From: an uncultured Bacteroidales bacterium
Lineage (GTDB): Bacteria; Bacteroidota; Bacteroidia; Bacteroidales; UBA10428
Assembly (NCBI GenBank): GCA_964461435.1
Contig: CAYWUI010000005.1
Coordinates: 8,316-72,315 of the forward strand
DNA: 64,000 bases
Reading direction: 5' to 3'
The notes below the pieces were generated by a model, which saw only the letters and a program-made list of their open reading frames with translations, made no database searches and was not told the DNA's origin. The translations under genes and the position numbers were made by a program. Shown in pieces: positions 1 through 64,000 of this stretch. Each line of letters starts with the position of its first letter. Within the stretch, counting starts at the first letter, position 1.

Positions 1-210
1 ATCGAAAATGCAAAGAAGGCTGGTTATAAATGCGCGTTAACAATTGATTACGGATTTAACACTATTAATTCAGATCCTTATACATTAAAAAGAATTCCGA
101 TAAATGATGATGCCAGTATTCACGAAATTATTGTAAAGACATCAGGGTTTTATGATTTTATTAAAAAGTATATTTTAAGAATTAAAACTAAAGGTATAAA
201 AAAAACATAG
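1..210 (+). CDS. C-terminal fragment of a polysaccharide deacetylase-like protein (5' end outside window)
   Basis: Frame 1 is open from base 1 to the TAG at 208-210 and reads IENAKKAGYKCALTIDYGFNTINSDPYTLKRIP... This resembles the C-terminus of the polysaccharide deacetylase family. The call comes from motif memory only. Confidence 0.45.
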   Translation: MENAKKAGYKCALTIDYGFNTINSDPYTLKRIPINDDASIHEIIVKTSGFYDFIKKYILRIKTKGIKKT

Positions 211-294
211 GTCAGAGGCGGTGATCTTCTTTTAAACAGAACAAATCAGGGTTTATGAAGGCTCTCAAAATTTCGGCTGATTAGTTTAAACTGA

Positions 295-1362
295 TTACGA
301 ATTATAATTTAATACTTTATAATATTCACAGTACCAATTTACGAAATTTTTAATACCTGTTTCAATAGTTGTTTCAGGTTTATAATTAAAATCATCCGCC
401 AGTGAACTGACATCGGCCCATGTTTTTGGCACATCTCCCTGCTGCATCGGCAGCATATTCCTGGTGGCTTTTTTACCTGTGGCTTTTTCAATGGATTCAA
501 TGAAATCAAGTAATTTAACAGGCTTGTTATTCCCGATATTATATACCCTGTAAGGTGCTGCGGAGCTTGAAGGATCGGGTTTTTTACCGCTCCAGCTCTT
601 ATTGCCATGAGGCGGGGCCTTAATGATTCTTGTTATGCCCTCGATAATATCATCTATATAAGTAAAGTCTCTTTCCATCTGTCCATCATTATAGACATAT
701 ATGGACTTATTTTCCAGTATGGCTTTTGTGAACAAAAATAAGGCCATGTCCGGTCTTCCCCAGGGTCCATAAACAGTAAAAAAACGCAGTCCTGTGGTTG
801 GCAGTCCGTATAAATGGCTATAGGTATGTGCCATCAGTTCATTGCTTTTTTTACTTGCTGCATACAGACTTACCGGGTGATCAACATTATCCTGTGCTGA
901 AAAAGGCATTTTCTCATTTAAACCATAAACACTCGAACTGCTCGCATATACAAGGTGACCTATACCATTATACCGGCAAGCTTCAAGAATATTAAGGAAT
1001 CCGACAATATTACAGTCAATATAGGTCCTGGGATTTTCAATGCTGTATCTTACACCGGCCTGAGCTGCAAGGTGACAAACCTTATCAAATCTTTCCCTTT
1101 TGAATAATTCGTAAATATTAGTGTCATCCTCCAGATTCAGCTTTATGAACTTATATCCGGGAAATATAGAACTTTTAATGATTTTGTCATATTTAATATC
1201 TTCCTTACTGATTCCCGTATTTTCAAGCCGGCTAAATTTCAGATCAACATCATAATAGCTGTTTATATTATCCAGGCCGACAATATCATGTCCTTCTTCC
1301 ACCAGTCTTTTTACAAGATGAAAACCTATAAATCCTGCAGTACCGGTAATAAGAATTTTCAT
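295..1362 (-). CDS. NAD-dependent sugar-nucleotide epimerase (UDP-glucuronate 4-epimerase-like, SDR family)
   Basis: 355-aa ORF with an N-terminal Rossmann motif GTAGFIGFH and a catalytic YAASK (YxxxK). Length and layout fit extended SDR epimerases. Confidence 0.85.
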   Translation of the reverse strand: MKILITGTAGFIGFHLVKRLVEEGHDIVGLDNINSYYDVDLKFSRLENTGISKEDIKYDKIIKSSIFPGYKFIKLNLEDDTNIYELFKRERFDKVCHLAAQAGVRYSIENPRTYIDCNIVGFLNILEACRYNGIGHLVYASSSSVYGLNEKMPFSAQDNVDHPVSLYAASKKSNELMAHTYSHLYGLPTTGLRFFTVYGPWGRPDMALFLFTKAILENKSIYVYNDGQMERDFTYIDDIIEGITRIIKAPPHGNKSWSGKKPDPSSSAAPYRVYNIGNNKPVKLLDFIESIEKATGKKATRNMLPMQQGDVPKTWADVSSLADDFNYKPETTIETGIKNFVNWYCEYYKVLNYNS

Positions 1363-1660
1363 AGGAATAATTGGTTTTTATTAATATGGCCTGAAAAAAT
1401 ACTGTACAGTTAACAGATTAAATCATCAGTAAATAAATATGTTATTTTTGACCTTACTGCAATTAAAAAGTTTTTAAGGAGAATGCATTTCTTAACAAAA
1501 TATATTTTCATTTAAAAATCTTAAATTTAAGACATAATAAATTCATATTCATAATAAAAATCCTGTTTTTGATGTATTAATATTTTTTAATGATTATTGA
1601 TAATTATTTATTCATTAATGATTTGTCATAGCCATTATCCGAAAAGTTCCGATAAGTATT

Positions 1661-1668
1661 TATATTTG
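1661..1668 (+). promoter_or_regulatory. Candidate Bacteroidota -7 promoter box (TATATTTG = TAnnTTTG)
   Basis: The match to TAnnTTTG lies about 50 nt upstream of the ATG at 1719. No clear -33 TTTG is present at canonical spacing. Confidence 0.3.
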
Positions 1669-1718
1669 CACGATTTTTGCATACCTTAAAGGAGGCATTT
1701 TAATATCGGGAGATATAT

Positions 1719-2213
1719 ATGTATTATTTTATATTTTTAATACTAACCTGTTCCGGGATGCTTTTTCATCCGCTGCATTTTTCAATTACCAATATAGACA
1801 TCAATTCCAAACTGCATGTTGCCGAGATATCATACCAGTTCTTCGCAGATGATTTTAAAAATATGTTGCAAAACCATGAGCAGACAGTAATTGATCTGGA
1901 TCAAAACAAGGATTTGACACCACAAAATATAGAGGCTGTAAATGATTATATTTTTTCCGCGTTTGAAGTAAAATTTAATAAATCTGAAAAGATAAATCTT
2001 GATTTTCAGTATAAAAAGCACGATGAAGCATTAATACGGTTATATTATAAGGGAGAACTGCCCATGGGTGAGATTGAAAGTATTACACTGGTGAACGAAT
2101 TAATGCTGGATCTGTATGAAGATCAGACAAACCTGGTTATTATCAGCCTTGATGGGGAAGAAAAGGGATATACGTTCAATTACAGGAAAAAAACTTTAAA
2201 TATCGAGTACTAA
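1719..2213 (+). CDS. Hypothetical protein, DUF6702-like
   Basis: 164-aa ORF. After a hydrophobic N-terminus it has an H-x-x-H-F-S-I-T...I motif, then F.DD, then a C-terminal L.D.YE.Q.N pattern. This layout is recalled from the DUF6702 family of Bacteroidota. Confidence 0.5.
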   Translation: MYYFIFLILTCSGMLFHPLHFSITNIDINSKLHVAEISYQFFADDFKNMLQNHEQTVIDLDQNKDLTPQNIEAVNDYIFSAFEVKFNKSEKINLDFQYKKHDEALIRLYYKGELPMGEIESITLVNELMLDLYEDQTNLVIISLDGEEKGYTFNYRKKTLNIEY

Positions 2214-2267
2214 ATTTACTGAATAATTAAGGACAAAGAGAATTATTTAAATGTTAACTTTGTATTT

Positions 2268-4904
2268 ATGAGGGGAATAATAGTATTTATTATTTGCCTG
2301 TTTATTAATACGTTGGCTTCCTTGGCGACACACAACAGGGCAGGTGAGATTACTTTCAGTCATATCTCGGGCTATACCTATGAATTTACAATAACCACAT
2401 ATACTTATACACCCAGTTTGGCAAACCGTAGTGAGCTGACAATAGAATGGGGTGACAATAGTTCATCAATAGCTCCGATGGCTGACGGTTATCCGATATT
2501 TTTGCCCAACTATTACCGTCATAATGTATATAATGCAACACATACATTTCCGGGGCCGGGTATATATGAAGTGCTTGTTCAGGATCCCAACAGGAACCTT
2601 GGGGTACAGAATATACCGAATTCTGTTAATGTGGTATTCTCTATTAAAACAACGATACTTATAAATACAATAATAGGAGATAATAGCTCGCCGGAACTTT
2701 TAAATCCTCCAAAAGACAGGGCTGCCCTTGGACATATTTTTATTCATAATCCGGCGGCATATGATCCTGATGGCGATAGCCTGTCATATAAACTGACTGT
2801 GTGTACGGGACAGGATGGAAAGCCTATTAAGGATTATACCTTTCCTTCCAGCAGTGATACATTTTATATCAATGAAGTTACAGGCGATCTGGTCTGGGAT
2901 GCACCCGTGGATACGGGTAAATATAATGTTGCAATGAATATTCAGGAATGGAGAGATGGCATTATTATTGGCAATATTGTCAGGGATATGCAAATTGAGG
3001 TATTCAGGACCGACAATAATCCTCCCGACAATCCGGAGCTTACTGATTACTGTGTCGAGGCAGGTACCCTGATTGAATTCCAGGTTACATCAACGGACAA
3101 GGATAATGATCCTGTAATACAGTCAATGGCGGGAGGGCCGTTCGAGATATCAGAGGATTCAGCTGTATTTGCACTTGATACTTCCGGACCGGGATTTTCA
3201 ACATCAACTTTCAGATGGCTTACAGCCTGCTCACATGTCAGGAAACAGCCATACCAGGTTATCCTGAAGAGCGAGGATGAAAATAATGATATAAACCTTG
3301 TAGATATCAGTAATTTTACTATTAAAGTATTGAGCCCGGCGCCAACCGGACTATTAGCTTCTTCTACCAGCATACAGATTAACCTGTCATGGGATCAGAG
3401 CATTTGTAACAATGTTACGGGATATTATATCTATCGCCGTGAAGGGAGTTATAATTTTCAGGCAGACAGTTGCGAAAATGGGGTGCCTTCATATACAGGC
3501 TTTGAAAGAATAGGTGAAGTAAAGGGATCAGGGAATACCCATTTTACGGATGATAATGATGGAGAAGGGCTGATTCAGGGTGTTGTATATTGCTATATGG
3601 TTACTGCCTGTTTTAAAGACGGATCAGAAAGTTTCGCATCACTGCCCATATGTGTCTCACTCGTGCCCGGTACCCCTTCAATCATTAATGTCAGCGTCAC
3701 AACTGTTGATGAGAAAAGCGGTGAAGTTTTTTTATCATGGCTAAAACCTCTGGACGTAGATACATTAGCTGCACCGGGACCCTATGTTTTTCAGGTTTTA
3801 AGAAGCGATACACTGGAAGAAAATAGTTTTCTTTTAATTGACTCTGTCCTGTCAGAGGATTTGAATGATACAACTTACTTCGATGTGCTCAATACCGTTA
3901 AATTCCCTTATTATTACACTATCAAACTATTCAACAATACCGCTGGAAACAGATTTGAAATTAAAGAGGAAGATAATGAAATTGCATCTACTCTTTATAT
4001 GGATATTATACCGGATGATAATAAACTAACTCTTAATTTCAGGAAGAAGGTACCCTGGGTAAATACAGATTATATTATCTACAGGCAAAACAGATTAACA
4101 GGTATGTTTGACTCAATAGGAATTTCTCAGCAATCTCAATATTCAGACATCGGACTGAAGAACGGAGTTGAGTATTGCTATAAAACCAGAAGTATTGGCT
4201 GGCGACCTGTTAAAGGCCTGATCTATGAAAATGAAAACCTGTCTCATGTAAACTGTGGCATTCCCAGCGATATGACACCTCCATGTCCGCCCGCACTATC
4301 AGTGATTTCTTTGTGCGACAGCCTGAAGAACATTTTAACATGGACCAATCCGAATAATTATTGCACGGATGACGTAATTGGCTATATAATATATTATTCG
4401 GGAACAATACAGAGTGCATCAGATTCAATTGGAGGTACATATTCAGCTGTTGACACAACTTTTCATCATCAACTGGAGCATGTGATGCAATTAGGAGGAT
4501 GTTACTATGTTACAGCAATTGACTCTTTTAAAAATGAAAGTTCTCCTTCAAACAGGGTTTGTATTGATGCATGCCCTTATTTTGAATTGCCAAATGTGTT
4601 TTCACCGAATAATGATAATATTAACGACAAATTTGTAGCAAAAATCCCGGAAGGAGTATCTGATAATCTGAAGGTCGTGATTAAAATATATAACAGGTGG
4701 GGACAGCTGGTATTTGAATCAGATGATAACCCGCTGGTTGAATGGAATGGTACTTATATGCATTCAAAAAAAATAGTACCTTCAGGCGTTTATTATTACA
4801 TATGCGATGTGTATGAACCAAGAATAACAGGTGTCGAGGTCAGAAGCCTTGTTGGATTTGTACATGTCTTCTCCGATAAATCTACAGTTGAAACAAGTGA
4901 ATAA
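2268..4904 (+). CDS. Large secreted protein with a T9SS type B (gliding-motility CHU_C-like) C-terminal sorting domain
   Basis: 878 aa with a signal peptide and an N-terminal THNRAGEITF motif. FN3/Ig-like repeats follow. The C-terminus reads PNVFSPNNDNINDKF...YNRWGQLVFES...WNGTY...SGVYYYI, which is typical of type B sorting domains. Confidence 0.85.
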   Translation: MRGIIVFIICLFINTLASLATHNRAGEITFSHISGYTYEFTITTYTYTPSLANRSELTIEWGDNSSSIAPMADGYPIFLPNYYRHNVYNATHTFPGPGIYEVLVQDPNRNLGVQNIPNSVNVVFSIKTTILINTIIGDNSSPELLNPPKDRAALGHIFIHNPAAYDPDGDSLSYKLTVCTGQDGKPIKDYTFPSSSDTFYINEVTGDLVWDAPVDTGKYNVAMNIQEWRDGIIIGNIVRDMQIEVFRTDNNPPDNPELTDYCVEAGTLIEFQVTSTDKDNDPVIQSMAGGPFEISEDSAVFALDTSGPGFSTSTFRWLTACSHVRKQPYQVILKSEDENNDINLVDISNFTIKVLSPAPTGLLASSTSIQINLSWDQSICNNVTGYYIYRREGSYNFQADSCENGVPSYTGFERIGEVKGSGNTHFTDDNDGEGLIQGVVYCYMVTACFKDGSESFASLPICVSLVPGTPSIINVSVTTVDEKSGEVFLSWLKPLDVDTLAAPGPYVFQVLRSDTLEENSFLLIDSVLSEDLNDTTYFDVLNTVKFPYYYTIKLFNNTAGNRFEIKEEDNEIASTLYMDIIPDDNKLTLNFRKKVPWVNTDYIIYRQNRLTGMFDSIGISQQSQYSDIGLKNGVEYCYKTRSIGWRPVKGLIYENENLSHVNCGIPSDMTPPCPPALSVISLCDSLKNILTWTNPNNYCTDDVIGYIIYYSGTIQSASDSIGGTYSAVDTTFHHQLEHVMQLGGCYYVTAIDSFKNESSPSNRVCIDACPYFELPNVFSPNNDNINDKFVAKIPEGVSDNLKVVIKIYNRWGQLVFESDDNPLVEWNGTYMHSKKIVPSGVYYYICDVYEPRITGVEVRSLVGFVHVFSDKSTVETSE

Positions 4905-6131
4905 ATGCAAGTGAAAAAATTGGCCGGCATAGTCGCTCTTATAATTGCCTTCACGGGAACAAATGCCCAGGACCCGGATGACTTATATTGCAGGGGTGTA
5001 GCAAGTTTAATGACAGGCAACTATAGTGAGGCTGCTAATTTTCTGACATCGGCCATAAAGCTGGAACCAAATAATGCACTTATGTATCTGAAAAGAGGTG
5101 AAGCTTACTATCAGTCAGGACTGCTTGATGATGCTTTAAATGACTTTCTCGAAACTGATATGCTGGATAAAAGCAAAGGCAGCATGGGTCTTGCCAGAAC
5201 ATATGCCAGGCTTGGAAATGAAGAAAAATCTTTATTTTATTTGAGAGAGCATCTTAATTCGGGGTATCATTTGAAAGAGAAGGATATTAAAAAAGACAGT
5301 GCATTTGATAAGCTGCAATATACTGACGGGTGGTATGTCCTCTGGCAGGAAAACTGGTACACAGGAGAAGAGGAGGTTGAGTCTGAAGTAGACTATTTGC
5401 TCCATAAGGAACAATATCTGGATGCCCTTACCCTGTTGGATGAGAAAATTTTAAAGTCGGAAAATCCTCACATTTTATATGCCTGCAGGGCCAAAGTATA
5501 TGAGGAACTTGACAATTATAAAGGAGCTATAGCAGACTGGGATAACGCTATTACTCATGGAGGATATATCCGGGATTACTATATTGAAAGAGGAAAGGCA
5601 TACTCCAGGCTGGGCAAATATGAAAATGCTGCCGGGGATTTTACAAAGGTGCTGAGGAATGATCCTGCGTGCTTTTCTTTATATATTGAAAGAGCAAATG
5701 CGTACGCACAATTGAAAAAATATAGTCTGGCCATAAAGGATGTTGAAACCTACCTGGAATATTTTGATAATGATCAGAACGCAATTGCTTTGTGCGGAGA
5801 TCTGTACTACTTGAGCGGAAACTATATTGAGGCACTTAAATACTATAACAGGAACCTGAGATTGGACAAATCAAAACCTGAATATTACAAGGCCAGGGGT
5901 AAAGCCTATTTGAAAACCGGCACCTACATGTTTGCAATAAATGACCTGTCGATGGCACTGGACTTATATCCAAATGACGGTGAGACCTATTTGCTGAAAG
6001 GCATAGCTCTCTTTGAAAGTGGAGATATTGAAGGCGCATGTTCTGACTGGAATAAAGCCAGAAAATTCGGAGAGGTTAAGGCAGTTGAATATTTACTTAA
6101 GTATTGCGATCAAAAGGCTTTGTCCCATTAA
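4905..6131 (+). CDS. Tetratricopeptide-repeat protein with signal peptide
   Basis: 408 aa with repeated TPR-like A..Y/G.A...Y..AL periodicity. Its ATG directly abuts the TAA of the upstream T9SS gene (4902-4904 / 4905), suggesting co-translation. Confidence 0.8.
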   Translation: MQVKKLAGIVALIIAFTGTNAQDPDDLYCRGVASLMTGNYSEAANFLTSAIKLEPNNALMYLKRGEAYYQSGLLDDALNDFLETDMLDKSKGSMGLARTYARLGNEEKSLFYLREHLNSGYHLKEKDIKKDSAFDKLQYTDGWYVLWQENWYTGEEEVESEVDYLLHKEQYLDALTLLDEKILKSENPHILYACRAKVYEELDNYKGAIADWDNAITHGGYIRDYYIERGKAYSRLGKYENAAGDFTKVLRNDPACFSLYIERANAYAQLKKYSLAIKDVETYLEYFDNDQNAIALCGDLYYLSGNYIEALKYYNRNLRLDKSKPEYYKARGKAYLKTGTYMFAINDLSMALDLYPNDGETYLLKGIALFESGDIEGACSDWNKARKFGEVKAVEYLLKYCDQKALSH

Positions 6132-6153
6132 AAATATGGGCGCTGTCCCTATT

Positions 6154-6801
6154 TTACTTACCAAGAATTCCTTCCAGTTCATGTATGATGTCCTTCATGT
6201 CGGAATACTTAATCTGTCCGGGCGCAGTTGCCTTACCCTCATCCATTGAAGCATAGGTAATCTCTGATCCCATGAAAGGTGCAATAATCCGCGTTATCTT
6301 CCCCAGGCATCCCATGCAAAATGCGACTATCCTTCCGGGGTTATTATAAAGTGAAAGTATCCTTGAATTATCTATATTGGTTTTTGCTGTTGTCACTACT
6401 TTTGCAATATCTGCACCATATTCAAAACAGTCTTTCACAATTTTGTTCAGCACATCAGTTTCAGGAGTATTTCTAAAATTATGGTAAGAAATGATCACGT
6501 CGCAGTTATTCCTGTGGGCATAATCAATCAGATCTTTTCTGTAGGTTTCATCTGACTCATATTCCAGATCAACATATTTCGCTCCCGCCTTAATTGCAGT
6601 TTTTAATTTGTTTATTCTTTCGCCTTCATCGCAGATACCGGGGCGAAGGGTTGCAATTAATTTTTTGGGCTGGGAAAAAATCTCCTTAATCTTTTTAATG
6701 TCAAATTCAGTCAGGTCCAGCCTGATTTCAGCCATATCAACATTTTTTAATGTTGCAAGGCAGTTTTTTATATTTTTATCAGATATCGCTACGCAAATCA
6801 T
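6154..6801 (-). CDS. aroD: 3-dehydroquinate dehydratase, type I
   Basis: 215 aa. The N-terminus ICVAI...AEIRLD and overall length fit type I DHQase. It is the last gene of the aromatic operon and overlaps aroB by 23 nt. Confidence 0.8.
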   Translation of the reverse strand: MICVAISDKNIKNCLATLKNVDMAEIRLDLTEFDIKKIKEIFSQPKKLIATLRPGICDEGERINKLKTAIKAGAKYVDLEYESDETYRKDLIDYAHRNNCDVIISYHNFRNTPETDVLNKIVKDCFEYGADIAKVVTTAKTNIDNSRILSLYNNPGRIVAFCMGCLGKITRIIAPFMGSEITYASMDEGKATAPGQIKYSDMKDIIHELEGILGK

Positions 6802-7816
6802 TAATCATTTCCTCCATTTGTTTTAATGATACTTGTTTAATAATTGCATTTCCTATACTTTCCAGCAGAACAAGGTGAAGAGTGTCCCCTTCACGTTTTT
6901 TATCCTGTCTTATAATATCAAGGATGTCTGACGTCTCGACGTTTATTGATGTTGGTAATCCTAAATTCTCCAAAAGGCTTTTAATCCTTTTGAATTCTGT
7001 TTCTTTTATCAGCCCAAGTTTCTGAGACAGTTTCAATGCCACGATCATTCCTGCGCTCACAGCTTCGCCATGTAACATCCCGGTAAGTTTTTCAAAAGAA
7101 TGGGCAAATGTATGTCCGAAATTTAGCTTTCTTCTTTCTCCTTTTTCCTTCTCATCAGCCTCAACAACTTTGGATTTAATTAACACAGAGTCATACACCA
7201 GCTTGTTTATTACATCGGCATCCATGTTCAGGGCTTTTTTATAATTATTCTCCAGATAACTGATAACATTTTCATTTTTTATCGCACCTGCCTTAACAAT
7301 TTCTGCAAATCCGGCCACGAAATATTTTTTATCGAGGGTCTTTAACATTTCGCTGTCACATATTACAAATTCAGGCTGGTTAAAGGTCCCTATCATATTC
7401 TTATAGCCCTTAAAGTTGACACCATTTTTCCCGCCAACGCTCGCATCAACCTGTGATAGGAGGGTGGTTGATACAAATCCGAATTTTAATCCGCGCATAA
7501 ATATGGAAGCGGCAAAACCTGCTACATCGCAGACTATGCCACCTCCAATGCCTGCAATGAATGAAGAGCGGTCCACTTCATGTTCAACAAATTTAGCGAA
7601 TATATAATTAAGAGTATCAATGGTTTTAACTTTCTCCCCGAGTCCGATTTCAATGATAATGCAGGGAGGAAAGTCTCTTTTATAGAAGTGAGATACATTT
7701 GTATCCGTGATAATTACAGTTTTTGTGTCAGGAAGGTAACGGATGAGATTTTCAAGTTTCTCTCCAACAAGAATTTTAGAAGTGCGGGAATCGGTTTTTA
7801 TTTCTATGGTTTTCAT
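6779..7816 (-). CDS. aroB: 3-dehydroquinate synthase
   Basis: 345 aa with a GGGIVCDVAGFAAS nucleotide-binding loop and the HTFAH/HGEAV metal-binding motifs typical of AroB. Confidence 0.9.
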   Translation of the reverse strand: MKTIEIKTDSRTSKILVGEKLENLIRYLPDTKTVIITDTNVSHFYKRDFPPCIIIEIGLGEKVKTIDTLNYIFAKFVEHEVDRSSFIAGIGGGIVCDVAGFAASIFMRGLKFGFVSTTLLSQVDASVGGKNGVNFKGYKNMIGTFNQPEFVICDSEMLKTLDKKYFVAGFAEIVKAGAIKNENVISYLENNYKKALNMDADVINKLVYDSVLIKSKVVEADEKEKGERRKLNFGHTFAHSFEKLTGMLHGEAVSAGMIVALKLSQKLGLIKETEFKRIKSLLENLGLPTSINVETSDILDIIRQDKKREGDTLHLVLLESIGNAIIKQVSLKQMEEMINDLRSDI

Positions 7817-7820
7817 TATT

Positions 7821-8906
7821 TTATTTATTCATCACTCTTGTCTGATGATTAATAGATTCCTGATGTATTGCCCTGAAAATCTGCATAATAAATTCTTCAC
7901 TCAGGCCTTTTTTATGTGCCAGTTTAATCATGTTTTTCAGTATTTCATCCCACCTGCTTGCCTGCAATATAGTTATATTATTTTTCTTTTTATATTCTCC
8001 TATTTTTCTTGAAACGGCCATACGGCCATCCAGTATATTCAGGAGTTTTTCGTCATATTCATCTATTTCCTGTCTGAGTTCCTCGAGAGTAATAAGTAAC
8101 AAATCATCATCAATATTAGATTTTCTTAAGACAAGTTTAGCAAGAAGATTTTTGAGTTCTTCGGGAGTTATCTGTTGTGCAGCGTCGCTTAGCGCTTTTT
8201 CGGGATTGATGTGAGTTTCAATCATCAATCCGTCAAAATTTAAATCCATTGACCTCTGGGAAACTTCGAAAAGTAATTTTTTGCTTCCGCATATATGACT
8301 GGGATCGGTGATTATTGGCAGTTCGGGTATTCTGCGTTTAAGCTCAATTGGTATTTCCCAGTGCGGATTATTCCGGTACTGTGATTTGTTATATGTCGAG
8401 AATCCTCTATGTATAGCTGCGATTCTTTTTATGCCTGCATTGTTTATCCTTTCAAGGGCTCCTATCCATAGCTCTGCATCGGGATTAACAGGATTTTTTA
8501 CCATGACGGGAATATCCACACCTTTAAGCGAGTCAGCCAGTTCCTGCACAGAAAAAGGATTTACAGATGTCCTTGCACCAATCCATAATATGTCAATACC
8601 TGCTTTGAGAGCTTCGTAAACATGCTTGACATTCGCCACTTCAATTGAAGTAAACATGCCGAATTCTTCTTTTACTCTTTTTAACCATAATAAACCTCTG
8701 GATCCTACTCCTTCAAAAGAATTAGGCCTCGTCCTGGGTTTCCATATGCCTGCTCTGAAAATCTTTATTCCGTTTTTATGCAGTTGCCGGGCAGTCTCTA
8801 TTACCTGCTCTTCGCTTTCAGCACTACATGGGCCCGATATAATAAGCGGTCGGTCAAACCTTATTCCGTTAAAACTTAATCCTTCCAGTTCAAGATTTAT
8901 TCCCAT
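7821..8906 (-). CDS. Bifunctional 3-deoxy-7-phosphoheptulonate (DAHP) synthase class I-beta / chorismate mutase type II
   Basis: 361 aa. The N-terminal ~270 aa are DAHPS/KDO8PS-like (GPCSAES..., KNPVNP). The C-terminal ~90 aa form an AroQ-type CM helix bundle (LEELRQEIDEYDEKLLNILDGRMAVSRKIGEYKK). This fusion is known in Bacteroidota. Confidence 0.85.
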   Translation of the reverse strand: MGINLELEGLSFNGIRFDRPLIISGPCSAESEEQVIETARQLHKNGIKIFRAGIWKPRTRPNSFEGVGSRGLLWLKRVKEEFGMFTSIEVANVKHVYEALKAGIDILWIGARTSVNPFSVQELADSLKGVDIPVMVKNPVNPDAELWIGALERINNAGIKRIAAIHRGFSTYNKSQYRNNPHWEIPIELKRRIPELPIITDPSHICGSKKLLFEVSQRSMDLNFDGLMIETHINPEKALSDAAQQITPEELKNLLAKLVLRKSNIDDDLLLITLEELRQEIDEYDEKLLNILDGRMAVSRKIGEYKKKNNITILQASRWDEILKNMIKLAHKKGLSEEFIMQIFRAIHQESINHQTRVMNK

Positions 8907-8909
8907 AGT

Positions 8910-9770
8910 TTATTCCATTATTGATTTACCTTTCATATATTCACCCAGTATCTGCAAGTTACTGGTGAATGGTTTGATAGCTTCAACAGCTTGTTTGTAA
9001 AGCAAAAAGTCCTCTATTTCAAGATCAACATAAAACTGGTATTCCCATTCTTTGCCAATTATTGGCATTGATTGCACCTTTGTCAGGTTTATTTCATAAT
9101 AAGAAAGTATTGATAATACTTTTGACAGGCATCCTATTTTATGAGCCAGTGCAAAAGTTATTGATGATTTATTGACTTTTTTATTAGGTTTAATTTTACC
9201 ATTCTTTTCCTCCAGGATCAGAAATCTTGTATAGTTCTTTTTGTTGGTTTCTATACTGGCAGCGAGAATCTCGAGATTATACTTCTCGGCGGCAAGTGTA
9301 CTCGATATAGCACCTATGCCTGATAATTTATTATCCCTTATATCTTTTGCACTAAGTGCCGTATCAATACTATCAATCAATTTTATATGAGGATATTCTT
9401 CAAAGAACTTCTGACATTGCAGTAAAGCCATGGGATGAGAATAAATTTCCTTAATGTCTTTTATTGACTGCCCGGGAAGGGCAACAAGATTCTGTTTTAT
9501 GCGAAGATAGATTTCTCCGATTATTTTCATGTTCGATTCAAGGAGCAGAGTATAATTGGGCAAAATACTTCCTGCAAGTGAATTTTCAATAGCAGTAATG
9601 CCATAGTCCACTAATCCGTTCTGAAGTGCCGTGAATAAGTCTTTAAATGTATTTTTTGGCACAATCTCAATATTATCCTTTTCAAAATAATGAAGGGCAG
9701 CAATTTCATGAAATGCCCCATAACCACCTTGTATAGCTATTTTCTTGACTTTTGTGACTGTTTGATCCAT
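8910..9770 (-). CDS. pheA: Prephenate dehydratase with C-terminal ACT domain
   Basis: 286 aa with IAIQG..GAFHE at the N-terminus, a NYTRF motif and an ACT-like C-terminus. It is the first gene of a four-gene aromatic operon. Confidence 0.9.
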   Translation of the reverse strand: MDQTVTKVKKIAIQGGYGAFHEIAALHYFEKDNIEIVPKNTFKDLFTALQNGLVDYGITAIENSLAGSILPNYTLLLESNMKIIGEIYLRIKQNLVALPGQSIKDIKEIYSHPMALLQCQKFFEEYPHIKLIDSIDTALSAKDIRDNKLSGIGAISSTLAAEKYNLEILAASIETNKKNYTRFLILEEKNGKIKPNKKVNKSSITFALAHKIGCLSKVLSILSYYEINLTKVQSMPIIGKEWEYQFYVDLEIEDFLLYKQAVEAIKPFTSNLQILGEYMKGKSIME

Positions 9771-9798
9771 ATATTGAATTTAAAATTAAAAATCAGAC

Positions 9799-9826
9799 AA
9801 AAAAAAAGTCCCAAACTTATTGGGAC
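9799..9826 (-). terminator. Rho-independent terminator / attenuator hairpin upstream of pheA
   Basis: On the minus strand the hairpin reads GUCCCAA-UAAGU-UUGGGAC (9826->9808), followed by nine U (9807->9799). It lies 28 nt before the pheA ATG and 36 nt after the leader ORF stop. Confidence 0.6.
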
Positions 9827-9862
9827 TTCCTGTTATATTTATTATATAAACAAACAAATCCC

Positions 9863-9922
9863 TCAGGTTATTAAAAAATAGAAGTAAAAGAAGAAAGCGG
9901 ACTTGTTTGTATTGTATCTCAT
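9863..9922 (-). CDS. Candidate aromatic (Phe/Tyr) leader peptide MRYNTNKSAFFFYFYFLIT
   Basis: 19 codons plus UGA, translated by hand. There are seven consecutive aromatic codons (TTC TTC TTT TAC TTC TAT TTT). The ORF lies between a TAnnTTTG box and a terminator, directly upstream of the pheA operon. Confidence 0.55.
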   Translation of the reverse strand: MRYNTNKSAFFFYFYFLIT

Positions 9923-9942
9923 TGTCTTAGTATTTAACGGTA

Positions 9943-9950
9943 CAAAAATA
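9943..9950 (-). promoter_or_regulatory. Candidate -7 promoter box TATTTTTG for the leader/pheA transcript
   Basis: The minus-strand sequence TATTTTTG matches TAnnTTTG and sits 20 nt upstream of the leader ATG. A TTG lies about 18 nt further upstream. Confidence 0.35.
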
Positions 9951-10005
9951 ATTAAACTTTTGAAAAAACAATTAATAAAGTTAATATTTGTTATGGCTTT
10001 TAATC

Positions 10006-11523
10006 CTAACTAATGGCTTCAGCTATAAGTGTGCCTGTTTCTGCCTTTCTCCCGGCCTCGTCCACAGCAACTATTTTAAGACTATGATGCGCCTTGTCAC
10101 CGGTAATATGCTCATAGGTAAAAGGCTTTTTGGTTGTCTGCGGAGAATGTTCCATAAGGCCTATTTTCTGGTTATCGCACCATATTTCATATTGCTTTAT
10201 AGGTTCATCACCTGCATATGGCGTATGCCATGTAAGTCTAATTATACGTTTATTGTCGGGCATCTCCTGGGTAAGAAGCGGCCCACGCGGAGCTGTCAGA
10301 TTTTGTGCAGGTAATTGAAAATAATTGGTTTTACCTTCTTTAATGGAATTTGTTATCCCCTCAATTTCACGTCTATCGGTTTTTGTCAGTCCGTCCGGTG
10401 CTACCTGCGCAGCTGAAAGGTTTTGCTGCAGCTGGCATTTCTTTATGTCATCGTCAATATGTCCTATCCCTGTTATTGCAGTATTAATACCCGGCGTTGT
10501 CAGGTTATACCGGACAAGGGAGCGACTGGGCAGTGCCTGGCTGCCAACATCACGTACAATATGTCCGGGGTTGTTTGACCAGGTAGCAGGTTTCGAATAC
10601 ATTGCGCCGTCTGCAAATACCTTCATGCCAATTATTCCCATATTTTTTGCTGCTGCGACAGGTATGACATTATACTGCATATTAAAGTTTAACCTGTCAT
10701 TCGGATTTACCGCTACAAGCATGGCATCGATAATATTTTTTTCGTCCCTTTGAATCATCTCCATCATTACTGCAGGAGAATAATGTCCCGAGAATCCTAT
10801 GTGACGAATCAGCTTTTCCTCGCCGGGATTCAAACCCGTATAATTTGTGCCGTCACGATAATCGAGGAGGGCGGCGAGAGCTCCAATATGCTCGGCCTTC
10901 GGATCAGGATCATCAAGTCCCTCGTAAAGGGCGTCGACCTCTTCTATACTGCCCAGAGCATGAATAAGTACCATATCAATATAGGCACCCTGAGGATAAT
11001 ATCCTTTGCCGTCACCAAAAAGTTGTGTAAGGGTTCTTTTTATATCGTCAGCAGTTTTGGAACCTTCAGGACCATTAGTGAACACCCTGATATTCTCGTC
11101 CTGCCATCCTCCCTTTGCCCACCGCAATCCGGTTTTACTGGTAAGGAATATAGATCTTCTGAGCGATTCATTATATCCCGGTTCACCCGGCACCAGCTGC
11201 AGATGGCTGAATGCTTTTCCGTAATTTGACTGGCTTGGACCGTAAACATTCGAGGTGTCGTAATAATTTATTCCAAGATTAAAAGCTTTGAGGATAATCT
11301 TCACAGGATCAACATCTGCGGGAGTCCATTGAATTGAAGCCTGACCTCCAAGCCCCAGCGTTGTCACTTCAAAATCCAGTCTTCCGAATGCGCGTTTCAT
11401 TGGCCTCTCTATGACAATCTTACCGTAATTTATATAGGGGGCAAAAGAGAGTCCTATCGAAGCTAATGCCGATGTTTGCAAAAAGCTGCGACGTGAAATT
11501 TTGAATTCTGATTTTTTTGCCAT
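10006..11523 (-). CDS. Twin-arginine-signal aldo/keto reductase-like oxidoreductase with C-terminal FN3/Ig-like domain
   Basis: 505 aa. The N-terminus carries a Tat motif (KISRRSFLQTSALASIGLS). The core is AKR-like (YYDTSNVYG...). The C-terminal ~90 aa are beta-rich (LTWHTP...YEIW...LKIVAVDEAG). Confidence 0.75.
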   Translation of the reverse strand: MAKKSEFKISRRSFLQTSALASIGLSFAPYINYGKIVIERPMKRAFGRLDFEVTTLGLGGQASIQWTPADVDPVKIILKAFNLGINYYDTSNVYGPSQSNYGKAFSHLQLVPGEPGYNESLRRSIFLTSKTGLRWAKGGWQDENIRVFTNGPEGSKTADDIKRTLTQLFGDGKGYYPQGAYIDMVLIHALGSIEEVDALYEGLDDPDPKAEHIGALAALLDYRDGTNYTGLNPGEEKLIRHIGFSGHYSPAVMMEMIQRDEKNIIDAMLVAVNPNDRLNFNMQYNVIPVAAAKNMGIIGMKVFADGAMYSKPATWSNNPGHIVRDVGSQALPSRSLVRYNLTTPGINTAITGIGHIDDDIKKCQLQQNLSAAQVAPDGLTKTDRREIEGITNSIKEGKTNYFQLPAQNLTAPRGPLLTQEMPDNKRIIRLTWHTPYAGDEPIKQYEIWCDNQKIGLMEHSPQTTKKPFTYEHITGDKAHHSLKIVAVDEAGRKAETGTLIAEAIS

Positions 11524-11968
11524 GATTGTCTTTTATCAGGTAATATAAAAAAATAACACATGATATGCAAAATTGTTTGAAAAATTTATGATGGTTGTCT
11601 TTTACTGGCTGCCCGAGGGGATGTCCTTTTTCTTTGGCTTCCAGGGAGAAGGCGAGCCATTCGCAGAACCTAACTACCAATGGCACTTTTAATGAGGAGC
11701 ATTATATCTGGGCGGTCTTTTTTTTGAACTGGCAAAGATAAGAGTATACCATCCTTTAAAAGTATATGACGGTATAATATAAGAATCCCGGCGATTTTCA
11801 TTCCGGCAGTCCCTTAAGAACATCCCTTCAGAATAAATATTCAGTCCTGATACTAATAGGGAATTTGTTATTGCATTTATCTATTATTAAAAATATTATG
11901 CATAAAACAGGAGGATTATTTAAATTAACACTTTCATTTAAGTTGTGATCCTAAATGCATAAAATAAT

Positions 11969-12502
11969 ATGAAACTTGAGTCAAGGATCAAAAGAATACC
12001 TTTTGTGAAGTATTACTCAATGATCATCCTGATTTTGCTGCTGCTGGCTGCACTGGCATCCGGATTATCCAGATTGATATCATATTATAATAAAAGAAAG
12101 AATTATGAATTCATAATAACAGGATCAGGCAATAACATTAAAACTATCGAGCTGGCCGACAGGACAATTGTATATCTTAACAGGGATTCAAAATTGATTT
12201 ATAGAAGTAGCTTTAATAAAACTGACAGGGAACTGATTCTTGAAGGAGAAGCTTACTTTGAGGTTGAAAATACAAATATGCTTCCTTTTGTGGTTTTTAC
12301 AGATAAATCATCGGTGATGGTCAGGGGAACAAGGTTTAATATAAAGGAAGAACGGGACAATATAGTGGTAACTGTTATTTCAGGTGTCATTGCATTTTAT
12401 GAAACGGAAAACAGCAGTAACCGGATAGAGTTGGGTCCTAATCAAAGCGCCAGCTATGATAAGAAAACAAATGAAATACGGATTCTAAACGTTTATCCAT
12501 AA
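11969..12502 (+). CDS. Short FecR-domain protein (single TM helix plus FecR sensor domain only)
   Basis: 177 aa with a TM helix (IILILLLLAALASGL) and a FecR-like core (LADRTIVYLNRDSKLIY...LEGEAYFEV...VRGTRFNI). It lacks the usual N-terminal anti-sigma region and the C-terminal DUF4974. Confidence 0.6.
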   Translation: MKLESRIKRIPFVKYYSMIILILLLLAALASGLSRLISYYNKRKNYEFIITGSGNNIKTIELADRTIVYLNRDSKLIYRSSFNKTDRELILEGEAYFEVENTNMLPFVVFTDKSSVMVRGTRFNIKEERDNIVVTVISGVIAFYETENSSNRIELGPNQSASYDKKTNEIRILNVYP

Positions 12503-12656
12503 AAAGATGTTTTTATACTTCTGATATTAAAGGTGAATATACCGGCAGGATTGAAGGGATAGGAAGCGACGACATCCCTGTCAATGCAGATTTTCAGTTT
12601 AAGGTTGAATAAGCAAGCCGCAGCAGTTATTTATAGGGGTATTGACCCTGAAAATT

Positions 12657-13727
12657 TTATCTGGATGTTTTTGACAGAGGGACTGAGCCTTTTGATGTAA
12701 TAAGCCATAAATATGCCATCAGCCCGAGGATTATATATATCAGATTTGTTGCACTGTGTGCTATAAGAGCAAATATTTTTCCGTAAGTATAATCAATCCC
12801 ATATACCGATAATGTCAGAATTACCATAAAGTGCCAGGAGCCAATGCCTCCCGGAATTGGAAGTACCATTGCAAGTCCTCCCATTATAAAAGTCGTTGCA
12901 CCTATATAAATGGAAAGATGTCTCGTGGGTTCATATGCCAGGAACACAACATAGAACATCAACAGCCACATCAGGAAAATAAAAAGTGTATGCCCTATAA
13001 AGCGCCACTTGTTTTTTAGCCTGAGAATAGTTTTAATACCTTCAATGAGATTATTTTTAAATTCATTAAGTTTCTGCCTTATGGTTATTCCCTGATGTTC
13101 TTTTCTTTTTTTCAGAAAATCCCTGATCTCAACATATACGAATACAACGGCAACAATAATCCCTATTCCGATAAGCATATTCTTTGGTGAAAGAATACTC
13201 CCGGTGCCGGCGGTATTATTTAATGTATTTTCTTGGAAAACCTCGTTAAAAATTTTGCTTATTCTGTTTATATCAAATATTTGTTTTATTTTGCCAATCT
13301 GGGTGGAAATTATAAGGACTGTAAGCAATATTAGTGTAATAAAATCCGTGGATCTCTCAGAGAAGACTGTGCCGGCGAGCTTTGAGAAAGGTATCTTTTC
13401 ATATTTTGAAAGCAGTTTGCACCTTCCTACCTCTCCGGCCCTGGGTAAAAAAAGATTTACCAGGTATAAAAACAATACTGACAGGAAGGTATTGAAAAGT
13501 CTGGGCTTATAACCTAACTGGACAATGAGCATGTTCCATCTGACAGCCCTGCTGACCTGCGATAATATGCTAAAAACTACTGACAGTGCTATCCAGAAGT
13601 AATTCACTCCCCTCAGGGCATTTTTTAAGTTTTCCCATCCCACGTCTCCAAAAATTCCCCAGAGAAGAATGATGCCAATACCAAGAAAAGTGACAAACTT
13701 TACTATGTTTATAAAGATTTTCTTCAT
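12657..13727 (-). CDS. Lysylphosphatidylglycerol-synthase-TM-region (UPF0104, flippase-like) membrane protein
   Basis: Polytopic membrane ORF with family-typical motifs (RAxRW.., PGGIG). I prefer the ATG at 13727 (MKKIF...). The ORF-track start at 13760 is a TTG. Confidence 0.65.
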   Translation of the reverse strand: MKKIFINIVKFVTFLGIGIILLWGIFGDVGWENLKNALRGVNYFWIALSVVFSILSQVSRAVRWNMLIVQLGYKPRLFNTFLSVLFLYLVNLFLPRAGEVGRCKLLSKYEKIPFSKLAGTVFSERSTDFITLILLTVLIISTQIGKIKQIFDINRISKIFNEVFQENTLNNTAGTGSILSPKNMLIGIGIIVAVVFVYVEIRDFLKKRKEHQGITIRQKLNEFKNNLIEGIKTILRLKNKWRFIGHTLFIFLMWLLMFYVVFLAYEPTRHLSIYIGATTFIMGGLAMVLPIPGGIGSWHFMVILTLSVYGIDYTYGKIFALIAHSATNLIYIILGLMAYLWLITSKGSVPLSKTSR

Positions 13728-13953
13728 CCGGTTGTTAAAACTCTCTCTAAAAAGTTGCAAATGTAATGATTAAATAGAAATATAAACTGTGAAAATCATA
13801 TTAAATTTTAACAATAATTAAAAAAATAATAAATCAAATAGCTATATATCAGAATTGTATTAATAAAAATCCGGGACCGTCATAATATAATATCTATACT
13901 GGATTAATCCGGCATGCAAATTTATGAAGTGACTCACCTGGCAATTATTACAA

Positions 13954-14439
13954 TCATGTCTTTTTTGATATTTTGTCCATTTCAAGATCTGTTTTCCTGA
14001 ATTCCACGACAAGACCTACACATCTGTATTCATTCATTTCTCTCTCAGACCCTTCAGGGACCGATATTTTAATAATCAGATTACGAGTGGATTCGTTCGT
14101 GAATATTACATGATCGCTGTAATCATAATCGGCGTTATCATAAATAATTGTGCTGTCTTCACTATCTTCAATTATCCTGAAACGCAGATCGCCGAATTTT
14201 CTGTGGGCACACACTGATATATAATAGTCTTCTTCACCGTAAGCAATAATTTTAAACTCTGATGTCTGTCCTCTTTTGAAAAGAGCGCTCTTTGATTGCC
14301 TGCTATAGAAGAATGTATAATCACCATAAATACAATGGAACTGATGGTATCCTGTGCAATCCTGTGCAAATGAACATATTGTTATTATAATTGATAAAAC
14401 GGGAATTAATATAAGCTTCATGTTAAGTAGAGTTTTCAT
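13954..14439 (-). CDS. Small secreted 4-Cys beta-rich protein, unknown function (cassette member B1)
   Basis: 161 aa with a signal peptide ending in AQDC. It aligns collinearly with the ORF at 30760..31206: C-x-G-[YF]-x5-C, [YF]-x-I-[SA]-[VI]-C, F-x-I-I-[DE], [IL]YDN, I-x-[IV]-x-VP-x-G, and C-V-[GA]...F-[RG]. It is the last gene of the ABC operon. Confidence 0.6.
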   Translation of the reverse strand: MKTLLNMKLILIPVLSIIITICSFAQDCTGYHQFHCIYGDYTFFYSRQSKSALFKRGQTSEFKIIAYGEEDYYISVCAHRKFGDLRFRIIEDSEDSTIIYDNADYDYSDHVIFTNESTRNLIIKISVPEGSEREMNEYRCVGLVVEFRKTDLEMDKISKKT

Positions 14440-14461
14440 TTGTATTGATAATTCAGAATAA

Positions 14462-15361
14462 TCAGATTTCAGAAATATGTATGATTTTATTCCGGGTCTG
14501 TATTACTATTTGCTTTAATTCATAAAATTCTTTTTCATTGATTTTAAATTTATCACCTCCACCGATAATGATTCTTCCATCTTCACCTTTTCTTACATTT
14601 GTCTTTACTTTTTCAACGGCAATATTTTTAAAGAATTCAAACAACGGCTCAACAATTTCCAGGATACTTGAAACATTAGGATCATCAGAATACTCATAGG
14701 AATATTTCATGATGTTATCAAATGCTACTTTCTGATCAACAATACGTTGTATTGTCGGATTATCAGGATTATAATCCCCGACCAGGTTAAGAGACAGATA
14801 TAAAAACTCAACAAAGCCTCCGAGCGATATAATGGCAAAAGTATTTTCTTTATTATTGCGGACAAGATAATTAGTCAGATCTGTAAGTGCTTCTTCAGAA
14901 ATAGTACTTAAGGAGTCAATATTTCGAATATTTTTTTCTATTCTGTCAACCAGATTTTTATCAAAGGCTGAAGAAATTCTGGTTTTTTCACTTAACGAGT
15001 AAATCACCTGAAGATAATCTATTGATTCTTTATATCTTTCAAACAAAGTGATGTAACCAAGATCAGCAACATATACACCTAAAATTAATGACTGTGATTT
15101 CGAATCAAGATATTGATCAGCTTTTCTTACAGGCAGCAGTATTGTATTATCAAACTGTAATCCGGCACTATCAATAACAATAAACATTTCATCGGGAGAG
15201 GGAAACCGATAATACACCTTTTTTATCCTGTTTTCCAGTTGAGCATAAGTGCTGGTGTCCTCTTCATACCTGTCTGATTTATTATATGAAGACCGGTCAG
15301 GCTTACAGCAGTAAACTGCCATGAGTGCAAACAAAAAGAAAAAATACCTGGTTGTAATCAT
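14462..15361 (-). CDS. Lipoprotein of unknown function (cassette member A1)
   Basis: 299 aa with lipobox-like ...AVYCCKPD. It aligns without gaps over ~170 aa to the ORF at 31220..32161 (KK[VI].Y..PSP.E....I.SAG...D...L...D.Y...L.LG.Y..DL...LF...SI.Y...R.E.N..N.D...AI..GG..E.LY....LVG...N...RI..QK..F). Its start overlaps the ABC gene stop in an ATGA. Confidence 0.65.
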   Translation of the reverse strand: MITTRYFFFLFALMAVYCCKPDRSSYNKSDRYEEDTSTYAQLENRIKKVYYRFPSPDEMFIVIDSAGLQFDNTILLPVRKADQYLDSKSQSLILGVYVADLGYITLFERYKESIDYLQVIYSLSEKTRISSAFDKNLVDRIEKNIRNIDSLSTISEEALTDLTNYLVRNNKENTFAIISLGGFVEFLYLSLNLVGDYNPDNPTIQRIVDQKVAFDNIMKYSYEYSDDPNVSSILEIVEPLFEFFKNIAVEKVKTNVRKGEDGRIIIGGGDKFKINEKEFYELKQIVIQTRNKIIHISEI

Positions 15362-18300
15362 TTGTTTAATAATTTTTTTATCCTGATTGTTTCAGAAAAG
15401 TTAATTAATTTTTTTAACAACTCAAAGATAAGCAAGATATATAAAATAAAAATCATTGTCCAGATTACGATCAGGTCAAACCAGAATGTATCGATATACA
15501 TATTGCCTATGCGTTTAAAAGGTGCAAAAAAATGTGATCTGCCATATTTTGATTCGGGGGTTTTATAAACAGGTTCTGCTTTCTGAATAAGGTTGTTCTT
15601 ATGTTCGAGGATTTTGACATTATCCCTTTTATTTAATACTAATTCGGCTATCTGGTAATTAAAGTTATCGTTTTTTAGTCTTAATAAATTGGATATCCCG
15701 TTGTATTCCGCTTCCATATTTTCAATCTTCCTGTCTTTTCTTTCAATTATCCGTGTCAGATCTCTTGAGTAATGTCGTTTTAAAAAACCCAGATAATTCC
15801 TGGTATCGTGCGCAAGATTCAGATTAAATGAATTTATCTTCAGATTATCAATTCCTTTAAATAAGGGGATATTATCATTTCTGTTGATTTTATACAGCTC
15901 ATTTTCCAATAGAACAAGGTCATTTTCAAGCTTTTTCCTGTTTTGTTTTAATTTAAAATTCTTCTCACACAGGTTTAATTTCAGTTGCAGTTCAGGTACC
16001 AGATAGTTCATCATAAATGAAGCGTGGCTTTCTTCTTTTTCTATGTCATAAAGATTTTTCTGGTACTTGTTATTTCTGAACTGGTAAACAGCCAGTGCTT
16101 CATATGCCCAGCGTGATGCCATAATATCCCCTACAAATGGCACATAATATTGTGATGTTATATTTCTGTTCAGTTTATCGAATTTAACCATAGCACCACC
16201 CAGCAAAATTTGCGGAACAAGCAATAATGGAATCAGAATATAGATAGCTACAACCGATTTCATGGTATTTGATATATTTAAGCCCATCATATTTGAAAAC
16301 AGGGACAGGGAGAAGAGCATCAGCCAGAACGGGATTAACATGTCCTTAATACCAAGGATCCGGTTGCCTATCAGCACGAAAGAGAGTGTTTGCACTGCTG
16401 ACAGGGCAAAAAGCAAAACAACTTTTGAATTAAAATAACTGAATTTGCTGAGATTTAAGAATGATTCCCTTTGAATTATTCTGCTGTCTCTGATTATCTC
16501 TTCCGCACTTACCATCAGTCCGAGAAACAGGGCCACTATAACACCCATAAAAATAAAAATCGGCAGGTTCAGGTTCTCACTGAAAATGTAAACTTTGGGA
16601 TTATCAGCAGTCCCTATATTATACTTTGTTAAAATAGCAAGTATAAATGCCAATATTGGCGCTTCCAGAAGATTTATAGCCATATACTGTTTATCAGTAA
16701 TTTTTGAATAAATATTTCGCAGTGTATATATTATGAATTGCTTTAATTTACCCGGTATGCTGAAATAGCTTTCAGGAATATTCAACCTGACGCCAACAAA
16801 ATCTTTATACCGCGGTTCAATTTTCTTTTTATATAACTGATACCATTCTTCAGCCGATACCAGTCTTTCCTTGGCAAATTCTCCGGAATCATTAACCTTT
16901 TTTGCTTCAATAATCTGAAGGACCTGCTCGGGATTCACATTGCCACATGTCAGGCACTCACTGTCTTCGGCATTAATTAACTGATTGGAAGTTTTAAAGT
17001 ATACTACTGCATCCAGGGGATCTCCGTAATATACGACTCTTCCGCCTTTATCCATTACCAGGAGCTTATCGAATAATTTGAAAATATCAGAAGAGGGCTG
17101 ATGTATATTAACTATAAGCAACTTGCCTTTTTGAGCCTGCTTCTTCAGCAAGTCCATAACCATTTCAGAATCTGTGGATGACAGTCCGGATGTAGGTTCA
17201 TCAACAAACAGGATGTATGGTTCCCTTATTAACTCGAGTCCGATATTCAGCCTTTTGCGCTGACCTCCGCTAATGTACTTTTTTAGCGGATTGCCCACTT
17301 TCAAATCTTTGACATCAAATAAGTCCAGATCGAGCAGAATCCTGTCAACAAGTTTATTAATCTTACTGTCAGAAAAATCCTTAAAACATAATTTTGCGTT
17401 AAAATAGAGGTTCTGGTATACTGTTAACTCTTCAATAAGCAGATCATCCTGGGGAATATAGCCAACGATCCCTTCCAGCATTTCTTTATCTTTATTTATA
17501 TCATAACCGTTTATCAGGACTCTTCCGCTTACAGGACTGAGGCTGCCGTTTAAAACATTAAGCAGGGTTGATTTTCCTACTCCGCTTCCTCCCATTACAC
17601 CAATCATCTGTCCAGATTCCTCTGAAAAACTGAAAGGGTAAATGCCATTGTCGCTGTTTTTAAACTTAAATTCAATATCAATTGCGGTGAAGCGGAGCTT
17701 GAAGCCGACTTCTGATTTCAGGAATAAATTGGCAATCTCACTGTAATAAATAGAACCTAAAATCGGACTTCTTATCGAGGCACCTTTATCAAGAATATAA
17801 GTCCGTTCAGGAATAATTTTTCTGCCGTTAAGATATAATTGATCATCAGCTTCGACATGACGGAATACATAAATATTTGTAAGAGGCATATAGAGAAAGA
17901 GAATTTTGCCTTTTATGTAATTCTTTTGTATATGTCCTATGTTTTTATATTCAGGATTCTTATTGCTGTCAATGACCAGGACATTTTTTTTATCAGGTAC
18001 CTTGTTAATAGAATCGAATATAAACGCCCTGCTGCTGTTAAATTCTCCTTCATCAAACTTCAGGGTAATTGAAAGTGTTTTCAGATAATCTGATTCAGCT
18101 TCATCAAGTTCTTCCTTAAGATTCATTATATCTAATATCTGCAACAGTACTAATGCCTTTTGTCTCTGCTCCAGTATTTTGTTTACATGTTCACAGATAA
18201 TAACAGATTTTACAGCGAACAGTGAATTTCTTTTTTTTTCCTCCAATTTTACTTTTTCTTTTAGTCCACTGTAATAAAACTCATACATCATCAGGTACTG

Positions 18301-18438
18301 ATTGATCTTGTCGGGGTTGACCAGTTGTCTCAGATAGGACTCAACGATAGCTTTGGCTGCCTTAACTTTATCTTTGCTTAGTGATTGAGCAACAACTGCA
18401 AATAATCTCAATATAGATTTTAAAATAGTTTCAGTCAT
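15358..18438 (-). CDS. ABCG/White-like ABC transporter (fused ATPase plus ABC-2 permease) with long N-terminal TerB-like/FHA-like extension and C-terminal coiled-coil plus extra TM helix
   Basis: 1026 aa. ATPase motifs are Walker A GGSGVGKST, signature ISGGQRKR, Walker B ILFVDEPTSGL and the ABCG-typical H-loop NIHQPS. Several TM helices follow, then ~200 aa of K/E/N-rich heptad-like sequence and a final TM helix. The calls for the N-terminal ~270 aa are tentative. Confidence 0.85.
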   Translation of the reverse strand: MTETILKSILRLFAVVAQSLSKDKVKAAKAIVESYLRQLVNPDKINQYLMMYEFYYSGLKEKVKLEEKKRNSLFAVKSVIICEHVNKILEQRQKALVLLQILDIMNLKEELDEAESDYLKTLSITLKFDEGEFNSSRAFIFDSINKVPDKKNVLVIDSNKNPEYKNIGHIQKNYIKGKILFLYMPLTNIYVFRHVEADDQLYLNGRKIIPERTYILDKGASIRSPILGSIYYSEIANLFLKSEVGFKLRFTAIDIEFKFKNSDNGIYPFSFSEESGQMIGVMGGSGVGKSTLLNVLNGSLSPVSGRVLINGYDINKDKEMLEGIVGYIPQDDLLIEELTVYQNLYFNAKLCFKDFSDSKINKLVDRILLDLDLFDVKDLKVGNPLKKYISGGQRKRLNIGLELIREPYILFVDEPTSGLSSTDSEMVMDLLKKQAQKGKLLIVNIHQPSSDIFKLFDKLLVMDKGGRVVYYGDPLDAVVYFKTSNQLINAEDSECLTCGNVNPEQVLQIIEAKKVNDSGEFAKERLVSAEEWYQLYKKKIEPRYKDFVGVRLNIPESYFSIPGKLKQFIIYTLRNIYSKITDKQYMAINLLEAPILAFILAILTKYNIGTADNPKVYIFSENLNLPIFIFMGVIVALFLGLMVSAEEIIRDSRIIQRESFLNLSKFSYFNSKVVLLFALSAVQTLSFVLIGNRILGIKDMLIPFWLMLFSLSLFSNMMGLNISNTMKSVVAIYILIPLLLVPQILLGGAMVKFDKLNRNITSQYYVPFVGDIMASRWAYEALAVYQFRNNKYQKNLYDIEKEESHASFMMNYLVPELQLKLNLCEKNFKLKQNRKKLENDLVLLENELYKINRNDNIPLFKGIDNLKINSFNLNLAHDTRNYLGFLKRHYSRDLTRIIERKDRKIENMEAEYNGISNLLRLKNDNFNYQIAELVLNKRDNVKILEHKNNLIQKAEPVYKTPESKYGRSHFFAPFKRIGNMYIDTFWFDLIVIWTMIFILYILLIFELLKKLINFSETIRIKKLLNK

Positions 18439-18787
18439 CCTGCTAACTTTCTTATAATCCGGATTTTACCGGACAATTAAAATATAAAAGAAGTTTGTAT
18501 GCATAAAGTTACTCTTAATCAAATGTATTATTTATCTGTATTTAATACAAGCATATTTTTTTTAATTTCTTAACAATGAATGACACTGATTCTTATTAAT
18601 GACTGAATAGCAATAATTTCTTCTTAACCGGAGGGGATTTACTTTTCATTGTTTAATCAGGTACTATATATTCAAATAAAAAAAATTATTATATTTTTAC
18701 TTATGAATTATTATTACAAGATCTTTGCACATATAATGATAAGTGCTTGCATTGATTTTATGGTAAAATGATTTTTAAAAAAATTTA

Positions 18788-19969
18788 ATGAGCCATTCCA
18801 GTAAAATATTGGTTGTTGATGATGAGCCTTTAGGCAGGCAGTTGCTTGAAGCAATTCTCTATCCTGAAAATTTCGATATATATTATGCGGAAAACGGGAT
18901 GGAGGCATTTGAAAAAGCCCTGGAGCAGAAACCCGACCTTATCTTAATGGATGTAATGATGCCTGAAATGGACGGCTTTGAAGTTTGCAGGAAACTAAGA
19001 AACCACGAAATACTTGGAAATATCCCTATAATTTTAATTACTGCGCTTGATGACCGTGACTCCATGATAAAAGGACTTGATTCCGGGGCCAACGATTATA
19101 TATCAAAGCCATTTGACAGGATTGAAGTACTGGCAAAAGTAAAGAATATAATACAACTTGAAAGATATAAAAGGATGCATCAGGAAAGCGGAAAGCTTGG
19201 AGTCCGGGAAAAAAGGACAGCAAAACCGGATATCAGCTTTCATTATGCCGCTATGATTCAGAAATCATTATTGCCGTCAACGGAGCATATAAACAACATT
19301 TTGCCTCAGCATTTTATAATAACGCGTCCTCTTGAAACAATGAGCGGTATTACCTGCTCAATTTCAGAGAGGAATGATAATATTATTATAGTGCTTTGTG
19401 TTAAAAAATTGCTGCAGGATATATCTGATGTATTAATGAATATCATGGGTGTTACTCTTATAAATAAGATAGCATTTGAAAGTGATAGGCTTAATGCAGG
19501 GAAAATGCTGGATAATTTGAGAATTATAATCTTGGATAATGCAATAAATAAGGATGACGGATTTCATGCTATTAATGATTTGGATATTGCTTTGTGCATT
19601 ATTAATAAAACGAGTCTTAAAATTCAATATGCAGGATTTAATATGCCCTTATTTGTAATATCAGATAAAGGATTAAAAAGAATTGAGCCTGATAGTATAT
19701 ACGATAATGCACGGAATCAAGCCAATTATAAAAATATCGAAGTTAGTGCTGCCCGGAATGATAGCTTTTATATTTTTTCAAATAATTTACTCAGGTATTT
19801 TGAAGAAGATTACAGGGAGCCTGCCAGTGAAGACTTTATTACGCTTTTAGGCGAGCAAGAGAGTAAGGATATGAAAGAGCAGGAGAATTTTTTTAACAGA
19901 CTAATTGATAATGCTGCTTCGGGGGACAAAAAGCTGGAAGATATTATTTTAATAGGAGTAAGGGTGTAA
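18788..19969 (+). CDS. Response regulator (REC) fused to a degenerate SpoIIE/PP2C-like domain
   Basis: 393 aa. The REC domain is intact (VVDDEP, LILMDVMMPEMDG, ILITA, ISKPF). The C-terminal domain opens with the SpoIIE-typical AAMIQKSLLP, but the metal-binding Asp motifs appear substituted. Confidence 0.75.
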   Translation: MSHSSKILVVDDEPLGRQLLEAILYPENFDIYYAENGMEAFEKALEQKPDLILMDVMMPEMDGFEVCRKLRNHEILGNIPIILITALDDRDSMIKGLDSGANDYISKPFDRIEVLAKVKNIIQLERYKRMHQESGKLGVREKRTAKPDISFHYAAMIQKSLLPSTEHINNILPQHFIITRPLETMSGITCSISERNDNIIIVLCVKKLLQDISDVLMNIMGVTLINKIAFESDRLNAGKMLDNLRIIILDNAINKDDGFHAINDLDIALCIINKTSLKIQYAGFNMPLFVISDKGLKRIEPDSIYDNARNQANYKNIEVSAARNDSFYIFSNNLLRYFEEDYREPASEDFITLLGEQESKDMKEQENFFNRLIDNAASGDKKLEDIILIGVRV

Positions 19970-20072
19970 ATCTATTTAAAAAATTAAGATACTTCATCAT
20001 ACAAATACCAATTTCAGGACCTTTAACGCTCTGATCCTTATTACCTTCTTTATACGGACAAGTGGTCAGGAA

Positions 20073-21923
20073 GTGTCCTATTTTAATTCCGGTCCTTATA
20101 CAGGGAACGAAAATGGTAGAAGCATAATTTACAGCCCCTCAGATACTTTAAACACGGATAATAGACTCGGGAATAATAATAAATCGGAAAAGATTAATGA
20201 TTCATTAAAAGTAAGGACAAATAATAAACCCCTGGTGAAGGAGTTGCATGATTTGATTATAAATCCATCCGATAAGGATAATAAGGCCAATAAAGATAAG
20301 CAGCCTGCCGAATCTTCATTCTTAATGTATAATAACAGTATAATAAAGTCAATCAGGTTTAAGCAGGTGAATGTCTTTGGCCAATCGGTAACAGATACTT
20401 TGGGGACAGCCGCCACCTGGCTGGAAAGAAAAGGAAACCAGTTGCATTTTAATACAAATAAAAAAATATTGACAAACAGCCTGTTAATTAAAACAGGTGA
20501 GCCTCTGGATGCTTTGGTCCTTGCTGATAATGAGAGAATTATCAGGGAGTTGCCATATATTGAAGATGTAAGAATCCATATATATCCTGACACACCAAAT
20601 GCAGATACCGTGGATGTGGTTTTCGTCGTTAAAGACGTATGGTCTATAGGATTAGGACTAAAAATCAGCGATATAAAATCAGGTGAATTCGGGATATGGA
20701 ATAAGAATATTTTTGGATTTGGACATGAGAACCAGTATAACATATTCTGGAATATAAATGAACGACCGCTGTTAGGTTATGAGGGTATCTATAAGATTAA
20801 CAATATTGCAGGTAGTTTTATAGCCGGTGATTTCAGGTATCTGAAAAAGGATTTTACCGAATCATACAGAATAAACCTCGAGAGAAAATTTTTTACTCCC
20901 GACATCAAATATGCAGGTGGAGTAATTGTGGAATACAAAGACACGAGAACGAGCATTGAACTACTGGATACCATTATGGAAGATGAGCCTGTTCAGTACA
21001 ATTTGTACGATTTATGGATTGGCAGGGCATTTCAGATTAGAAATACGAAAAATCTTTTAACAAACAGCAGGACGAATATTATGCTGGCAGGAAAGATACT
21101 CAGGAAAAAATACTCTTCATGTCCTGCCACAACTTCAAACAGCCTGTATGAATTTCATGACAGGACTATAATTCTTGGAAGTGCTGCCCTGGCCAGGCAG
21201 GGTTACTTCAGGAGTAATTTGATATATAGCTTTGGCCAGACAGAAGATATTCCGTTTGGACTTCTGCTTCAAGTAATTGGAGGGATAGAATTTGGTGATT
21301 TCAATAACAGACCGTACCTTGGTTCCAGAATATCTCACGGAACCTATTTGTGGAAACTGGGGTATCTCTATAACAGACTGGAAATCGGGGGATTTTATTT
21401 TAATAATGCTTTTGAGCAGGGCATACTAAGCATTACCAATAACTATTTTACACATATAATTAATGGCGGCAGATTTAAGTACAGGTTTTTTACAAATATC
21501 AACTATAAAATAGGAATCAGGAGGTTTGATGATGAATACATCAGTATTGAAAACAAAGGTGGCATATCCGGTTTAAAAAGTGATTTATTGAAGGGAACTC
21601 AAAAATTTACGGTAAATATGCAGGTAAATGCCTTCTCTCCATATTATTTATACGGATTCAGATTTGTGTTCTTTGGTTCTGTAGATCTTGGGTTCATCGG
21701 ATCAAGCACTGACATGTTATTCTCAAACAGTCTTTATTCAGGAATTGGTGCCGGCATAAGGCTTAGAAATGAAAGACTTGTATTTAACACTTTTCAAATC
21801 AAATTAACTTATTATCCGGCAGTCCCTGCTGGAGCGGAGAGAGAGTATATCAGCGTTTCAGGTGAACAAAAGCTGAAACCTGAATATTTTTTTATTTCCG
21901 AACCGAAAATTATTGAATTCTGA
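20073..21923 (+). CDS. Omp85/BamA-like outer-membrane beta-barrel protein (start uncertain)
   Basis: 616 aa from the GTG at 20073. It has a POTRA-like segment (IKSIRFKQVNVFGQS...) and a long alternating beta-strand region ending in ...F. An in-frame signal-peptide-like stretch lies upstream with no canonical start codon. Confidence 0.55.
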   Translation: MSYFNSGPYTGNENGRSIIYSPSDTLNTDNRLGNNNKSEKINDSLKVRTNNKPLVKELHDLIINPSDKDNKANKDKQPAESSFLMYNNSIIKSIRFKQVNVFGQSVTDTLGTAATWLERKGNQLHFNTNKKILTNSLLIKTGEPLDALVLADNERIIRELPYIEDVRIHIYPDTPNADTVDVVFVVKDVWSIGLGLKISDIKSGEFGIWNKNIFGFGHENQYNIFWNINERPLLGYEGIYKINNIAGSFIAGDFRYLKKDFTESYRINLERKFFTPDIKYAGGVIVEYKDTRTSIELLDTIMEDEPVQYNLYDLWIGRAFQIRNTKNLLTNSRTNIMLAGKILRKKYSSCPATTSNSLYEFHDRTIILGSAALARQGYFRSNLIYSFGQTEDIPFGLLLQVIGGIEFGDFNNRPYLGSRISHGTYLWKLGYLYNRLEIGGFYFNNAFEQGILSITNNYFTHIINGGRFKYRFFTNINYKIGIRRFDDEYISIENKGGISGLKSDLLKGTQKFTVNMQVNAFSPYYLYGFRFVFFGSVDLGFIGSSTDMLFSNSLYSGIGAGIRLRNERLVFNTFQIKLTYYPAVPAGAEREYISVSGEQKLKPEYFFISEPKIIEF

Positions 21924-21930
21924 ACCGCTA

Positions 21931-21959
21931 AAAAGCATTCCTTCTGAGATGCTTTTTTT
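21931..21959 (+). terminator. Candidate rho-independent terminator after the Omp85-like gene
   Basis: AAAAGCAT (21931-21938) pairs with ATGCTTTT (21949-21956) around a 10-nt loop. A T-run continues to 21959. The stem is weak and AT-rich. Confidence 0.4.
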
Positions 21960-21970
21960 AATTTTGCAGA

Positions 21971-23311
21971 ATGCTACGTGCTAAAGTCAAATATAAATTA
22001 GTTGAAACAGGGAGATTCAGGCAGAAGCTCTTAATGTGGATCGGTAATTTTCCCGTATTCTGCTACATGGACAGTAACAATTACTATGACTCATGTAAAT
22101 CGGAGTTCTTTTATCATACTTATGATGCGATTGCAGCAGCAGGCTGTAATGATATGCTTGAACCGGTTGAAAATAATGCATTCTTTGAACTGAAGGAATA
22201 CGTTAACAAAAGGAAAGACTGGATATTTGGCTACCTCAGCTATGATCTGAAGAATGAAATTGAAAATTTAACTTCAGCAAATTATGATGGAATAGGATTT
22301 CCTGTCATAAATTTTTTTCAGCCACGCCTGGTCTTCACAATAAAGGGGAAAACACTGGAAATACATTACTTCGAGGATCAATATTCCAGAGATGAAATAG
22401 AACTGCTATTTGATTACATTAATAGCATGAAAATAACAGTACAGAATATTCATTATAATATAAATATTACTGCAAGGATGTCAAAAAAGGAATATATTGA
22501 CGCGGTAAACAGTATAAAGACTCATATATATAGAGGTGACATTTACGAGATTAATTATTGTCATGAATATTACTGTGAGAATATAAGGATGGATCCCTTA
22601 TTAATTTATAATTCGCTAAAAACAATTTCTCCGGTTCCCTTTTCATGCTTTTATAAATTATTTGACAAATTCCTTATTTCAGCAAGTCCTGAGAGATTTA
22701 TCAAGAAAGCCGGAAATAAAATTATTTCTCAGCCTATGAAAGGAACAATAAAAAGAAGTGACTATCAGGGAGCGGATGAAAGCCTGAAAAGTAAGTTGAG
22801 GCATGATCCTAAAGAGATTGCAGAAAATATAATGATAGTTGATCTTGTCAGAAATGATCTTTCAAAGACAGCGGCAATGGCAAGTGTAAAACTGGAAGAG
22901 ATATGCGGACTGTATTCATTCAGTCACGTTCATCAAATGGTTTCTACCATAAGTGCCTTGTTAAAAAGTGAAGATGATATTATTGATGCTATAAAAAATG
23001 CCTTTCCTATGGGGTCGATGACAGGCGCCCCAAAGGTAAAAGCTATGGAACTTATTGAAAAATATGAAAAAACCAAAAGAGGACTTTTCTCAGGAGCTGT
23101 CGGATATTTTTCACCGGATAATGATTTTGATTTTAATGTAGTAATTAGAAGTATCTTATATAATAATACGGGGCGATATTTGTCCTATATGGTTGGAAGT
23201 GCTATTACTGCGCAATCAGTACCTGAAAATGAGTATGAGGAATGCCTGTTAAAGGCTGAAGCTATCAATCAGGTTTTTAATCTTACAGTAAAGGAAATAT
23301 CTAATGCTTGA
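21971..23311 (+). CDS. pabB: Aminodeoxychorismate synthase component I (anthranilate synthase component I family)
   Basis: 446 aa with chorismate-binding family motifs (SPERF, MKGT.KR, DLVRNDL, PMGSMTGAPK, RGLFSGAVGY). The short N-terminus fits PabB rather than TrpE. Confidence 0.75.
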   Translation: MLRAKVKYKLVETGRFRQKLLMWIGNFPVFCYMDSNNYYDSCKSEFFYHTYDAIAAAGCNDMLEPVENNAFFELKEYVNKRKDWIFGYLSYDLKNEIENLTSANYDGIGFPVINFFQPRLVFTIKGKTLEIHYFEDQYSRDEIELLFDYINSMKITVQNIHYNINITARMSKKEYIDAVNSIKTHIYRGDIYEINYCHEYYCENIRMDPLLIYNSLKTISPVPFSCFYKLFDKFLISASPERFIKKAGNKIISQPMKGTIKRSDYQGADESLKSKLRHDPKEIAENIMIVDLVRNDLSKTAAMASVKLEEICGLYSFSHVHQMVSTISALLKSEDDIIDAIKNAFPMGSMTGAPKVKAMELIEKYEKTKRGLFSGAVGYFSPDNDFDFNVVIRSILYNNTGRYLSYMVGSAITAQSVPENEYEECLLKAEAINQVFNLTVKEISNA

Positions 23312-24638
23312 GAGATTTGATAAATATATCAGAGAGAATAACCTTTGCTCTCCCAATGATAAGTTATTACTGGGTGTAAGTGGAGGAGTAGATTCAATTG
23401 TAATGGCCGATCTCTTTATCGAGAAAAACTATAGGATAGGTATTGCTCACTGTAATTTCCAGCTGCGTGAAGAAGAATCAGAAGAGGATCAAAAATTTGT
23501 TGAAAAGCTGGCACTGATAAAAAAAATCCCTTTTTATACAAAAAGATTTGAAACTAAAGAGTATGCACGTGAAAACAGTATGTCTGTGCAGATGGCAGCT
23601 AGGGAATTGCGTTACAGATGGTTTGATGAAATAAGATCAAAATATGCATACAATTATATAGCAATAGGTCATAACCTGGATGATGTCGTGGAAACATTTT
23701 TTATCAACCTTAGCAGGGGAACCGGAATTAGAGGATTAACAGGTATAAAACCTGTTTTCGGAGATATTATAAGGCCAATACTCTTTGCCTCAAGAAAAGA
23801 GATATTATCATATGCAGAGAAAAGGAATCTTGATTTCCGTGAAGATTCGTCAAACATTGATACTATATATGTCAGAAATAAAATCAGACATAATATTATT
23901 CCCAGGTTCAATAAACTGACCCCTGATTTTAATAAGACTATTATTGAGACTATTGAAAGGTTAAGAGATGCTGAGATAATTCTTGACAATGCAATTAAAG
24001 GTATAAAATCTGAAATAATAATTGAACAGTCCTCAAACAGTATTTTAATTGACATTGATAAGTTAAAAGTGCTTAAACCAGTTTATACAGTGCTTTATGA
24101 GATTATAAAAGACTTCGGGTTTAATTATAAAACTGTTAAAAGTATTATATCCAGTCTTGCCGATACACCTGGGAAAAAATTCTATTCAAAAACGCACAGG
24201 ATTATCAAAGACCGGTCCTTTCTTATTGTTACAGATATTGAAAAGAGAGATTATTCCTCTGTAAAGATCAAAGCGGATGTTGCAGAAATTGCAGAACCTG
24301 TTTCTTTGAGCTTCAGCAAGTTTAATCGTCCTGAAAAATACAATATTCCAAAAGAAACAAAATATGCTGTCCTGGATTATAATAAAATCAGCTATCCACT
24401 TGAACTCAGGAAGTGGAGGCAGGGGGACAGGTTTATACCTTTAGGAATGAATAATCGCAAAAAATTAAGCAATTTCTTTATTGATTATAAACTATCGATT
24501 CCTGAAAAGGAAGCTGTCTGGATAATCACTTCAGGTGAAGATATAATATGGATAGTTAATTACAGGATTGATGAAAGATATAAGGTTGACAGAAATACTA
24601 CGGATATTCTTGTTATTGAATATAAAGAAAATGAGTGA
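23304..24638 (+). CDS. tilS: tRNA(Ile)-lysidine synthase
   Basis: 444 aa with the PP-loop SGGVDS, the HNLDD motif and a C-terminal TilS domain. It overlaps pabB by 8 nt. Confidence 0.9.
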   Translation: MLERFDKYIRENNLCSPNDKLLLGVSGGVDSIVMADLFIEKNYRIGIAHCNFQLREEESEEDQKFVEKLALIKKIPFYTKRFETKEYARENSMSVQMAARELRYRWFDEIRSKYAYNYIAIGHNLDDVVETFFINLSRGTGIRGLTGIKPVFGDIIRPILFASRKEILSYAEKRNLDFREDSSNIDTIYVRNKIRHNIIPRFNKLTPDFNKTIIETIERLRDAEIILDNAIKGIKSEIIIEQSSNSILIDIDKLKVLKPVYTVLYEIIKDFGFNYKTVKSIISSLADTPGKKFYSKTHRIIKDRSFLIVTDIEKRDYSSVKIKADVAEIAEPVSLSFSKFNRPEKYNIPKETKYAVLDYNKISYPLELRKWRQGDRFIPLGMNNRKKLSNFFIDYKLSIPEKEAVWIITSGEDIIWIVNYRIDERYKVDRNTTDILVIEYKENE

Positions 24639-25155
24639 GGAAAATAAGAAAAATAAAGAACTGGCTAATAAGCTGAACTCTGGTGATAGTTACCTTATCT
24701 TTGAAGCTTTGAAAGAGATTAAAGAAATTGGTAAAATAAATATTATACCGTATGTGTTTGATCTTATAAACGAAAATACTCCCGGTATTATAAAGAATGA
24801 TATATTACAGCTTATTTGTGATATTAAGGAACAAAGTGCTGCTCCTATGCTTGTTGATGCCATGCTTGCCAGGAAATTCGGTGAGGATACATCAAGCGTA
24901 ATTGCTACATTCTGGCAATCGAGACTGGATTTCAGCAATTATTTGCCCGCCTTCATAGGGATTTTTATCAAAGAAGACTACCAGACAGCTCTTGAAGCTT
25001 TCACAGTTGTTGAGGGTTCGATACACAATATCAGCAGGGAGATTCAACAGGAATGCATAGATATTTTGAAAACGGCTGCCAAATCAATTACGAAGATGAA
25101 AAGACCTCTATATGATGAATTGGTTAAAGTTGTCTCCGGTAATTATTTTGCATGA
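24631..25155 (+). CDS. Hypothetical alpha-helical (HEAT-like) protein
   Basis: I chose the internal ATG at 24631 (MSEENKKNKELA...), which overlaps the tilS stop as ATGAGTGA. The ORF-track start at 24568 lies inside tilS. No diagnostic motif was recognised. Confidence 0.45.
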   Translation: MSEENKKNKELANKLNSGDSYLIFEALKEIKEIGKINIIPYVFDLINENTPGIIKNDILQLICDIKEQSAAPMLVDAMLARKFGEDTSSVIATFWQSRLDFSNYLPAFIGIFIKEDYQTALEAFTVVEGSIHNISREIQQECIDILKTAAKSITKMKRPLYDELVKVVSGNYFA

Positions 25156-25851
25156 TTATAAACCAAACACCCTGTTGCCAATCCTGACAATTGTTGAACC
25201 CTCCTTAACAGCTAATTGATAATCATCTGACATACCCATTGATAATTCCTTAAAATATTCAGAAGACCTGAAAAAAGTATTTTTCAGTTCATTAAAGCAT
25301 TTTGCAAGGTAATTAAATTCGGCACCAATTAATGCCCAGTCATTAGTGAATGTTGCCATACCCATCAATCCGGCCACCCTGACATTCTTAAATTCTTTAT
25401 AATCCTCTGAACCTAAGGTGTCAGTAATTTCATTAAATGCCAGTCCGAATTTTGTTTCTTCTCTTGCTATTCTAAGCTGCAAAAGGCAATCTATAGTTCG
25501 ATTATTCCTTAGTGCCTCTTTATTTATGGTATCAAGAAGTTTTATACTGTCAACGGAATGTATCAGACTGACAAAAGGGGCAATATATTTTACTTTATTT
25601 GTTTGCAAGTGGCCAACCATATGCCATTCAATATCTTTTGGCAGGTTTTTGTACTTCCTTACCAGTTCCTGGACTTTATTTTCACCAAATACCCTGTGCC
25701 CGGCTTTATAAGCTTCCAGTATTATTTCTTCGGGTTTGGTTTTAGATACGGCAACAAGTTTTGTATTTGCAGGGAGTTCTTTAAGAATATTTTTTAAATT
25801 TTCTGAAATACTCATTGCAGTCACTGTTAAATTGAATTGCCAATTTTCCAT
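25156..25851 (-). CDS. YggS-family pyridoxal-phosphate homeostasis protein
   Basis: 231 aa with the VAVSKTKP Lys motif, WHMVGHLQTNK, and a length and layout typical of the YggS/PROSC family. Confidence 0.85.
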   Translation of the reverse strand: MENWQFNLTVTAMSISENLKNILKELPANTKLVAVSKTKPEEIILEAYKAGHRVFGENKVQELVRKYKNLPKDIEWHMVGHLQTNKVKYIAPFVSLIHSVDSIKLLDTINKEALRNNRTIDCLLQLRIAREETKFGLAFNEITDTLGSEDYKEFKNVRVAGLMGMATFTNDWALIGAEFNYLAKCFNELKNTFFRSSEYFKELSMGMSDDYQLAVKEGSTIVRIGNRVFGL

Positions 25852-25868
25852 AAAAGTAACAAAAAATT

Positions 25869-25898
25869 AAAAAAAAACCGACAGGCATTATCTGTCGG
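25869..25898 (-). terminator. Rho-independent terminator downstream of the 78-aa ORF
   Basis: CCGACAG (25878-25884) pairs with CTGTCGG (25892-25898) around a 7-nt loop. On the minus strand the hairpin is followed by nine U (A-run 25869-25877). Confidence 0.6.
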
Positions 25899-25929
25899 CT
25901 TTAATACAGTTCCTCGTCAAATTATGAGT

Positions 25930-26166
25930 CTATTTTACATTCTCTCTTTCCAATACTTTTTCTCTGTATTCCCTGGCGAATTTTACTATTTTCTGAACTA
26001 CCTCTTCTCTAACGTCAGTTTTTAAATTATCAAGACATTCGAGCAGATTATCGAGATCTTCATTTTCATCGTCAAATAATGATTCTAAAGCATGTATTTC
26101 AGAGAAATTTTTATTTGAAAGATTTTTAATAAGATCACAAAAGGTAGAAGTTCTATCCATAGGCAT
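25930..26166 (-). CDS. Small acidic hypothetical protein downstream of the ECF sigma factor
   Basis: 78 aa with no TM helix or Zn-finger motif, and D/E-rich (DDENEDLDNLLECLDNL). It sits in the position where an anti-sigma factor usually lies and is followed by a terminator. Confidence 0.4.
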   Translation of the reverse strand: MPMDRTSTFCDLIKNLSNKNFSEIHALESLFDDENEDLDNLLECLDNLKTDVREEVVQKIVKFAREYREKVLERENVK

Positions 26167-26249
26167 ATTATATTTTTGGTAAACATTGAATTAGTTTTAT
26201 AGATTAACGACTCAATTAAAAAAATATTGTTTGAGGGCAAATTATTTTT

Positions 26250-26840
26250 TTACTGCATGGTCAAACTCAGATTTTTTTCACGTACAAGTTTTCTCAGGTT
26301 AATAAGTGCATATCTCATTCTTCCCAGGGCTGTATTAATACTGACATTTGTATGCTCGGCAATCTCCTTAAAACTTAGTCCGCAATAATGCCTTAAAAGA
26401 ATTACTTCTTTTTGATCAAAGGGCAGCTCATCAATAAGGTTTTTGATATCTTTTGTTATCTGATTACCAATCAGATGTTCTTCAATGTTTATGCCTGAGA
26501 ATTTTCTGGAATTGAATATATCGACCTGAAAGTCTTCCCTTGACACAGCATTTAGCTGTTTTATCTTTCTGTAATGGTCAATAGTCAGATTATGGGCTAT
26601 TCGTATAACCCAGGAAAGGAACTTGCCATTTTCCTTGTACTTACCGTCTAACAGGGATTTTATCACTTTAATGAAAGTATCCTGAAAAAGGTCTTCAGCC
26701 AGATGCTGATTTTTGACAATCAATAATATATAAGTATATACCTTTGATCTATATTTATTGACTAGTAGTTCAATGCCGGAATTATCACCACTCATGAACT
26801 GTTTAACGAGCTCATAATCAGAGCGATTATGGGTATTCAA
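26250..26840 (-). CDS. ECF-type RNA polymerase sigma-70 family factor
   Basis: 196 aa with region 2 (DLFQDTFIKV...) and a region 4 HTH (SFKEIAEHTNVSINTALGRMRYA). The start codon is TTG at 26840, preceded by AGGAGG at 5-nt spacing. Confidence 0.8.
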   Translation of the reverse strand: MNTHNRSDYELVKQFMSGDNSGIELLVNKYRSKVYTYILLIVKNQHLAEDLFQDTFIKVIKSLLDGKYKENGKFLSWVIRIAHNLTIDHYRKIKQLNAVSREDFQVDIFNSRKFSGINIEEHLIGNQITKDIKNLIDELPFDQKEVILLRHYCGLSFKEIAEHTNVSINTALGRMRYALINLRKLVREKNLSLTMQ

Positions 26841-27026
26841 AACTACCTCCTTTTTAAATTATAATTTAATAGTGGTAGATATTACTCGATAAACAGTCCT
26901 CCTATTTTAGGGTATTAAAAAAATATATCGCAAGTAAAGGATTTTTTAATATAATCCAATAATTTTATTCGTTAAAAATAGTTAAAATTTATTAAAATTC
27001 AAATTACTTAATAATTACAGCAGAGA

Positions 27027-29846
27027 ATGCCGGGAAAATCTGATAAAAATGAAGATTCCATAGTAATTTCAGGAGCGCGTGTTAATAACCTGAAGAACAT
27101 TAGTCTTGTTATTCCCCGTAACAGGCTGATAGTAATAACCGGACTCTCTGGTTCGGGAAAATCATCCCTGGCATTTGATACAATTTATGCCGAAGGCCAG
27201 CGCAGGTATGTTGAAAGTCTGTCAGCTTATGCCCGCCAGTTTCTGGGAAGGATGAATAAGCCGGAAGTTGATTTTATTAAAGGTATCCCGCCGGCAATAG
27301 CGATCGAACAGAAAGTAAATACAAGAAATCCCCGTTCAACAGTTGGCACGTCAACGGAAATATATGATTATTTAAAATTGCTTTATGCAAGAATAGGCAA
27401 AACCTTTTCTCCTGTTTCAGGTAAGGAGGTAAAGAAAGACTCGGTATCTGATGTTGTAGACTATATTACTTCTTTCAACGAAGATACGAGGATGCTTGTT
27501 CTGTCACCACTGGAACCGTGCAGTAATTTAAGCCTTGCTCAACAGATACAGGATTTAAATTACCAGGGCATAGCGCGTCTGGAAATTGACGGGAATATAA
27601 TAAAGATCAACGATATCATTGTTAGCCAAATCAACACGAATTCACAAATAAATATAGTTGTTGACCGGATAATAGTAAAACATGATGACGATTCAAAAAG
27701 CCGTTTCGCTGATTCTGTTCAAATGGCATATAAACTTAGCGAAGGTATTTGCATTATTAAAGTCCTTGATAATATGCTGGCCAAGGATAAACGTTTTTCA
27801 AATGTATTCGAATTAGACGGGATAAAGTTCAATGAACCGTCAGTACATATGTTTAGTTTTAATAATCCCGTGGGAGCATGCCCCGTATGCGAAGGTTATG
27901 GCAGGGTAATAGGTGTTGACGGGGACCTGGTTATCCCTAACAAAAGTTTGTCAGTATACGGAGATGCCATTGTTTGCTGGAAGGGTGATAAGATGCAGAG
28001 GTGGAAGCAGAGATTAATTTATAATGCCGAAAATTTTAATTTCCCCATTCATAAACCTTACTTTGAGTTGACCCAGGAACAGAAGGAGGTTCTCTGGACA
28101 GGAAATAAGTATTTTAGGGGACTTAATGCATTTTTCCGGTATCTTGAAAGAAAGAAATATAAAATTCAGTACCGGGTTATGCTTGCCAGATACAGGGGCA
28201 GGACAATCTGCCCCGAATGCCGTGGAACACGGTTGAAGAAGGAATCGGCATACGTAAAAATAAATGGAAAATCCATTCAGGAATTGGTGGTTTTACCTGT
28301 TAGCGAGCTCAAGTTATTATTTAACAGGTTAAAATTAAGTAACTATGAAAAAAAGGTAGCAGGCAGGATTATTATTGAGATTAAAAATCGCCTTGATTAT
28401 TTATGCAATGTTGGCCTGGGATATCTGACCCTGAACAGGTTATCTTCTACTCTTTCAGGAGGTGAATCACAAAGAATAAACCTGGCGACAACCCTGGGCA
28501 GCAGCCTTGTCGGGTCACTGTACATTCTTGATGAACCCAGTATAGGATTACATCCCAGGGATACTAACCTTCTTGTAAAGGTTTTGCAGAATCTAAGGAA
28601 TATCGGGAATACGGTAATAGTAGTGGAGCATGAAGAAGAAATCATCAAGGCTGCTGATGAAATTATTGATATAGGTCCGAAAGCCGGAAGGTATGGAGGT
28701 GAAATTGTATATTGCGGGTCATTAAAGGGACTGCTGCATGGTAATAACGGACTTACGGCTCAATATTTAAACAGGAAGGAAAATATACCCTTGCCGGCAT
28801 CAAGGAGAAACTGGAATAATTTAATAGAAATACAGGGAGCCAGAGAAAACAATCTTAAAAATATAAATGTAAGAATACCCCTGAATGTATTAACTGTAAT
28901 ATCAGGTGTCAGTGGCTCCGGTAAATCATCGCTGGTCAGTAATATTCTTTATCCCGCTTTAAACAGGCGAATAAACGGCTATGGAGAGAAAAGCGGAGAT
29001 TTTAATTCATTGGGTGGTGACCTTGACCTGCTGTTAAATGTAGAGTTTGTAGATCAGAATCCCATTGGCAGATCGTCAAGATCCAATCCGGTTACCTATA
29101 TAAAAGCTTATGATGAGATACGAAAACTGTTTGCAGCGCAGCAGCTATCAAAACAAAACAACTTCAAACCCGCGCATTTTTCTTTTAATGTTGACGGAGG
29201 AAGGTGCGAAGAATGCCAGGGAGAGGGGACAATAAAAGTTGAAATGCAGTTTATGGCCGATATATACCTGGTATGTGACAGCTGCAAGGGAAAACGTTTT
29301 AAAGATGAGATTCTTGATGTAAAGTATAACGGAAAGAATATTCATGATATCCTTGAACTTACAGTGAATGAAGCTATTGAATTTTTCGGGGAAAAGAAAG
29401 GTACTACAGAAACAAATATTGTAAAAAGAATAAAACCTCTTGCAGATGTGGGGTTAGGTTATATAAAGCTGGGGCAATCATCGAATACTTTAAGCGGGGG
29501 TGAAAGCCAGAGGGTCAAAATGGCTTCTTTTATTGGAAATGAAAATACCAGCAGTCCTGCATTATTTATCTTTGATGAACCGACAACAGGATTACATTTT
29601 CATGACATCAGAAAGTTGCTTGAAGCATTTAATACACTTATTGGCAGGGGTCATTCAGTTCTTGTCATAGAGCACAATATAGAAGTAATAAAATCAGCTG
29701 ACTGGATTATTGACCTGGGACCTGAGGGAGGTGAAAAGGGCGGGCATCTTGTGTTCGAGGGAAAGCCTGAAGATATTGTGAAGTGTAAAGAATCATATAC
29801 CGGCAGGTTTCTTAAAGAGAAGCTGAAAAAAGTCCCCCTGCGCTAG
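27027..29846 (+). CDS. uvrA: Excinuclease ABC subunit A
   Basis: 939 aa with two ABC modules ([10 protein letters not shown] and [10 protein letters not shown], plus LSGGE.QR twice). Zn-finger motifs are CPVCEG, CPECRG and CEECQG...CDSCKG. Confidence 0.95.
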
Positions 29847-29863
29847 AGCTTCGGAGGATGGGT

Positions 29864-30649
29864 CTATTCTTTAAAGACAGATCCGAATACTTTTTTAATA
29901 ATATCAACTGCCCATTTAAAAGGATCTTTCCTTATTTTCTTCTCTTCTTCACCAACTTTGTTAAACAGTCCGTCCAATGCTTTTTCTGTGCAGTATACGC
30001 CAATATCGGTAGTGACAGGAGTCAGACCCAGACGTTGCCCTGCCAGGCTACTGGCAACAGTATTATATGCACCGGTAAGGTCTTCCCAAGCATCATAGGG
30101 AGAATAGTTTATGTCCAGCAAGTCTTTCTGAAGGGCATTGTTGATTTTTGGAGAATACAGGTTTGTGAGTGCGTCATAGGTCGTCACCTTAAAATATCCG
30201 GTGGCTGCCGTGGAATCGAATCCTTCCGCACTTTTTCCCGTACTGGCGGGATTTGTCCCGTTAAGTATATCCCATGCATCGGATAAAGTCATATCCGTTA
30301 TTGCGTCCTTAAAAATAGGGGCTGCCTCGCTTGCAGCATCTTCTGCAGCACGATTTATACCCTTCACAACATCCTCAACAAGATCAGCTCCCACAGAGAT
30401 TAAACCAAGATTGTCCACAATAATATCTGCTTCAGGAGGCAATGGAATTTTATATAACGAATTGCCATAATAACCATTCATGAGTCCTAATGTTGAAGTT
30501 GCCGTATCAGTCCCTATCTCAAGAGCTTTTTTAAGTCCTTCCACAACCTCTTCGGTCGTCAATCCCTCTTCATCGCTATTAAACAGTTCTTCACAGGAAG
30601 TAAAGAAGAAGGATCCCAATATTAATATTATAGAAACATACCGTGCCAT
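29864..30649 (-). CDS. DUF4197-family lipoprotein
   Basis: 261 aa with the lipobox FFTSC. LTTEEVVEGLKKALEIG...IPLP...INRAAEDAA...FKDAI..M...DA..IL matches the remembered DUF4197 pattern. Confidence 0.65.
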   Translation of the reverse strand: MARYVSIILILGSFFFTSCEELFNSDEEGLTTEEVVEGLKKALEIGTDTATSTLGLMNGYYGNSLYKIPLPPEADIIVDNLGLISVGADLVEDVVKGINRAAEDAASEAAPIFKDAITDMTLSDAWDILNGTNPASTGKSAEGFDSTAATGYFKVTTYDALTNLYSPKINNALQKDLLDINYSPYDAWEDLTGAYNTVASSLAGQRLGLTPVTTDIGVYCTEKALDGLFNKVGEEEKKIRKDPFKWAVDIIKKVFGSVFKE

Positions 30650-30711
30650 AATGATCTGATTAAGGGTTAAAATGTTTATGTAAATTAGTACTTCATGGTT
30701 TCTCAGAAACT

Positions 30712-30737
30712 AAAAAGCCTATGTTGGAAACATAGGC
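30712..30737 (-). terminator. Rho-independent terminator after cassette copy 2
   Basis: GCCTATGTT (30717-30725) pairs with AACATAGGC (30729-30737) around a 3-nt loop, giving a 9-bp stem. On the minus strand it is followed by a U5 run (A-run 30712-30716). It lies 23 nt after the stop of 30760..31206. Confidence 0.6.
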
Positions 30738-30759
30738 CCTGTATTAATCCTGAGATATA

Positions 30760-31206
30760 TTATTTTTCTCTAAATCCAAACATTATAGCCACACAACCGC
30801 TTGCCGGGTATTCTGATTCACCTTTCCCGACAGGTACTTTAACGGCAATCTTAAGCTGCTGGCTCGATTCGAGCCTGAAATCCCAGATCCTGGTAAGATT
30901 ATGCTGCCGGTTATCATATAAAATGTTTTTATAAGCATCGATGATTTGAAACTCAACATCAGGTAAAGCATTGGAACCACAAATTGCTATCCTGTAATCC
31001 TGTCCCGAATAAAATGTTTTATATAATTCTGCCTCTTCTCCCTCTGTTAATATTGCGGCATGATAATTACCATCATGTATATAACCGGACGTCAATTCTG
31101 TTTTGCATATTTTCTTTGCAAACCCTTTACACTGAGCAGACGCATATAAAGAAGCAGTAAATGCAAAAATTGAAACTACAAAAAGTAATCTTAATAGCTT
31201 TTTCAT
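30760..31206 (-). CDS. Small secreted 4-Cys beta-rich protein, unknown function (cassette member B2)
   Basis: 148 aa with a signal peptide ending in ASAQC. It is a paralog of 13954..14439, with the same Cys spacing and shared motifs (YRIAICG, FQIID, ILYDN, KVPVGKG, GCVAIMFGF). Confidence 0.6.
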   Translation of the reverse strand: MKKLLRLLFVVSIFAFTASLYASAQCKGFAKKICKTELTSGYIHDGNYHAAILTEGEEAELYKTFYSGQDYRIAICGSNALPDVEFQIIDAYKNILYDNRQHNLTRIWDFRLESSQQLKIAVKVPVGKGESEYPASGCVAIMFGFREK

Positions 31207-31219
31207 AATAATTTTATAT

Positions 31220-32161
31220 TTATTGTATGAAGTTGGTTCTTAATATTCTCACATTTTCCTTTAACTGATTAAATGCTTCCGGGGTAATCGTTATTTTAGA
31301 CTGGGATTTTAAAGTAGTAACATTTGTTTCATTATTGGGTTCTATTTTTATTTCGGATGTTTCGACTTTAACCTTATCAAAAGAAGTCTTCAACTCTTTC
31401 AGCTGAACCATAAGATCAACAATATCATCGTTCTCCTCCCCACTTTCATCTTTCCTGTTGTCTTCGAGCATCCTTTGAACTATATTGAATGACAATTTCT
31501 GTTCTGAAATTCTGTCGACAAGTCTGTTATTTTCTATTGGTTTATTACCTACAAGCTGGGTTGCTATGTACAAACCTTCAATCCACCCTCCGACAAGAAC
31601 AATTGCAGCGACAGATTGCCTGTCATTTTCTTTAAGAAAGGAGCTGGAATTTAAAAAAGTCTCGGATATTATATCCATAATTACGTCCCTGTTATTGAGA
31701 TTTTGTTCCAGTCTTTTTATCGTTTCATTATTAATTGCATCTGTTATATCAAGTCCTTCTGCCATTTTTTTTGCGGCTTCCATATAACTTATAGAAGTCT
31801 GGGTTTGATCAAAAAGGCTGGCGAAACTAAGATCAGTGGTATATATTCCTAAATTAAGAGCCATACTCATATTGGTTGTATATTTATCTACATTATCCAA
31901 TGAATTTAAAAGCTCTTCATCATAATCAGCGCCAGCAGATTTAATTAGCATGGCTGTTTCAAGCGGAGAGGGCAGAGAATAAAATATCTTTTTTGCTTGA
32001 TTTACGTCATCAAAAATGTCATCTTCAGTAATAAAATCTTCAAGATTTAATTCTGCTTTTTTCTGTTTAGTCTTATCAGATTTACAGCTTGTGAACAATA
32101 TTAACAGGCTACAAATAACAATATACCTTATAATGTTCAGGGGAAAATTATTACTTTGCAT
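31220..32161 (-). CDS. Lipoprotein of unknown function (cassette member A2)
   Basis: 313 aa with the lipobox LFTSCKSDK. It is a paralog of 14462..15361 (see that entry). It lies 13 nt upstream of B2. Confidence 0.65.
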   Translation of the reverse strand: MQSNNFPLNIIRYIVICSLLILFTSCKSDKTKQKKAELNLEDFITEDDIFDDVNQAKKIFYSLPSPLETAMLIKSAGADYDEELLNSLDNVDKYTTNMSMALNLGIYTTDLSFASLFDQTQTSISYMEAAKKMAEGLDITDAINNETIKRLEQNLNNRDVIMDIISETFLNSSSFLKENDRQSVAAIVLVGGWIEGLYIATQLVGNKPIENNRLVDRISEQKLSFNIVQRMLEDNRKDESGEENDDIVDLMVQLKELKTSFDKVKVETSEIKIEPNNETNVTTLKSQSKITITPEAFNQLKENVRILRTNFIQ

Positions 32162-32319
32162 GAGTTATGGGTTTATAAATTGTTTCTATCTATTTACTCT
32201 TAATTGTAGTAAAATTAATACTTTTTTTTTATTTTCAAAATTCGATTTCTCAGCGCTGCATAGAAATCATCACATTAAATTTTAAAAATCCATTTAGCTT
32301 AAAAATACAAGCTAAAATA

Positions 32320-33204
32320 CTAAAAATAAGCAATTTTATCGGTTAATAAAGTATGATAGTCCGGTTCCAGTCTCTTTTTCCAGCCAATCAAATACTGAGT
32401 AAATTCACCAATATTAAGTTTGCTGATATTTTTAGCATAAACATCCTGCATAATGTCGTCCGGGAAGTATTTCCCGGCAATAAGTATTTTCTTTTCATTT
32501 TTTCTGTATTGCGTCTTGCCAAGGTCTGCTGCCCCGAATAAATGCAGGATATTTTGTGCAATTATGGACGGGTATTTATAACTTACAATGGCAAATTCAA
32601 CATCATATGTATTCATCGTATTGACAGATATAGAAATGTCATTTCTGAAATAATTGTTAACCATATATAGTAAAGCCACACTTTCTACTTGCTTTGAATC
32701 TCTCAGGAATGCCACCAGCCGTTCTTTATTCCTGGGATTTTTTATTTCAGGAATACCATCCTTTTCTGTGATATCAAAAGAGCTTCCTGCTCTCCTTGCT
32801 ATATTATCGGCCCACAGGTTTAATGCTTCCATTCCTTTCCTGAGAGTAGGTTCAGAGATCGATCTTACTACACTGCCCATGGGCAGGGCTCTTTTAATTG
32901 TAGTATATTCTTCACCAATATAGTAATCTGTAATCACATTCAGTGATATGCCATTCTGGCTTGCCTGATCCTCCAGCCATCTTACTGCAACCGATATTGA
33001 ATCTATTGTGGATTTGATATCGAACTCTGTCCATGGTGATGTTTCCTTGCTGTCAACGAAAATGCAATAAACTAATACGTTGTTTTCCAAGGTTTTGCAG
33101 ACATTATTATGAATTCCCTTGCGATAATCAATTCGCTTACCGGAATATCCTGATGGTAAAATAAGCAGTATAAAAAAGAGAGCAAGTTTGATGAAGATTA
33201 CCAT
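32320..33204 (-). CDS. Hypothetical exported protein
   Basis: 294 aa with an N-terminal hydrophobic signal/anchor and no motif I can assign. It lies 158 nt upstream of cassette copy 2 on the same strand. Confidence 0.45.
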   Translation of the reverse strand: MVIFIKLALFFILLILPSGYSGKRIDYRKGIHNNVCKTLENNVLVYCIFVDSKETSPWTEFDIKSTIDSISVAVRWLEDQASQNGISLNVITDYYIGEEYTTIKRALPMGSVVRSISEPTLRKGMEALNLWADNIARRAGSSFDITEKDGIPEIKNPRNKERLVAFLRDSKQVESVALLYMVNNYFRNDISISVNTMNTYDVEFAIVSYKYPSIIAQNILHLFGAADLGKTQYRKNEKKILIAGKYFPDDIMQDVYAKNISKLNIGEFTQYLIGWKKRLEPDYHTLLTDKIAYF

Positions 33205-33322
33205 TTAGAAAATTTCTTTTTCTATTCGTGATGATACAAATTTAACAAAGTGTTTAATCAAATAAAACATTTAGTTCCTGCTTGTCCCGATAAGTTATTA
33301 ACCTTCGGTTCATAATTTTTAA

Positions 33323-33979
33323 TTATTTCTGCACCTTGTTTAACAGGTTTTTGCCTTTATACTTGCATAAATCAATCAGACCGCATTCATAACATTTTGG
33401 TTTTCTGGCCTGGCATGTATACCTGCCGTGGAGTATTAACCAGTGGTGGGCCAATGGTATGAGCTTTTCAGGGATATATTGTACAAGTTGTTTTTCAGCC
33501 TGCAGCGGGTTTTTCGCATTTATTGTCAGGCCAATTCTGGCTGCTACCCTGAAGACATGTGTATCTACTGCAAGTGTTGGTTTGTTATATATAACTGCTG
33601 CTATAACGTTAGCCGATTTCCTTCCCACACCGGGTAATTTCTGAAGCTGATTAATATCTGAAGGGACCACTCCTTTGAATTTATTGGTCAGAGTTTTAGC
33701 CATTCCTATAAGATGTTTTGTTTTATTATTAGGATAGGAACAACTTTTTATAAGCTCCAGTACCTCACGGGGGTCAGCGTCAGCCATATGCTGTGCGGTC
33801 GGGAATCTGTCAAGAAGGGCGGGGGTTATCATATTTACACGCTTATCAGTACACCGGGCAGACAGGACAACTGCCACAATCAGCTCATATGCGCTATTGT
33901 ATTTAAGTTCAGTTTCGGCAACGGGCATGTTCCTTTGAAAATAGTCCAGTATCTTTTTAAACCTTTCTTTTCTTGTCAT
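33323..33979 (-). CDS. nth: Endonuclease III (DNA-(apurinic or apyrimidinic site) lyase)
   Basis: 218 aa with the HhH-GPD motif (LPGVGRKSANV), the catalytic D (VDTHV) and a C-terminal 4Fe-4S cluster loop (C-x6-C-x2-C-x5-C: CQARKPKCYECGLIDLC). Confidence 0.9.
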   Translation of the reverse strand: MTRKERFKKILDYFQRNMPVAETELKYNSAYELIVAVVLSARCTDKRVNMITPALLDRFPTAQHMADADPREVLELIKSCSYPNNKTKHLIGMAKTLTNKFKGVVPSDINQLQKLPGVGRKSANVIAAVIYNKPTLAVDTHVFRVAARIGLTINAKNPLQAEKQLVQYIPEKLIPLAHHWLILHGRYTCQARKPKCYECGLIDLCKYKGKNLLNKVQK

Positions 33980-34039
33980 AATGAATTACAGAAACAATAA
34001 TTAATTACTTAATATATCAATATATATGAAGCGGGTTCA

Positions 34040-35998
34040 TCATTTTTTGAACTGCTCCGCCTTCATAAAAAAATCATTTGCTTTGCTTAAATTTCCCATT
34101 CTCCGGTAAGTGATTCCCAGGTTTATATATATTGTATAGTCATCAGGATCCAAAGCAATTGCTTTTTCAAGCCAGCTTATTGATTCGTTAAACTGTCCGG
34201 ATATACCATAGGCAACACCGATGTCCTTGCATAATTCTTTACTGTCAGGATTTATTTTAGCAGCCGCCTCAAGGTAAGTAAGTGCTTTTGAAATGTTGTT
34301 TTTATATTTTCCATACAAATTTCCAAGGTTGTAATTTATATCGTAGCGTGCAGGATTTATTTCAAGTATTCCCTCATATAATGCAATTTTATGATCAATA
34401 TTGTCACAGCTGCTCAATATTGAATTAATATTATTATATGTTGCCTCATCAAGCGGATTTCTTTTCAGTACCTGCCTGTAATAATAAATTGACCTGTCAA
34501 TATCTTTATTAAGTTCGTAATGGGCATTGCCAAGCAGCCTGTATGCATCGACATAATCAGGATGTATTTTGATAGCTTTGTTAAGATACATAATTGAAAG
34601 TGACAGATAATTATGCCTGGCCTCATCATCTTTCATATTCCGGGCTTTTTCCCATAGTATTCCTCCAGCTGTGCAGTTGCTTTTTGCACTGTTTGAGGAT
34701 GTTTTAACATCGGTGGTAAAAAGGGTCAAATCATTTTTCCATGCCTTATTTCTGCTGATTGTCTTGCCGGAATAAAAGATTATGAGCGGAATAAGTATAA
34801 TTGATATTACTACCGGATAGACCTTATTGCCAGGGATAAGTGATAATTTATCCGTTAAATAATAAGCTCCAACAAAACAAAATCCCAAAGAAGAAAAATA
34901 GATGAATCTCTCATTCATAAAGGTCCCGACATTGAATATTATGTTGGACACCAGAATGAGCGGTAACAAATAAAGTAATATACCATAGGATAATTTACTC
35001 TTTGATCTGATTCCGGCTATTGCAGTAATTAAGATTAACAGGTGCATAATTATTGATAATACGACCAGCGGGTTATTGAACTGACAGAGCTTAATATGGT
35101 ACGGATAATAGTCAAAAGTCAGGGGATGTGGAATGAACATTAATCTTATGTAGTTCAAAAGAGTAAAGAATATTGTTGCATATTTCTGTGATGATGATGC
35201 ATGGAGGAAGGGATTATTCATCAGTTCGCCCGATACTTCCGAATTAAATCCCCCAAGGACTGTTGTCCTTATAACCAGGAAAATTGCAGCAGAAATTAAC
35301 AGTGGTATTGTGATTATTGCTGTTCTTTTAAGCGAGGTCTCAGTGAAATACCAGACAGTGACGGGGATAAGTAAAACGAATATTATCGAGTTTTCTTTTG
35401 ACAGAAGTGCCATGAAAAAGGAAATGCTGCTTATAACGAGGTATATAAAATTTCCTGAGTTTATATAGCTTATAGCAAATGACAGGACTCCCAGAGATAA
35501 AAGCAACGCCAGTATTTCGTCCCTGCCTTTAATATTTGCTACAACTTCGGTGTGTACCGGATGAAAAATAAAAAGTAAAGCACATAAAAAGGGCAGGCTA
35601 AGAAAGTTATTTTTATTATTGCCGGGATCATACAACCTGGAAAATATTCCGAGGATTAAGATACCGGTTAATGCGTAAAGAATAACATTAATTATATGGC
35701 TTGTTTCGGGTTTTTCTCCAAAAAGCTCATATTCAAGGGCATATGTTGCTATTGAAAGCGGACGGTACCTGCCGCCCGGCACCAGCTCTTTTTTTTCTTT
35801 AAAGAAACCTGTGAAGGAATCGGTTGTAAAAATGTCTTTTATACCGTCGATACCATTCTTCGTATATATATTTTCAGTAATTACTATAGCATCATCCAGT
35901 GCATAATTGTGATTAAAAGTATTTGCATACAATAAAACCGCCGATACAAATACTAACAGGATTCGCGCTGACTTATAATATTTTGAAATTCCAGCCAT
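34040..35998 (-). CDS. TMTC-like membrane protein (PMT_2/DUF1736-type glycosyltransferase N-terminus plus C-terminal TPR repeats)
   Basis: 652 aa with ~10 TM helices carrying an early DDA motif. The C-terminal ~230 aa contain several TPR units (YRLLGNAHYEL, NLGNLYGKY, DIGVAYGISG, NLGITYRRMG). Confidence 0.7.
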   Translation of the reverse strand: MAGISKYYKSARILLVFVSAVLLYANTFNHNYALDDAIVITENIYTKNGIDGIKDIFTTDSFTGFFKEKKELVPGGRYRPLSIATYALEYELFGEKPETSHIINVILYALTGILILGIFSRLYDPGNNKNNFLSLPFLCALLFIFHPVHTEVVANIKGRDEILALLLSLGVLSFAISYINSGNFIYLVISSISFFMALLSKENSIIFVLLIPVTVWYFTETSLKRTAIITIPLLISAAIFLVIRTTVLGGFNSEVSGELMNNPFLHASSSQKYATIFFTLLNYIRLMFIPHPLTFDYYPYHIKLCQFNNPLVVLSIIMHLLILITAIAGIRSKSKLSYGILLYLLPLILVSNIIFNVGTFMNERFIYFSSLGFCFVGAYYLTDKLSLIPGNKVYPVVISIILIPLIIFYSGKTISRNKAWKNDLTLFTTDVKTSSNSAKSNCTAGGILWEKARNMKDDEARHNYLSLSIMYLNKAIKIHPDYVDAYRLLGNAHYELNKDIDRSIYYYRQVLKRNPLDEATYNNINSILSSCDNIDHKIALYEGILEINPARYDINYNLGNLYGKYKNNISKALTYLEAAAKINPDSKELCKDIGVAYGISGQFNESISWLEKAIALDPDDYTIYINLGITYRRMGNLSKANDFFMKAEQFKK

Positions 35999-36181
35999 AT
36001 ATAAAAATAAAGTCTGATAATATTATAATTTAGCAATTCATTGTTTTCAAATTTAATACTTCGCAAATAAATAAGGATAATTTTAACATCAAATCTGAAC
36101 AGGAACAATTAAGTCCGATCCCTGGTTAATATTTAACCAGTTTTTCTTATTTTCACCTTTTCAATTAAATATTAATGACAA

Positions 36182-36613
36182 ATGGCAGACACACAGACTT
36201 TAGCAATAATTAAGCCCGATGCAGTTGCGAATGAATTTATAGGTCCGATTCTGGAGAAAATAAATAATGCCGGGTTCCATATTGCTGCAATCAAATTAAT
36301 AAAACTGGATGAAATTCAGGCGGGGAACTTCTATTCAGTCCACAGGGAAAAGCCTTTTTATAGCAGTCTGGTTAAGTTTATGATTTCAGGTCCGGTAGTG
36401 GTTGCCATACTCGAAAAAGAAAATGCGGTCGAAGATTTTCGCAAATTAATCGGGGCGACTGATCCTGAAAAAGCTGAAAAGGGGACCCTAAGAAAGTTAT
36501 ATGCCCGGTCTGTTGAAAGAAATGCAATTCATGGCTCAGACAGTCCGGAAAATGCTAAAATTGAATGTGATTTCTTTTTCTCTCTGTTCGAGAGATTTTC
36601 AAAATATGAATAG
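36182..36613 (+). CDS. ndk: Nucleoside-diphosphate kinase
   Basis: 143 aa with LAIIKPDAV, the active-site NAIHGSDS and typical length. Confidence 0.95.
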
Positions 36614-36636
36614 TTGAGGATTATTTTTAATAAGTT

Positions 36637-36942
36637 CTATTTAATCACGATTTTTTCAATTATTATTTCCCCTGCATATTTATTTAAAGCGTCTGCGATC
36701 TGCTGTCTCATCATCATAATTTCATTTTTCACCACCGAGGAATTAAAAGATACAAAAAGTGTTTTATTCTTTATATAAATTGAGGTTGTCCTTTTAGCCA
36801 CAGCTTTACCCATAAGCTCTTCCCAGTGATTTATAACCCTGGACTTATTTAGTTTATGTTTTAGTCCGGAATTTTGCAGAAATTCATCTATTATTTCACT
36901 TATTTTCCTGGTGTTGCTTTTTCTCATTGTTAACAATTTCAT
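36637..36942 (-). CDS. DUF721-family protein
   Basis: ~100 aa ORF immediately downstream of and overlapping recF, which is the usual DUF721 position. Pattern: W..L.G...A..T....I....L.V...SS....E. The start may instead be the internal ATG at 36927. Confidence 0.65.
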   Translation of the reverse strand: MKLLTMRKSNTRKISEIIDEFLQNSGLKHKLNKSRVINHWEELMGKAVAKRTTSIYIKNKTLFVSFNSSVVKNEIMMMRQQIADALNKYAGEIIIEKIVIK

Positions 36943-38035
36943 TGATTATACCGTCATCAATAAGGAATAACTTATAACCTTCAGGGATATCTTTTAAGAC
37001 TGACTTCATTCTTTCTTCACTTGTATGTGAAATAAATATCTGTCCGAAATTTTCATCTGAAACAAGTTTTATTATTTGCTTCACTCTTGATTCATCAAAT
37101 TTATCAAAAACATCATCAAGGAGAAGTATGGGCCTGATATTGTTTATTCCTTTGATAAAATCAAATTTTGCAAGCTTAAGGGCAACAAGATAAGTTTTTT
37201 GCTGTCCCTGCGAACCGTTCTTTTTAATATTAATTCCCTGCAAATTAAGGATCAGATCGTCTCTATGTACTCCGGTTGTAGTATACTGGAGTATTCTATC
37301 CTTTTCTTTCGATTTTTTTAGCTGGCTGGCAAAAGCGCCTTCAGCCAATTGTGACCTGTAAATTAGCTCAACTTTTTCCTGTCCCAGGGAAATGAAATCA
37401 TAATATTTTTGAAAAATGGGTACCAGCTTTTCGGCGAAGTCCACACGTTTCTTATAAATTCTCTCGGCAACCGGTATCAGCTGTTCATCATAAATTACAA
37501 GTGTGTCTTCATAGGAGTTACAAGATGCTGCAATATCCTTCAGCACTTTGTTTCTCTGAGATATAAGCCTGTTATATTTTATAAGATCATTCAGGTAGTT
37601 TTTATCATACTGAACAATAACTCCGTTAATGAATCTTCTTCTTTCTTCACTGCCTCCAAGTATAAGGTTTGAATCAGCAGGCGAGATCATAACAACTGGC
37701 AAGAGGCCTATATGATCTGAATGCCTGGAGTACTCTTTTTTATTTCTTTTAAATACTTTCCTTTTGCTTCTTTGTATGGCGCAATAAATTTCCTCCTTTT
37801 TGCCGTTCAGTATAAAATCACCCTGAATAACTGATAATTCTTCATTATACCTGATGTTCTGAGTGTCAATAACATTAAAGTAGCTCTTGCACAGACATAA
37901 ATAATGAACGGCATCAAATATATTTGTTTTACCTACACCGTTTTTCCCGACAAAGCAATTTAACCTTGAGGAAAGTTCCATATCGGCCTGGGGATAGTTT
38001 TTAAAATTTACCAGAGAAAGCTTTTTAAGAAACAT
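36896..38035 (-). CDS. recF: DNA replication and repair protein RecF
   Basis: 379 aa with Walker A GKNGVGKTN, an SMC-like signature (SQGQQKT) and Walker B (LLLDDVFDKFD). Confidence 0.9.
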   Translation of the reverse strand: MFLKKLSLVNFKNYPQADMELSSRLNCFVGKNGVGKTNIFDAVHYLCLCKSYFNVIDTQNIRYNEELSVIQGDFILNGKKEEIYCAIQRSKRKVFKRNKKEYSRHSDHIGLLPVVMISPADSNLILGGSEERRRFINGVIVQYDKNYLNDLIKYNRLISQRNKVLKDIAASCNSYEDTLVIYDEQLIPVAERIYKKRVDFAEKLVPIFQKYYDFISLGQEKVELIYRSQLAEGAFASQLKKSKEKDRILQYTTTGVHRDDLILNLQGINIKKNGSQGQQKTYLVALKLAKFDFIKGINNIRPILLLDDVFDKFDESRVKQIIKLVSDENFGQIFISHTSEERMKSVLKDIPEGYKLFLIDDGIINEIVNNEKKQHQENK

Positions 38036-38124
38036 CAGGAAATAATTGTTGATTATATATTCATTATCAAAAATAGTTTTTAATTTTTTACAAGCTTTAA
38101 TTTCATTAAATATTTTAAAAAAAT

Positions 38125-38132
38125 TACATTTG
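38125..38132 (+). promoter_or_regulatory. Candidate -7 promoter box TACATTTG for the TPR-ribH unit
   Basis: Matches TAnnTTTG, 32 nt upstream of the ATG at 38164. Confidence 0.35.
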
Positions 38133-38163
38133 CGTTCTGATTTGAATTAAATAACACATAATA

Positions 38164-38853
38164 ATGGCAAAAAAGAAAACTTCTGCAGATATTAGTTTTG
38201 AGAATGTTGAAAATGTCCTTAGCAAAACTGAAAAATATATAGAGGAGAACCAGAAGAGTCTGACAATAATAGTACTTGTCATTGCATTGATTACGGGTGC
38301 TTATCTGGGTTATAAGAAATTATACCTTGCCCCGACTGAACTGGAGGCACAATCGGAAATGTATGTTGCTGAGAAATACTTTGAAAAGGACTCCTTCCGG
38401 CTAGCTCTGGAAGGTGATGGAAGCTACATGGGATTTATAGATATAATAGATGAATATGGAATAACAAAATGTGCTAATCTGGCAAATTATTATGCAGGTA
38501 TCTGTTATTTTAAATTAGGGGAATACGAAGAAGCCATAGAATGTCTCAAAAAGTTTGAATCCGATGATATAATGGTTGAAACAGTGGCAATGGGAGCTAT
38601 TGGGGATTCCTATGTTGAGTTGCGGGAACTTGAAAAGGCTGTTGAATTTTATATGAAGGCTGCTGAACGTAAAAAGAACGATTTTACATCTGCATTATTC
38701 TTAAAGAAGGCGGGAATAGTTTATGAAGAACTTAACAATTATAAAAAGGCACTGGAAGTTTATGAAAGAATTGAAACCCAGTTTCCAAAATCAGAAGAAA
38801 GCAGGGACATAGAAAAGTATATTACACGCGTGAAGTTGAAGATAAAGACATAA
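38164..38853 (+). CDS. Membrane-anchored TPR protein (YfgM-like architecture)
   Basis: 229 aa with one TM helix (LTIIVLVIALITGAYLGY) followed by TPR-like repeats. Confidence 0.65.
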   Translation: MAKKKTSADISFENVENVLSKTEKYIEENQKSLTIIVLVIALITGAYLGYKKLYLAPTELEAQSEMYVAEKYFEKDSFRLALEGDGSYMGFIDIIDEYGITKCANLANYYAGICYFKLGEYEEAIECLKKFESDDIMVETVAMGAIGDSYVELRELEKAVEFYMKAAERKKNDFTSALFLKKAGIVYEELNNYKKALEVYERIETQFPKSEESRDIEKYITRVKLKIKT

Positions 38854-38868
38854 TTTATTCCGGATCTT

Positions 38869-39372
38869 ATGGCTACAAGTCTGAAGAATTTACCCGATTT
38901 TGACAGCGGCAAAGTGCCCTATGCTGAAAAAATGAAAATAGGCATTGTAGTCTCTGAATGGAACGGTGAGATAACAGAGGCTTTATATAATGGAGCATAC
39001 GGAACTTTAATCAGGTGCGGAGTAAAAGAAGGAAATATTTTTATTAAAACTGTTCCCGGCAGTTTTGAATTGACTTTGGGAGCCCAGTATTTGGCAGAAT
39101 ACGGAGAATTTGACGCAATAATATGCATAGGATGCGTAATTAAAGGCGAAACTCCCCACTTTGATTATATTTGTCAAAGTGTATCAACCGGAATCACTAA
39201 TCTTAATATCAAATACAACATTCCGTTTATATTTTGTGTTCTTACAACCAACAATATGGATCAGGCAAAAGAGAGGGCAGGAGGGAAATACGGTAATAAA
39301 GGGGATGAAGCTGCTGTAGCTGCAATAAAAATGGCTGCCCTTAATAACCAGGTGCGATTGCTGAGAGGGTAA
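38869..39372 (+). CDS. ribH: 6,7-dimethyl-8-ribityllumazine synthase
   Basis: 167 aa with [15 protein letters not shown], the G.VI.GET.HF motif and a KG.EAA C-terminal helix. Confidence 0.9.
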
Positions 39373-39426
39373 CAGGCACTTACAACTAAATAATCAATAA
39401 AATTTTATATTATTTGAAATTATTAA

Positions 39427-39434
39427 TATATTTG
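39427..39434 (+). promoter_or_regulatory. Candidate -7 promoter box TATATTTG of the TetR-efflux operon
   Basis: Matches TAnnTTTG, 53 nt upstream of the TetR ATG. The palindrome starts 3 nt downstream. Confidence 0.4.
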
Positions 39435-39437
39435 ACT

Positions 39438-39461
39438 ATTTGGTTTAACCAAATGGTTTAA
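39438..39461 (+). promoter_or_regulatory. Candidate TetR operator (inverted repeat ATTTGGTT-T-AACCAAAT followed by a second TGGTTTAA)
   Basis: A perfect 8-1-8 inverted repeat lies at 39438-39454. TGGTTTAA recurs at 39441-39448 and 39454-39461. The site sits between the -7 box and the TetR gene. Confidence 0.45.
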
Positions 39462-39487
39462 ATAATCAGTTAATAAATATAAATGAG

Positions 39488-40105
39488 ATGAACCGCGAAA
39501 AGTACTCTTCAGATACTGAAAATAGGATTATTAAAGCCGCAAGAAAGGTCTTTATTAAAAGCGGCATGTCAGGGGCCCGAATGCAACATATTGCAGATGA
39601 AGCTAAAATAAATAAAGCTTTGGTACACTATTATTTCAGAAGCAAGGAAAAGTTGTTTGACGCAGTATTTAGATATGCATTTTTCAGGTTTGTTCCTAAA
39701 ATTGAAAACGCACTGAACTCAGATAAGCCATTATTTGAAAAAATTGAATTATTGACCGAACAATACATGACCGTATTAATGAAAAACCAGTTTATTCCCA
39801 TGTTTGTTCTTCATGAAATAAACAGTAACCCGAAGAGGCTTTATGAACTCTTAAAACAGGTCGGGATTAATCCTGAGAAGTATGTTCAGCAAATAAAACA
39901 GCAAAAGGATAAAGGAGCTATAACAGATATAGTTCCGGAGCAATTGATTATCAACATACTATCACTTTGTGTTTTTCCGGTTGTGGCAAGACCGCTTCTT
40001 CAGAGAATGTTCTTTCAAAACGACATTAACCAGTATAAACAATTCCTGGAATCAAGAAAAAAGGAAGTACCGAAATTTGTTATCAATTCAATTAAAATAA
40101 AATAA
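39488..40105 (+). CDS. TetR/AcrR family transcriptional regulator
   Basis: 205 aa with an N-terminal HTH (AARKVFIKSGMSGARMQHIADEAKINKALVHYYFRSKE). Confidence 0.85.
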   Translation: MNREKYSSDTENRIIKAARKVFIKSGMSGARMQHIADEAKINKALVHYYFRSKEKLFDAVFRYAFFRFVPKIENALNSDKPLFEKIELLTEQYMTVLMKNQFIPMFVLHEINSNPKRLYELLKQVGINPEKYVQQIKQQKDKGAITDIVPEQLIINILSLCVFPVVARPLLQRMFFQNDINQYKQFLESRKKEVPKFVINSIKIK

Positions 40106-40106
40106 A

Positions 40107-41366
40107 ATGAAATTCTTTACCTGTGTTCTATTATTAGCCTTATCAACCCGGTGTTTCAGCCAGCAGCCGGATACCCTGACAATTTTTGAATGCTATGGGT
40201 ACGCTGTTAAAAATTATCCTGTTATAAGACAGAAAGAGTATATCGAAGATGCCCATATGAATAAAGTAAGAAACATCAACACCAGCTGGTATCCTTCCCT
40301 TGCATTTGGCGGGCAGACCAGTTACCAGTCAGATGTTACTGAAATATCTGTCCCGGGCATGAACCTTCCATCGCAACCCCATGATCAATATAAGGTTTAT
40401 CTTGAATTAAACCAGTCAATATATGATGGAGGGACAAGCAGGGCAAGCAGGAAACTGGAGAGTAATAGCTGTGAAATCGATCTCCAGCAAATAGAGGTCG
40501 AGCTAAATACCCTGAAACAAAGAATTACCGGCGTTTATTTTTCAGTACTGTTGCTCGATAAACAGCTTGAATTATTGGACCTGGCGCTTAATGAATTAAA
40601 TGAAAAGTTAATTGTCATTGAGTCCGGAATAAAGAACGGTATACTGATGCCTTCTGACAGGAGTGTTTTACAGGCAGAGATACTTAAACTCAGGCAAAGA
40701 ATTTTCGATGCGCAGCTTAGCAGGGAATCGGAATTAACATCTCTTTGTGAACTAACCGGATTACAATTGGATACAGGTGTTTATCTTAAACTTCCACTGG
40801 CGGGGCCCGTTTATGAAAGTACAGGACTAAGACCTGAGTATGAAATGTTTGAATTGCAGAAAAAGCAAATGGATATTAACAGCAAGTCACTGGCAACATT
40901 TAACAGGCCCAGATTATTTGCCTTTTCTCAGGCAGGATACGGTAAACCCGGACTTAATATGCTGAATGATGAATTTGATACGTATTATTTAATCGGACTT
41001 GGTTTTTCCTGGAATTTCTTTGACTGGGGAGAGACAAAAAGAAAGGAAAAAATTCTGGGCTCACAAAAGGATATCATCAATACTAAAATAGAAATATTTG
41101 AAAAAAACCTGAATATCCAGCTTGAAAATGAAATGGCCAATATTGAAAAATATGAAAAGTCTGCAGAAATTGACAGGCAGATAGTGAAATTAAGATCTGA
41201 AATTAAGGAGAGTTCATTTTCCCAACTGCAGAACGGTATTATCACATTTACTGATTTCCTTACTGAAATGAATGCTGAAGTCCAGGCAAAACTTGAGCTG
41301 GAAACTCATATAATATTATTACAACAATCTTTATTCAACTATTTAACCTTGAAAGGAGAAATTTAA
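40107..41366 (+). CDS. TolC-family outer-membrane efflux protein
   Basis: 419 aa with a signal peptide and two OEP-like coiled repeats. It lies in an efflux operon. Confidence 0.8.
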   Translation: MKFFTCVLLLALSTRCFSQQPDTLTIFECYGYAVKNYPVIRQKEYIEDAHMNKVRNINTSWYPSLAFGGQTSYQSDVTEISVPGMNLPSQPHDQYKVYLELNQSIYDGGTSRASRKLESNSCEIDLQQIEVELNTLKQRITGVYFSVLLLDKQLELLDLALNELNEKLIVIESGIKNGILMPSDRSVLQAEILKLRQRIFDAQLSRESELTSLCELTGLQLDTGVYLKLPLAGPVYESTGLRPEYEMFELQKKQMDINSKSLATFNRPRLFAFSQAGYGKPGLNMLNDEFDTYYLIGLGFSWNFFDWGETKRKEKILGSQKDIINTKIEIFEKNLNIQLENEMANIEKYEKSAEIDRQIVKLRSEIKESSFSQLQNGIITFTDFLTEMNAEVQAKLELETHIILLQQSLFNYLTLKGEI

Positions 41367-41368
41367 CA

Positions 41369-42292
41369 ATGACAACAATTACTAATATCTGCAAACTTCC
41401 GGGATATATTATAGTAATTTCTTTATTTCCCGTAATCATAAATTCAGGTTGCCATGGCAAAAATGATGTTGCTGATGCATACGGAAATTTTCAGTCCACA
41501 GAGGTAACAGTATCATCACAGATCCAGGGCGAATTGGTATTCCTGAATATCAGGGAGGGGCAGCATTATGATAAAGGTGAACTTGCCGGAATAGTGGATA
41601 CCATATCCTTCTCATTAAAACGTGAACAGCTCATCGCGCAGGAAAAAGTGATCAGGGCAAAAAGCAATAATATTTTGTCGCAAATAAAAATCCAGGAGGA
41701 GGAGAAAAAAAATCTTGTCAGGGAGAAAGAAAGGCTGGAAAATCTTGTTAAAGACAATGCTGCCACCCAGAAACAGATTGATGATATCATTGGCAGACTG
41801 AATGTTATGGACCTTAATATTGAATCTGTAAATCGCCAGAACACTGTCACACTGGCTGAACTGGAAGTTCTGAAAAGTGAACTCAAACAGGTTGATAACC
41901 AGATTAGCAAGTGCAAAATAATTAATCCGCTTAACGGCACCGTCATTGAAAAATATGTTGAGCAAAATGAAATAGTGGGTCCCGGACAGTCAGTATATAA
42001 AATATCCAGCCTCAGGGATATGGAATTAAAGGTCTATATTGACGGTTCGCAATTAGCTCACGTTAATATCGGGGATACTGTTACAGTTGCCATTGATACG
42101 GGTAAAAAGACCATGAAAGATTTTAACGGTATAGTAAGCTGGATTTCTTCGGAAGTTGAATTTACTCCCAGGACCATACAAACAAAGGAAGAGAGGGTTG
42201 ATATGGTATATGCCGTTAAGATACAGGTGCATAATGATGGCATGATAAAAATAGGCATGCCCGGTGAGGTATATTTTACAGGTAACTTTTAA
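41369..42292 (+). CDS. HlyD-family membrane fusion (periplasmic adaptor) protein
   Basis: 307 aa with an N-terminal anchor, a central coiled coil and barrel-sandwich motifs (I.SP..G.V, V.V..D...GKV..I). Confidence 0.8.
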   Translation: MTTITNICKLPGYIIVISLFPVIINSGCHGKNDVADAYGNFQSTEVTVSSQIQGELVFLNIREGQHYDKGELAGIVDTISFSLKREQLIAQEKVIRAKSNNILSQIKIQEEEKKNLVREKERLENLVKDNAATQKQIDDIIGRLNVMDLNIESVNRQNTVTLAELEVLKSELKQVDNQISKCKIINPLNGTVIEKYVEQNEIVGPGQSVYKISSLRDMELKVYIDGSQLAHVNIGDTVTVAIDTGKKTMKDFNGIVSWISSEVEFTPRTIQTKEERVDMVYAVKIQVHNDGMIKIGMPGEVYFTGNF

Positions 42293-42295
42293 AAT

Positions 42296-43225
42296 ATGAT
42301 TATGCATAATTACATCGAGGTTCTGAATATTTCCAAATCGTTCAAAGATGCCGGGGCTTTATATGATATCAACATTAATATTCCTGAACAATGCCTCTTC
42401 GGATTGATAGGTCCGGATGGAGCCGGCAAAACCACACTTCTGAGAATTATTACAACCTTGCTTCTGCCTGACAGGGGAATGGTACGCATAAAAGGAATGG
42501 ATGTTATAAAGTACTATAGGAAAGTAAGGACCTTCATTGGCTATATGCCCGGCAGATTCTCTCTCTACCAGGATCTGACGGTTGAAGAAAACCTGAAATT
42601 CTATGCCACTATATTCAGCACATCAATAGAAGAAAACTATCACCTTATCAGAAATGTCTATTCTCATATTGAACCTTTCAGGAAACGGCTGATCAGGAAC
42701 CTTTCGGGCGGCATGAAACAAAAACTGGCTCTTTCATGTGCACTGATTCATAATCCTGAGATACTTGTGCTTGATGAACCGACAACCGGAGTTGATGCAG
42801 TATCCAGGAATGAATTCTGGGATATTCTTAAAGCCCTTAAAAAAGAAGGAAAGACAATTATTGTATCCACTCCCTATATGAATGAGGCCGGGATGTGCGA
42901 CTATGTTGCACTTATGCACAATGGCAGGATACTGGAAATCGATATTCCCTGCAAGATCATAGAGCATTTCAGTAAAACATTGCTTGCAGTAAGAACCGGC
43001 AGCATAAATAAGCTGGTAAGTGATTTAAGACTCTATTCTGCCGATGGCAGTGCTTATTTATTCGGCCATTATGTTCATTATTGCGGTGAAAAGAAATTTA
43101 ATAAAGGAGAAATTCATAGTTACCTTGTCGAAAGGGGACATCATAACATTGAAATATTGGACATTAATGCCAATATTGAGGATTGCTTTATAACGGCAAT
43201 AGAAAATTATGATAAAACAGGATAA
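42296..43225 (+). CDS. ABC transporter ATP-binding protein
   Basis: Walker A GPDGAGKTT, signature LSGGMKQK and Walker B LVLDEPTTGVD. Confidence 0.9.
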   Translation: MIMHNYIEVLNISKSFKDAGALYDININIPEQCLFGLIGPDGAGKTTLLRIITTLLLPDRGMVRIKGMDVIKYYRKVRTFIGYMPGRFSLYQDLTVEENLKFYATIFSTSIEENYHLIRNVYSHIEPFRKRLIRNLSGGMKQKLALSCALIHNPEILVLDEPTTGVDAVSRNEFWDILKALKKEGKTIIVSTPYMNEAGMCDYVALMHNGRILEIDIPCKIIEHFSKTLLAVRTGSINKLVSDLRLYSADGSAYLFGHYVHYCGEKKFNKGEIHSYLVERGHHNIEILDINANIEDCFITAIENYDKTG

Positions 43226-43247
43226 ACAAATAAATATTTGAGAAAAT

Positions 43248-43979
43248 ATGACAAATAAGCAGGTAATTATCAGGGTAAACGGACTTGTAAAGAAGTTTGG
43301 CAGTTTTGTGGCAAACGACCACCTGACATTTGAGGTGTACAAAGGAGAAATATTCGGATTCCTGGGTGCAAACGGGGCGGGAAAGACAACAGCAATAAGG
43401 ATACTTTCAGGTTTATCATATCCTACTTCAGGAGAAATAGAAGTTGCCGGATATAATGTTTATACACAGCGCGAAAAAATAAAAAGCAATATAGGGTATA
43501 TGAGCCAGAAATTTTCTTTGTATGAAGATCTTTCTGTCAGAGAGAACATAAGGTTCTATGCAGGTATTTACGGATTATCTGATTCACAAATAAAGGGGAA
43601 GACAGATGTTTTAATTGATAAACTGGATATGCATGAGTCAGCAAATAAGCTTGTAAGAGACATACCCACGGGCTGGAGACAGAAACTCGCATTTTCTGTC
43701 GCCGTATTTCATGGACCTAAACTGGTCTTTCTTGATGAGCCCACAGGAGGAGTGGACCCCATAACACGGAGAAAATTCTGGGAACTTATATACGATACCG
43801 CAACCAGCGGCATTACTGTTTTTGTAACAACCCACTATATGGATGAAGCCGAATATTGTGACAGGATTTCCATAATGTCCGAGGGAAGAATTGAAGCCCT
43901 TGACACACCTGAAAACCTTAAAAAAAGATATTCAGCAAAAAATATGGATGAGGTTTTTCTGAAAATTGCACGTAACTAA
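43248..43979 (+). CDS. ABC transporter ATP-binding protein
   Basis: Walker A GANGAGKTT and Walker B VFLDEPTGGVD. The signature is a degenerate-looking PTGWRQK. Confidence 0.9.
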   Translation: MTNKQVIIRVNGLVKKFGSFVANDHLTFEVYKGEIFGFLGANGAGKTTAIRILSGLSYPTSGEIEVAGYNVYTQREKIKSNIGYMSQKFSLYEDLSVRENIRFYAGIYGLSDSQIKGKTDVLIDKLDMHESANKLVRDIPTGWRQKLAFSVAVFHGPKLVFLDEPTGGVDPITRRKFWELIYDTATSGITVFVTTHYMDEAEYCDRISIMSEGRIEALDTPENLKKRYSAKNMDEVFLKIARN

Positions 43980-44078
43980 TTATTAATGATTTAAAAATAG
44001 CTGACAAATGTATAAAAACTTTTAATGAACTTGATTTGGATGGTCTTTACAGGATTTTGAAAATGTAACACCAGAAAC

Positions 44079-45185
44079 ATGAAATATTTTATCGGATTTG
44101 TCAAGAAAGAATTTCTCCATATAATACGCGATTTCCGCACTTTGCTTTTATTATTCGGACTGCCCGTTATAATGATACTTGTTTTTGGCTATGTGATACG
44201 AAATGAAATAGTGGATGTAAAAGTTGCCATTCTTGATAATTCAAAGGATGAGGTGACAATGGAAATAACAAATAAGATATTATCCTCCTGTTTTTTTATC
44301 CTTAAGGAAAATATTAATAAATCCGCTGATATTGAAAAGATATTCAAAACAGGTAAGATAAAAGAGGTTATAATATTTGAACCTGGCTTTGCCAGAAAAC
44401 TTGATAAATATGGCAGTGCTGACGTACAGCTTATAGCTGATGCATCTGATCCCAATTCAGCGAGCCTTGTTGTTAATTATACGCAGGCCATAATTGCAGA
44501 TTACATTAAGGAAATTAACGGGCAGGTAAAGCAGCCCCTGCAGATAATACCAGAGGTGCGAATGATGTATAATCCCGAATTGAAAAGTGCATTTATGTTC
44601 GTTCCCGGGACAATGGCTATGATCCTCATGCTGGTGTCGGCAATGATGACGTCAATTTCCATTGTCAGGGAAAAGGAGTTTGGAACGATGGAGACCCTGC
44701 TTGTATCACCCTTAAAGCCACTGCACATTATCCTGGGTAAAGTCACACCCTATGTCCTTTTATCATTCGTCAATGCAGTAACCATTATACTTCTGGGGTA
44801 TTTTGTATTCGGACTCCCGGTGAGGGGCAGCATTTTCCTGCTACTGGCGGAGAGCATCCTGTTTATCACCCTGGCATTGTCACTGGGCATATTAATATCA
44901 ACATTCAGCAGGAGCCAGCAGGTTGCTATGTTTATTTCGATATTTACGCTAATGCTGCCGACGATATTGCTATCCGGATTTATTTTTCCGATAGAGAATA
45001 TGCCTGTTATATTGCAGTGGATAAGTTACATTGTGCCACCCAGGTACTTTATTATTATTATCAGGAATATCATGCTTAAAGGTACTGACTTCATGCATAT
45101 CTGGGTGGAGACATCTGTAATCCTGGGAATGACATTATTGTTTATTACTTTAAGTGTTGTCAAATTCAAAGCAAGGCTGGAATAA
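44079..45185 (+). CDS. ABC-2 type transporter permease
   Basis: 368 aa with an N-terminal TM helix, a large periplasmic loop, then five TM helices. The REKE.GT.E motif is typical of the YbhS/YbhR family. Confidence 0.85.
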   Translation: MKYFIGFVKKEFLHIIRDFRTLLLLFGLPVIMILVFGYVIRNEIVDVKVAILDNSKDEVTMEITNKILSSCFFILKENINKSADIEKIFKTGKIKEVIIFEPGFARKLDKYGSADVQLIADASDPNSASLVVNYTQAIIADYIKEINGQVKQPLQIIPEVRMMYNPELKSAFMFVPGTMAMILMLVSAMMTSISIVREKEFGTMETLLVSPLKPLHIILGKVTPYVLLSFVNAVTIILLGYFVFGLPVRGSIFLLLAESILFITLALSLGILISTFSRSQQVAMFISIFTLMLPTILLSGFIFPIENMPVILQWISYIVPPRYFIIIIRNIMLKGTDFMHIWVETSVILGMTLLFITLSVVKFKARLE

Positions 45186-45196
45186 AATTATAGATA

Positions 45197-46324
45197 TTGA
45201 TAATGAGAACAATAGCATTCATACTATATAAGGAATTTTTGCAGATCTTCAGGAATAAAACTATGCTGCCCATCATGTTTGTTGTTCCTGTTGTGCAGCT
45301 TATTATCCTGGTACATGCTGCAACAATGGAAATGAAACATATTGAATTGTATGTCGTGGATAATGACCTTTCGGAAACATCAGTGAAACTAATCTCCGCT
45401 TTTAGCGGCTCCCCTTTCTTTGTTCTTAAAAATGCAGGATTTTCCATGGAGGAGGCGAAATCAGCGATGCTTGAAAATGAAACAGACGCAATTCTGCATA
45501 TTCCCGTTAATTTTGAGAAGATGCTCTATTCCAGGAATAGAGCCGATATTCAGATTTTAATAGATGCAATAAACGGAATGAAAGCCGGATTAACAAATGC
45601 CTATATGTCTGCCGTATTATCAGGATTCAATAAAGAAATATTGAAAGAAAAGGGCAGTAACAGATTTATAAATGTGCACATAAAAAAAATACAGATCGAC
45701 TATGCATACTGGTATAACCCGCAACTGAATTTTAAGTTTTACATGGTCCCCGGTATCCTGGTGATCCTTGTCTCAATGATCGGACTGTTCCTGACTGCAT
45801 TAAATATAGTGAGGGAAAAGGAAGCAGGTACCATAGAGCAAATAAATGTCACTCCCATTTTGAAATACCAGCTGCTGACAGGCAAACTCGTGCCTTTCTG
45901 GATCATTGCCCTTATTGAGCTGGGCTTCGGATTGGCACTGGGAAAAATTCTATTCCACATACCTGTTGAAGGAAGTGTCCTGTTGCTTTTTTCCTTCGCG
46001 GGCCTTTTCCTGCTTGTGGTGCTTGGTATCGGACTATTAATCTCTACTATGGCCAATACACAGCAGCAGGTTATGTTCATGGTCTTCTTCTTTATGATTA
46101 CATTTATTCTTATGAGTGGAATCTTCACTCCTGAAGAAAGCATGCCTTTCTGGGCACAAAAAGTGAATTTACTGAATCCGTTTGCCTACTTTATGCGTGT
46201 TATACGCATGATCCTCCTTAAAGGATCGGGATTTAAAGAAGTATACAAAGAGTTCGCAGCAATATCTGTCTACGGTATAATCATATTAAGCCTTGCAGTA
46301 TGGCGTTATAGAAAGGTGGCCTGA
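45197..46324 (+). CDS. ABC-2 type transporter permease
   Basis: 375 aa, a paralog of the previous gene (REKEAGTIEQ). Confidence 0.85.
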   Translation: MIMRTIAFILYKEFLQIFRNKTMLPIMFVVPVVQLIILVHAATMEMKHIELYVVDNDLSETSVKLISAFSGSPFFVLKNAGFSMEEAKSAMLENETDAILHIPVNFEKMLYSRNRADIQILIDAINGMKAGLTNAYMSAVLSGFNKEILKEKGSNRFINVHIKKIQIDYAYWYNPQLNFKFYMVPGILVILVSMIGLFLTALNIVREKEAGTIEQINVTPILKYQLLTGKLVPFWIIALIELGFGLALGKILFHIPVEGSVLLLFSFAGLFLLVVLGIGLLISTMANTQQQVMFMVFFFMITFILMSGIFTPEESMPFWAQKVNLLNPFAYFMRVIRMILLKGSGFKEVYKEFAAISVYGIIILSLAVWRYRKVA

Positions 46325-46428
46325 AAGTAAATCTCTTATATTGTTTCCCTATTATTGTTTTTAAGTTTTCTTATTGATATTTTTGATGAGATTCATTGGT
46401 TTTAATTAATTAACTGAAATTTTATTCT

Positions 46429-48963
46429 ATGAATGATATAAAACAGAATTTACTTTTGGCGAAATACAGATTAACAGTATTATTAATTGTAGTTTATTTC
46501 CCTGTATTAACAGGAGTTTATGGGCAGGATTTTTTAAAGAACAGAACCGGTTTTCAACTTGTAAACTGGAAATTTTACAAAGGTGATATTACGCGGGCCG
46601 AGAGTCCGGATTTATTTTATAGCCAGGCATGGGCAGATATTACCGTCCCGCATACCTGGAATGCAGAAGATGTTCTCACCAAAGGATTCGAATGTTACCA
46701 GGGAGTAGGGTGGTACCGTAGTGAGTTTAAAATAACAGATAATTCAAAGTCAAGGTGTTTTGTCCGTTTTGAAGGAGTTTGCCTCGTAGCTGACGTATTT
46801 ATAAACGGCACATACCTGGGCAGGCATAAAGGAGGTTATTCGGCCTTTTGCTTTGAAATAACACCATATTTGAATAGGGGGAAAAATAATATTATTGCTT
46901 TAAAGGTGGATAATACAATGCAGCCTGATGTAGCTCCTTCGGGAACATATTTATATCCTTTATTCGGGGGCATTTACAGGCCTGTAACAATATTTTTTAC
47001 TGATGAATTATGTGTTTCCCCACTGGATTATGCATCAAGCGGAATATATGTCAGCTGCAAAAATGTATCTGAAAAGGAAGCCTCCGTCAGCGTGGAAACA
47101 TTACTTGATTATCAGTGCACGGAAGTTATTAAGACCAGATCCCCGGAATTATTGCCTCCGTCCGGGAAAAAAGGTAAAGGATTATTCGGAGAGTATTATA
47201 CAAATACTGACTTTGCAGGGAAACCGGCGCATTCAAGGATAGATGAATATATAGACTTTAATTTCATGAGGGGAAGTCCCTTCAGTGATATGCGCCCTGA
47301 CAGCTTTTCTATCCGGTGGACGGGTCGTTTTATCCCTGAAAAGTCAGGTATATACAGGTTTATACTTGAAAGTGATGACGGGTCCCGGCTGTATCTTAAC
47401 AATAAAAAGGTAATTGATCACTGGGGAGCACATGCAGCTACTGAAAAATATTATGAGGCAAGGATGGAGGCAGGAGAAGAATTTCAGTTGAAAATAGAAT
47501 ATAATGAATACGGCCTTGATGCTTCCATGAAGTTTGGCTGGGTACTGCTGGAAGTACCTGGTAAATCAATCGGGACTGCTATAAAAACCAGCATTATTGA
47601 CAGTAAAGGAAATGTTATTACGCAGGAAAAGGCTGGCATTAAAGTTACAGATAATCAAATAACCAAAAGCATACAGGAATTCCATATTGATAATCCTCAT
47701 CTCTGGAATGCGAAGGCTGATCCTTATTTATATACTCTGAATGTACAAATTGAGGATTTACAGGGGAACATTCTCGATGAAACGGAGCAGCAATTCGGAA
47801 TAAGATATTTTGAGGTAGACAGGCAAAAGGGACTGATACTGAACGGACAGCCATATCCTTTATATGGTGTATGCCGTCACCAGGAGTGGGAGGGACTTGG
47901 TTCGGCTTTAACCGATAAACATCATGAAAAGGATGTGGAACTGATTCTTGAAATGGGAGCAAACGGCGTGCGGCTGGCACACTACCAGCAGGCAGATAGA
48001 ATGTATAGCCTTTGTGATGAGAAAGGACTGGTAGTCTGGGCGGAATTTCCCAATACCCCCGCTTACAGGTTAAACAATCCTTCTTACCTGGAAAATTGCA
48101 AAAACCAGTTAACGGAACTTATTAAACAAAACTATAATCATCCTTCAATACTATTCTGGGGAATGTATAATGAGATTGATATTCCTGCCGAAGATTTAAA
48201 AATCCTTCATAATACTGCCAGGGAACTTGACCCCTGCCGCCTGACTACCCAGGCTGACTTTACACAGGTGAATGACAGGCATTACATAACAGATGTTGCT
48301 GCCTGGAACTGGTATTTTGGCTGGTATTACGGACAGTTTGGCGATTATGAAAAATGGTACAATAATCTTCATAGAGAGCATCCTGATCTGATTGCCGGCC
48401 TGAGTGAATACGGAGCGGGAGGATGCATCAGCCAGCAGCAGGAAAATCCGGAACGGCCTGATGCTACAAACGGCAGGTTCTTTCCCGAACAATATCAGTG
48501 TATGTACCATGAAAAAGTGTGGTCAGAAATAAAGGACCGGCAGGATATATGGTGCAAGTTTATATGGAATATGTTTGATTTTAGCTGGACTAATGTCAGA
48601 CGCGGCGATCGTGACTTTATAAATCACAAAGGACTTGTTACACATGACCGTAAAGTAAAAAAAGATGCCTTCTATTTCTATAAGGCAAACTGGTCCGATG
48701 AACCGGTACTATACATAACGGGCAGACGAAATATTGAACGGAAAGAAGATAATGTATCAGTCGGGGTATATACTAATCTTGAAAAAGCAGAGCTATATAT
48801 TAACGGAATTTTTATTTCCGGGAAAAAAATGGAATCTGATATTCACAAGATAGTATGGGACAATATTAAGCTTGTTCCGGGACGTAATAAAATAAGTGTA
48901 ATCGGATATAAAGATGAAAATAAATATACCGATGCCTGTGAATGGACTTATTATCCGCAATAG
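46429..48963 (+). CDS. Glycoside hydrolase family 2 with inserted PA14 domain
   Basis: 844 aa. The GH2 sugar-binding domain reads VPHTWN...GVGWYR...NG..LG.HKGGYSAF and the TIM barrel reads ANGVRLAHYQ, WGMYNEI. A PA14-like insert is present (GLFGEYYTNTDFAGKP...FSIRWTGRFIPEKSGIYRF...DDGSRLYLN). Confidence 0.85.
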   Translation: MNDIKQNLLLAKYRLTVLLIVVYFPVLTGVYGQDFLKNRTGFQLVNWKFYKGDITRAESPDLFYSQAWADITVPHTWNAEDVLTKGFECYQGVGWYRSEFKITDNSKSRCFVRFEGVCLVADVFINGTYLGRHKGGYSAFCFEITPYLNRGKNNIIALKVDNTMQPDVAPSGTYLYPLFGGIYRPVTIFFTDELCVSPLDYASSGIYVSCKNVSEKEASVSVETLLDYQCTEVIKTRSPELLPPSGKKGKGLFGEYYTNTDFAGKPAHSRIDEYIDFNFMRGSPFSDMRPDSFSIRWTGRFIPEKSGIYRFILESDDGSRLYLNNKKVIDHWGAHAATEKYYEARMEAGEEFQLKIEYNEYGLDASMKFGWVLLEVPGKSIGTAIKTSIIDSKGNVITQEKAGIKVTDNQITKSIQEFHIDNPHLWNAKADPYLYTLNVQIEDLQGNILDETEQQFGIRYFEVDRQKGLILNGQPYPLYGVCRHQEWEGLGSALTDKHHEKDVELILEMGANGVRLAHYQQADRMYSLCDEKGLVVWAEFPNTPAYRLNNPSYLENCKNQLTELIKQNYNHPSILFWGMYNEIDIPAEDLKILHNTARELDPCRLTTQADFTQVNDRHYITDVAAWNWYFGWYYGQFGDYEKWYNNLHREHPDLIAGLSEYGAGGCISQQQENPERPDATNGRFFPEQYQCMYHEKVWSEIKDRQDIWCKFIWNMFDFSWTNVRRGDRDFINHKGLVTHDRKVKKDAFYFYKANWSDEPVLYITGRRNIERKEDNVSVGVYTNLEKAELYINGIFISGKKMESDIHKIVWDNIKLVPGRNKISVIGYKDENKYTDACEWTYYPQ

Positions 48964-49050
48964 AATATAAAATCATCTCAAAAACAGCGGGCTCGATCAA
49001 TACTATTATTAAAGGAATAAATTCAGATTCTTATATTACAGTATAATTCT

Positions 49051-49572
49051 ATGAAGTTCAAGCTGGTAAATACGCCTGAAAAAGCTCCAAAAAGATTTTC
49101 AGATAATTCATTTAATGACAGAAGCTGGGATCTGATAAATGTCCCGTCTGACTGGCAATGTGAAGGATATGACTATCCCATTTATGTAAATTATAATTAC
49201 CCTTTCGGGAATTCAAGTCCGCCCCCCCTCATTCCCGATGAATATAATCCAACAGGTTTATACCGGACAACCTTTACTATACCCGAAGAATGGGGAGGCA
49301 GGCAGGTTTTTATTCATTTCGGGGCAGTAAAATCTGCCTTTTACCTGTGGATAAACGGTGAGATGGCAGGGTATAGCGAGGATAGCAAAACACCTGCCGA
49401 ATTTAATATTACACGGTACATTAAAAAGGGAGATAACCTTCCGGCATTAAAAGTAATACGCTGGAGCGACGGCAGTGATAACGCCTGGGGCGCAAAACCC
49501 CATGATGAATATATGATATTCCCCGGCATTTATAATTTTAGCTTTGTTTTACAGCCTGTACCTGAAAATTAA
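49051..49572 (+). pseudogene. Remnant of a LacZ-type GH2 beta-galactosidase (5'-truncated, with a large in-frame internal deletion)
   Basis: 173 aa. The sugar-binding domain segment (W.L.NVPS.WQ.EGY..PIY.N..YPF...NPTG.YR..F..P..W.GR.V..HF..V.SAFY.W.NG...GYS.DS..PAEF.IT.Y...G.N...V..RWSDGS) is joined directly to DNAWGAKPHDEYMIFPGIYNFSFVLQP. That second piece resembles the extreme C-terminus of LacZ ([10 protein letters not shown]...YHYQLVW). Confidence 0.6.
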
Positions 49573-49656
49573 AAACCGGACAGGCAGGTAATAAATTTAA
49601 ATACCGGCGGCTTATTCCGTAACAAAAAACTAATTATAATTAAATATAAATATATA

Positions 49657-51624
49657 ATGAAAACATCGGATAAATTCAGATTTGCTGTTATGGCATTATT
49701 ATTAATTGTCCTGGGTTTCTTTCAGCAATCCTGTAAACCGGTAAACCAGGATACAACAGTCAGCAGTCCGGATAAAAAAATAACGGTGCGCCTTACATTT
49801 TCCTCTGACATGGAGGCCTACTACAGTATTTTATATGGCGATTCTCTTGTATTGCATAATTCAAGGCTGGGTATAATCATGGAGGATGAGGATTTTTCAG
49901 AAAAGCTTGTTTTGGAATCGGTATCACCTGTGCAGGTGATAAAAGACGAGTACAGGTTATTAAGCAGCAAGAAAAGTAATTGTACGTATACAGGAAACAG
50001 AAGAGTATTCCATTTGAAAAACGGCAGTGGCAAAAAGATGGATATTATTTTCCAGCTGTCGGATGACGGGGTAGCTTTCAGGTATTATTTCCCGGGAAAA
50101 TCAAAAGATATAAAAAAGATAACCAGGGAACTTAGTTCATTTAATTTTCCGGAAGGCACAAAGGCATTTATTCAGCCAATAGCCGCTGCCAAGTCCGGTT
50201 GGAGCCAGGTGAATCCGTCATATGAAGAGTATTATATACAGGATGCTGAATTGTCCGCTCTCCCGGTAAACGGACCCGGCTGGGTTTTCCCGGCATTATT
50301 TAATTGCGGCGATTTCTGGATGTTATTAACTGAGACGGCTCCTGACAGGAATTACTGTGGCTGCAGGCTGATGCAGGATTCTGCAAGCTACATGTTTTTT
50401 ATAGGCTTTCCGCAGGAGTCTGAGGTTATACAGGGTGGCCCCCTGAATCCCGAATCCGCTCTGCCGTGGTACACACCCTGGAGGATCATAGCAATTGGCA
50501 AAGGATTAAAGACAATTGTAGAGTCCACTTTGGGCACGGATCTGGCTGATCCCTCCAGGCTGGAAGATGTGTCATACGTAAAACCGGGCAGGGCTTCGTG
50601 GAGCTGGGTTTTGCTTAAGGATGATTCCACAGTTTACGGTGTGCAGAAAAGGTTTATCGATTATGCAGCAGACATGGGCTGGGAATATTGCCTCATTGAT
50701 GCCTTGTGGGATAAGCAAATAGGTTATGACAGTATCGGCAGGCTGGTTAGCTATGGCAGGGAAAAGGGAGTGGGAATAATACTGTGGTACAACTCGGCAG
50801 GGGACTGGAACACTGCATTTCAAACACCCAGGAATAAAATGCTGACTGCTGATAGCAGGAACAAGGAATTTGCCTGGTTGAAGGAAATAGGAGTGAAGGG
50901 GGTGAAAGTTGACTTCTTTGGCGGGGACGGACAGTCAGTTATGTCATACTACCAGGATATTTTTGAGGATGCTGCAAAATATGGAATAATAGTCAACTGC
51001 CATGGTGCTACATTGCCCAGGGGGTGGCACCGCACCTGGCCCAACCTTGTTGCTGCAGAGGCAGTGCGCGGATTTGAGTATGTAACTTTCGAGCAGGCTA
51101 ATGCCGACCATGAAGCCAACCATTCATGCATGCAGCCGTTTACGAGGAATGTTTTTGATCCCATGGACTTCACTCCGGTTTGCTTTTCCGAAGTACCCCG
51201 CATAAAACGCCTGACAACCAACGGGTTTGAGCTGGCCCTTTCCGTGCTGTTCTGGTCCGGGGTGCAGCATTATGCCGAAACTCCGCGAGGTATGGCGACT
51301 GTGCCCGGTTATGTCCGCGATTTTCTCAGGGAGGTTCCTTCATGCTGGGATGATACAAGGTTTATTGAGGGTTTTCCCGGTAAGTACGTGATTATTGCCC
51401 GCAGGAAAGGCGATACATGGTACATGGCAGGAATAAACGGTGAAGCAGGAGAGAAAACAATAAATGTCGTGCTTCCTTTTGTTGATAATGCCGGTTCTTA
51501 CATGATAATAACAGATGGAGATAATAACCGTTCTTTCAGCATGAAGAAATTTAAATACGAAGCAGGGAAAAATATCCCCCTGAAGATAAAAGGTAACGGA
51601 GGTTTTGTCGTAAAGTTTTATTAG
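49657..51624 (+). CDS. Glycoside hydrolase family 97 (alpha-glucosidase/alpha-galactosidase type)
   Basis: 655 aa with a signal peptide and GH97-typical motifs (G.KVDFFGGDGQ, VN.HGA..PRGW.RT.PN, E.V.G.E). Confidence 0.8.
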   Translation: MKTSDKFRFAVMALLLIVLGFFQQSCKPVNQDTTVSSPDKKITVRLTFSSDMEAYYSILYGDSLVLHNSRLGIIMEDEDFSEKLVLESVSPVQVIKDEYRLLSSKKSNCTYTGNRRVFHLKNGSGKKMDIIFQLSDDGVAFRYYFPGKSKDIKKITRELSSFNFPEGTKAFIQPIAAAKSGWSQVNPSYEEYYIQDAELSALPVNGPGWVFPALFNCGDFWMLLTETAPDRNYCGCRLMQDSASYMFFIGFPQESEVIQGGPLNPESALPWYTPWRIIAIGKGLKTIVESTLGTDLADPSRLEDVSYVKPGRASWSWVLLKDDSTVYGVQKRFIDYAADMGWEYCLIDALWDKQIGYDSIGRLVSYGREKGVGIILWYNSAGDWNTAFQTPRNKMLTADSRNKEFAWLKEIGVKGVKVDFFGGDGQSVMSYYQDIFEDAAKYGIIVNCHGATLPRGWHRTWPNLVAAEAVRGFEYVTFEQANADHEANHSCMQPFTRNVFDPMDFTPVCFSEVPRIKRLTTNGFELALSVLFWSGVQHYAETPRGMATVPGYVRDFLREVPSCWDDTRFIEGFPGKYVIIARRKGDTWYMAGINGEAGEKTINVVLPFVDNAGSYMIITDGDNNRSFSMKKFKYEAGKNIPLKIKGNGGFVVKFY

Positions 51625-51722
51625 CATCGTTATGTAACATCCCTGCCCGGTAAATGCGGACAGCATATATATTATTCATTTTTTATGGATGATATAAACA
51701 AAGACAGAACATAAGCCATGCG

Positions 51723-52709
51723 TCACCACAAATGGTGAACCAGCTTTTTTATCCTTTTTTCATAGATTGCCTGCACCGCATCTAATTGCTGCCTTGTCAG
51801 GTCAGGCATTTCTGTTGAAAGATTATTTGATTCTACCTGTTCCTTTTTTGATGCACCGGGAATAATGCAGCTTACTTCATCGAACATTAATATCCATTTT
51901 AATGCAACAGGCGCCAGGTTGGCGTGCCCCGGAAAGACCTTTTTCAGCTCCCCGACAGCTTCCAGCCCCGTTTCATAATCTATGCCCGAGAATGTCTCTC
52001 CCTTGTCAAACCACTCCCCGTTCCTGTTGGAATACCTATGGTCACCGCTTGAGAATGATGAATTTTTATTGAACTTACCTGTCAGCAATCCGCTTGCCAG
52101 TGGCACCCTTACTATTATCCCGACGTTCCTGCATCTTGCTTCCGTAAAGAACAGTTCCGATGGCCTTTGCCTGAACATGTTAAATATAATCTGAATAGTA
52201 GTTACGTTGTCGTATTCAATAGCCTTCAAGGCTTCCTCGACCTTCTCAACACTTACGCCCAGGTGCAAAATCTTGCCTTCATCTTTAAGGCGCTCAAATA
52301 ATTCAAAAATTTCGGGCCTGTAATATGCTTCAGGAGGGGGGCAATGCAGTTGGATCAGATCAATTGTTTCCACACCCATATTTTTCAGGCTGTCTTCGAC
52401 GTACTGCCTTAATACGGGGGGCTGGTAATATCTATTTTCATGGGGGTTGAGGCGCCTGCCGCATTTTGTGGCTACATATATCCTTTCGGACCTTGAATGT
52501 ACCAGTTTCCCCACTGCCTTTTCACTCTCACCGTCACCGTAAACGTCAGCAGTATCAATGAAGTTTATGCCTGAATCAACAGCAAGGTTCAGTATGCTGT
52601 CAGCGTTATCATGACTGAACTCATCACCCCATTTACCACCAACCTGCCATGTTCCGAGGCTTATTTCTGAGATTTTAAATCCTGTTTTTCCAAGTATCCT
52701 GTAATTCAT
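51723..52709 (-). CDS. Aldo/keto reductase (cytoplasmic, Tas/YhdN-like)
   Basis: 328 aa with GTWQ.GG.WG, FIDTADVYG.GESE and the layout of the AKR11/14-like family. Confidence 0.85.
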   Translation of the reverse strand: MNYRILGKTGFKISEISLGTWQVGGKWGDEFSHDNADSILNLAVDSGINFIDTADVYGDGESEKAVGKLVHSRSERIYVATKCGRRLNPHENRYYQPPVLRQYVEDSLKNMGVETIDLIQLHCPPPEAYYRPEIFELFERLKDEGKILHLGVSVEKVEEALKAIEYDNVTTIQIIFNMFRQRPSELFFTEARCRNVGIIVRVPLASGLLTGKFNKNSSFSSGDHRYSNRNGEWFDKGETFSGIDYETGLEAVGELKKVFPGHANLAPVALKWILMFDEVSCIIPGASKKEQVESNNLSTEMPDLTRQQLDAVQAIYEKRIKKLVHHLW

Positions 52710-52769
52710 TTTATTAAAAATTATTTGTGTGTATTAATGTTTAATCAGTTTATAATATATTGTTTTCCA

Positions 52770-53690
52770 TTACTTTGATGTTAAAGGCAGATTATAAACA
52801 AGGCGCAGGTTTGCAATCGGACCGTCATTAAAGCTCATATTCTTCTGCTGCCTGTTATCACCGAAACTTATTATGCTTAGGCGGAAATCAACTTTCTGGT
52901 CACTCTCATACTGGGCGTATTTCCTTCCGAGTGCATAGCCCATCTGTACTTCAACATGTAAATTCCCGGCCACCCGGTACCTGCATGAAAGAGTTAAATC
53001 TATACTTGTCCTTTCCATGTAGTATTCTTCAGTTTCCGGTTTGCCGAGCCTGTAGGTGGTGATGAGGCCGAAGTGGCCGATGCCCAGTGTAAGACGATCA
53101 GTAGCCCTGTAAGTAACTTTACTGGAGATGGGTAACAGACCCGTGATGTTCCACCGGGAATCCACTTCCCAGTTCAAGAAGACCAGTGGTACCACCAGGG
53201 AACCCGAAAATTCATGGTTGTACATAGCCCCGAAGCGCATAGTCAGCTGCTCATTAAACTGCTTTTCATACAGAACAGTACCTCCCGGCTGAAAACAAGT
53301 CTCATCAACATTAAAGAAGTCAGTCATAAAACGCGGGGTTAATATAATCCATAGAGCATTGTCATTATCTAACTTCCTGATCAGTCCTGTCTGAAAGATA
53401 AATCCATGTAACCTTACGGGATTTACCATACCTACCAGCATCCGGAGATCACTGGTAACATATGAGTAGATATAACTCAGATCGTTGACCCAGATATAGG
53501 ATTCAGACAGTTTCAGGGGTAATTTAAGGTTTATCAGACCCCCGTATTCTGTTGCCTTGCCCGGCATGTTCTTTTCGTAAGAGGAGGGAAATCCATAGTG
53601 TGCTGAAACAGTAAACAGATCAATACTTTTCTGTGCTGCTGCAGAAAAACACAATCCCGTTACAGTCATTAAAAGAATAAGTCGTCTCAT
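52770..53690 (-). CDS. Putative outer-membrane beta-barrel protein
   Basis: 306 aa with a signal peptide (AAAQ) and alternating hydrophobic beta-strand periodicity throughout. No specific family was recognised. Confidence 0.45.
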   Translation of the reverse strand: MRRLILLMTVTGLCFSAAAQKSIDLFTVSAHYGFPSSYEKNMPGKATEYGGLINLKLPLKLSESYIWVNDLSYIYSYVTSDLRMLVGMVNPVRLHGFIFQTGLIRKLDNDNALWIILTPRFMTDFFNVDETCFQPGGTVLYEKQFNEQLTMRFGAMYNHEFSGSLVVPLVFLNWEVDSRWNITGLLPISSKVTYRATDRLTLGIGHFGLITTYRLGKPETEEYYMERTSIDLTLSCRYRVAGNLHVEVQMGYALGRKYAQYESDQKVDFRLSIISFGDNRQQKNMSFNDGPIANLRLVYNLPLTSK

Positions 53691-53757
53691 ATTAATAGCA
53701 TATATAAGTAGAAAAGAATAAAATTATAAGTATTGTTGTTAAGACGTTTCTTTTCAT

Positions 53758-54300
53758 TTAATATGTTATTTTATCGTCTTCAAGTATAGTATAATGGTAA
53801 TTATCTTTCCACTCCCCTCTGATGGGAAGTATCTTTCTTCTTATACCTTCCCTGGCCATGCCGGCTTTTTCCAGCACCCTGATCGATTTCATGTTGCCGG
53901 TAGCAACACCTGCTTCTATCCTGTGAAGCCTTAAATCTTTAAACCCGAACTTTATTAATGTCCTGGCAGTTTCCGTAGCATATCCCTTTCCCCAGTGGGG
54001 AGGTAATAATTTGAAATAAATCTCTCCCATTTTAAATCTGCTGGCTGACAGGTTCAAGCCTGCCAGTCCGATAAATATATTGTTAGTTTTAATATTAATA
54101 GTCCAGCAATATTTTTTTCTTATATCTTCATTTTGATCTTCAATCGCCGGCCGGATCACTTCTTTTGTTTCTTCAATATTTTGAGGTATCCCAAGGGTAT
54201 TGAACTCATCCACCTGGGGGATAGAGTGCAGTTTATGGATATCTTCCAAATCATCCCAGGTTATTTCTTTTAAAATAAGTCTTTCGGATTCCAGGTTCAT
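53758..54300 (-). CDS. GNAT family N-acetyltransferase (RimJ/RimL-like)
   Basis: 180 aa with the acetyl-CoA-binding motif WGKGYATE and the pattern ...L.RIEA.V...N..S.RVLEK.GM..EG. Confidence 0.8.
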   Translation of the reverse strand: MNLESERLILKEITWDDLEDIHKLHSIPQVDEFNTLGIPQNIEETKEVIRPAIEDQNEDIRKKYCWTINIKTNNIFIGLAGLNLSASRFKMGEIYFKLLPPHWGKGYATETARTLIKFGFKDLRLHRIEAGVATGNMKSIRVLEKAGMAREGIRRKILPIRGEWKDNYHYTILEDDKITY

Positions 54301-54441
54301 GTCCGGTCACTTCACTGATTATTTACCACCAAGATACATAGTTTTATTAATTTATCAAACAGCTTCCGGAGTTATCTGGAAATCAATCTTTTTACATAAC
54401 TTTGCTGAAAGCTTTAAAAGAAATCCTAACCAGCCAGCTTT

Positions 54442-56043
54442 ATGAAAAAGATCATAATTCACCTTATTTTTATGGCGGTTTTACTTGCCAGCATAATAAT
54501 ATGCAGTTTAAAAGTTTATGGTGGCAATAAGACCGGCGATATTTCAGGAACTGTATTTGAGGATACCAACAGAAACCTGCAGCTTGATCCGGGCGAGAAA
54601 GGCATTTCCGGTATACTTGTAAGTAACCGGCATGAAGTCGTCAGGACAGATACCGGAGGGCAATATCATTTACAGTTTGATGAGGATGAATCTGTAGTAT
54701 TTGTTATTAAACCACCTGGTTTTTCGTTTCCATTAAATAAAAATAATCTGCCCCTGTTTTATTATATGCATAACCCGGAAAATTCACCGGTGAAAGATCA
54801 CAGGGAAATGCAACCGGCACGTGAATCTCCGGGCATGGTTAATTTCCCTTTGTACAGGACAGTTGAAAAGGACTCTTTTAATGTTATAATACTTGCCGAT
54901 CCGCAGCCCAGGGATCATGAAGAACTTGGTTATGTCAGGGATGATATTGTTGCAGAGCTGGCAGGAACCGGGGCATTATTCGGAATAACTCTCGGAGATA
55001 TTATGTTTGATGATCTGTCACTTTACGGACGCTACAACGAGATTATTTCAAAAATTGAAATACCATTTTATAATGTACCTGGTAATCATGATGCTGATTA
55101 TGATGCATTGGCCAATAAGCACTCGCTGGAGACTTATAAACACTGGTACGGACCTGACTATTATGCATTTGAATATGGAAAAATAAACTTTATTGTATTA
55201 AATACTGTTCACTGGATGGACGATCCGGGGATCATTTATCACCGCAGTTACGAGGGGAAAGTGGGAGAGGACCAGCTTCAATGGCTGAAGAATTATTTGC
55301 AGTTTGTTCCTCCGGATGAATTGATTGTATTATGTATGCATATACCTCTGTATTCATATAGTTCTGACATTTACCAGGAAAATGTTGTGGATAGAAATAA
55401 GCTTTTTAATATTTTACAGGACAGGAGTCATTTATTAGCTCTTGCCGGCCATCTTCACACCCTGGAAAATAATTACCTTGATGAAACTGCAGGCTGGACA
55501 TCCGGGATACCGTTTCACCAGGTATCATGCGCAGCTGTTTGTGGCAGCTGGTGGAGAGGGCCAAAAGACGAGAGAGGTATTCCCGCTGCAGTCCAGTTAT
55601 CTGACGGCACACTTAACGGATACCATGTATTTCACTTTGAAGGAAATAATTATTCCCAGAGGTTTAAAGCTGCAGGCAAAGATGAGAATTACCAGATCAG
55701 GATCAGCGCTCCGCGTGGAATAATAAGCAAGAATAAAACTAATGACCTTATGATAACAATAAATTTCTTTAACGGGAATGATAAGTCGGTTGTGGTATGT
55801 CAAACGGACAATAATGAGCCTGTTCAGATGAGAATGACTACCATGAAAGATCCTTATGCAGAACAGCTATTTCATGACTATACTGATTTATATGATGACT
55901 GGATAGGGCGGGGTCCGACCAGGCACATGTGGGTAACCGCTTTGCCTGCTGATCTTGAACCGGGGGTTCATAAGATCGTGGTAAGTGCAACGGATGAGTA
56001 CGGCATTAATTATAAGCAATCCACAATTTTTGAAATATTTTAA
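54442..56043 (+). CDS. Calcineurin-like metallophosphoesterase with N-terminal SdrD-B/Cna-like fold and C-terminal beta domain
   Basis: 533 aa. The N-terminus reads GDISGTVFEDTNRNLQLDPGEKGISG. Phosphoesterase motifs are DPQ, GD, GNHD, H...H and GHLH. Confidence 0.8.
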   Translation: MKKIIIHLIFMAVLLASIIICSLKVYGGNKTGDISGTVFEDTNRNLQLDPGEKGISGILVSNRHEVVRTDTGGQYHLQFDEDESVVFVIKPPGFSFPLNKNNLPLFYYMHNPENSPVKDHREMQPARESPGMVNFPLYRTVEKDSFNVIILADPQPRDHEELGYVRDDIVAELAGTGALFGITLGDIMFDDLSLYGRYNEIISKIEIPFYNVPGNHDADYDALANKHSLETYKHWYGPDYYAFEYGKINFIVLNTVHWMDDPGIIYHRSYEGKVGEDQLQWLKNYLQFVPPDELIVLCMHIPLYSYSSDIYQENVVDRNKLFNILQDRSHLLALAGHLHTLENNYLDETAGWTSGIPFHQVSCAAVCGSWWRGPKDERGIPAAVQLSDGTLNGYHVFHFEGNNYSQRFKAAGKDENYQIRISAPRGIISKNKTNDLMITINFFNGNDKSVVVCQTDNNEPVQMRMTTMKDPYAEQLFHDYTDLYDDWIGRGPTRHMWVTALPADLEPGVHKIVVSATDEYGINYKQSTIFEIF

Positions 56044-56068
56044 AAAAAACCGGGACATCCCGGTTTTT
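56042..56068. terminator. Bidirectional rho-independent terminator between convergent genes
   Basis: The sequence is A8-CCGGG-ACAT-CCCGG-T5. The GC stem spans 56050-56063 and is flanked by an A-run and a T-run, so it can terminate both strands. Confidence 0.55.
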
Positions 56069-56100
56069 AAATCTGAAAATATATTTATTCCAAAAGGTTG

Positions 56101-56715
56101 TTAAAATATTTTCCATGGGCTGCCTTGTCCTGTTTCAACCGAATCTTTAATATCATCATAGAATTTGGCAAAGCTAACATACATATACGGATAAACCCAT
56201 AATAGTAATATTCCCAGGGTAAGCATGCTCAGCAGTACCCATCCGATAAACCTTAATCCGAGGCAAAAAAGTTTCCATTTATATCCATACATCATCTGTG
56301 TACTCTTTCTTATTGCATCCATTGGACTTATATCTTTATCGTCTGCTATAATAAAGAATGTCTGTGAATATGCAAGCGCAGCAATAATTCCGGGTACGAT
56401 AAGCAGCAACATCCACAGGAATACAAACAGCGCCATAAGAAGATATGCTGCCAGGGCAGTGCCGAAGTTTTTAAATCCGTCAAATATCTGTCCAATATCG
56501 GTTTCTTTTTTTCTTGATACTGACAGCATATAAGTTATATAACCAAGAGCCATAGGCCCCCCGATTATCAGGGTTGCTATCGGTCCCACTATTTTTATGA
56601 CCTGTAAACCTGCTGTAATTGCAAGATAAATCAAGGTTGCCAGGGCTGCTGCGCCCCATTTGCCGGACAGTTCTGCCCAGGCCTGCTGCATTAGGACTCT
56701 GTTTTCTGTTTTCAT
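56101..56715 (-). CDS. DUF975-family integral membrane protein
   Basis: 204 aa with ~5 TM helices. The N-terminus (...A...L.GKWG.A) and overall layout are recalled from DUF975. Confidence 0.6.
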   Translation of the reverse strand: MKTENRVLMQQAWAELSGKWGAAALATLIYLAITAGLQVIKIVGPIATLIIGGPMALGYITYMLSVSRKKETDIGQIFDGFKNFGTALAAYLLMALFVFLWMLLLIVPGIIAALAYSQTFFIIADDKDISPMDAIRKSTQMMYGYKWKLFCLGLRFIGWVLLSMLTLGILLLWVYPYMYVSFAKFYDDIKDSVETGQGSPWKIF

Positions 56716-56753
56716 TTATTTAATTTTTATTGTTAATAATTATTGGTTTATAT

Positions 56754-58790
56754 TTATTTCCTTAATAATTTTCTAAAGTATACTTTACCTCCCAGTTCCA
56801 GCCTTACAATAATTAAATTACCCGCATTGCGCAGTGATTCTTTGTCAATAACATGCCTGTAGATTCCTGACAGACCATGTTTTGTATTAAATTCATAGAC
56901 CTTCATGCCCAGCAGGTTGTAAATCTCAAAGCTTACATCCGAAGGTTCTGACAGCCTGTATTCAATTACCAGTTCATCGACAAAAGGATTTGGGAGCAGT
57001 ACGAAGCTTGTTTCGTGAATTTTATTATTATCAATATTGCTGGCAATGGTGTTTTCGATGTTTGAAGCCGCTTCATTGTAAATACTTCCCGATGATTTCA
57101 ATGCCGATATATCGCAGGGCTCGTCACGGCGGACTGCAACCTGGTAATAGGCGACACCACTTTCATTATCCGTATACTGAGTCTTTGTTTTGGCTATGGA
57201 ATCAATTAGTTCCGGGTTTGCCGGTGAGCTGCCTTTATATATATAATATGTACTGTAATTAAAACCTGTGTAGGGTGACCATGACAGGTTGAATTTACCG
57301 GGAAGGCCCGGACTCAGAATAAGGTGAATGGTCTGGTGAACACTGCTATGGTTCGATATATTGTCACAACTGTCAACGGTTACCATCCTGTAACTGTCAG
57401 AGTGCTTTGAGGGCTCCGAAGTATTGTCGGTAAATGTACTTTCATCATTGAAAGGTACAGTACCTATTACCGCATATTGTCCGGCAACAGTTGTCTCTTT
57501 TTGAACCAGGTAGTCTTTAATCATCCTGCCCCCGGTTTTTTGCCATACAATTTTGTTCCTGCCTGTTGCAGCATCAACAGTGACCATACAAATCTGCTCT
57601 GTATAACCGGTCTGGGGCACAGTAATATTAATATTATCCGTAGCAGTACATCCAACATTGTCTTTTACTTTCAGGCTGATAAAGCTGCTTTCAGTAAGAC
57701 TTCCCTCATACACGGAATCACCGGACTGTAAATTCCAGAAATATTCAAATGGCCTTACACCATTTACTGGGGATGGGTTAATTGTAAAATCCGTATTTTC
57801 ACAAATTGCAAAATCTTCGCCCAGGGAAACTGAAAGTCCGGGATATACTGTAACCCTGGTCTTAAAAGTATCTTTGGCTCCTCCGGTTTTGGTTATAGCC
57901 AGGCTTATATTTTTTTCACCTGTTGTATTCCATTTCATGACAGCGAAATTTTCGGCCGAAGATAATATTTCTCCGCCGCCAGCATCCCATTCATAGACGG
58001 TTACCGAATCCACAGGGACATTAAATGCCTTATAAGCCATTCTTCCTGTGTCGCATACAATAGTATCATTAGTCTGCTCCACTTCAAATGCCAGTACACC
58101 GCAGCCATCCATAGTATTCCAGGCTTCATCCTGAATCCCATTCCCGTCCATCATCCATACGGCCCTTTTTCTGATACTCTCATTTTCATCGCGATCTATA
58201 ACATATACATCAAAGCCAACAGGCCTTCCTCCATCCGGATCATATACAATTCCATTCCTGTCAGTTATTGTGCTCCATATAAGGGCATACTCAAAAACAT
58301 AGTCAGATCCATCCACTTTATAGGCATAGCTATAATCCCAGCCTTGCCAGTCCTGGCCGCTAAAATAATACTCGTTCTCACCTTCAGTAAATGCCGGTGC
58401 AAATTCATAATGGCCGTTTGGATATCCAGCGGGACCTTCTCCATCCTTTAACGTTTCATTGACATCCAGGTAAATTTCTGGTTTGTCAGACATCCAGTCT
58501 GCCTGCTCAGGTTCGCACCAGGCCGGATAAAAATCATCTTCTTCCACAGTGACAATTACGAAGAGAGCCGTATCATCCCATACTGCCCTCCATGTGGCTT
58601 TATCAAGTGTGGGCTCCTCAGTCTGAAATGGCTTATCGATGTTAAATTCTTTATACATATACCATAAATTGTCTGTATAACCGTCAATAACGGGAGATAT
58701 CCCTTCAGGTAACTTATAGATAGTGGCAACCTAGCCTGCAATGCCTGCTATAACCAACATAGCTGCAATAAGAAATAATAGTCTTTTCAT
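56754..58790 (-). pseudogene. T9SS (type A CTD) secreted CBM9/DOMON-like protein interrupted by an in-frame TAG at codon 20
   Basis: The ATG at 58790 gives MKRLLFLIAAMLVIAGIAG, then TAG (58733-58731), then VATIYKLPEGISPVIDGYTDNLW... in the same frame as the 634-aa ORF (56754..58658). The C-terminus LLPNPFVDELVIEY...FEIYNLLGMKVY is a Por secretion tail. Confidence 0.7.
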
Positions 58791-58889
58791 GATTATATAT
58801 TATTTAAGTTTAAATTTTCGCATTTTAAATAATTTTGCCAGCAAACTGAGCCTGCTTTATAGCTTATGATCAGCCGATTCCGAACAGGG

Positions 58890-59471
58890 TTAATGTTTGG
58901 AATTAAGGCTCAAACCCGAGATTGTAATCATAAAAATCATAGCTGAACCGAACACCATTGCACATGCAATGATTATTATTGTTTCTAAAAGTGTCTTTTC
59001 CTGGTCTATCCCGTATTTTATAGTATGCACCAAGGGATATAGCAGCGTATAGAAGCCAACAAAAAGAAACATAAGATGAAAAACGACAAAGATAATTTTG
59101 CCGAATACCGTTGTTTTAAAGTCTATGTCTGCCTTTCCTGCGTGGTGTACCCTGTATGTTCTCTCTCTGGCAGTCCCGTATCTCAAATCCCTGTATCTGA
59201 AATTATCATGCCCGTAATAACTTCTGTAATACGGATTTGTCCTTGCCCTTTCGCGGTAATAACTTACCCTCCTGCGGTATAATACCTGGCATGTCCTGTA
59301 TCTCTGGATAAACTCAAATGCCTGCTTTGTTTTAATAAATTCCAGGTGGGCATCAGGGGAAGGATTGATATCGGGATGCAGCAGCTTGGCCTTTTGCCTG
59401 TATGCATGTTTCACATCTTCAAGGCTCGAGTTGGGATTGACCCCCAGTATTTTACAATAAGCACTGTACAT
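58890..59471 (-). CDS. J-domain (DnaJ-like) membrane protein with Arg/Tyr-rich linker
   Basis: 193 aa with a J domain carrying the HPD motif (YRQKAKLLHPDINP). An R/Y-rich segment of ~50 aa follows, then two or three TM helices. Confidence 0.75.
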   Translation of the reverse strand: MYSAYCKILGVNPNSSLEDVKHAYRQKAKLLHPDINPSPDAHLEFIKTKQAFEFIQRYRTCQVLYRRRVSYYRERARTNPYYRSYYGHDNFRYRDLRYGTARERTYRVHHAGKADIDFKTTVFGKIIFVVFHLMFLFVGFYTLLYPLVHTIKYGIDQEKTLLETIIIIACAMVFGSAMIFMITISGLSLNSKH

Positions 59472-59648
59472 GTGGTACTATAAGCTATATAATATTCTGC
59501 CAATGCCTGAAAAATGCAAATAGAGATTTATTACTAAATATACAAAATATTATTGAGATAACGGATAAGCTTCAGTGTATAACTAATAACCATAAATCAA
59601 CAACAAATCACAATATACTTAACAGGTAACACCTGGTACCTTACAGTC

Positions 59649-61058
59649 CTATTCACTGTCGAACTGAAAATAATTTTTTGCATTGTTAAAGCAGATGTTT
59701 TCGACCATCTGGCCCAGCAGGTCCATGTCGTCCGGAATAAGTCCGTTTTCAACATCAGTGCCTATGAGGTTGCATAGTATCCTTCTGAAATATTCATGCC
59801 GTGCATAGGAAAGGAAACTCCGCGAATCAGTCAACATCCCGACAAAACGGCTCAAAAGGCCGAGGTTTGATAATGCATTCATCTGCCTTTCCATACCGTC
59901 TTTCTGATCCATGAACCACCATCCCGCGCCAAACTGTATTTTCCCGGGGAATGTTCCATCCTGGAAATTACCTGCCATAGTAGCTATAAGTTCATTATCA
60001 GACGGATTAAGATTGTAAAGGATGGTTTTTGCCAGCTTATTCTTCCTGTCAAGTTTATCCAGGAACCGCGACAGGGGGATAGCCGTTTCCCAGTCACCAA
60101 TCGAATCAAAGCCCGTATCGGGACCGATTGAGTTAAGAAATCTTGTATTATTGTTTCTTAATGCACCAACATGAAATTGCTGGGTCCACCCTTTTTCGAA
60201 GTCCATCAGTCCCAGTTCATATAGCATCGATGATTTGAATTTTACGATTTCCATTGTGGTAAGTGAATTTCCACCGCACACCTTATTAAATATTGATTTT
60301 ATTTCAGGACCATTATATTTTTCACAATACATAGTTTCAAGACCATGGTCAGAAAGCCGGCATCCCTGCTTATGAAAGTATTTATGCCTTTTTTCAAGCA
60401 CGGACAATAAATCTGTTAGCCGTATTATTTCCTTACCTGTAACTTCTGATAATTTATTCAGGTACTCATTATATGAAACCGGATTTTCAACGGCTATTGC
60501 CTTATCGGGCCTCCATGCAGGCAGCACCTTTATTTCGAAGCCCTCTTTCTTTATATTTTTATGATGCTTAAGAGAATCCACAGGATCATCAGTTGTACAT
60601 ACCAGCTTTACCTTATACTTTCTCATAATATTGCGAGCCGAGAATTCATCAGTCCTGAGCATGGCCGATGCTTCTTCATAAATTTCCCTGGCTGTACCGG
60701 GACAAAGAATTTTGTTTATCCCGAAAGCGGTTTTAAGCTCCAGGTGGGTCCAGTGGTAAAGCGGATTTCTGATCGTATAGGGTACGGTCTCAGCCCATTT
60801 TTCAAACTTTTCATAATCACTTGCATCACCGGTGCAATATCTTTCCTCTATTCCGTTTGTCCTCATAGCCCTCCACTTGTAATGATCCCCGTATAACCAT
60901 ATCTGCGTGAGATTGTCAAACCTAATATCACGGGCTATATCTTTCGGATTAAGATGGCAGTGATAATCGATTATCGGCATTTTTTTGGCATGCTCATGGT
61001 ATAATATTTCCGAGGTCTTTGTTTGCAGCAGGAAATTTTCGTCATTAAATTTTTTCAT
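59649..61058 (-). CDS. uxaC: Glucuronate isomerase
   Basis: 469 aa with the N-terminus FLL....LYH..A...PI.DYHCHL and C-terminal UxaC motifs (MLTDSRSFLSY.RHEYFRR). Confidence 0.9.
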   Translation of the reverse strand: MKKFNDENFLLQTKTSEILYHEHAKKMPIIDYHCHLNPKDIARDIRFDNLTQIWLYGDHYKWRAMRTNGIEERYCTGDASDYEKFEKWAETVPYTIRNPLYHWTHLELKTAFGINKILCPGTAREIYEEASAMLRTDEFSARNIMRKYKVKLVCTTDDPVDSLKHHKNIKKEGFEIKVLPAWRPDKAIAVENPVSYNEYLNKLSEVTGKEIIRLTDLLSVLEKRHKYFHKQGCRLSDHGLETMYCEKYNGPEIKSIFNKVCGGNSLTTMEIVKFKSSMLYELGLMDFEKGWTQQFHVGALRNNNTRFLNSIGPDTGFDSIGDWETAIPLSRFLDKLDRKNKLAKTILYNLNPSDNELIATMAGNFQDGTFPGKIQFGAGWWFMDQKDGMERQMNALSNLGLLSRFVGMLTDSRSFLSYARHEYFRRILCNLIGTDVENGLIPDDMDLLGQMVENICFNNAKNYFQFDSE

Positions 61059-61179
61059 ACCAAAACAGGTTTTATTTTGTCATATTTAAATTAGGCAAGG
61101 TATTAGATGTTGGTAGTAACATAGCTTATATATTTATGAATTATAAATTATATTAGATGTTTATATTTATCAGTTTACA

Positions 61180-61890
61180 TTAATTTGATAAAATCTCCTG
61201 ACTATTTTGATATAAGTAATCTATATCTGAAATCCTTATTCTGAATTTTGTTCCGTGATTCCTTAAAGCAGTTCCTCTCATCATAGTAGTTCTTGCATCA
61301 AAATCTACATATATCAATCCATTTTCTATGGCATTGCAAAAACCTATTAAATCAACATCCCAATAAGCTTTTGCTCTATCATAAATAACTTTTCTTTCTC
61401 TTTTATTTACTCTTCCATGAACTATTATTAATCTTCTCAATTTTGCAGCTAATTGTCCTAATAAAATATTGTGGTCCCAATAAAGCATAATATTTTTATC
61501 AATATCATTTTTAATATATATTCGATTATTTTCATTAACAACCCTAAATCCTCTTTCTGATTTTCCTTTTATTGTATGTCTAAAACTAATATTTCCATGT
61601 TTATTTTCCCATCCAAATTTATCTACGATTTCATTTAAAACACCTTTAGGTTCCGGGTCTTTATGAAACAAAGTAAGTAAATTAGATCCTCCGCCATGAA
61701 ATTTTAATTCCCAGTCATTTAAATCAGGATAATCATTGTTATTTACTTCGATGTTTATTAAATATTCAAGAGTATTACCAGGTGCTCCTGAACCCTGAAA
61801 TTCATTAGGTATTTCCATCCAGCCAAGTGACAATATTTCCTTGATTACAGGAAAAGTATTTGAAGATGAACGAGGAATTTCGGAATACAT
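61180..61890 (-). CDS. Type II restriction endonuclease, MvaI/BcnI-like (MutH fold)
   Basis: 236 aa. G.PGNTLE...PDLNDWELK (D...E.K catalytic motif), LTLFHKDP and the C-terminal RNHGTKFRI match what I remember of BcnI/MvaI. It lies 1 nt downstream of an SPPY methyltransferase. Confidence 0.6.
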   Translation of the reverse strand: MYSEIPRSSSNTFPVIKEILSLGWMEIPNEFQGSGAPGNTLEYLINIEVNNNDYPDLNDWELKFHGGGSNLLTLFHKDPEPKGVLNEIVDKFGWENKHGNISFRHTIKGKSERGFRVVNENNRIYIKNDIDKNIMLYWDHNILLGQLAAKLRRLIIVHGRVNKRERKVIYDRAKAYWDVDLIGFCNAIENGLIYVDFDARTTMMRGTALRNHGTKFRIRISDIDYLYQNSQEILSN

Positions 61891-61891
61891 T

Positions 61892-62659
61892 TTAAAAGCA
61901 ACTTAATTGAGATTTGAATGTTAGATGTTCCGGATATTGCTTATATTTCTCAATTCTTTCTTCAGACATTCTGCAATAATCAGGAGAAATATCAATCCCA
62001 ATATATTTGCGATTGTTTATAAGAGCGGCAATTGCAGTTGTGCCCGACCCTATAAATGGGTCCAAAATAATTTCTGAATATGTAGATAATACAATTCTAT
62101 CAATAAGTTCTATGGGAAAAGGAGCGGGATGTTCATTATTTAATTCCTGTTTAAATTCCCATATATCACCATAAGCATTAGATTTGGGCGTAAGTTTGAA
62201 TTTTGATTTAGCAATTAAATATATAACTTCGTATGTTGGTAAGAAATAACCTTGATTAAAATTTATCCCTCCTTTCCTTTTCCAAATAATAATCTGTCTA
62301 ACCGGAAAATTTTTAATAATTTCATGCCTATCTTGTATTAATCCATTTTGAACTCTCCATTTATGATTATAAAAAATTGCCCCATCTTCTTTTATCAATC
62401 TCATCATTTCAAATAAACAATTTCTTTGCCATTTATTATAATCATCAATTGGCATATTATCATCGTAATTGGAATATCCATTTATTAATTCAGCATTTTT
62501 CCATTTACCACCTCTACCATCTTTCATTCCATTTCCTGTTGAATTTTTTAAGTTATAAGGAGGTGATGTTACAATTAAATCAATACTTTCTGATGGCATT
62601 GATTTCATTATTTCAATACAATCAGCGCAAAATATTTTATTTAAAAAATCTTTAATCAT
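61892..62659 (-). CDS. DNA methyltransferase, beta-class (N4-cytosine type suggested by the SPPY motif)
   Basis: 255 aa. Motif IV (DLIVTSPPYN) is N-terminal and motif I (ILDPFIGSGTT) is C-terminal, giving the ParB-less N4/N6 MTase layout. Confidence 0.85.
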   Translation of the reverse strand: MIKDFLNKIFCADCIEIMKSMPSESIDLIVTSPPYNLKNSTGNGMKDGRGGKWKNAELINGYSNYDDNMPIDDYNKWQRNCLFEMMRLIKEDGAIFYNHKWRVQNGLIQDRHEIIKNFPVRQIIIWKRKGGINFNQGYFLPTYEVIYLIAKSKFKLTPKSNAYGDIWEFKQELNNEHPAPFPIELIDRIVLSTYSEIILDPFIGSGTTAIAALINNRKYIGIDISPDYCRMSEERIEKYKQYPEHLTFKSQLSCF

Positions 62660-62738
62660 TTATCTTATGAAATTACATAATTTAAAAATAGATTTTTTGA
62701 ATTCCAAAAAAAATAACAAACAAAATAATTAACAATTT

Positions 62739-63227
62739 TTATTCATTTTCAAATTCTTTATATTCAATTTCTTTTTGTCCGAAAACTCTTGCAAATAAAC
62801 GCTCAAAATTTCTCCAATTTGCAGATGCTCTCATTAATGTAACGACAGCAGTTATTTGATTTGATAAATGAGGATGACCTATATCTTCTGTTAATAATCT
62901 ATGATAATGATGTTTTCTTCTCCCTCTTTCATCTTTTGGTGTTCTTACTTTTAATTCTTTTAAAACTCCGGCTGGAAGTTGATTATAAATAAGATTGTTT
63001 GTCCAGGTTCCTATAACACTTGGTCTTTTTTTAATGTTTTTAATATTGTAATCCCATCCTCTTAATCTGAACATTTCAATATAAAAACTATCAGGAAATC
63101 TTTTTTGCCATTTTAAAAACTCTTCACTAATATAGGCTTTTAATATTAATTGTAATTCATTTCTATTTCTATCATATTGGAAACCAGTTGCCTCATCTAT
63201 TAATGCTATAATTCCAATAGTGACAAA
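62739..63227 (-). pseudogene. 5'-truncated P63C-domain (phage-associated) gene
   Basis: The ORF-track piece 62739..63074 (GW...RP..IG.WTN..IY..LP.GVL.EL......RK...H..LT.DIGHP.L..........LMR.S..W..F) continues in frame upstream. That stretch reads FVTIGIIALIDEATGFQYDRNRNELQLILKAYISEEFLKWQKRFPDSFYIE and runs up to a TAA at 63230-63228 with no start codon. Confidence 0.55.
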
Positions 63228-63271
63228 TTAAATGAATGCACAAAAATATTGTTTTAATTAAAGATAATTTT

Positions 63272-63279
63272 TACATTTG
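63272..63279 (+). promoter_or_regulatory. Candidate -7 promoter box TACATTTG upstream of the LacI-type gene
   Basis: Matches TAnnTTTG, 13 nt upstream of the 14-bp palindrome. Confidence 0.35.
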
Positions 63280-63292
63280 CCTGGTAATATTC

Positions 63293-63306
63293 CGTGTACG
63301 TACACG
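63293..63306. promoter_or_regulatory. Perfect 14-bp palindrome CGTGTACGTACACG (candidate LacI-family operator)
   Basis: I verified the reverse-complement identity by hand. It has the central CG typical of LacI-family operators and lies just downstream of the promoter box and upstream of the regulator's HTH-coding region. Confidence 0.45.
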
Positions 63307-64000
63307 AAATAATTATTAATTCTAGCAAAGAAATATTAAACTGCAGGACTATCAACCGCAAGTCAAATAAAATAAGGATTGTCGATATCGCCAGGATGGC
63401 GTGTGTTTCTGCCGGCACAATTGACAGGGTTATACATAACAGGGGCGAAGTAGCTGACATAACACGAAAAAGGGTTATGAGAATAATCAGGGAGTCTCAT
63501 TATGTGCCTGATATTCTGGCCCGCACATTGGCATCCAGGAAGATATTAAGGTTTGCAATTTTAATTCCTGAAGAAAACAGTGACAGCTCGTTCTGGAGCA
63601 AGCCCCTGCTTGGCGTAAATAATGCACTGAATGAAATAAGCCATTATGGTATTACAGGTAAAATGTTTTTATTTGACCAGTTTAGCAGGTTTTCTTTTCA
63701 GCAGCAGGCAGAAAGAATGATGCAGTATGAACCTGATGCAGTATTAATTGCACCTTTATATTACAGGGAAACGGTGAGCCTCATTGAATCGTGCGGCAAT
63801 AAAAAAATACCTTATATATTTATTAACTCGAATTTGAAGGATAATAATAAACTTGGTTTCGTGGGACAGGATTCAAGGCAGAGCGGTTACCTGGCAGCAA
63901 GATTGATGAGTTACAGCGTTAAGCCGGATTCGAAACTGCTGATAATAAATATATCAAGTGCCCTTGAAAGCCATAAGCACATCCTGAACCGTCAGAAAGG
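63294..64000 (+). CDS. LacI-family transcriptional regulator (3' end outside window; true start uncertain)
   Basis: The frame is open from 63288 to the window end. It encodes an HTH (IRIVDIARMACVSAGTIDRVIHNRGEVA) followed by a periplasmic-binding-protein-like sugar domain. The only canonical start before the HTH is the GTG at 63294. Confidence 0.7.
   Translation, partial: MYVHEIIINSSKEILNCRTINRKSNKIRIVDIARMACVSAGTIDRVIHNRGEVADITRKRVMRIIRESHYVPDILARTLASRKILRFAILIPEENSDSSFWSKPLLGVNNALNEISHYGITGKMFLFDQFSRFSFQQQAERMMQYEPDAVLIAPLYYRETVSLIESCGNKKIPYIFINSNLKDNNKLGFVGQDSRQSGYLAARLMSYSVKPDSKLLIINISSALESHKHILNRQK

Follow-up and report, generated by a model that had tools for sequence, protein, structure and literature searches.

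The window analysed here, by which we mean the whole 64-kb stretch of DNA, comes from an uncultured Bacteroidales bacterium and has a G+C content of 37%. Its minus strand carries a tightly packed set of genes headed by pheA, which encodes prephenate dehydratase (8910–9770; Pfam PF00800, E = 4.5e-58) and would be the first regulated gene. By Pfam assignment, it is followed on the same strand by a DAHP synthase/chorismate mutase fusion (DAHPS/CM; 8906–7821), by aroB for 3-dehydroquinate synthase (7816–6779) and by aroD for a type I dehydroquinase (6801–6154). The genes from pheA to aroD are separated by gaps of 3–4 nt or overlap, and among 80 related loci the same-strand genes 3' of pheA include DAHPS/CM in 71, aroB in 59 and aroD in 52. 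The gene upstream of the cluster, which is aldo/keto-reductase-like, is common to only one of the 80.

On the same strand upstream of pheA lies a short leader ORF of 19 codons plus UGA (9922–9863), read from the sequence and matched by equivalent mini-ORFs in relatives, which would encode the peptide MRYNTNKSAFFFYFYFLIT. Its ATG (9922–9920) is 152 nt from the pheA ATG (9770), and its UGA stop codon (9865–9863) is 92 nt from it. Codons 10–16 (9895–9875), which we take as the regulatory codons, form the unbroken run TTC TTC TTT TAC TTC TAT TTT, composed of five Phe and two Tyr codons, with no Trp codon anywhere in the leader. Among the 1150 ATG-started ORFs of 8–45 aa on both strands of the window, an aromatic run of at least five residues is unique to the pheA leader, and dinucleotide shuffles yield 0.075 ORFs per 64-kb window with an aromatic run of at least seven. 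When the window was searched for a run of any amino acid with a terminator 3' of it, the pheA leader was again the sole convincing short ORF.

A candidate −7 box of the TAnnTTTG type, TATTTTTG (9950–9943, minus strand), stands 20 nt 5' of the leader ATG, and a TTG located 18 nt upstream of the box (9969–9971, minus strand) may, judging from the sequence, provide the −33 element of a Bacteroidota-type promoter; a TTG followed by a T-run is also present in the closest relatives L002, L003 and L004. By analogy with the mapped start of pheA in Flavobacterium psychrophilum, transcription is predicted to begin near 9937, which would give the leader a 5' UTR some 15 nt long. Because TAnnTTTG is not enriched across the whole window (70 matches vs. 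82 expected), the box alone was not counted as evidence, and its support comes from its conserved position in relatives: 37 of 76 related loci have an exact match 8–45 nt 5' of the leader ATG, for the most part at 18–23 nt, against a background of 0.016 per locus. A second, non-conserved match (TAAGTTTG, 9819–9812) lies within the terminator described below and could in principle provide a start that bypasses the attenuator.

The leader RNA is predicted to form three alternative helices. Region 1 (ACAAACAAGUCCGCUU; 9910–9895, minus strand), delineated by MFE folds and covariation, spans codons 5–9, extends one base into the first Phe codon, and is the 5' strand of a 1:2 anti-antiterminator helix of 15 bp (−15.1 kcal/mol in MFE folds) in which leader codons 5–10 pair with the UGA and the next 13 nt. 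Region 2, consisting of the GA of the stop codon and GGGAUUUGUUUGU (9864–9850, minus strand), has two alternative partners, region 1 and region 3. In the fold of the truncated RNA, pairing with region 3 produces the antiterminator 2:3 (9862–9822, minus strand), a 17-bp interrupted hairpin (7+6+4 bp; −13.0 kcal/mol) in which GGGAUUU-UUUGUU-AUAU is paired with AUAU-AACAGG-AAGUCCC and the 12-nt 5' arm of the terminator is occupied over 10 nt. The intrinsic terminator 3:4 found by the terminator scan (9831–9799, minus strand; −15.2 kcal/mol) has a 12-bp stem, AGGAAGUCCCAA/UUGGGACUUUUU (9831–9803), with the loop UAAGU, and runs into a U9 tract (9807–9799) whose first five U are counted in the stem. 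Its core, GUCCCAA-UAAGU-UUGGGAC plus U9 (9826–9799), begins 36 nt past the UGA, and 28 nt separate its end from pheA.

A preliminary description of this locus had reported the leader ORF, the promoter box, the hairpin, the GGGAUU hexamer and the spacing to pheA, and all of these coordinates were verified on the minus strand. Its structural model, in turn, needed to be extended. GGGAUU (9862–9857), which adjoins the stop codon, is indeed complementary to AGUCCC (9827–9822) with one G.U pair, as had been noted, and the antiterminator in its full extent is the 17-bp interrupted hairpin rather than this 6-bp hexamer. Similarly, the terminator hairpin and its U9 tract had been placed correctly, with a stem shorter than the 12 bp found here. 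The mutual exclusion of 2:3 and 3:4 that had been proposed stands; the 15-bp 1:2 helix had been overlooked, and with it the locus acquires the architecture of a full trp-type three-helix switch. A comparison of terminator and antiterminator energies had also been suggested: the three helices are balanced in the window, and in the full-length leader with region 2 free the terminator fold is still favoured (−18.3 to −20.0 vs. −13.0 kcal/mol), so that read-through must depend on kinetic co-transcriptional folding.

The regions upstream of pheA orthologs, which the preliminary description had proposed to compare, bear out the conservation of both the mini-ORF and the hairpin. Of 76 related Bacteroidales loci, 74 have upstream of pheA an F/Y(W)-rich mini-ORF in which at least six of eight residues are aromatic (the leader was not found in the other two), while just 2 of 2446 control tiles scored as high as the pheA leaders. 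The arrangement of mini-ORF plus terminator is present in 80/80 loci of Flavobacterium and in about 50/54 loci of other Bacteroidales families, and the same terminator-arm motif, (A/G)UCCC...GGGA(C/U), recurs in Flavobacterium and across Bacteroidales. In addition, two complete units follow one another in about 23 of the 75 closest related loci that were scanned.

Covariation was assessed on an alignment that had to be built in stages. A MAFFT alignment of 20 leaders (A1), in which regions 1 and 2 were misaligned in about half, gave way to a seed of 11 sequences (A2), the covariance model R1 and the alignment A4; the best covariation figures come from A4, which was fitted to the model structure. 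In A4, all 12 pairs of the 1:2 main helix are changed on both sides, and its covariation score of 0.383 exceeds that of slid controls (at most 0.12) and is reached by none of 500 shuffles. The terminator stem is 95.7% paired across relatives in the same alignment, and 7 of its 11 pairs have changes in both strands; for helices 1:2 and 3:4 together the figure is 22 of 27. Compared with shuffles locus by locus, the 1:2 helix is significant in only 25 of 66 loci, which is a weaker result than that of the alignment-based test.

For the 2:3 helix, fixed alignment columns in the register of the window revealed conservation but no covariation, since the GGG:CCC core does not vary and the position of region 2 differs between lineages; this helix was assessed by anchored and duplex-energy tests instead. 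A strict scanner located the terminator in 66 related loci. The truncated folds of all 66 have the 5' arm of the terminator base-paired to a segment that contains GGG and lies close to the leader stop, and in 61 of the 66 loci the duplex between region 2 and the arm is better than that of shuffles (p ≤ 0.05; p = 0.015 for the window), results which uphold the mutually exclusive terminator and antiterminator of the preliminary description. The mean duplex energy is −12.2 kcal/mol for cognate and −9.7 kcal/mol for non-cognate pairs, and the flanks of the GGG:CCC core covary, with none of 500 shuffles matching the observed value at three positions. Finally, helices 1:2 and 2:3 have 4 nt or more of region 2 in common, and hence exclude each other, in 63 of 66 loci.

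Two further observations bear on what reads the switch. When the (T[TA][TC])n block was located without reference to any ATG and upstream ATGs were then counted, 181 of 186 loci proved to have one in frame, 5' of the aromatic block, as opposed to 12 and 5 for the other two frames, on the strength of which we take the block to be read as codons. The only part of the peptide conserved among relatives is the aromatic run itself, its ends varying freely. Further, region 2 starts 10–21 nt after the last aromatic codon (5–95% range; median 17, n = 186 loci), while relative to the stop codon its position in the 186 loci ranges from −35 to +10 and is never more than 10 nt past the stop. This constraint to the last aromatic codon, and not to the stop codon, favours sensing by a ribosome. 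In the window, the distance to the start of region 2 is 14–15 nt from the first base of the last aromatic codon and 0–3 nt from the stop.

Based on the sequence analysis, we propose that the element is a classical ribosome-mediated leader-peptide attenuator that responds to charged tRNA-Phe and tRNA-Tyr and controls the pheA-DAHPS/CM-aroB-aroD operon, a reading to which we assign a probability of roughly 0.85. The locus has the sequence and structural features of this class, namely an F/Y-rich ORF before a biosynthetic operon, an intrinsic terminator, mutually exclusive 1:2 and 2:3 helices and a ribosome-compatible spacing. The preliminary description had arrived at a Phe/Tyr ribosome-mediated attenuator as well, and this is now strongly backed by a set of mini-ORF, terminator and region-2 complement that is conserved before pheA throughout Bacteroidia and Flavobacteriia, by the in-frame ATG and by the spacing. 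A shortage of charged tRNA-Phe or tRNA-Tyr probably switches the operon on.

In such an attenuator, transcription would begin a few bases past the TAnnTTTG box, and a ribosome would load at the leader AUG. With aromatic amino acids plentiful, the ribosome would pass the seven F/Y codons and reach the UGA, where its footprint would mask region 2; the 3:4 terminator would then form and RNA polymerase would halt at U9, 28 nt before pheA. If Phe or Tyr were scarce, a ribosome stalled within codons 10–16 would block 1:2 pairing and leave region 2 exposed, because region 2 begins 14–15 nt downstream of the first base of codon 16, the last of the aromatic run. The exposed region 2 would pair with newly made region 3 to give the 17-bp antiterminator, no terminator would form and the operon would be transcribed. 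Without translation, the 1:2 helix would be expected to form, leaving region 3 free for region 4 and leading to termination. What we infer in this scheme is the point at which transcription starts, the translation of the leader, the stalling of the ribosome, how efficiently transcription terminates and the kinetic choice among the structures. Leader-peptide attenuation requires a ribosome that is tightly coupled behind RNA polymerase, and we know of no demonstration of such tight coupling of transcription and translation in Bacteroidota.

The alternative helices themselves would serve any factor able to mask one or other of regions 1 and 2, and the switch could be real but sensed by something other than the ribosome, for instance a TRAP- or PyrR-like protein, uncharged tRNA or a small ligand, with the pyrimidine tract as the binding site. 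Translation of the leader is deduced from its sequence, and Bacteroidota, to our knowledge, are without Shine-Dalgarno sequences, so that a ribosome-binding site cannot show that the mini-ORF is translated. We nevertheless regard a non-ribosomal sensor as very unlikely, keeping in mind that 181 of 186 loci have the in-frame ATG, compared with 12 and 5 for the other frames, that the aromatic identity of the codons is all that is conserved while the peptide ends are free, that the spacing is fixed to the last aromatic codon and not to a sequence motif, and that no riboswitch or T-box was found at the Rfam threshold.

We give even less credence to a translated leader that would act through Rho access, mRNA stability or re-initiation, with the hairpin serving mainly as the terminator of the upstream gene. 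The terminator scan found no terminator in the interval between the end of the upstream ORF (10006) and the leader, and the hairpin may stop read-through from upstream. The terminator travels with pheA, however, and since the aldo/keto-reductase-like upstream gene is common to only 1 of 80 loci, we rejected the explanation that the hairpin is only the terminator of that gene. Region 2 is also complementary to the terminator arm across lineages. As for re-initiation, short leader genes have been proposed to act in this way in several phyla, with a spacing of 10–14 nt (PMC4833913), but the leader stop lies 92 nt from the pheA ATG, far beyond that distance. There is, lastly, the prospect that a short ORF arose by chance in AT-rich intergenic DNA beside an ordinary terminator and has no regulatory role; a window of 37% G+C makes TTT, TTC, TAT and TAC common, and the promoter box alone is not significant. 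The shuffles, which produce 0.075 such ORFs per 64 kb, the conservation in the orthologous loci counted above and the covarying helices all run against it, and the comparative data already refute it, leaving this reading a negligible probability.

An unannotated 19-codon ORF and the intergenic region around it in the genome of an uncultured Bacteroidales bacterium can now be firmly labelled. The odds seem even to us that it belongs to a phylum-wide family of dual Phe/Tyr attenuators, in some lineages also responding to Trp, which could be the main means by which Bacteroidota control the common aromatic pathway and whose only mention is in one supplementary table. If this is true, so ubiquitous a family would mean that the first ribosome is tightly coupled to RNA polymerase in a phylum whose translation initiation does without Shine-Dalgarno pairing, and the tandem units would be two-stage gates similar to tandem riboswitches. 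The prevalence of such attenuators would offer a way to test transcription-translation coupling where initiation is not led by Shine-Dalgarno sequences, and a curated covariance model would annotate hundreds of genomes, those of gut Bacteroidales included.

The mechanism is not conceptually new, being the trp/phe paradigm of the 1970s. In the enterobacterial pheL-pheA attenuator, reportedly described by Zurawski et al. in 1978, a short ORF with a run of Phe codons precedes 1:2, 2:3 and 3:4 helices and an intrinsic terminator. The window element shares with it the Phe-codon short ORF before pheA, the alternative helices, the terminator and the regulatory logic. There is no detectable homology, though, and the codons in the window are a mixture of Phe and Tyr whereas those of pheL are Phe only; in addition, the window operon includes common-pathway genes, and its promoter is of the Bacteroidota type without a Shine-Dalgarno sequence. 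Leaders that sense several amino acids are familiar from Enterobacteria, where thr combines Thr and Ile, and ilvGMEDA combines Ile, Val and Leu. Just as one leader there mixes codons for several amino acids that depend on the operon, the window leader mixes Phe and Tyr, although the amino acids differ and there is no sequence relationship. Candidate attenuators in Bacteroidetes/Chlorobi are said to be named in the abstract of Vitreschak et al. (2004, FEMS Microbiol Lett).

Searched at gathering thresholds against Rfam, the whole window gave no match, riboswitches and T-boxes included, and Rfam holds no family entry for a Bacteroidota pheA leader. A permissive search of the region returned only a sub-threshold match to Phe_leader, the enterobacterial pheL family (RF01859; 24.1 bits vs. 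a gathering threshold of 55, E = 0.3, 9799–9910) and noise, with Thr_leader at 15.6 bits vs. 55. Neither Bacteroid-trp (RF01692) nor the Leu/phe leader (RF01743) matched in the window, whose leader has no Trp codon. Bacteroid-trp (Weinberg et al. 2010, PMC2864571) is a cis-regulator of the leader-peptide type with Trp codons upstream of trpE, which means that such control of an aromatic amino-acid operon is of a kind already catalogued in Bacteroidetes; the window element differs in having Phe/Tyr codons and pheA. The Leu/phe leader of Lactococcus lactis (PMC2864571) is an attenuator outside Proteobacteria that includes Phe codons, in another phylum and before another operon. The Bacteroides thetaiotaomicron transcriptome paper refers to leader-like sORFs in generic terms only, and Naville and Gautheret (2010) did not cover Bacteroidetes.

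The closest known system is the pheA leader-peptide attenuator of F. psychrophilum reported by Guerin et al. (2021, ISME Commun, PMC9723704, Table S7, SI D9), so that the Phe/Tyr leader is not new to Bacteroidota, as the preliminary description had supposed it might be. The 5' region of that pheA has a mapped start, the authors report condition-specific read-through, and its leader peptide is F/Y/W-rich and noted as conserved in Flavobacteriaceae (PMC9723704). The two systems come from the same phylum, have the same first gene and share a mini-ORF rich in aromatic codons (MNTNNTFYSNNSFYFYWNIGRDCYMVI in F. psychrophilum), a GGGAUU-type region 2 complementary to an (A/G)UCCC arm, a terminator with a U-run just 5' of pheA and a TAnnTTTG promoter a short distance upstream. 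They differ in the location of region 2, which in Flavobacterium is placed within the ORF, with the stop about 29 or 21 nt further on, and in the window directly after the stop; in the leader, which in Flavobacterium is longer (22–30 aa) and usually contains Trp, in contrast to the 19 codons without Trp seen here; and in the gene after pheA, an aminotransferase in Flavobacterium as against DAHPS/CM-aroB-aroD. Covariance model R1, built from 11 Bacteroidales sequences, picks up, at E < 0.01, 36 of the 81 pheA leaders of Flavobacterium, every one at the expected site, with modest scores of 29–41 bits, part of which may reflect the shared codon run and terminator; the resemblance may stem from common descent or from convergence. 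With its F/Y(W)-rich mini-ORF and an (A/G)UCCC...GGGA(C/U) terminator directly before pheA, the window element fits the description of the F. psychrophilum type and is a fresh instance of this already reported Bacteroidota pheA leader.

A classical ribosome-mediated Phe/Tyr attenuator is, as judged from sequence, the best explanation for the pheA leader (probability roughly 0.85), and the attenuation model of the preliminary description is supported, with amendments, by conservation, reading frame, helices and spacing. On the minus strand, the 19-codon leader ORF (MRYNTNKSAFFFYFYFLIT plus stop, 9922->9863) contains seven consecutive aromatic codons (9895-9875), the motif GGGAUU directly adjoins its UGA, and the hairpin with its U9 tract stops 28 nt short of the pheA ATG (9770); re-reading of this strand showed that all previously reported coordinates are correct. 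By Pfam, the downstream genes encode prephenate dehydratase, a DAHP synthase/chorismate mutase fusion, 3-dehydroquinate synthase and type I dehydroquinase, and they overlap or sit 3-4 nt apart. A leader that mixes Phe and Tyr codons suits the gene content of the operon, which carries DAHP synthase, chorismate mutase, aroB and aroD besides pheA. Among 1150 short ATG-ORFs of the window, the leader ORF alone has an aromatic run of at least 5, and from dinucleotide shuffles, runs of at least 7 are expected in 0.075 ORFs per window. It is also the sole case in the window of an amino-acid-run ORF with a terminator upstream of a gene.

Using PheA as a probe, we collected 80 loci from species-representative genomes, all of them Bacteroidales or Bacteroidota MAGs (61-92% identity), and limited the leader count to the 76 with enough upstream DNA and to mini-ORFs with at least 6 of 8 aromatic residues. 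Conservation of the aromatic mini-ORF and hairpin at orthologous loci, named as a check in the preliminary description, was borne out: a qualifying mini-ORF lies 5' of pheA in 74 of the 76 loci, usually ending 50-120 nt away (further off in a few), and the leader is absent in two. No antisense strand of the same upstream regions reached this aromatic score, and as a control it was reached in 2/2446 other 300-nt tiles from the same loci. Further, an F/Y/W-rich leader with a terminator was present in 80/80 Flavobacterium pheA loci and in about 50 of 54 loci from other Bacteroidales (Paludibacteraceae, Lentimicrobiaceae, Azobacteroides, Parabacteroides, Rikenellaceae/Alistipes, Muribaculaceae, Mediterranea). 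Since the genes 3' of pheA are shared among the 80 related loci (DAHPS/CM in 71, aroB in 59, aroD in 52) and the gene 5' of the leader recurs in just one, the element is part of the pheA operon. The aromatic run is the sole conserved part of the leader peptide; its N- and C-termini vary freely, as expected of a leader peptide. When (T[TA][TC])n blocks were located without using any ATG and each frame was then examined upstream, an in-frame ATG with no intervening stop was found in 181 of 186 loci, vs. 12 and 5 for the other two frames. The candidate promoter box TATTTTTG (9950-9943, minus strand) lies 20 nt 5' of the leader ATG, and an exact TAnnTTTG occurs 8-45 nt 5' of this codon in 37/76 loci, mostly at 18-23 nt, against a background expectation of 0.016 per locus. 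As the motif is not enriched in the window itself (70 observed vs. 82 expected), the argument for the box is purely one of positional conservation.

Folding upheld the proposed terminator and antiterminator but revealed a third helix that had been missed, and an antiterminator longer than the 6 bp previously claimed. A terminator scan gives the terminator as a 12-bp stem (9831-9803, minus strand; -15.2 kcal/mol). The additional helix, 1:2, comprises 15 bp (-15.1 kcal/mol). Its 5' strand, region 1, covers codons 5-9 and extends one base into codon 10 (ACAAACAAGUCCGCUU, 9910-9895, minus strand); its 3' strand, region 2, consists of the GA of the stop codon followed by GGGAUUUGUUUGU (9864-9850, minus strand). 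Compensatory changes in helix 1:2 are clear in relatives, such as CAGACAGCGCC/GGGACGCUGUUG in locus L050 and GCAAUGCAUUC/GGGAUGUAUUGC in L030. A covariance model derived from 11 close relatives matched the window once (126.8 bits), with 38 more matches at E<=1e-4. In the resulting model-fitted alignment 86.6% of cells are paired, 22/27 pairs show changes on both sides, and 12/12 pairs of the main 1:2 helix covary. The covariation score of 0.383 was reached by 0/500 shuffles, and because the alignment was fitted to the model, slid controls (<=0.12) are the fairer comparison.

The antiterminator (2:3) is a 17-bp interrupted hairpin (9862->9822, minus strand; -13.0 kcal/mol) that engages 10 nt of the 12-nt terminator 5' arm. 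In 66/66 truncated folds this arm pairs with a GGG-containing segment lying at -35 to +11 relative to the leader stop, and the duplex is better than shuffles (p<=0.05) in 61/66 loci (p=0.015 in the window). Mean duplex energy is -12.2 kcal/mol for cognate vs. -9.7 for non-cognate pairs, and across 186 loci cognate pairs are better by about 3 kcal/mol than pairs from distant arm classes. At fixed alignment columns helix 2:3 shows no covariation, since its core is invariant and region 2 is placed differently among lineages; three positions flanking the invariant GGG:CCC core do covary (0/500 shuffles at each). At least 4 nt of region 2 are common to helices 1:2 and 2:3 in 63/66 loci. An AU-rich spacer (9833-9848, minus strand) separates regions 2 and 3; in the window it makes up the apical portion of the antiterminator and contains a small hairpin, UAUAUAAUAAAUAUA. 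In relatives it carries a nearly invariant AAUAU/AUAUUA-like motif, both in a MAFFT alignment of 20 leaders and in the 11-sequence seed; here the sequence itself is conserved and not pairing alone.

Measured from the stop codon, region 2 starts anywhere between -35 and +10 across 186 loci; measured from the first base of the last aromatic codon, its start is held to 10-21 nt (5-95% range, median 17). The window's clade has region 2 directly 3' of the stop, as do Paludibacteraceae (GAGCAGGAU pairs with AUCCUGCUC). In Flavobacterium it falls within the ORF, about 29 or 21 nt 5' of the stop, and a clade with leaders ending '...GPGSL' has it about 10-15 nt 5' of the stop; the distance to the last aromatic codon is 10-21 nt in all these lineages. 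In the window it is 14-15 nt, region 2 beginning at the stop codon. On sequence grounds, this spacing is what the attenuator model requires: a ribosome stalled on the regulatory codons would have its leading edge just short of region 2, and one that continues to the stop would always reach or cover this region. With Phe and Tyr plentiful, the ribosome would reach the UGA and mask region 2, allowing terminator 3:4 to form. With either scarce, stalling in codons 10-16 would leave region 1 unable to pair, region 2 would pair with region 3, and polymerase would read into pheA. In the absence of translation, 1:2 would form and transcription would terminate. Once the full leader is made with region 2 free, the terminator-containing fold is still favoured (-18.3 to -20.0 vs. 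-13.0 kcal/mol), so the choice of structure must be kinetic, as in other attenuators.

A second TAnnTTTG match, TAAGTTTG (9819-9812, minus strand), spans the terminator loop and the start of its 3' arm, 42 nt before pheA. The match is not conserved: L002 reads TAAATTTG at this position, and L001, L003 and L004 have none. It could in principle provide an attenuator-independent start bypassing the terminator; it is probably a chance match. Upstream lies a 505-aa ORF (10006-11523, minus strand) with just a partial aldo/keto-reductase match (E=1.2e-12). The terminator scan recognised no terminator between it and the leader promoter, so its transcript may continue into the leader and be stopped by the attenuator terminator. 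A chorismate-binding enzyme gene (anthranilate/isochorismate/PabB-type; 21971-23311, plus strand), followed by tilS, has neither leader ORF nor terminator before it, the preceding ORF ending 48 nt upstream, and thus appears not to be under pheA-type control. An Rfam match to the Enterococcus sRNA RefA1 within the pheA CDS (9320-9514, minus strand; 28.5 bits vs. gathering 94) was taken as chance.

The window carries a single attenuator unit. Two complete units stand in series 5' of pheA in about 23 of the 75 closest related loci that were scanned, each unit having its own F/Y mini-ORF and terminator, for example MKRNFEYNYFYFN then MNAGLFAYFYFFFFWVHAGPGSL (L005:2218-2494, L010:2202-2479, L013:2208-2485, L006:2186-2489, L070:341-611 and L072:2225-2488; further L015, L017, L019-L021, L026, L037, L045, L048, L049, L053 and L055). 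Tandem units are rare in the Flavobacterium and other-Bacteroidales samples.

The enterobacterial pheL-pheA attenuator shares the logic of the window element without homology to it; the Rfam Phe_leader match scored 24.1 bits, below the gathering score of 55, and no Rfam threshold was reached anywhere in the window. From the same phylum, Rfam has listed the Bacteroid-trp leader since 2010. Moreover, the suggested novelty for Bacteroidota does not hold, as a pheA leader-peptide attenuator was already reported in F. psychrophilum, where a 171-nt 5' transcribed region was mapped upstream of pheA, with read-through under specific conditions, conservation in other Flavobacteriaceae and no Rfam hit (Guerin et al. 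2021, PMC9723704). In the literature searched we found no description of how widely the element occurs among Bacteroidales families, of helix 1:2 with its covariation or of the region-2 spacing rule. Of modest interest are the lack of a curated family and the occurrence of tandem units in relatives. Our Bacteroidales-only covariance model recovers 36/81 pheA leaders of Flavobacterium, all in the expected position and all scoring a modest 29-41 bits, and the Flavobacterium leaders, including that of F. psychrophilum, have the terminator arm motif (A/G)UCCC in common with those of Bacteroidales. Given this precedent, the similar logic and the shared arm motif, the window element belongs to an attenuator kind already known within the phylum.
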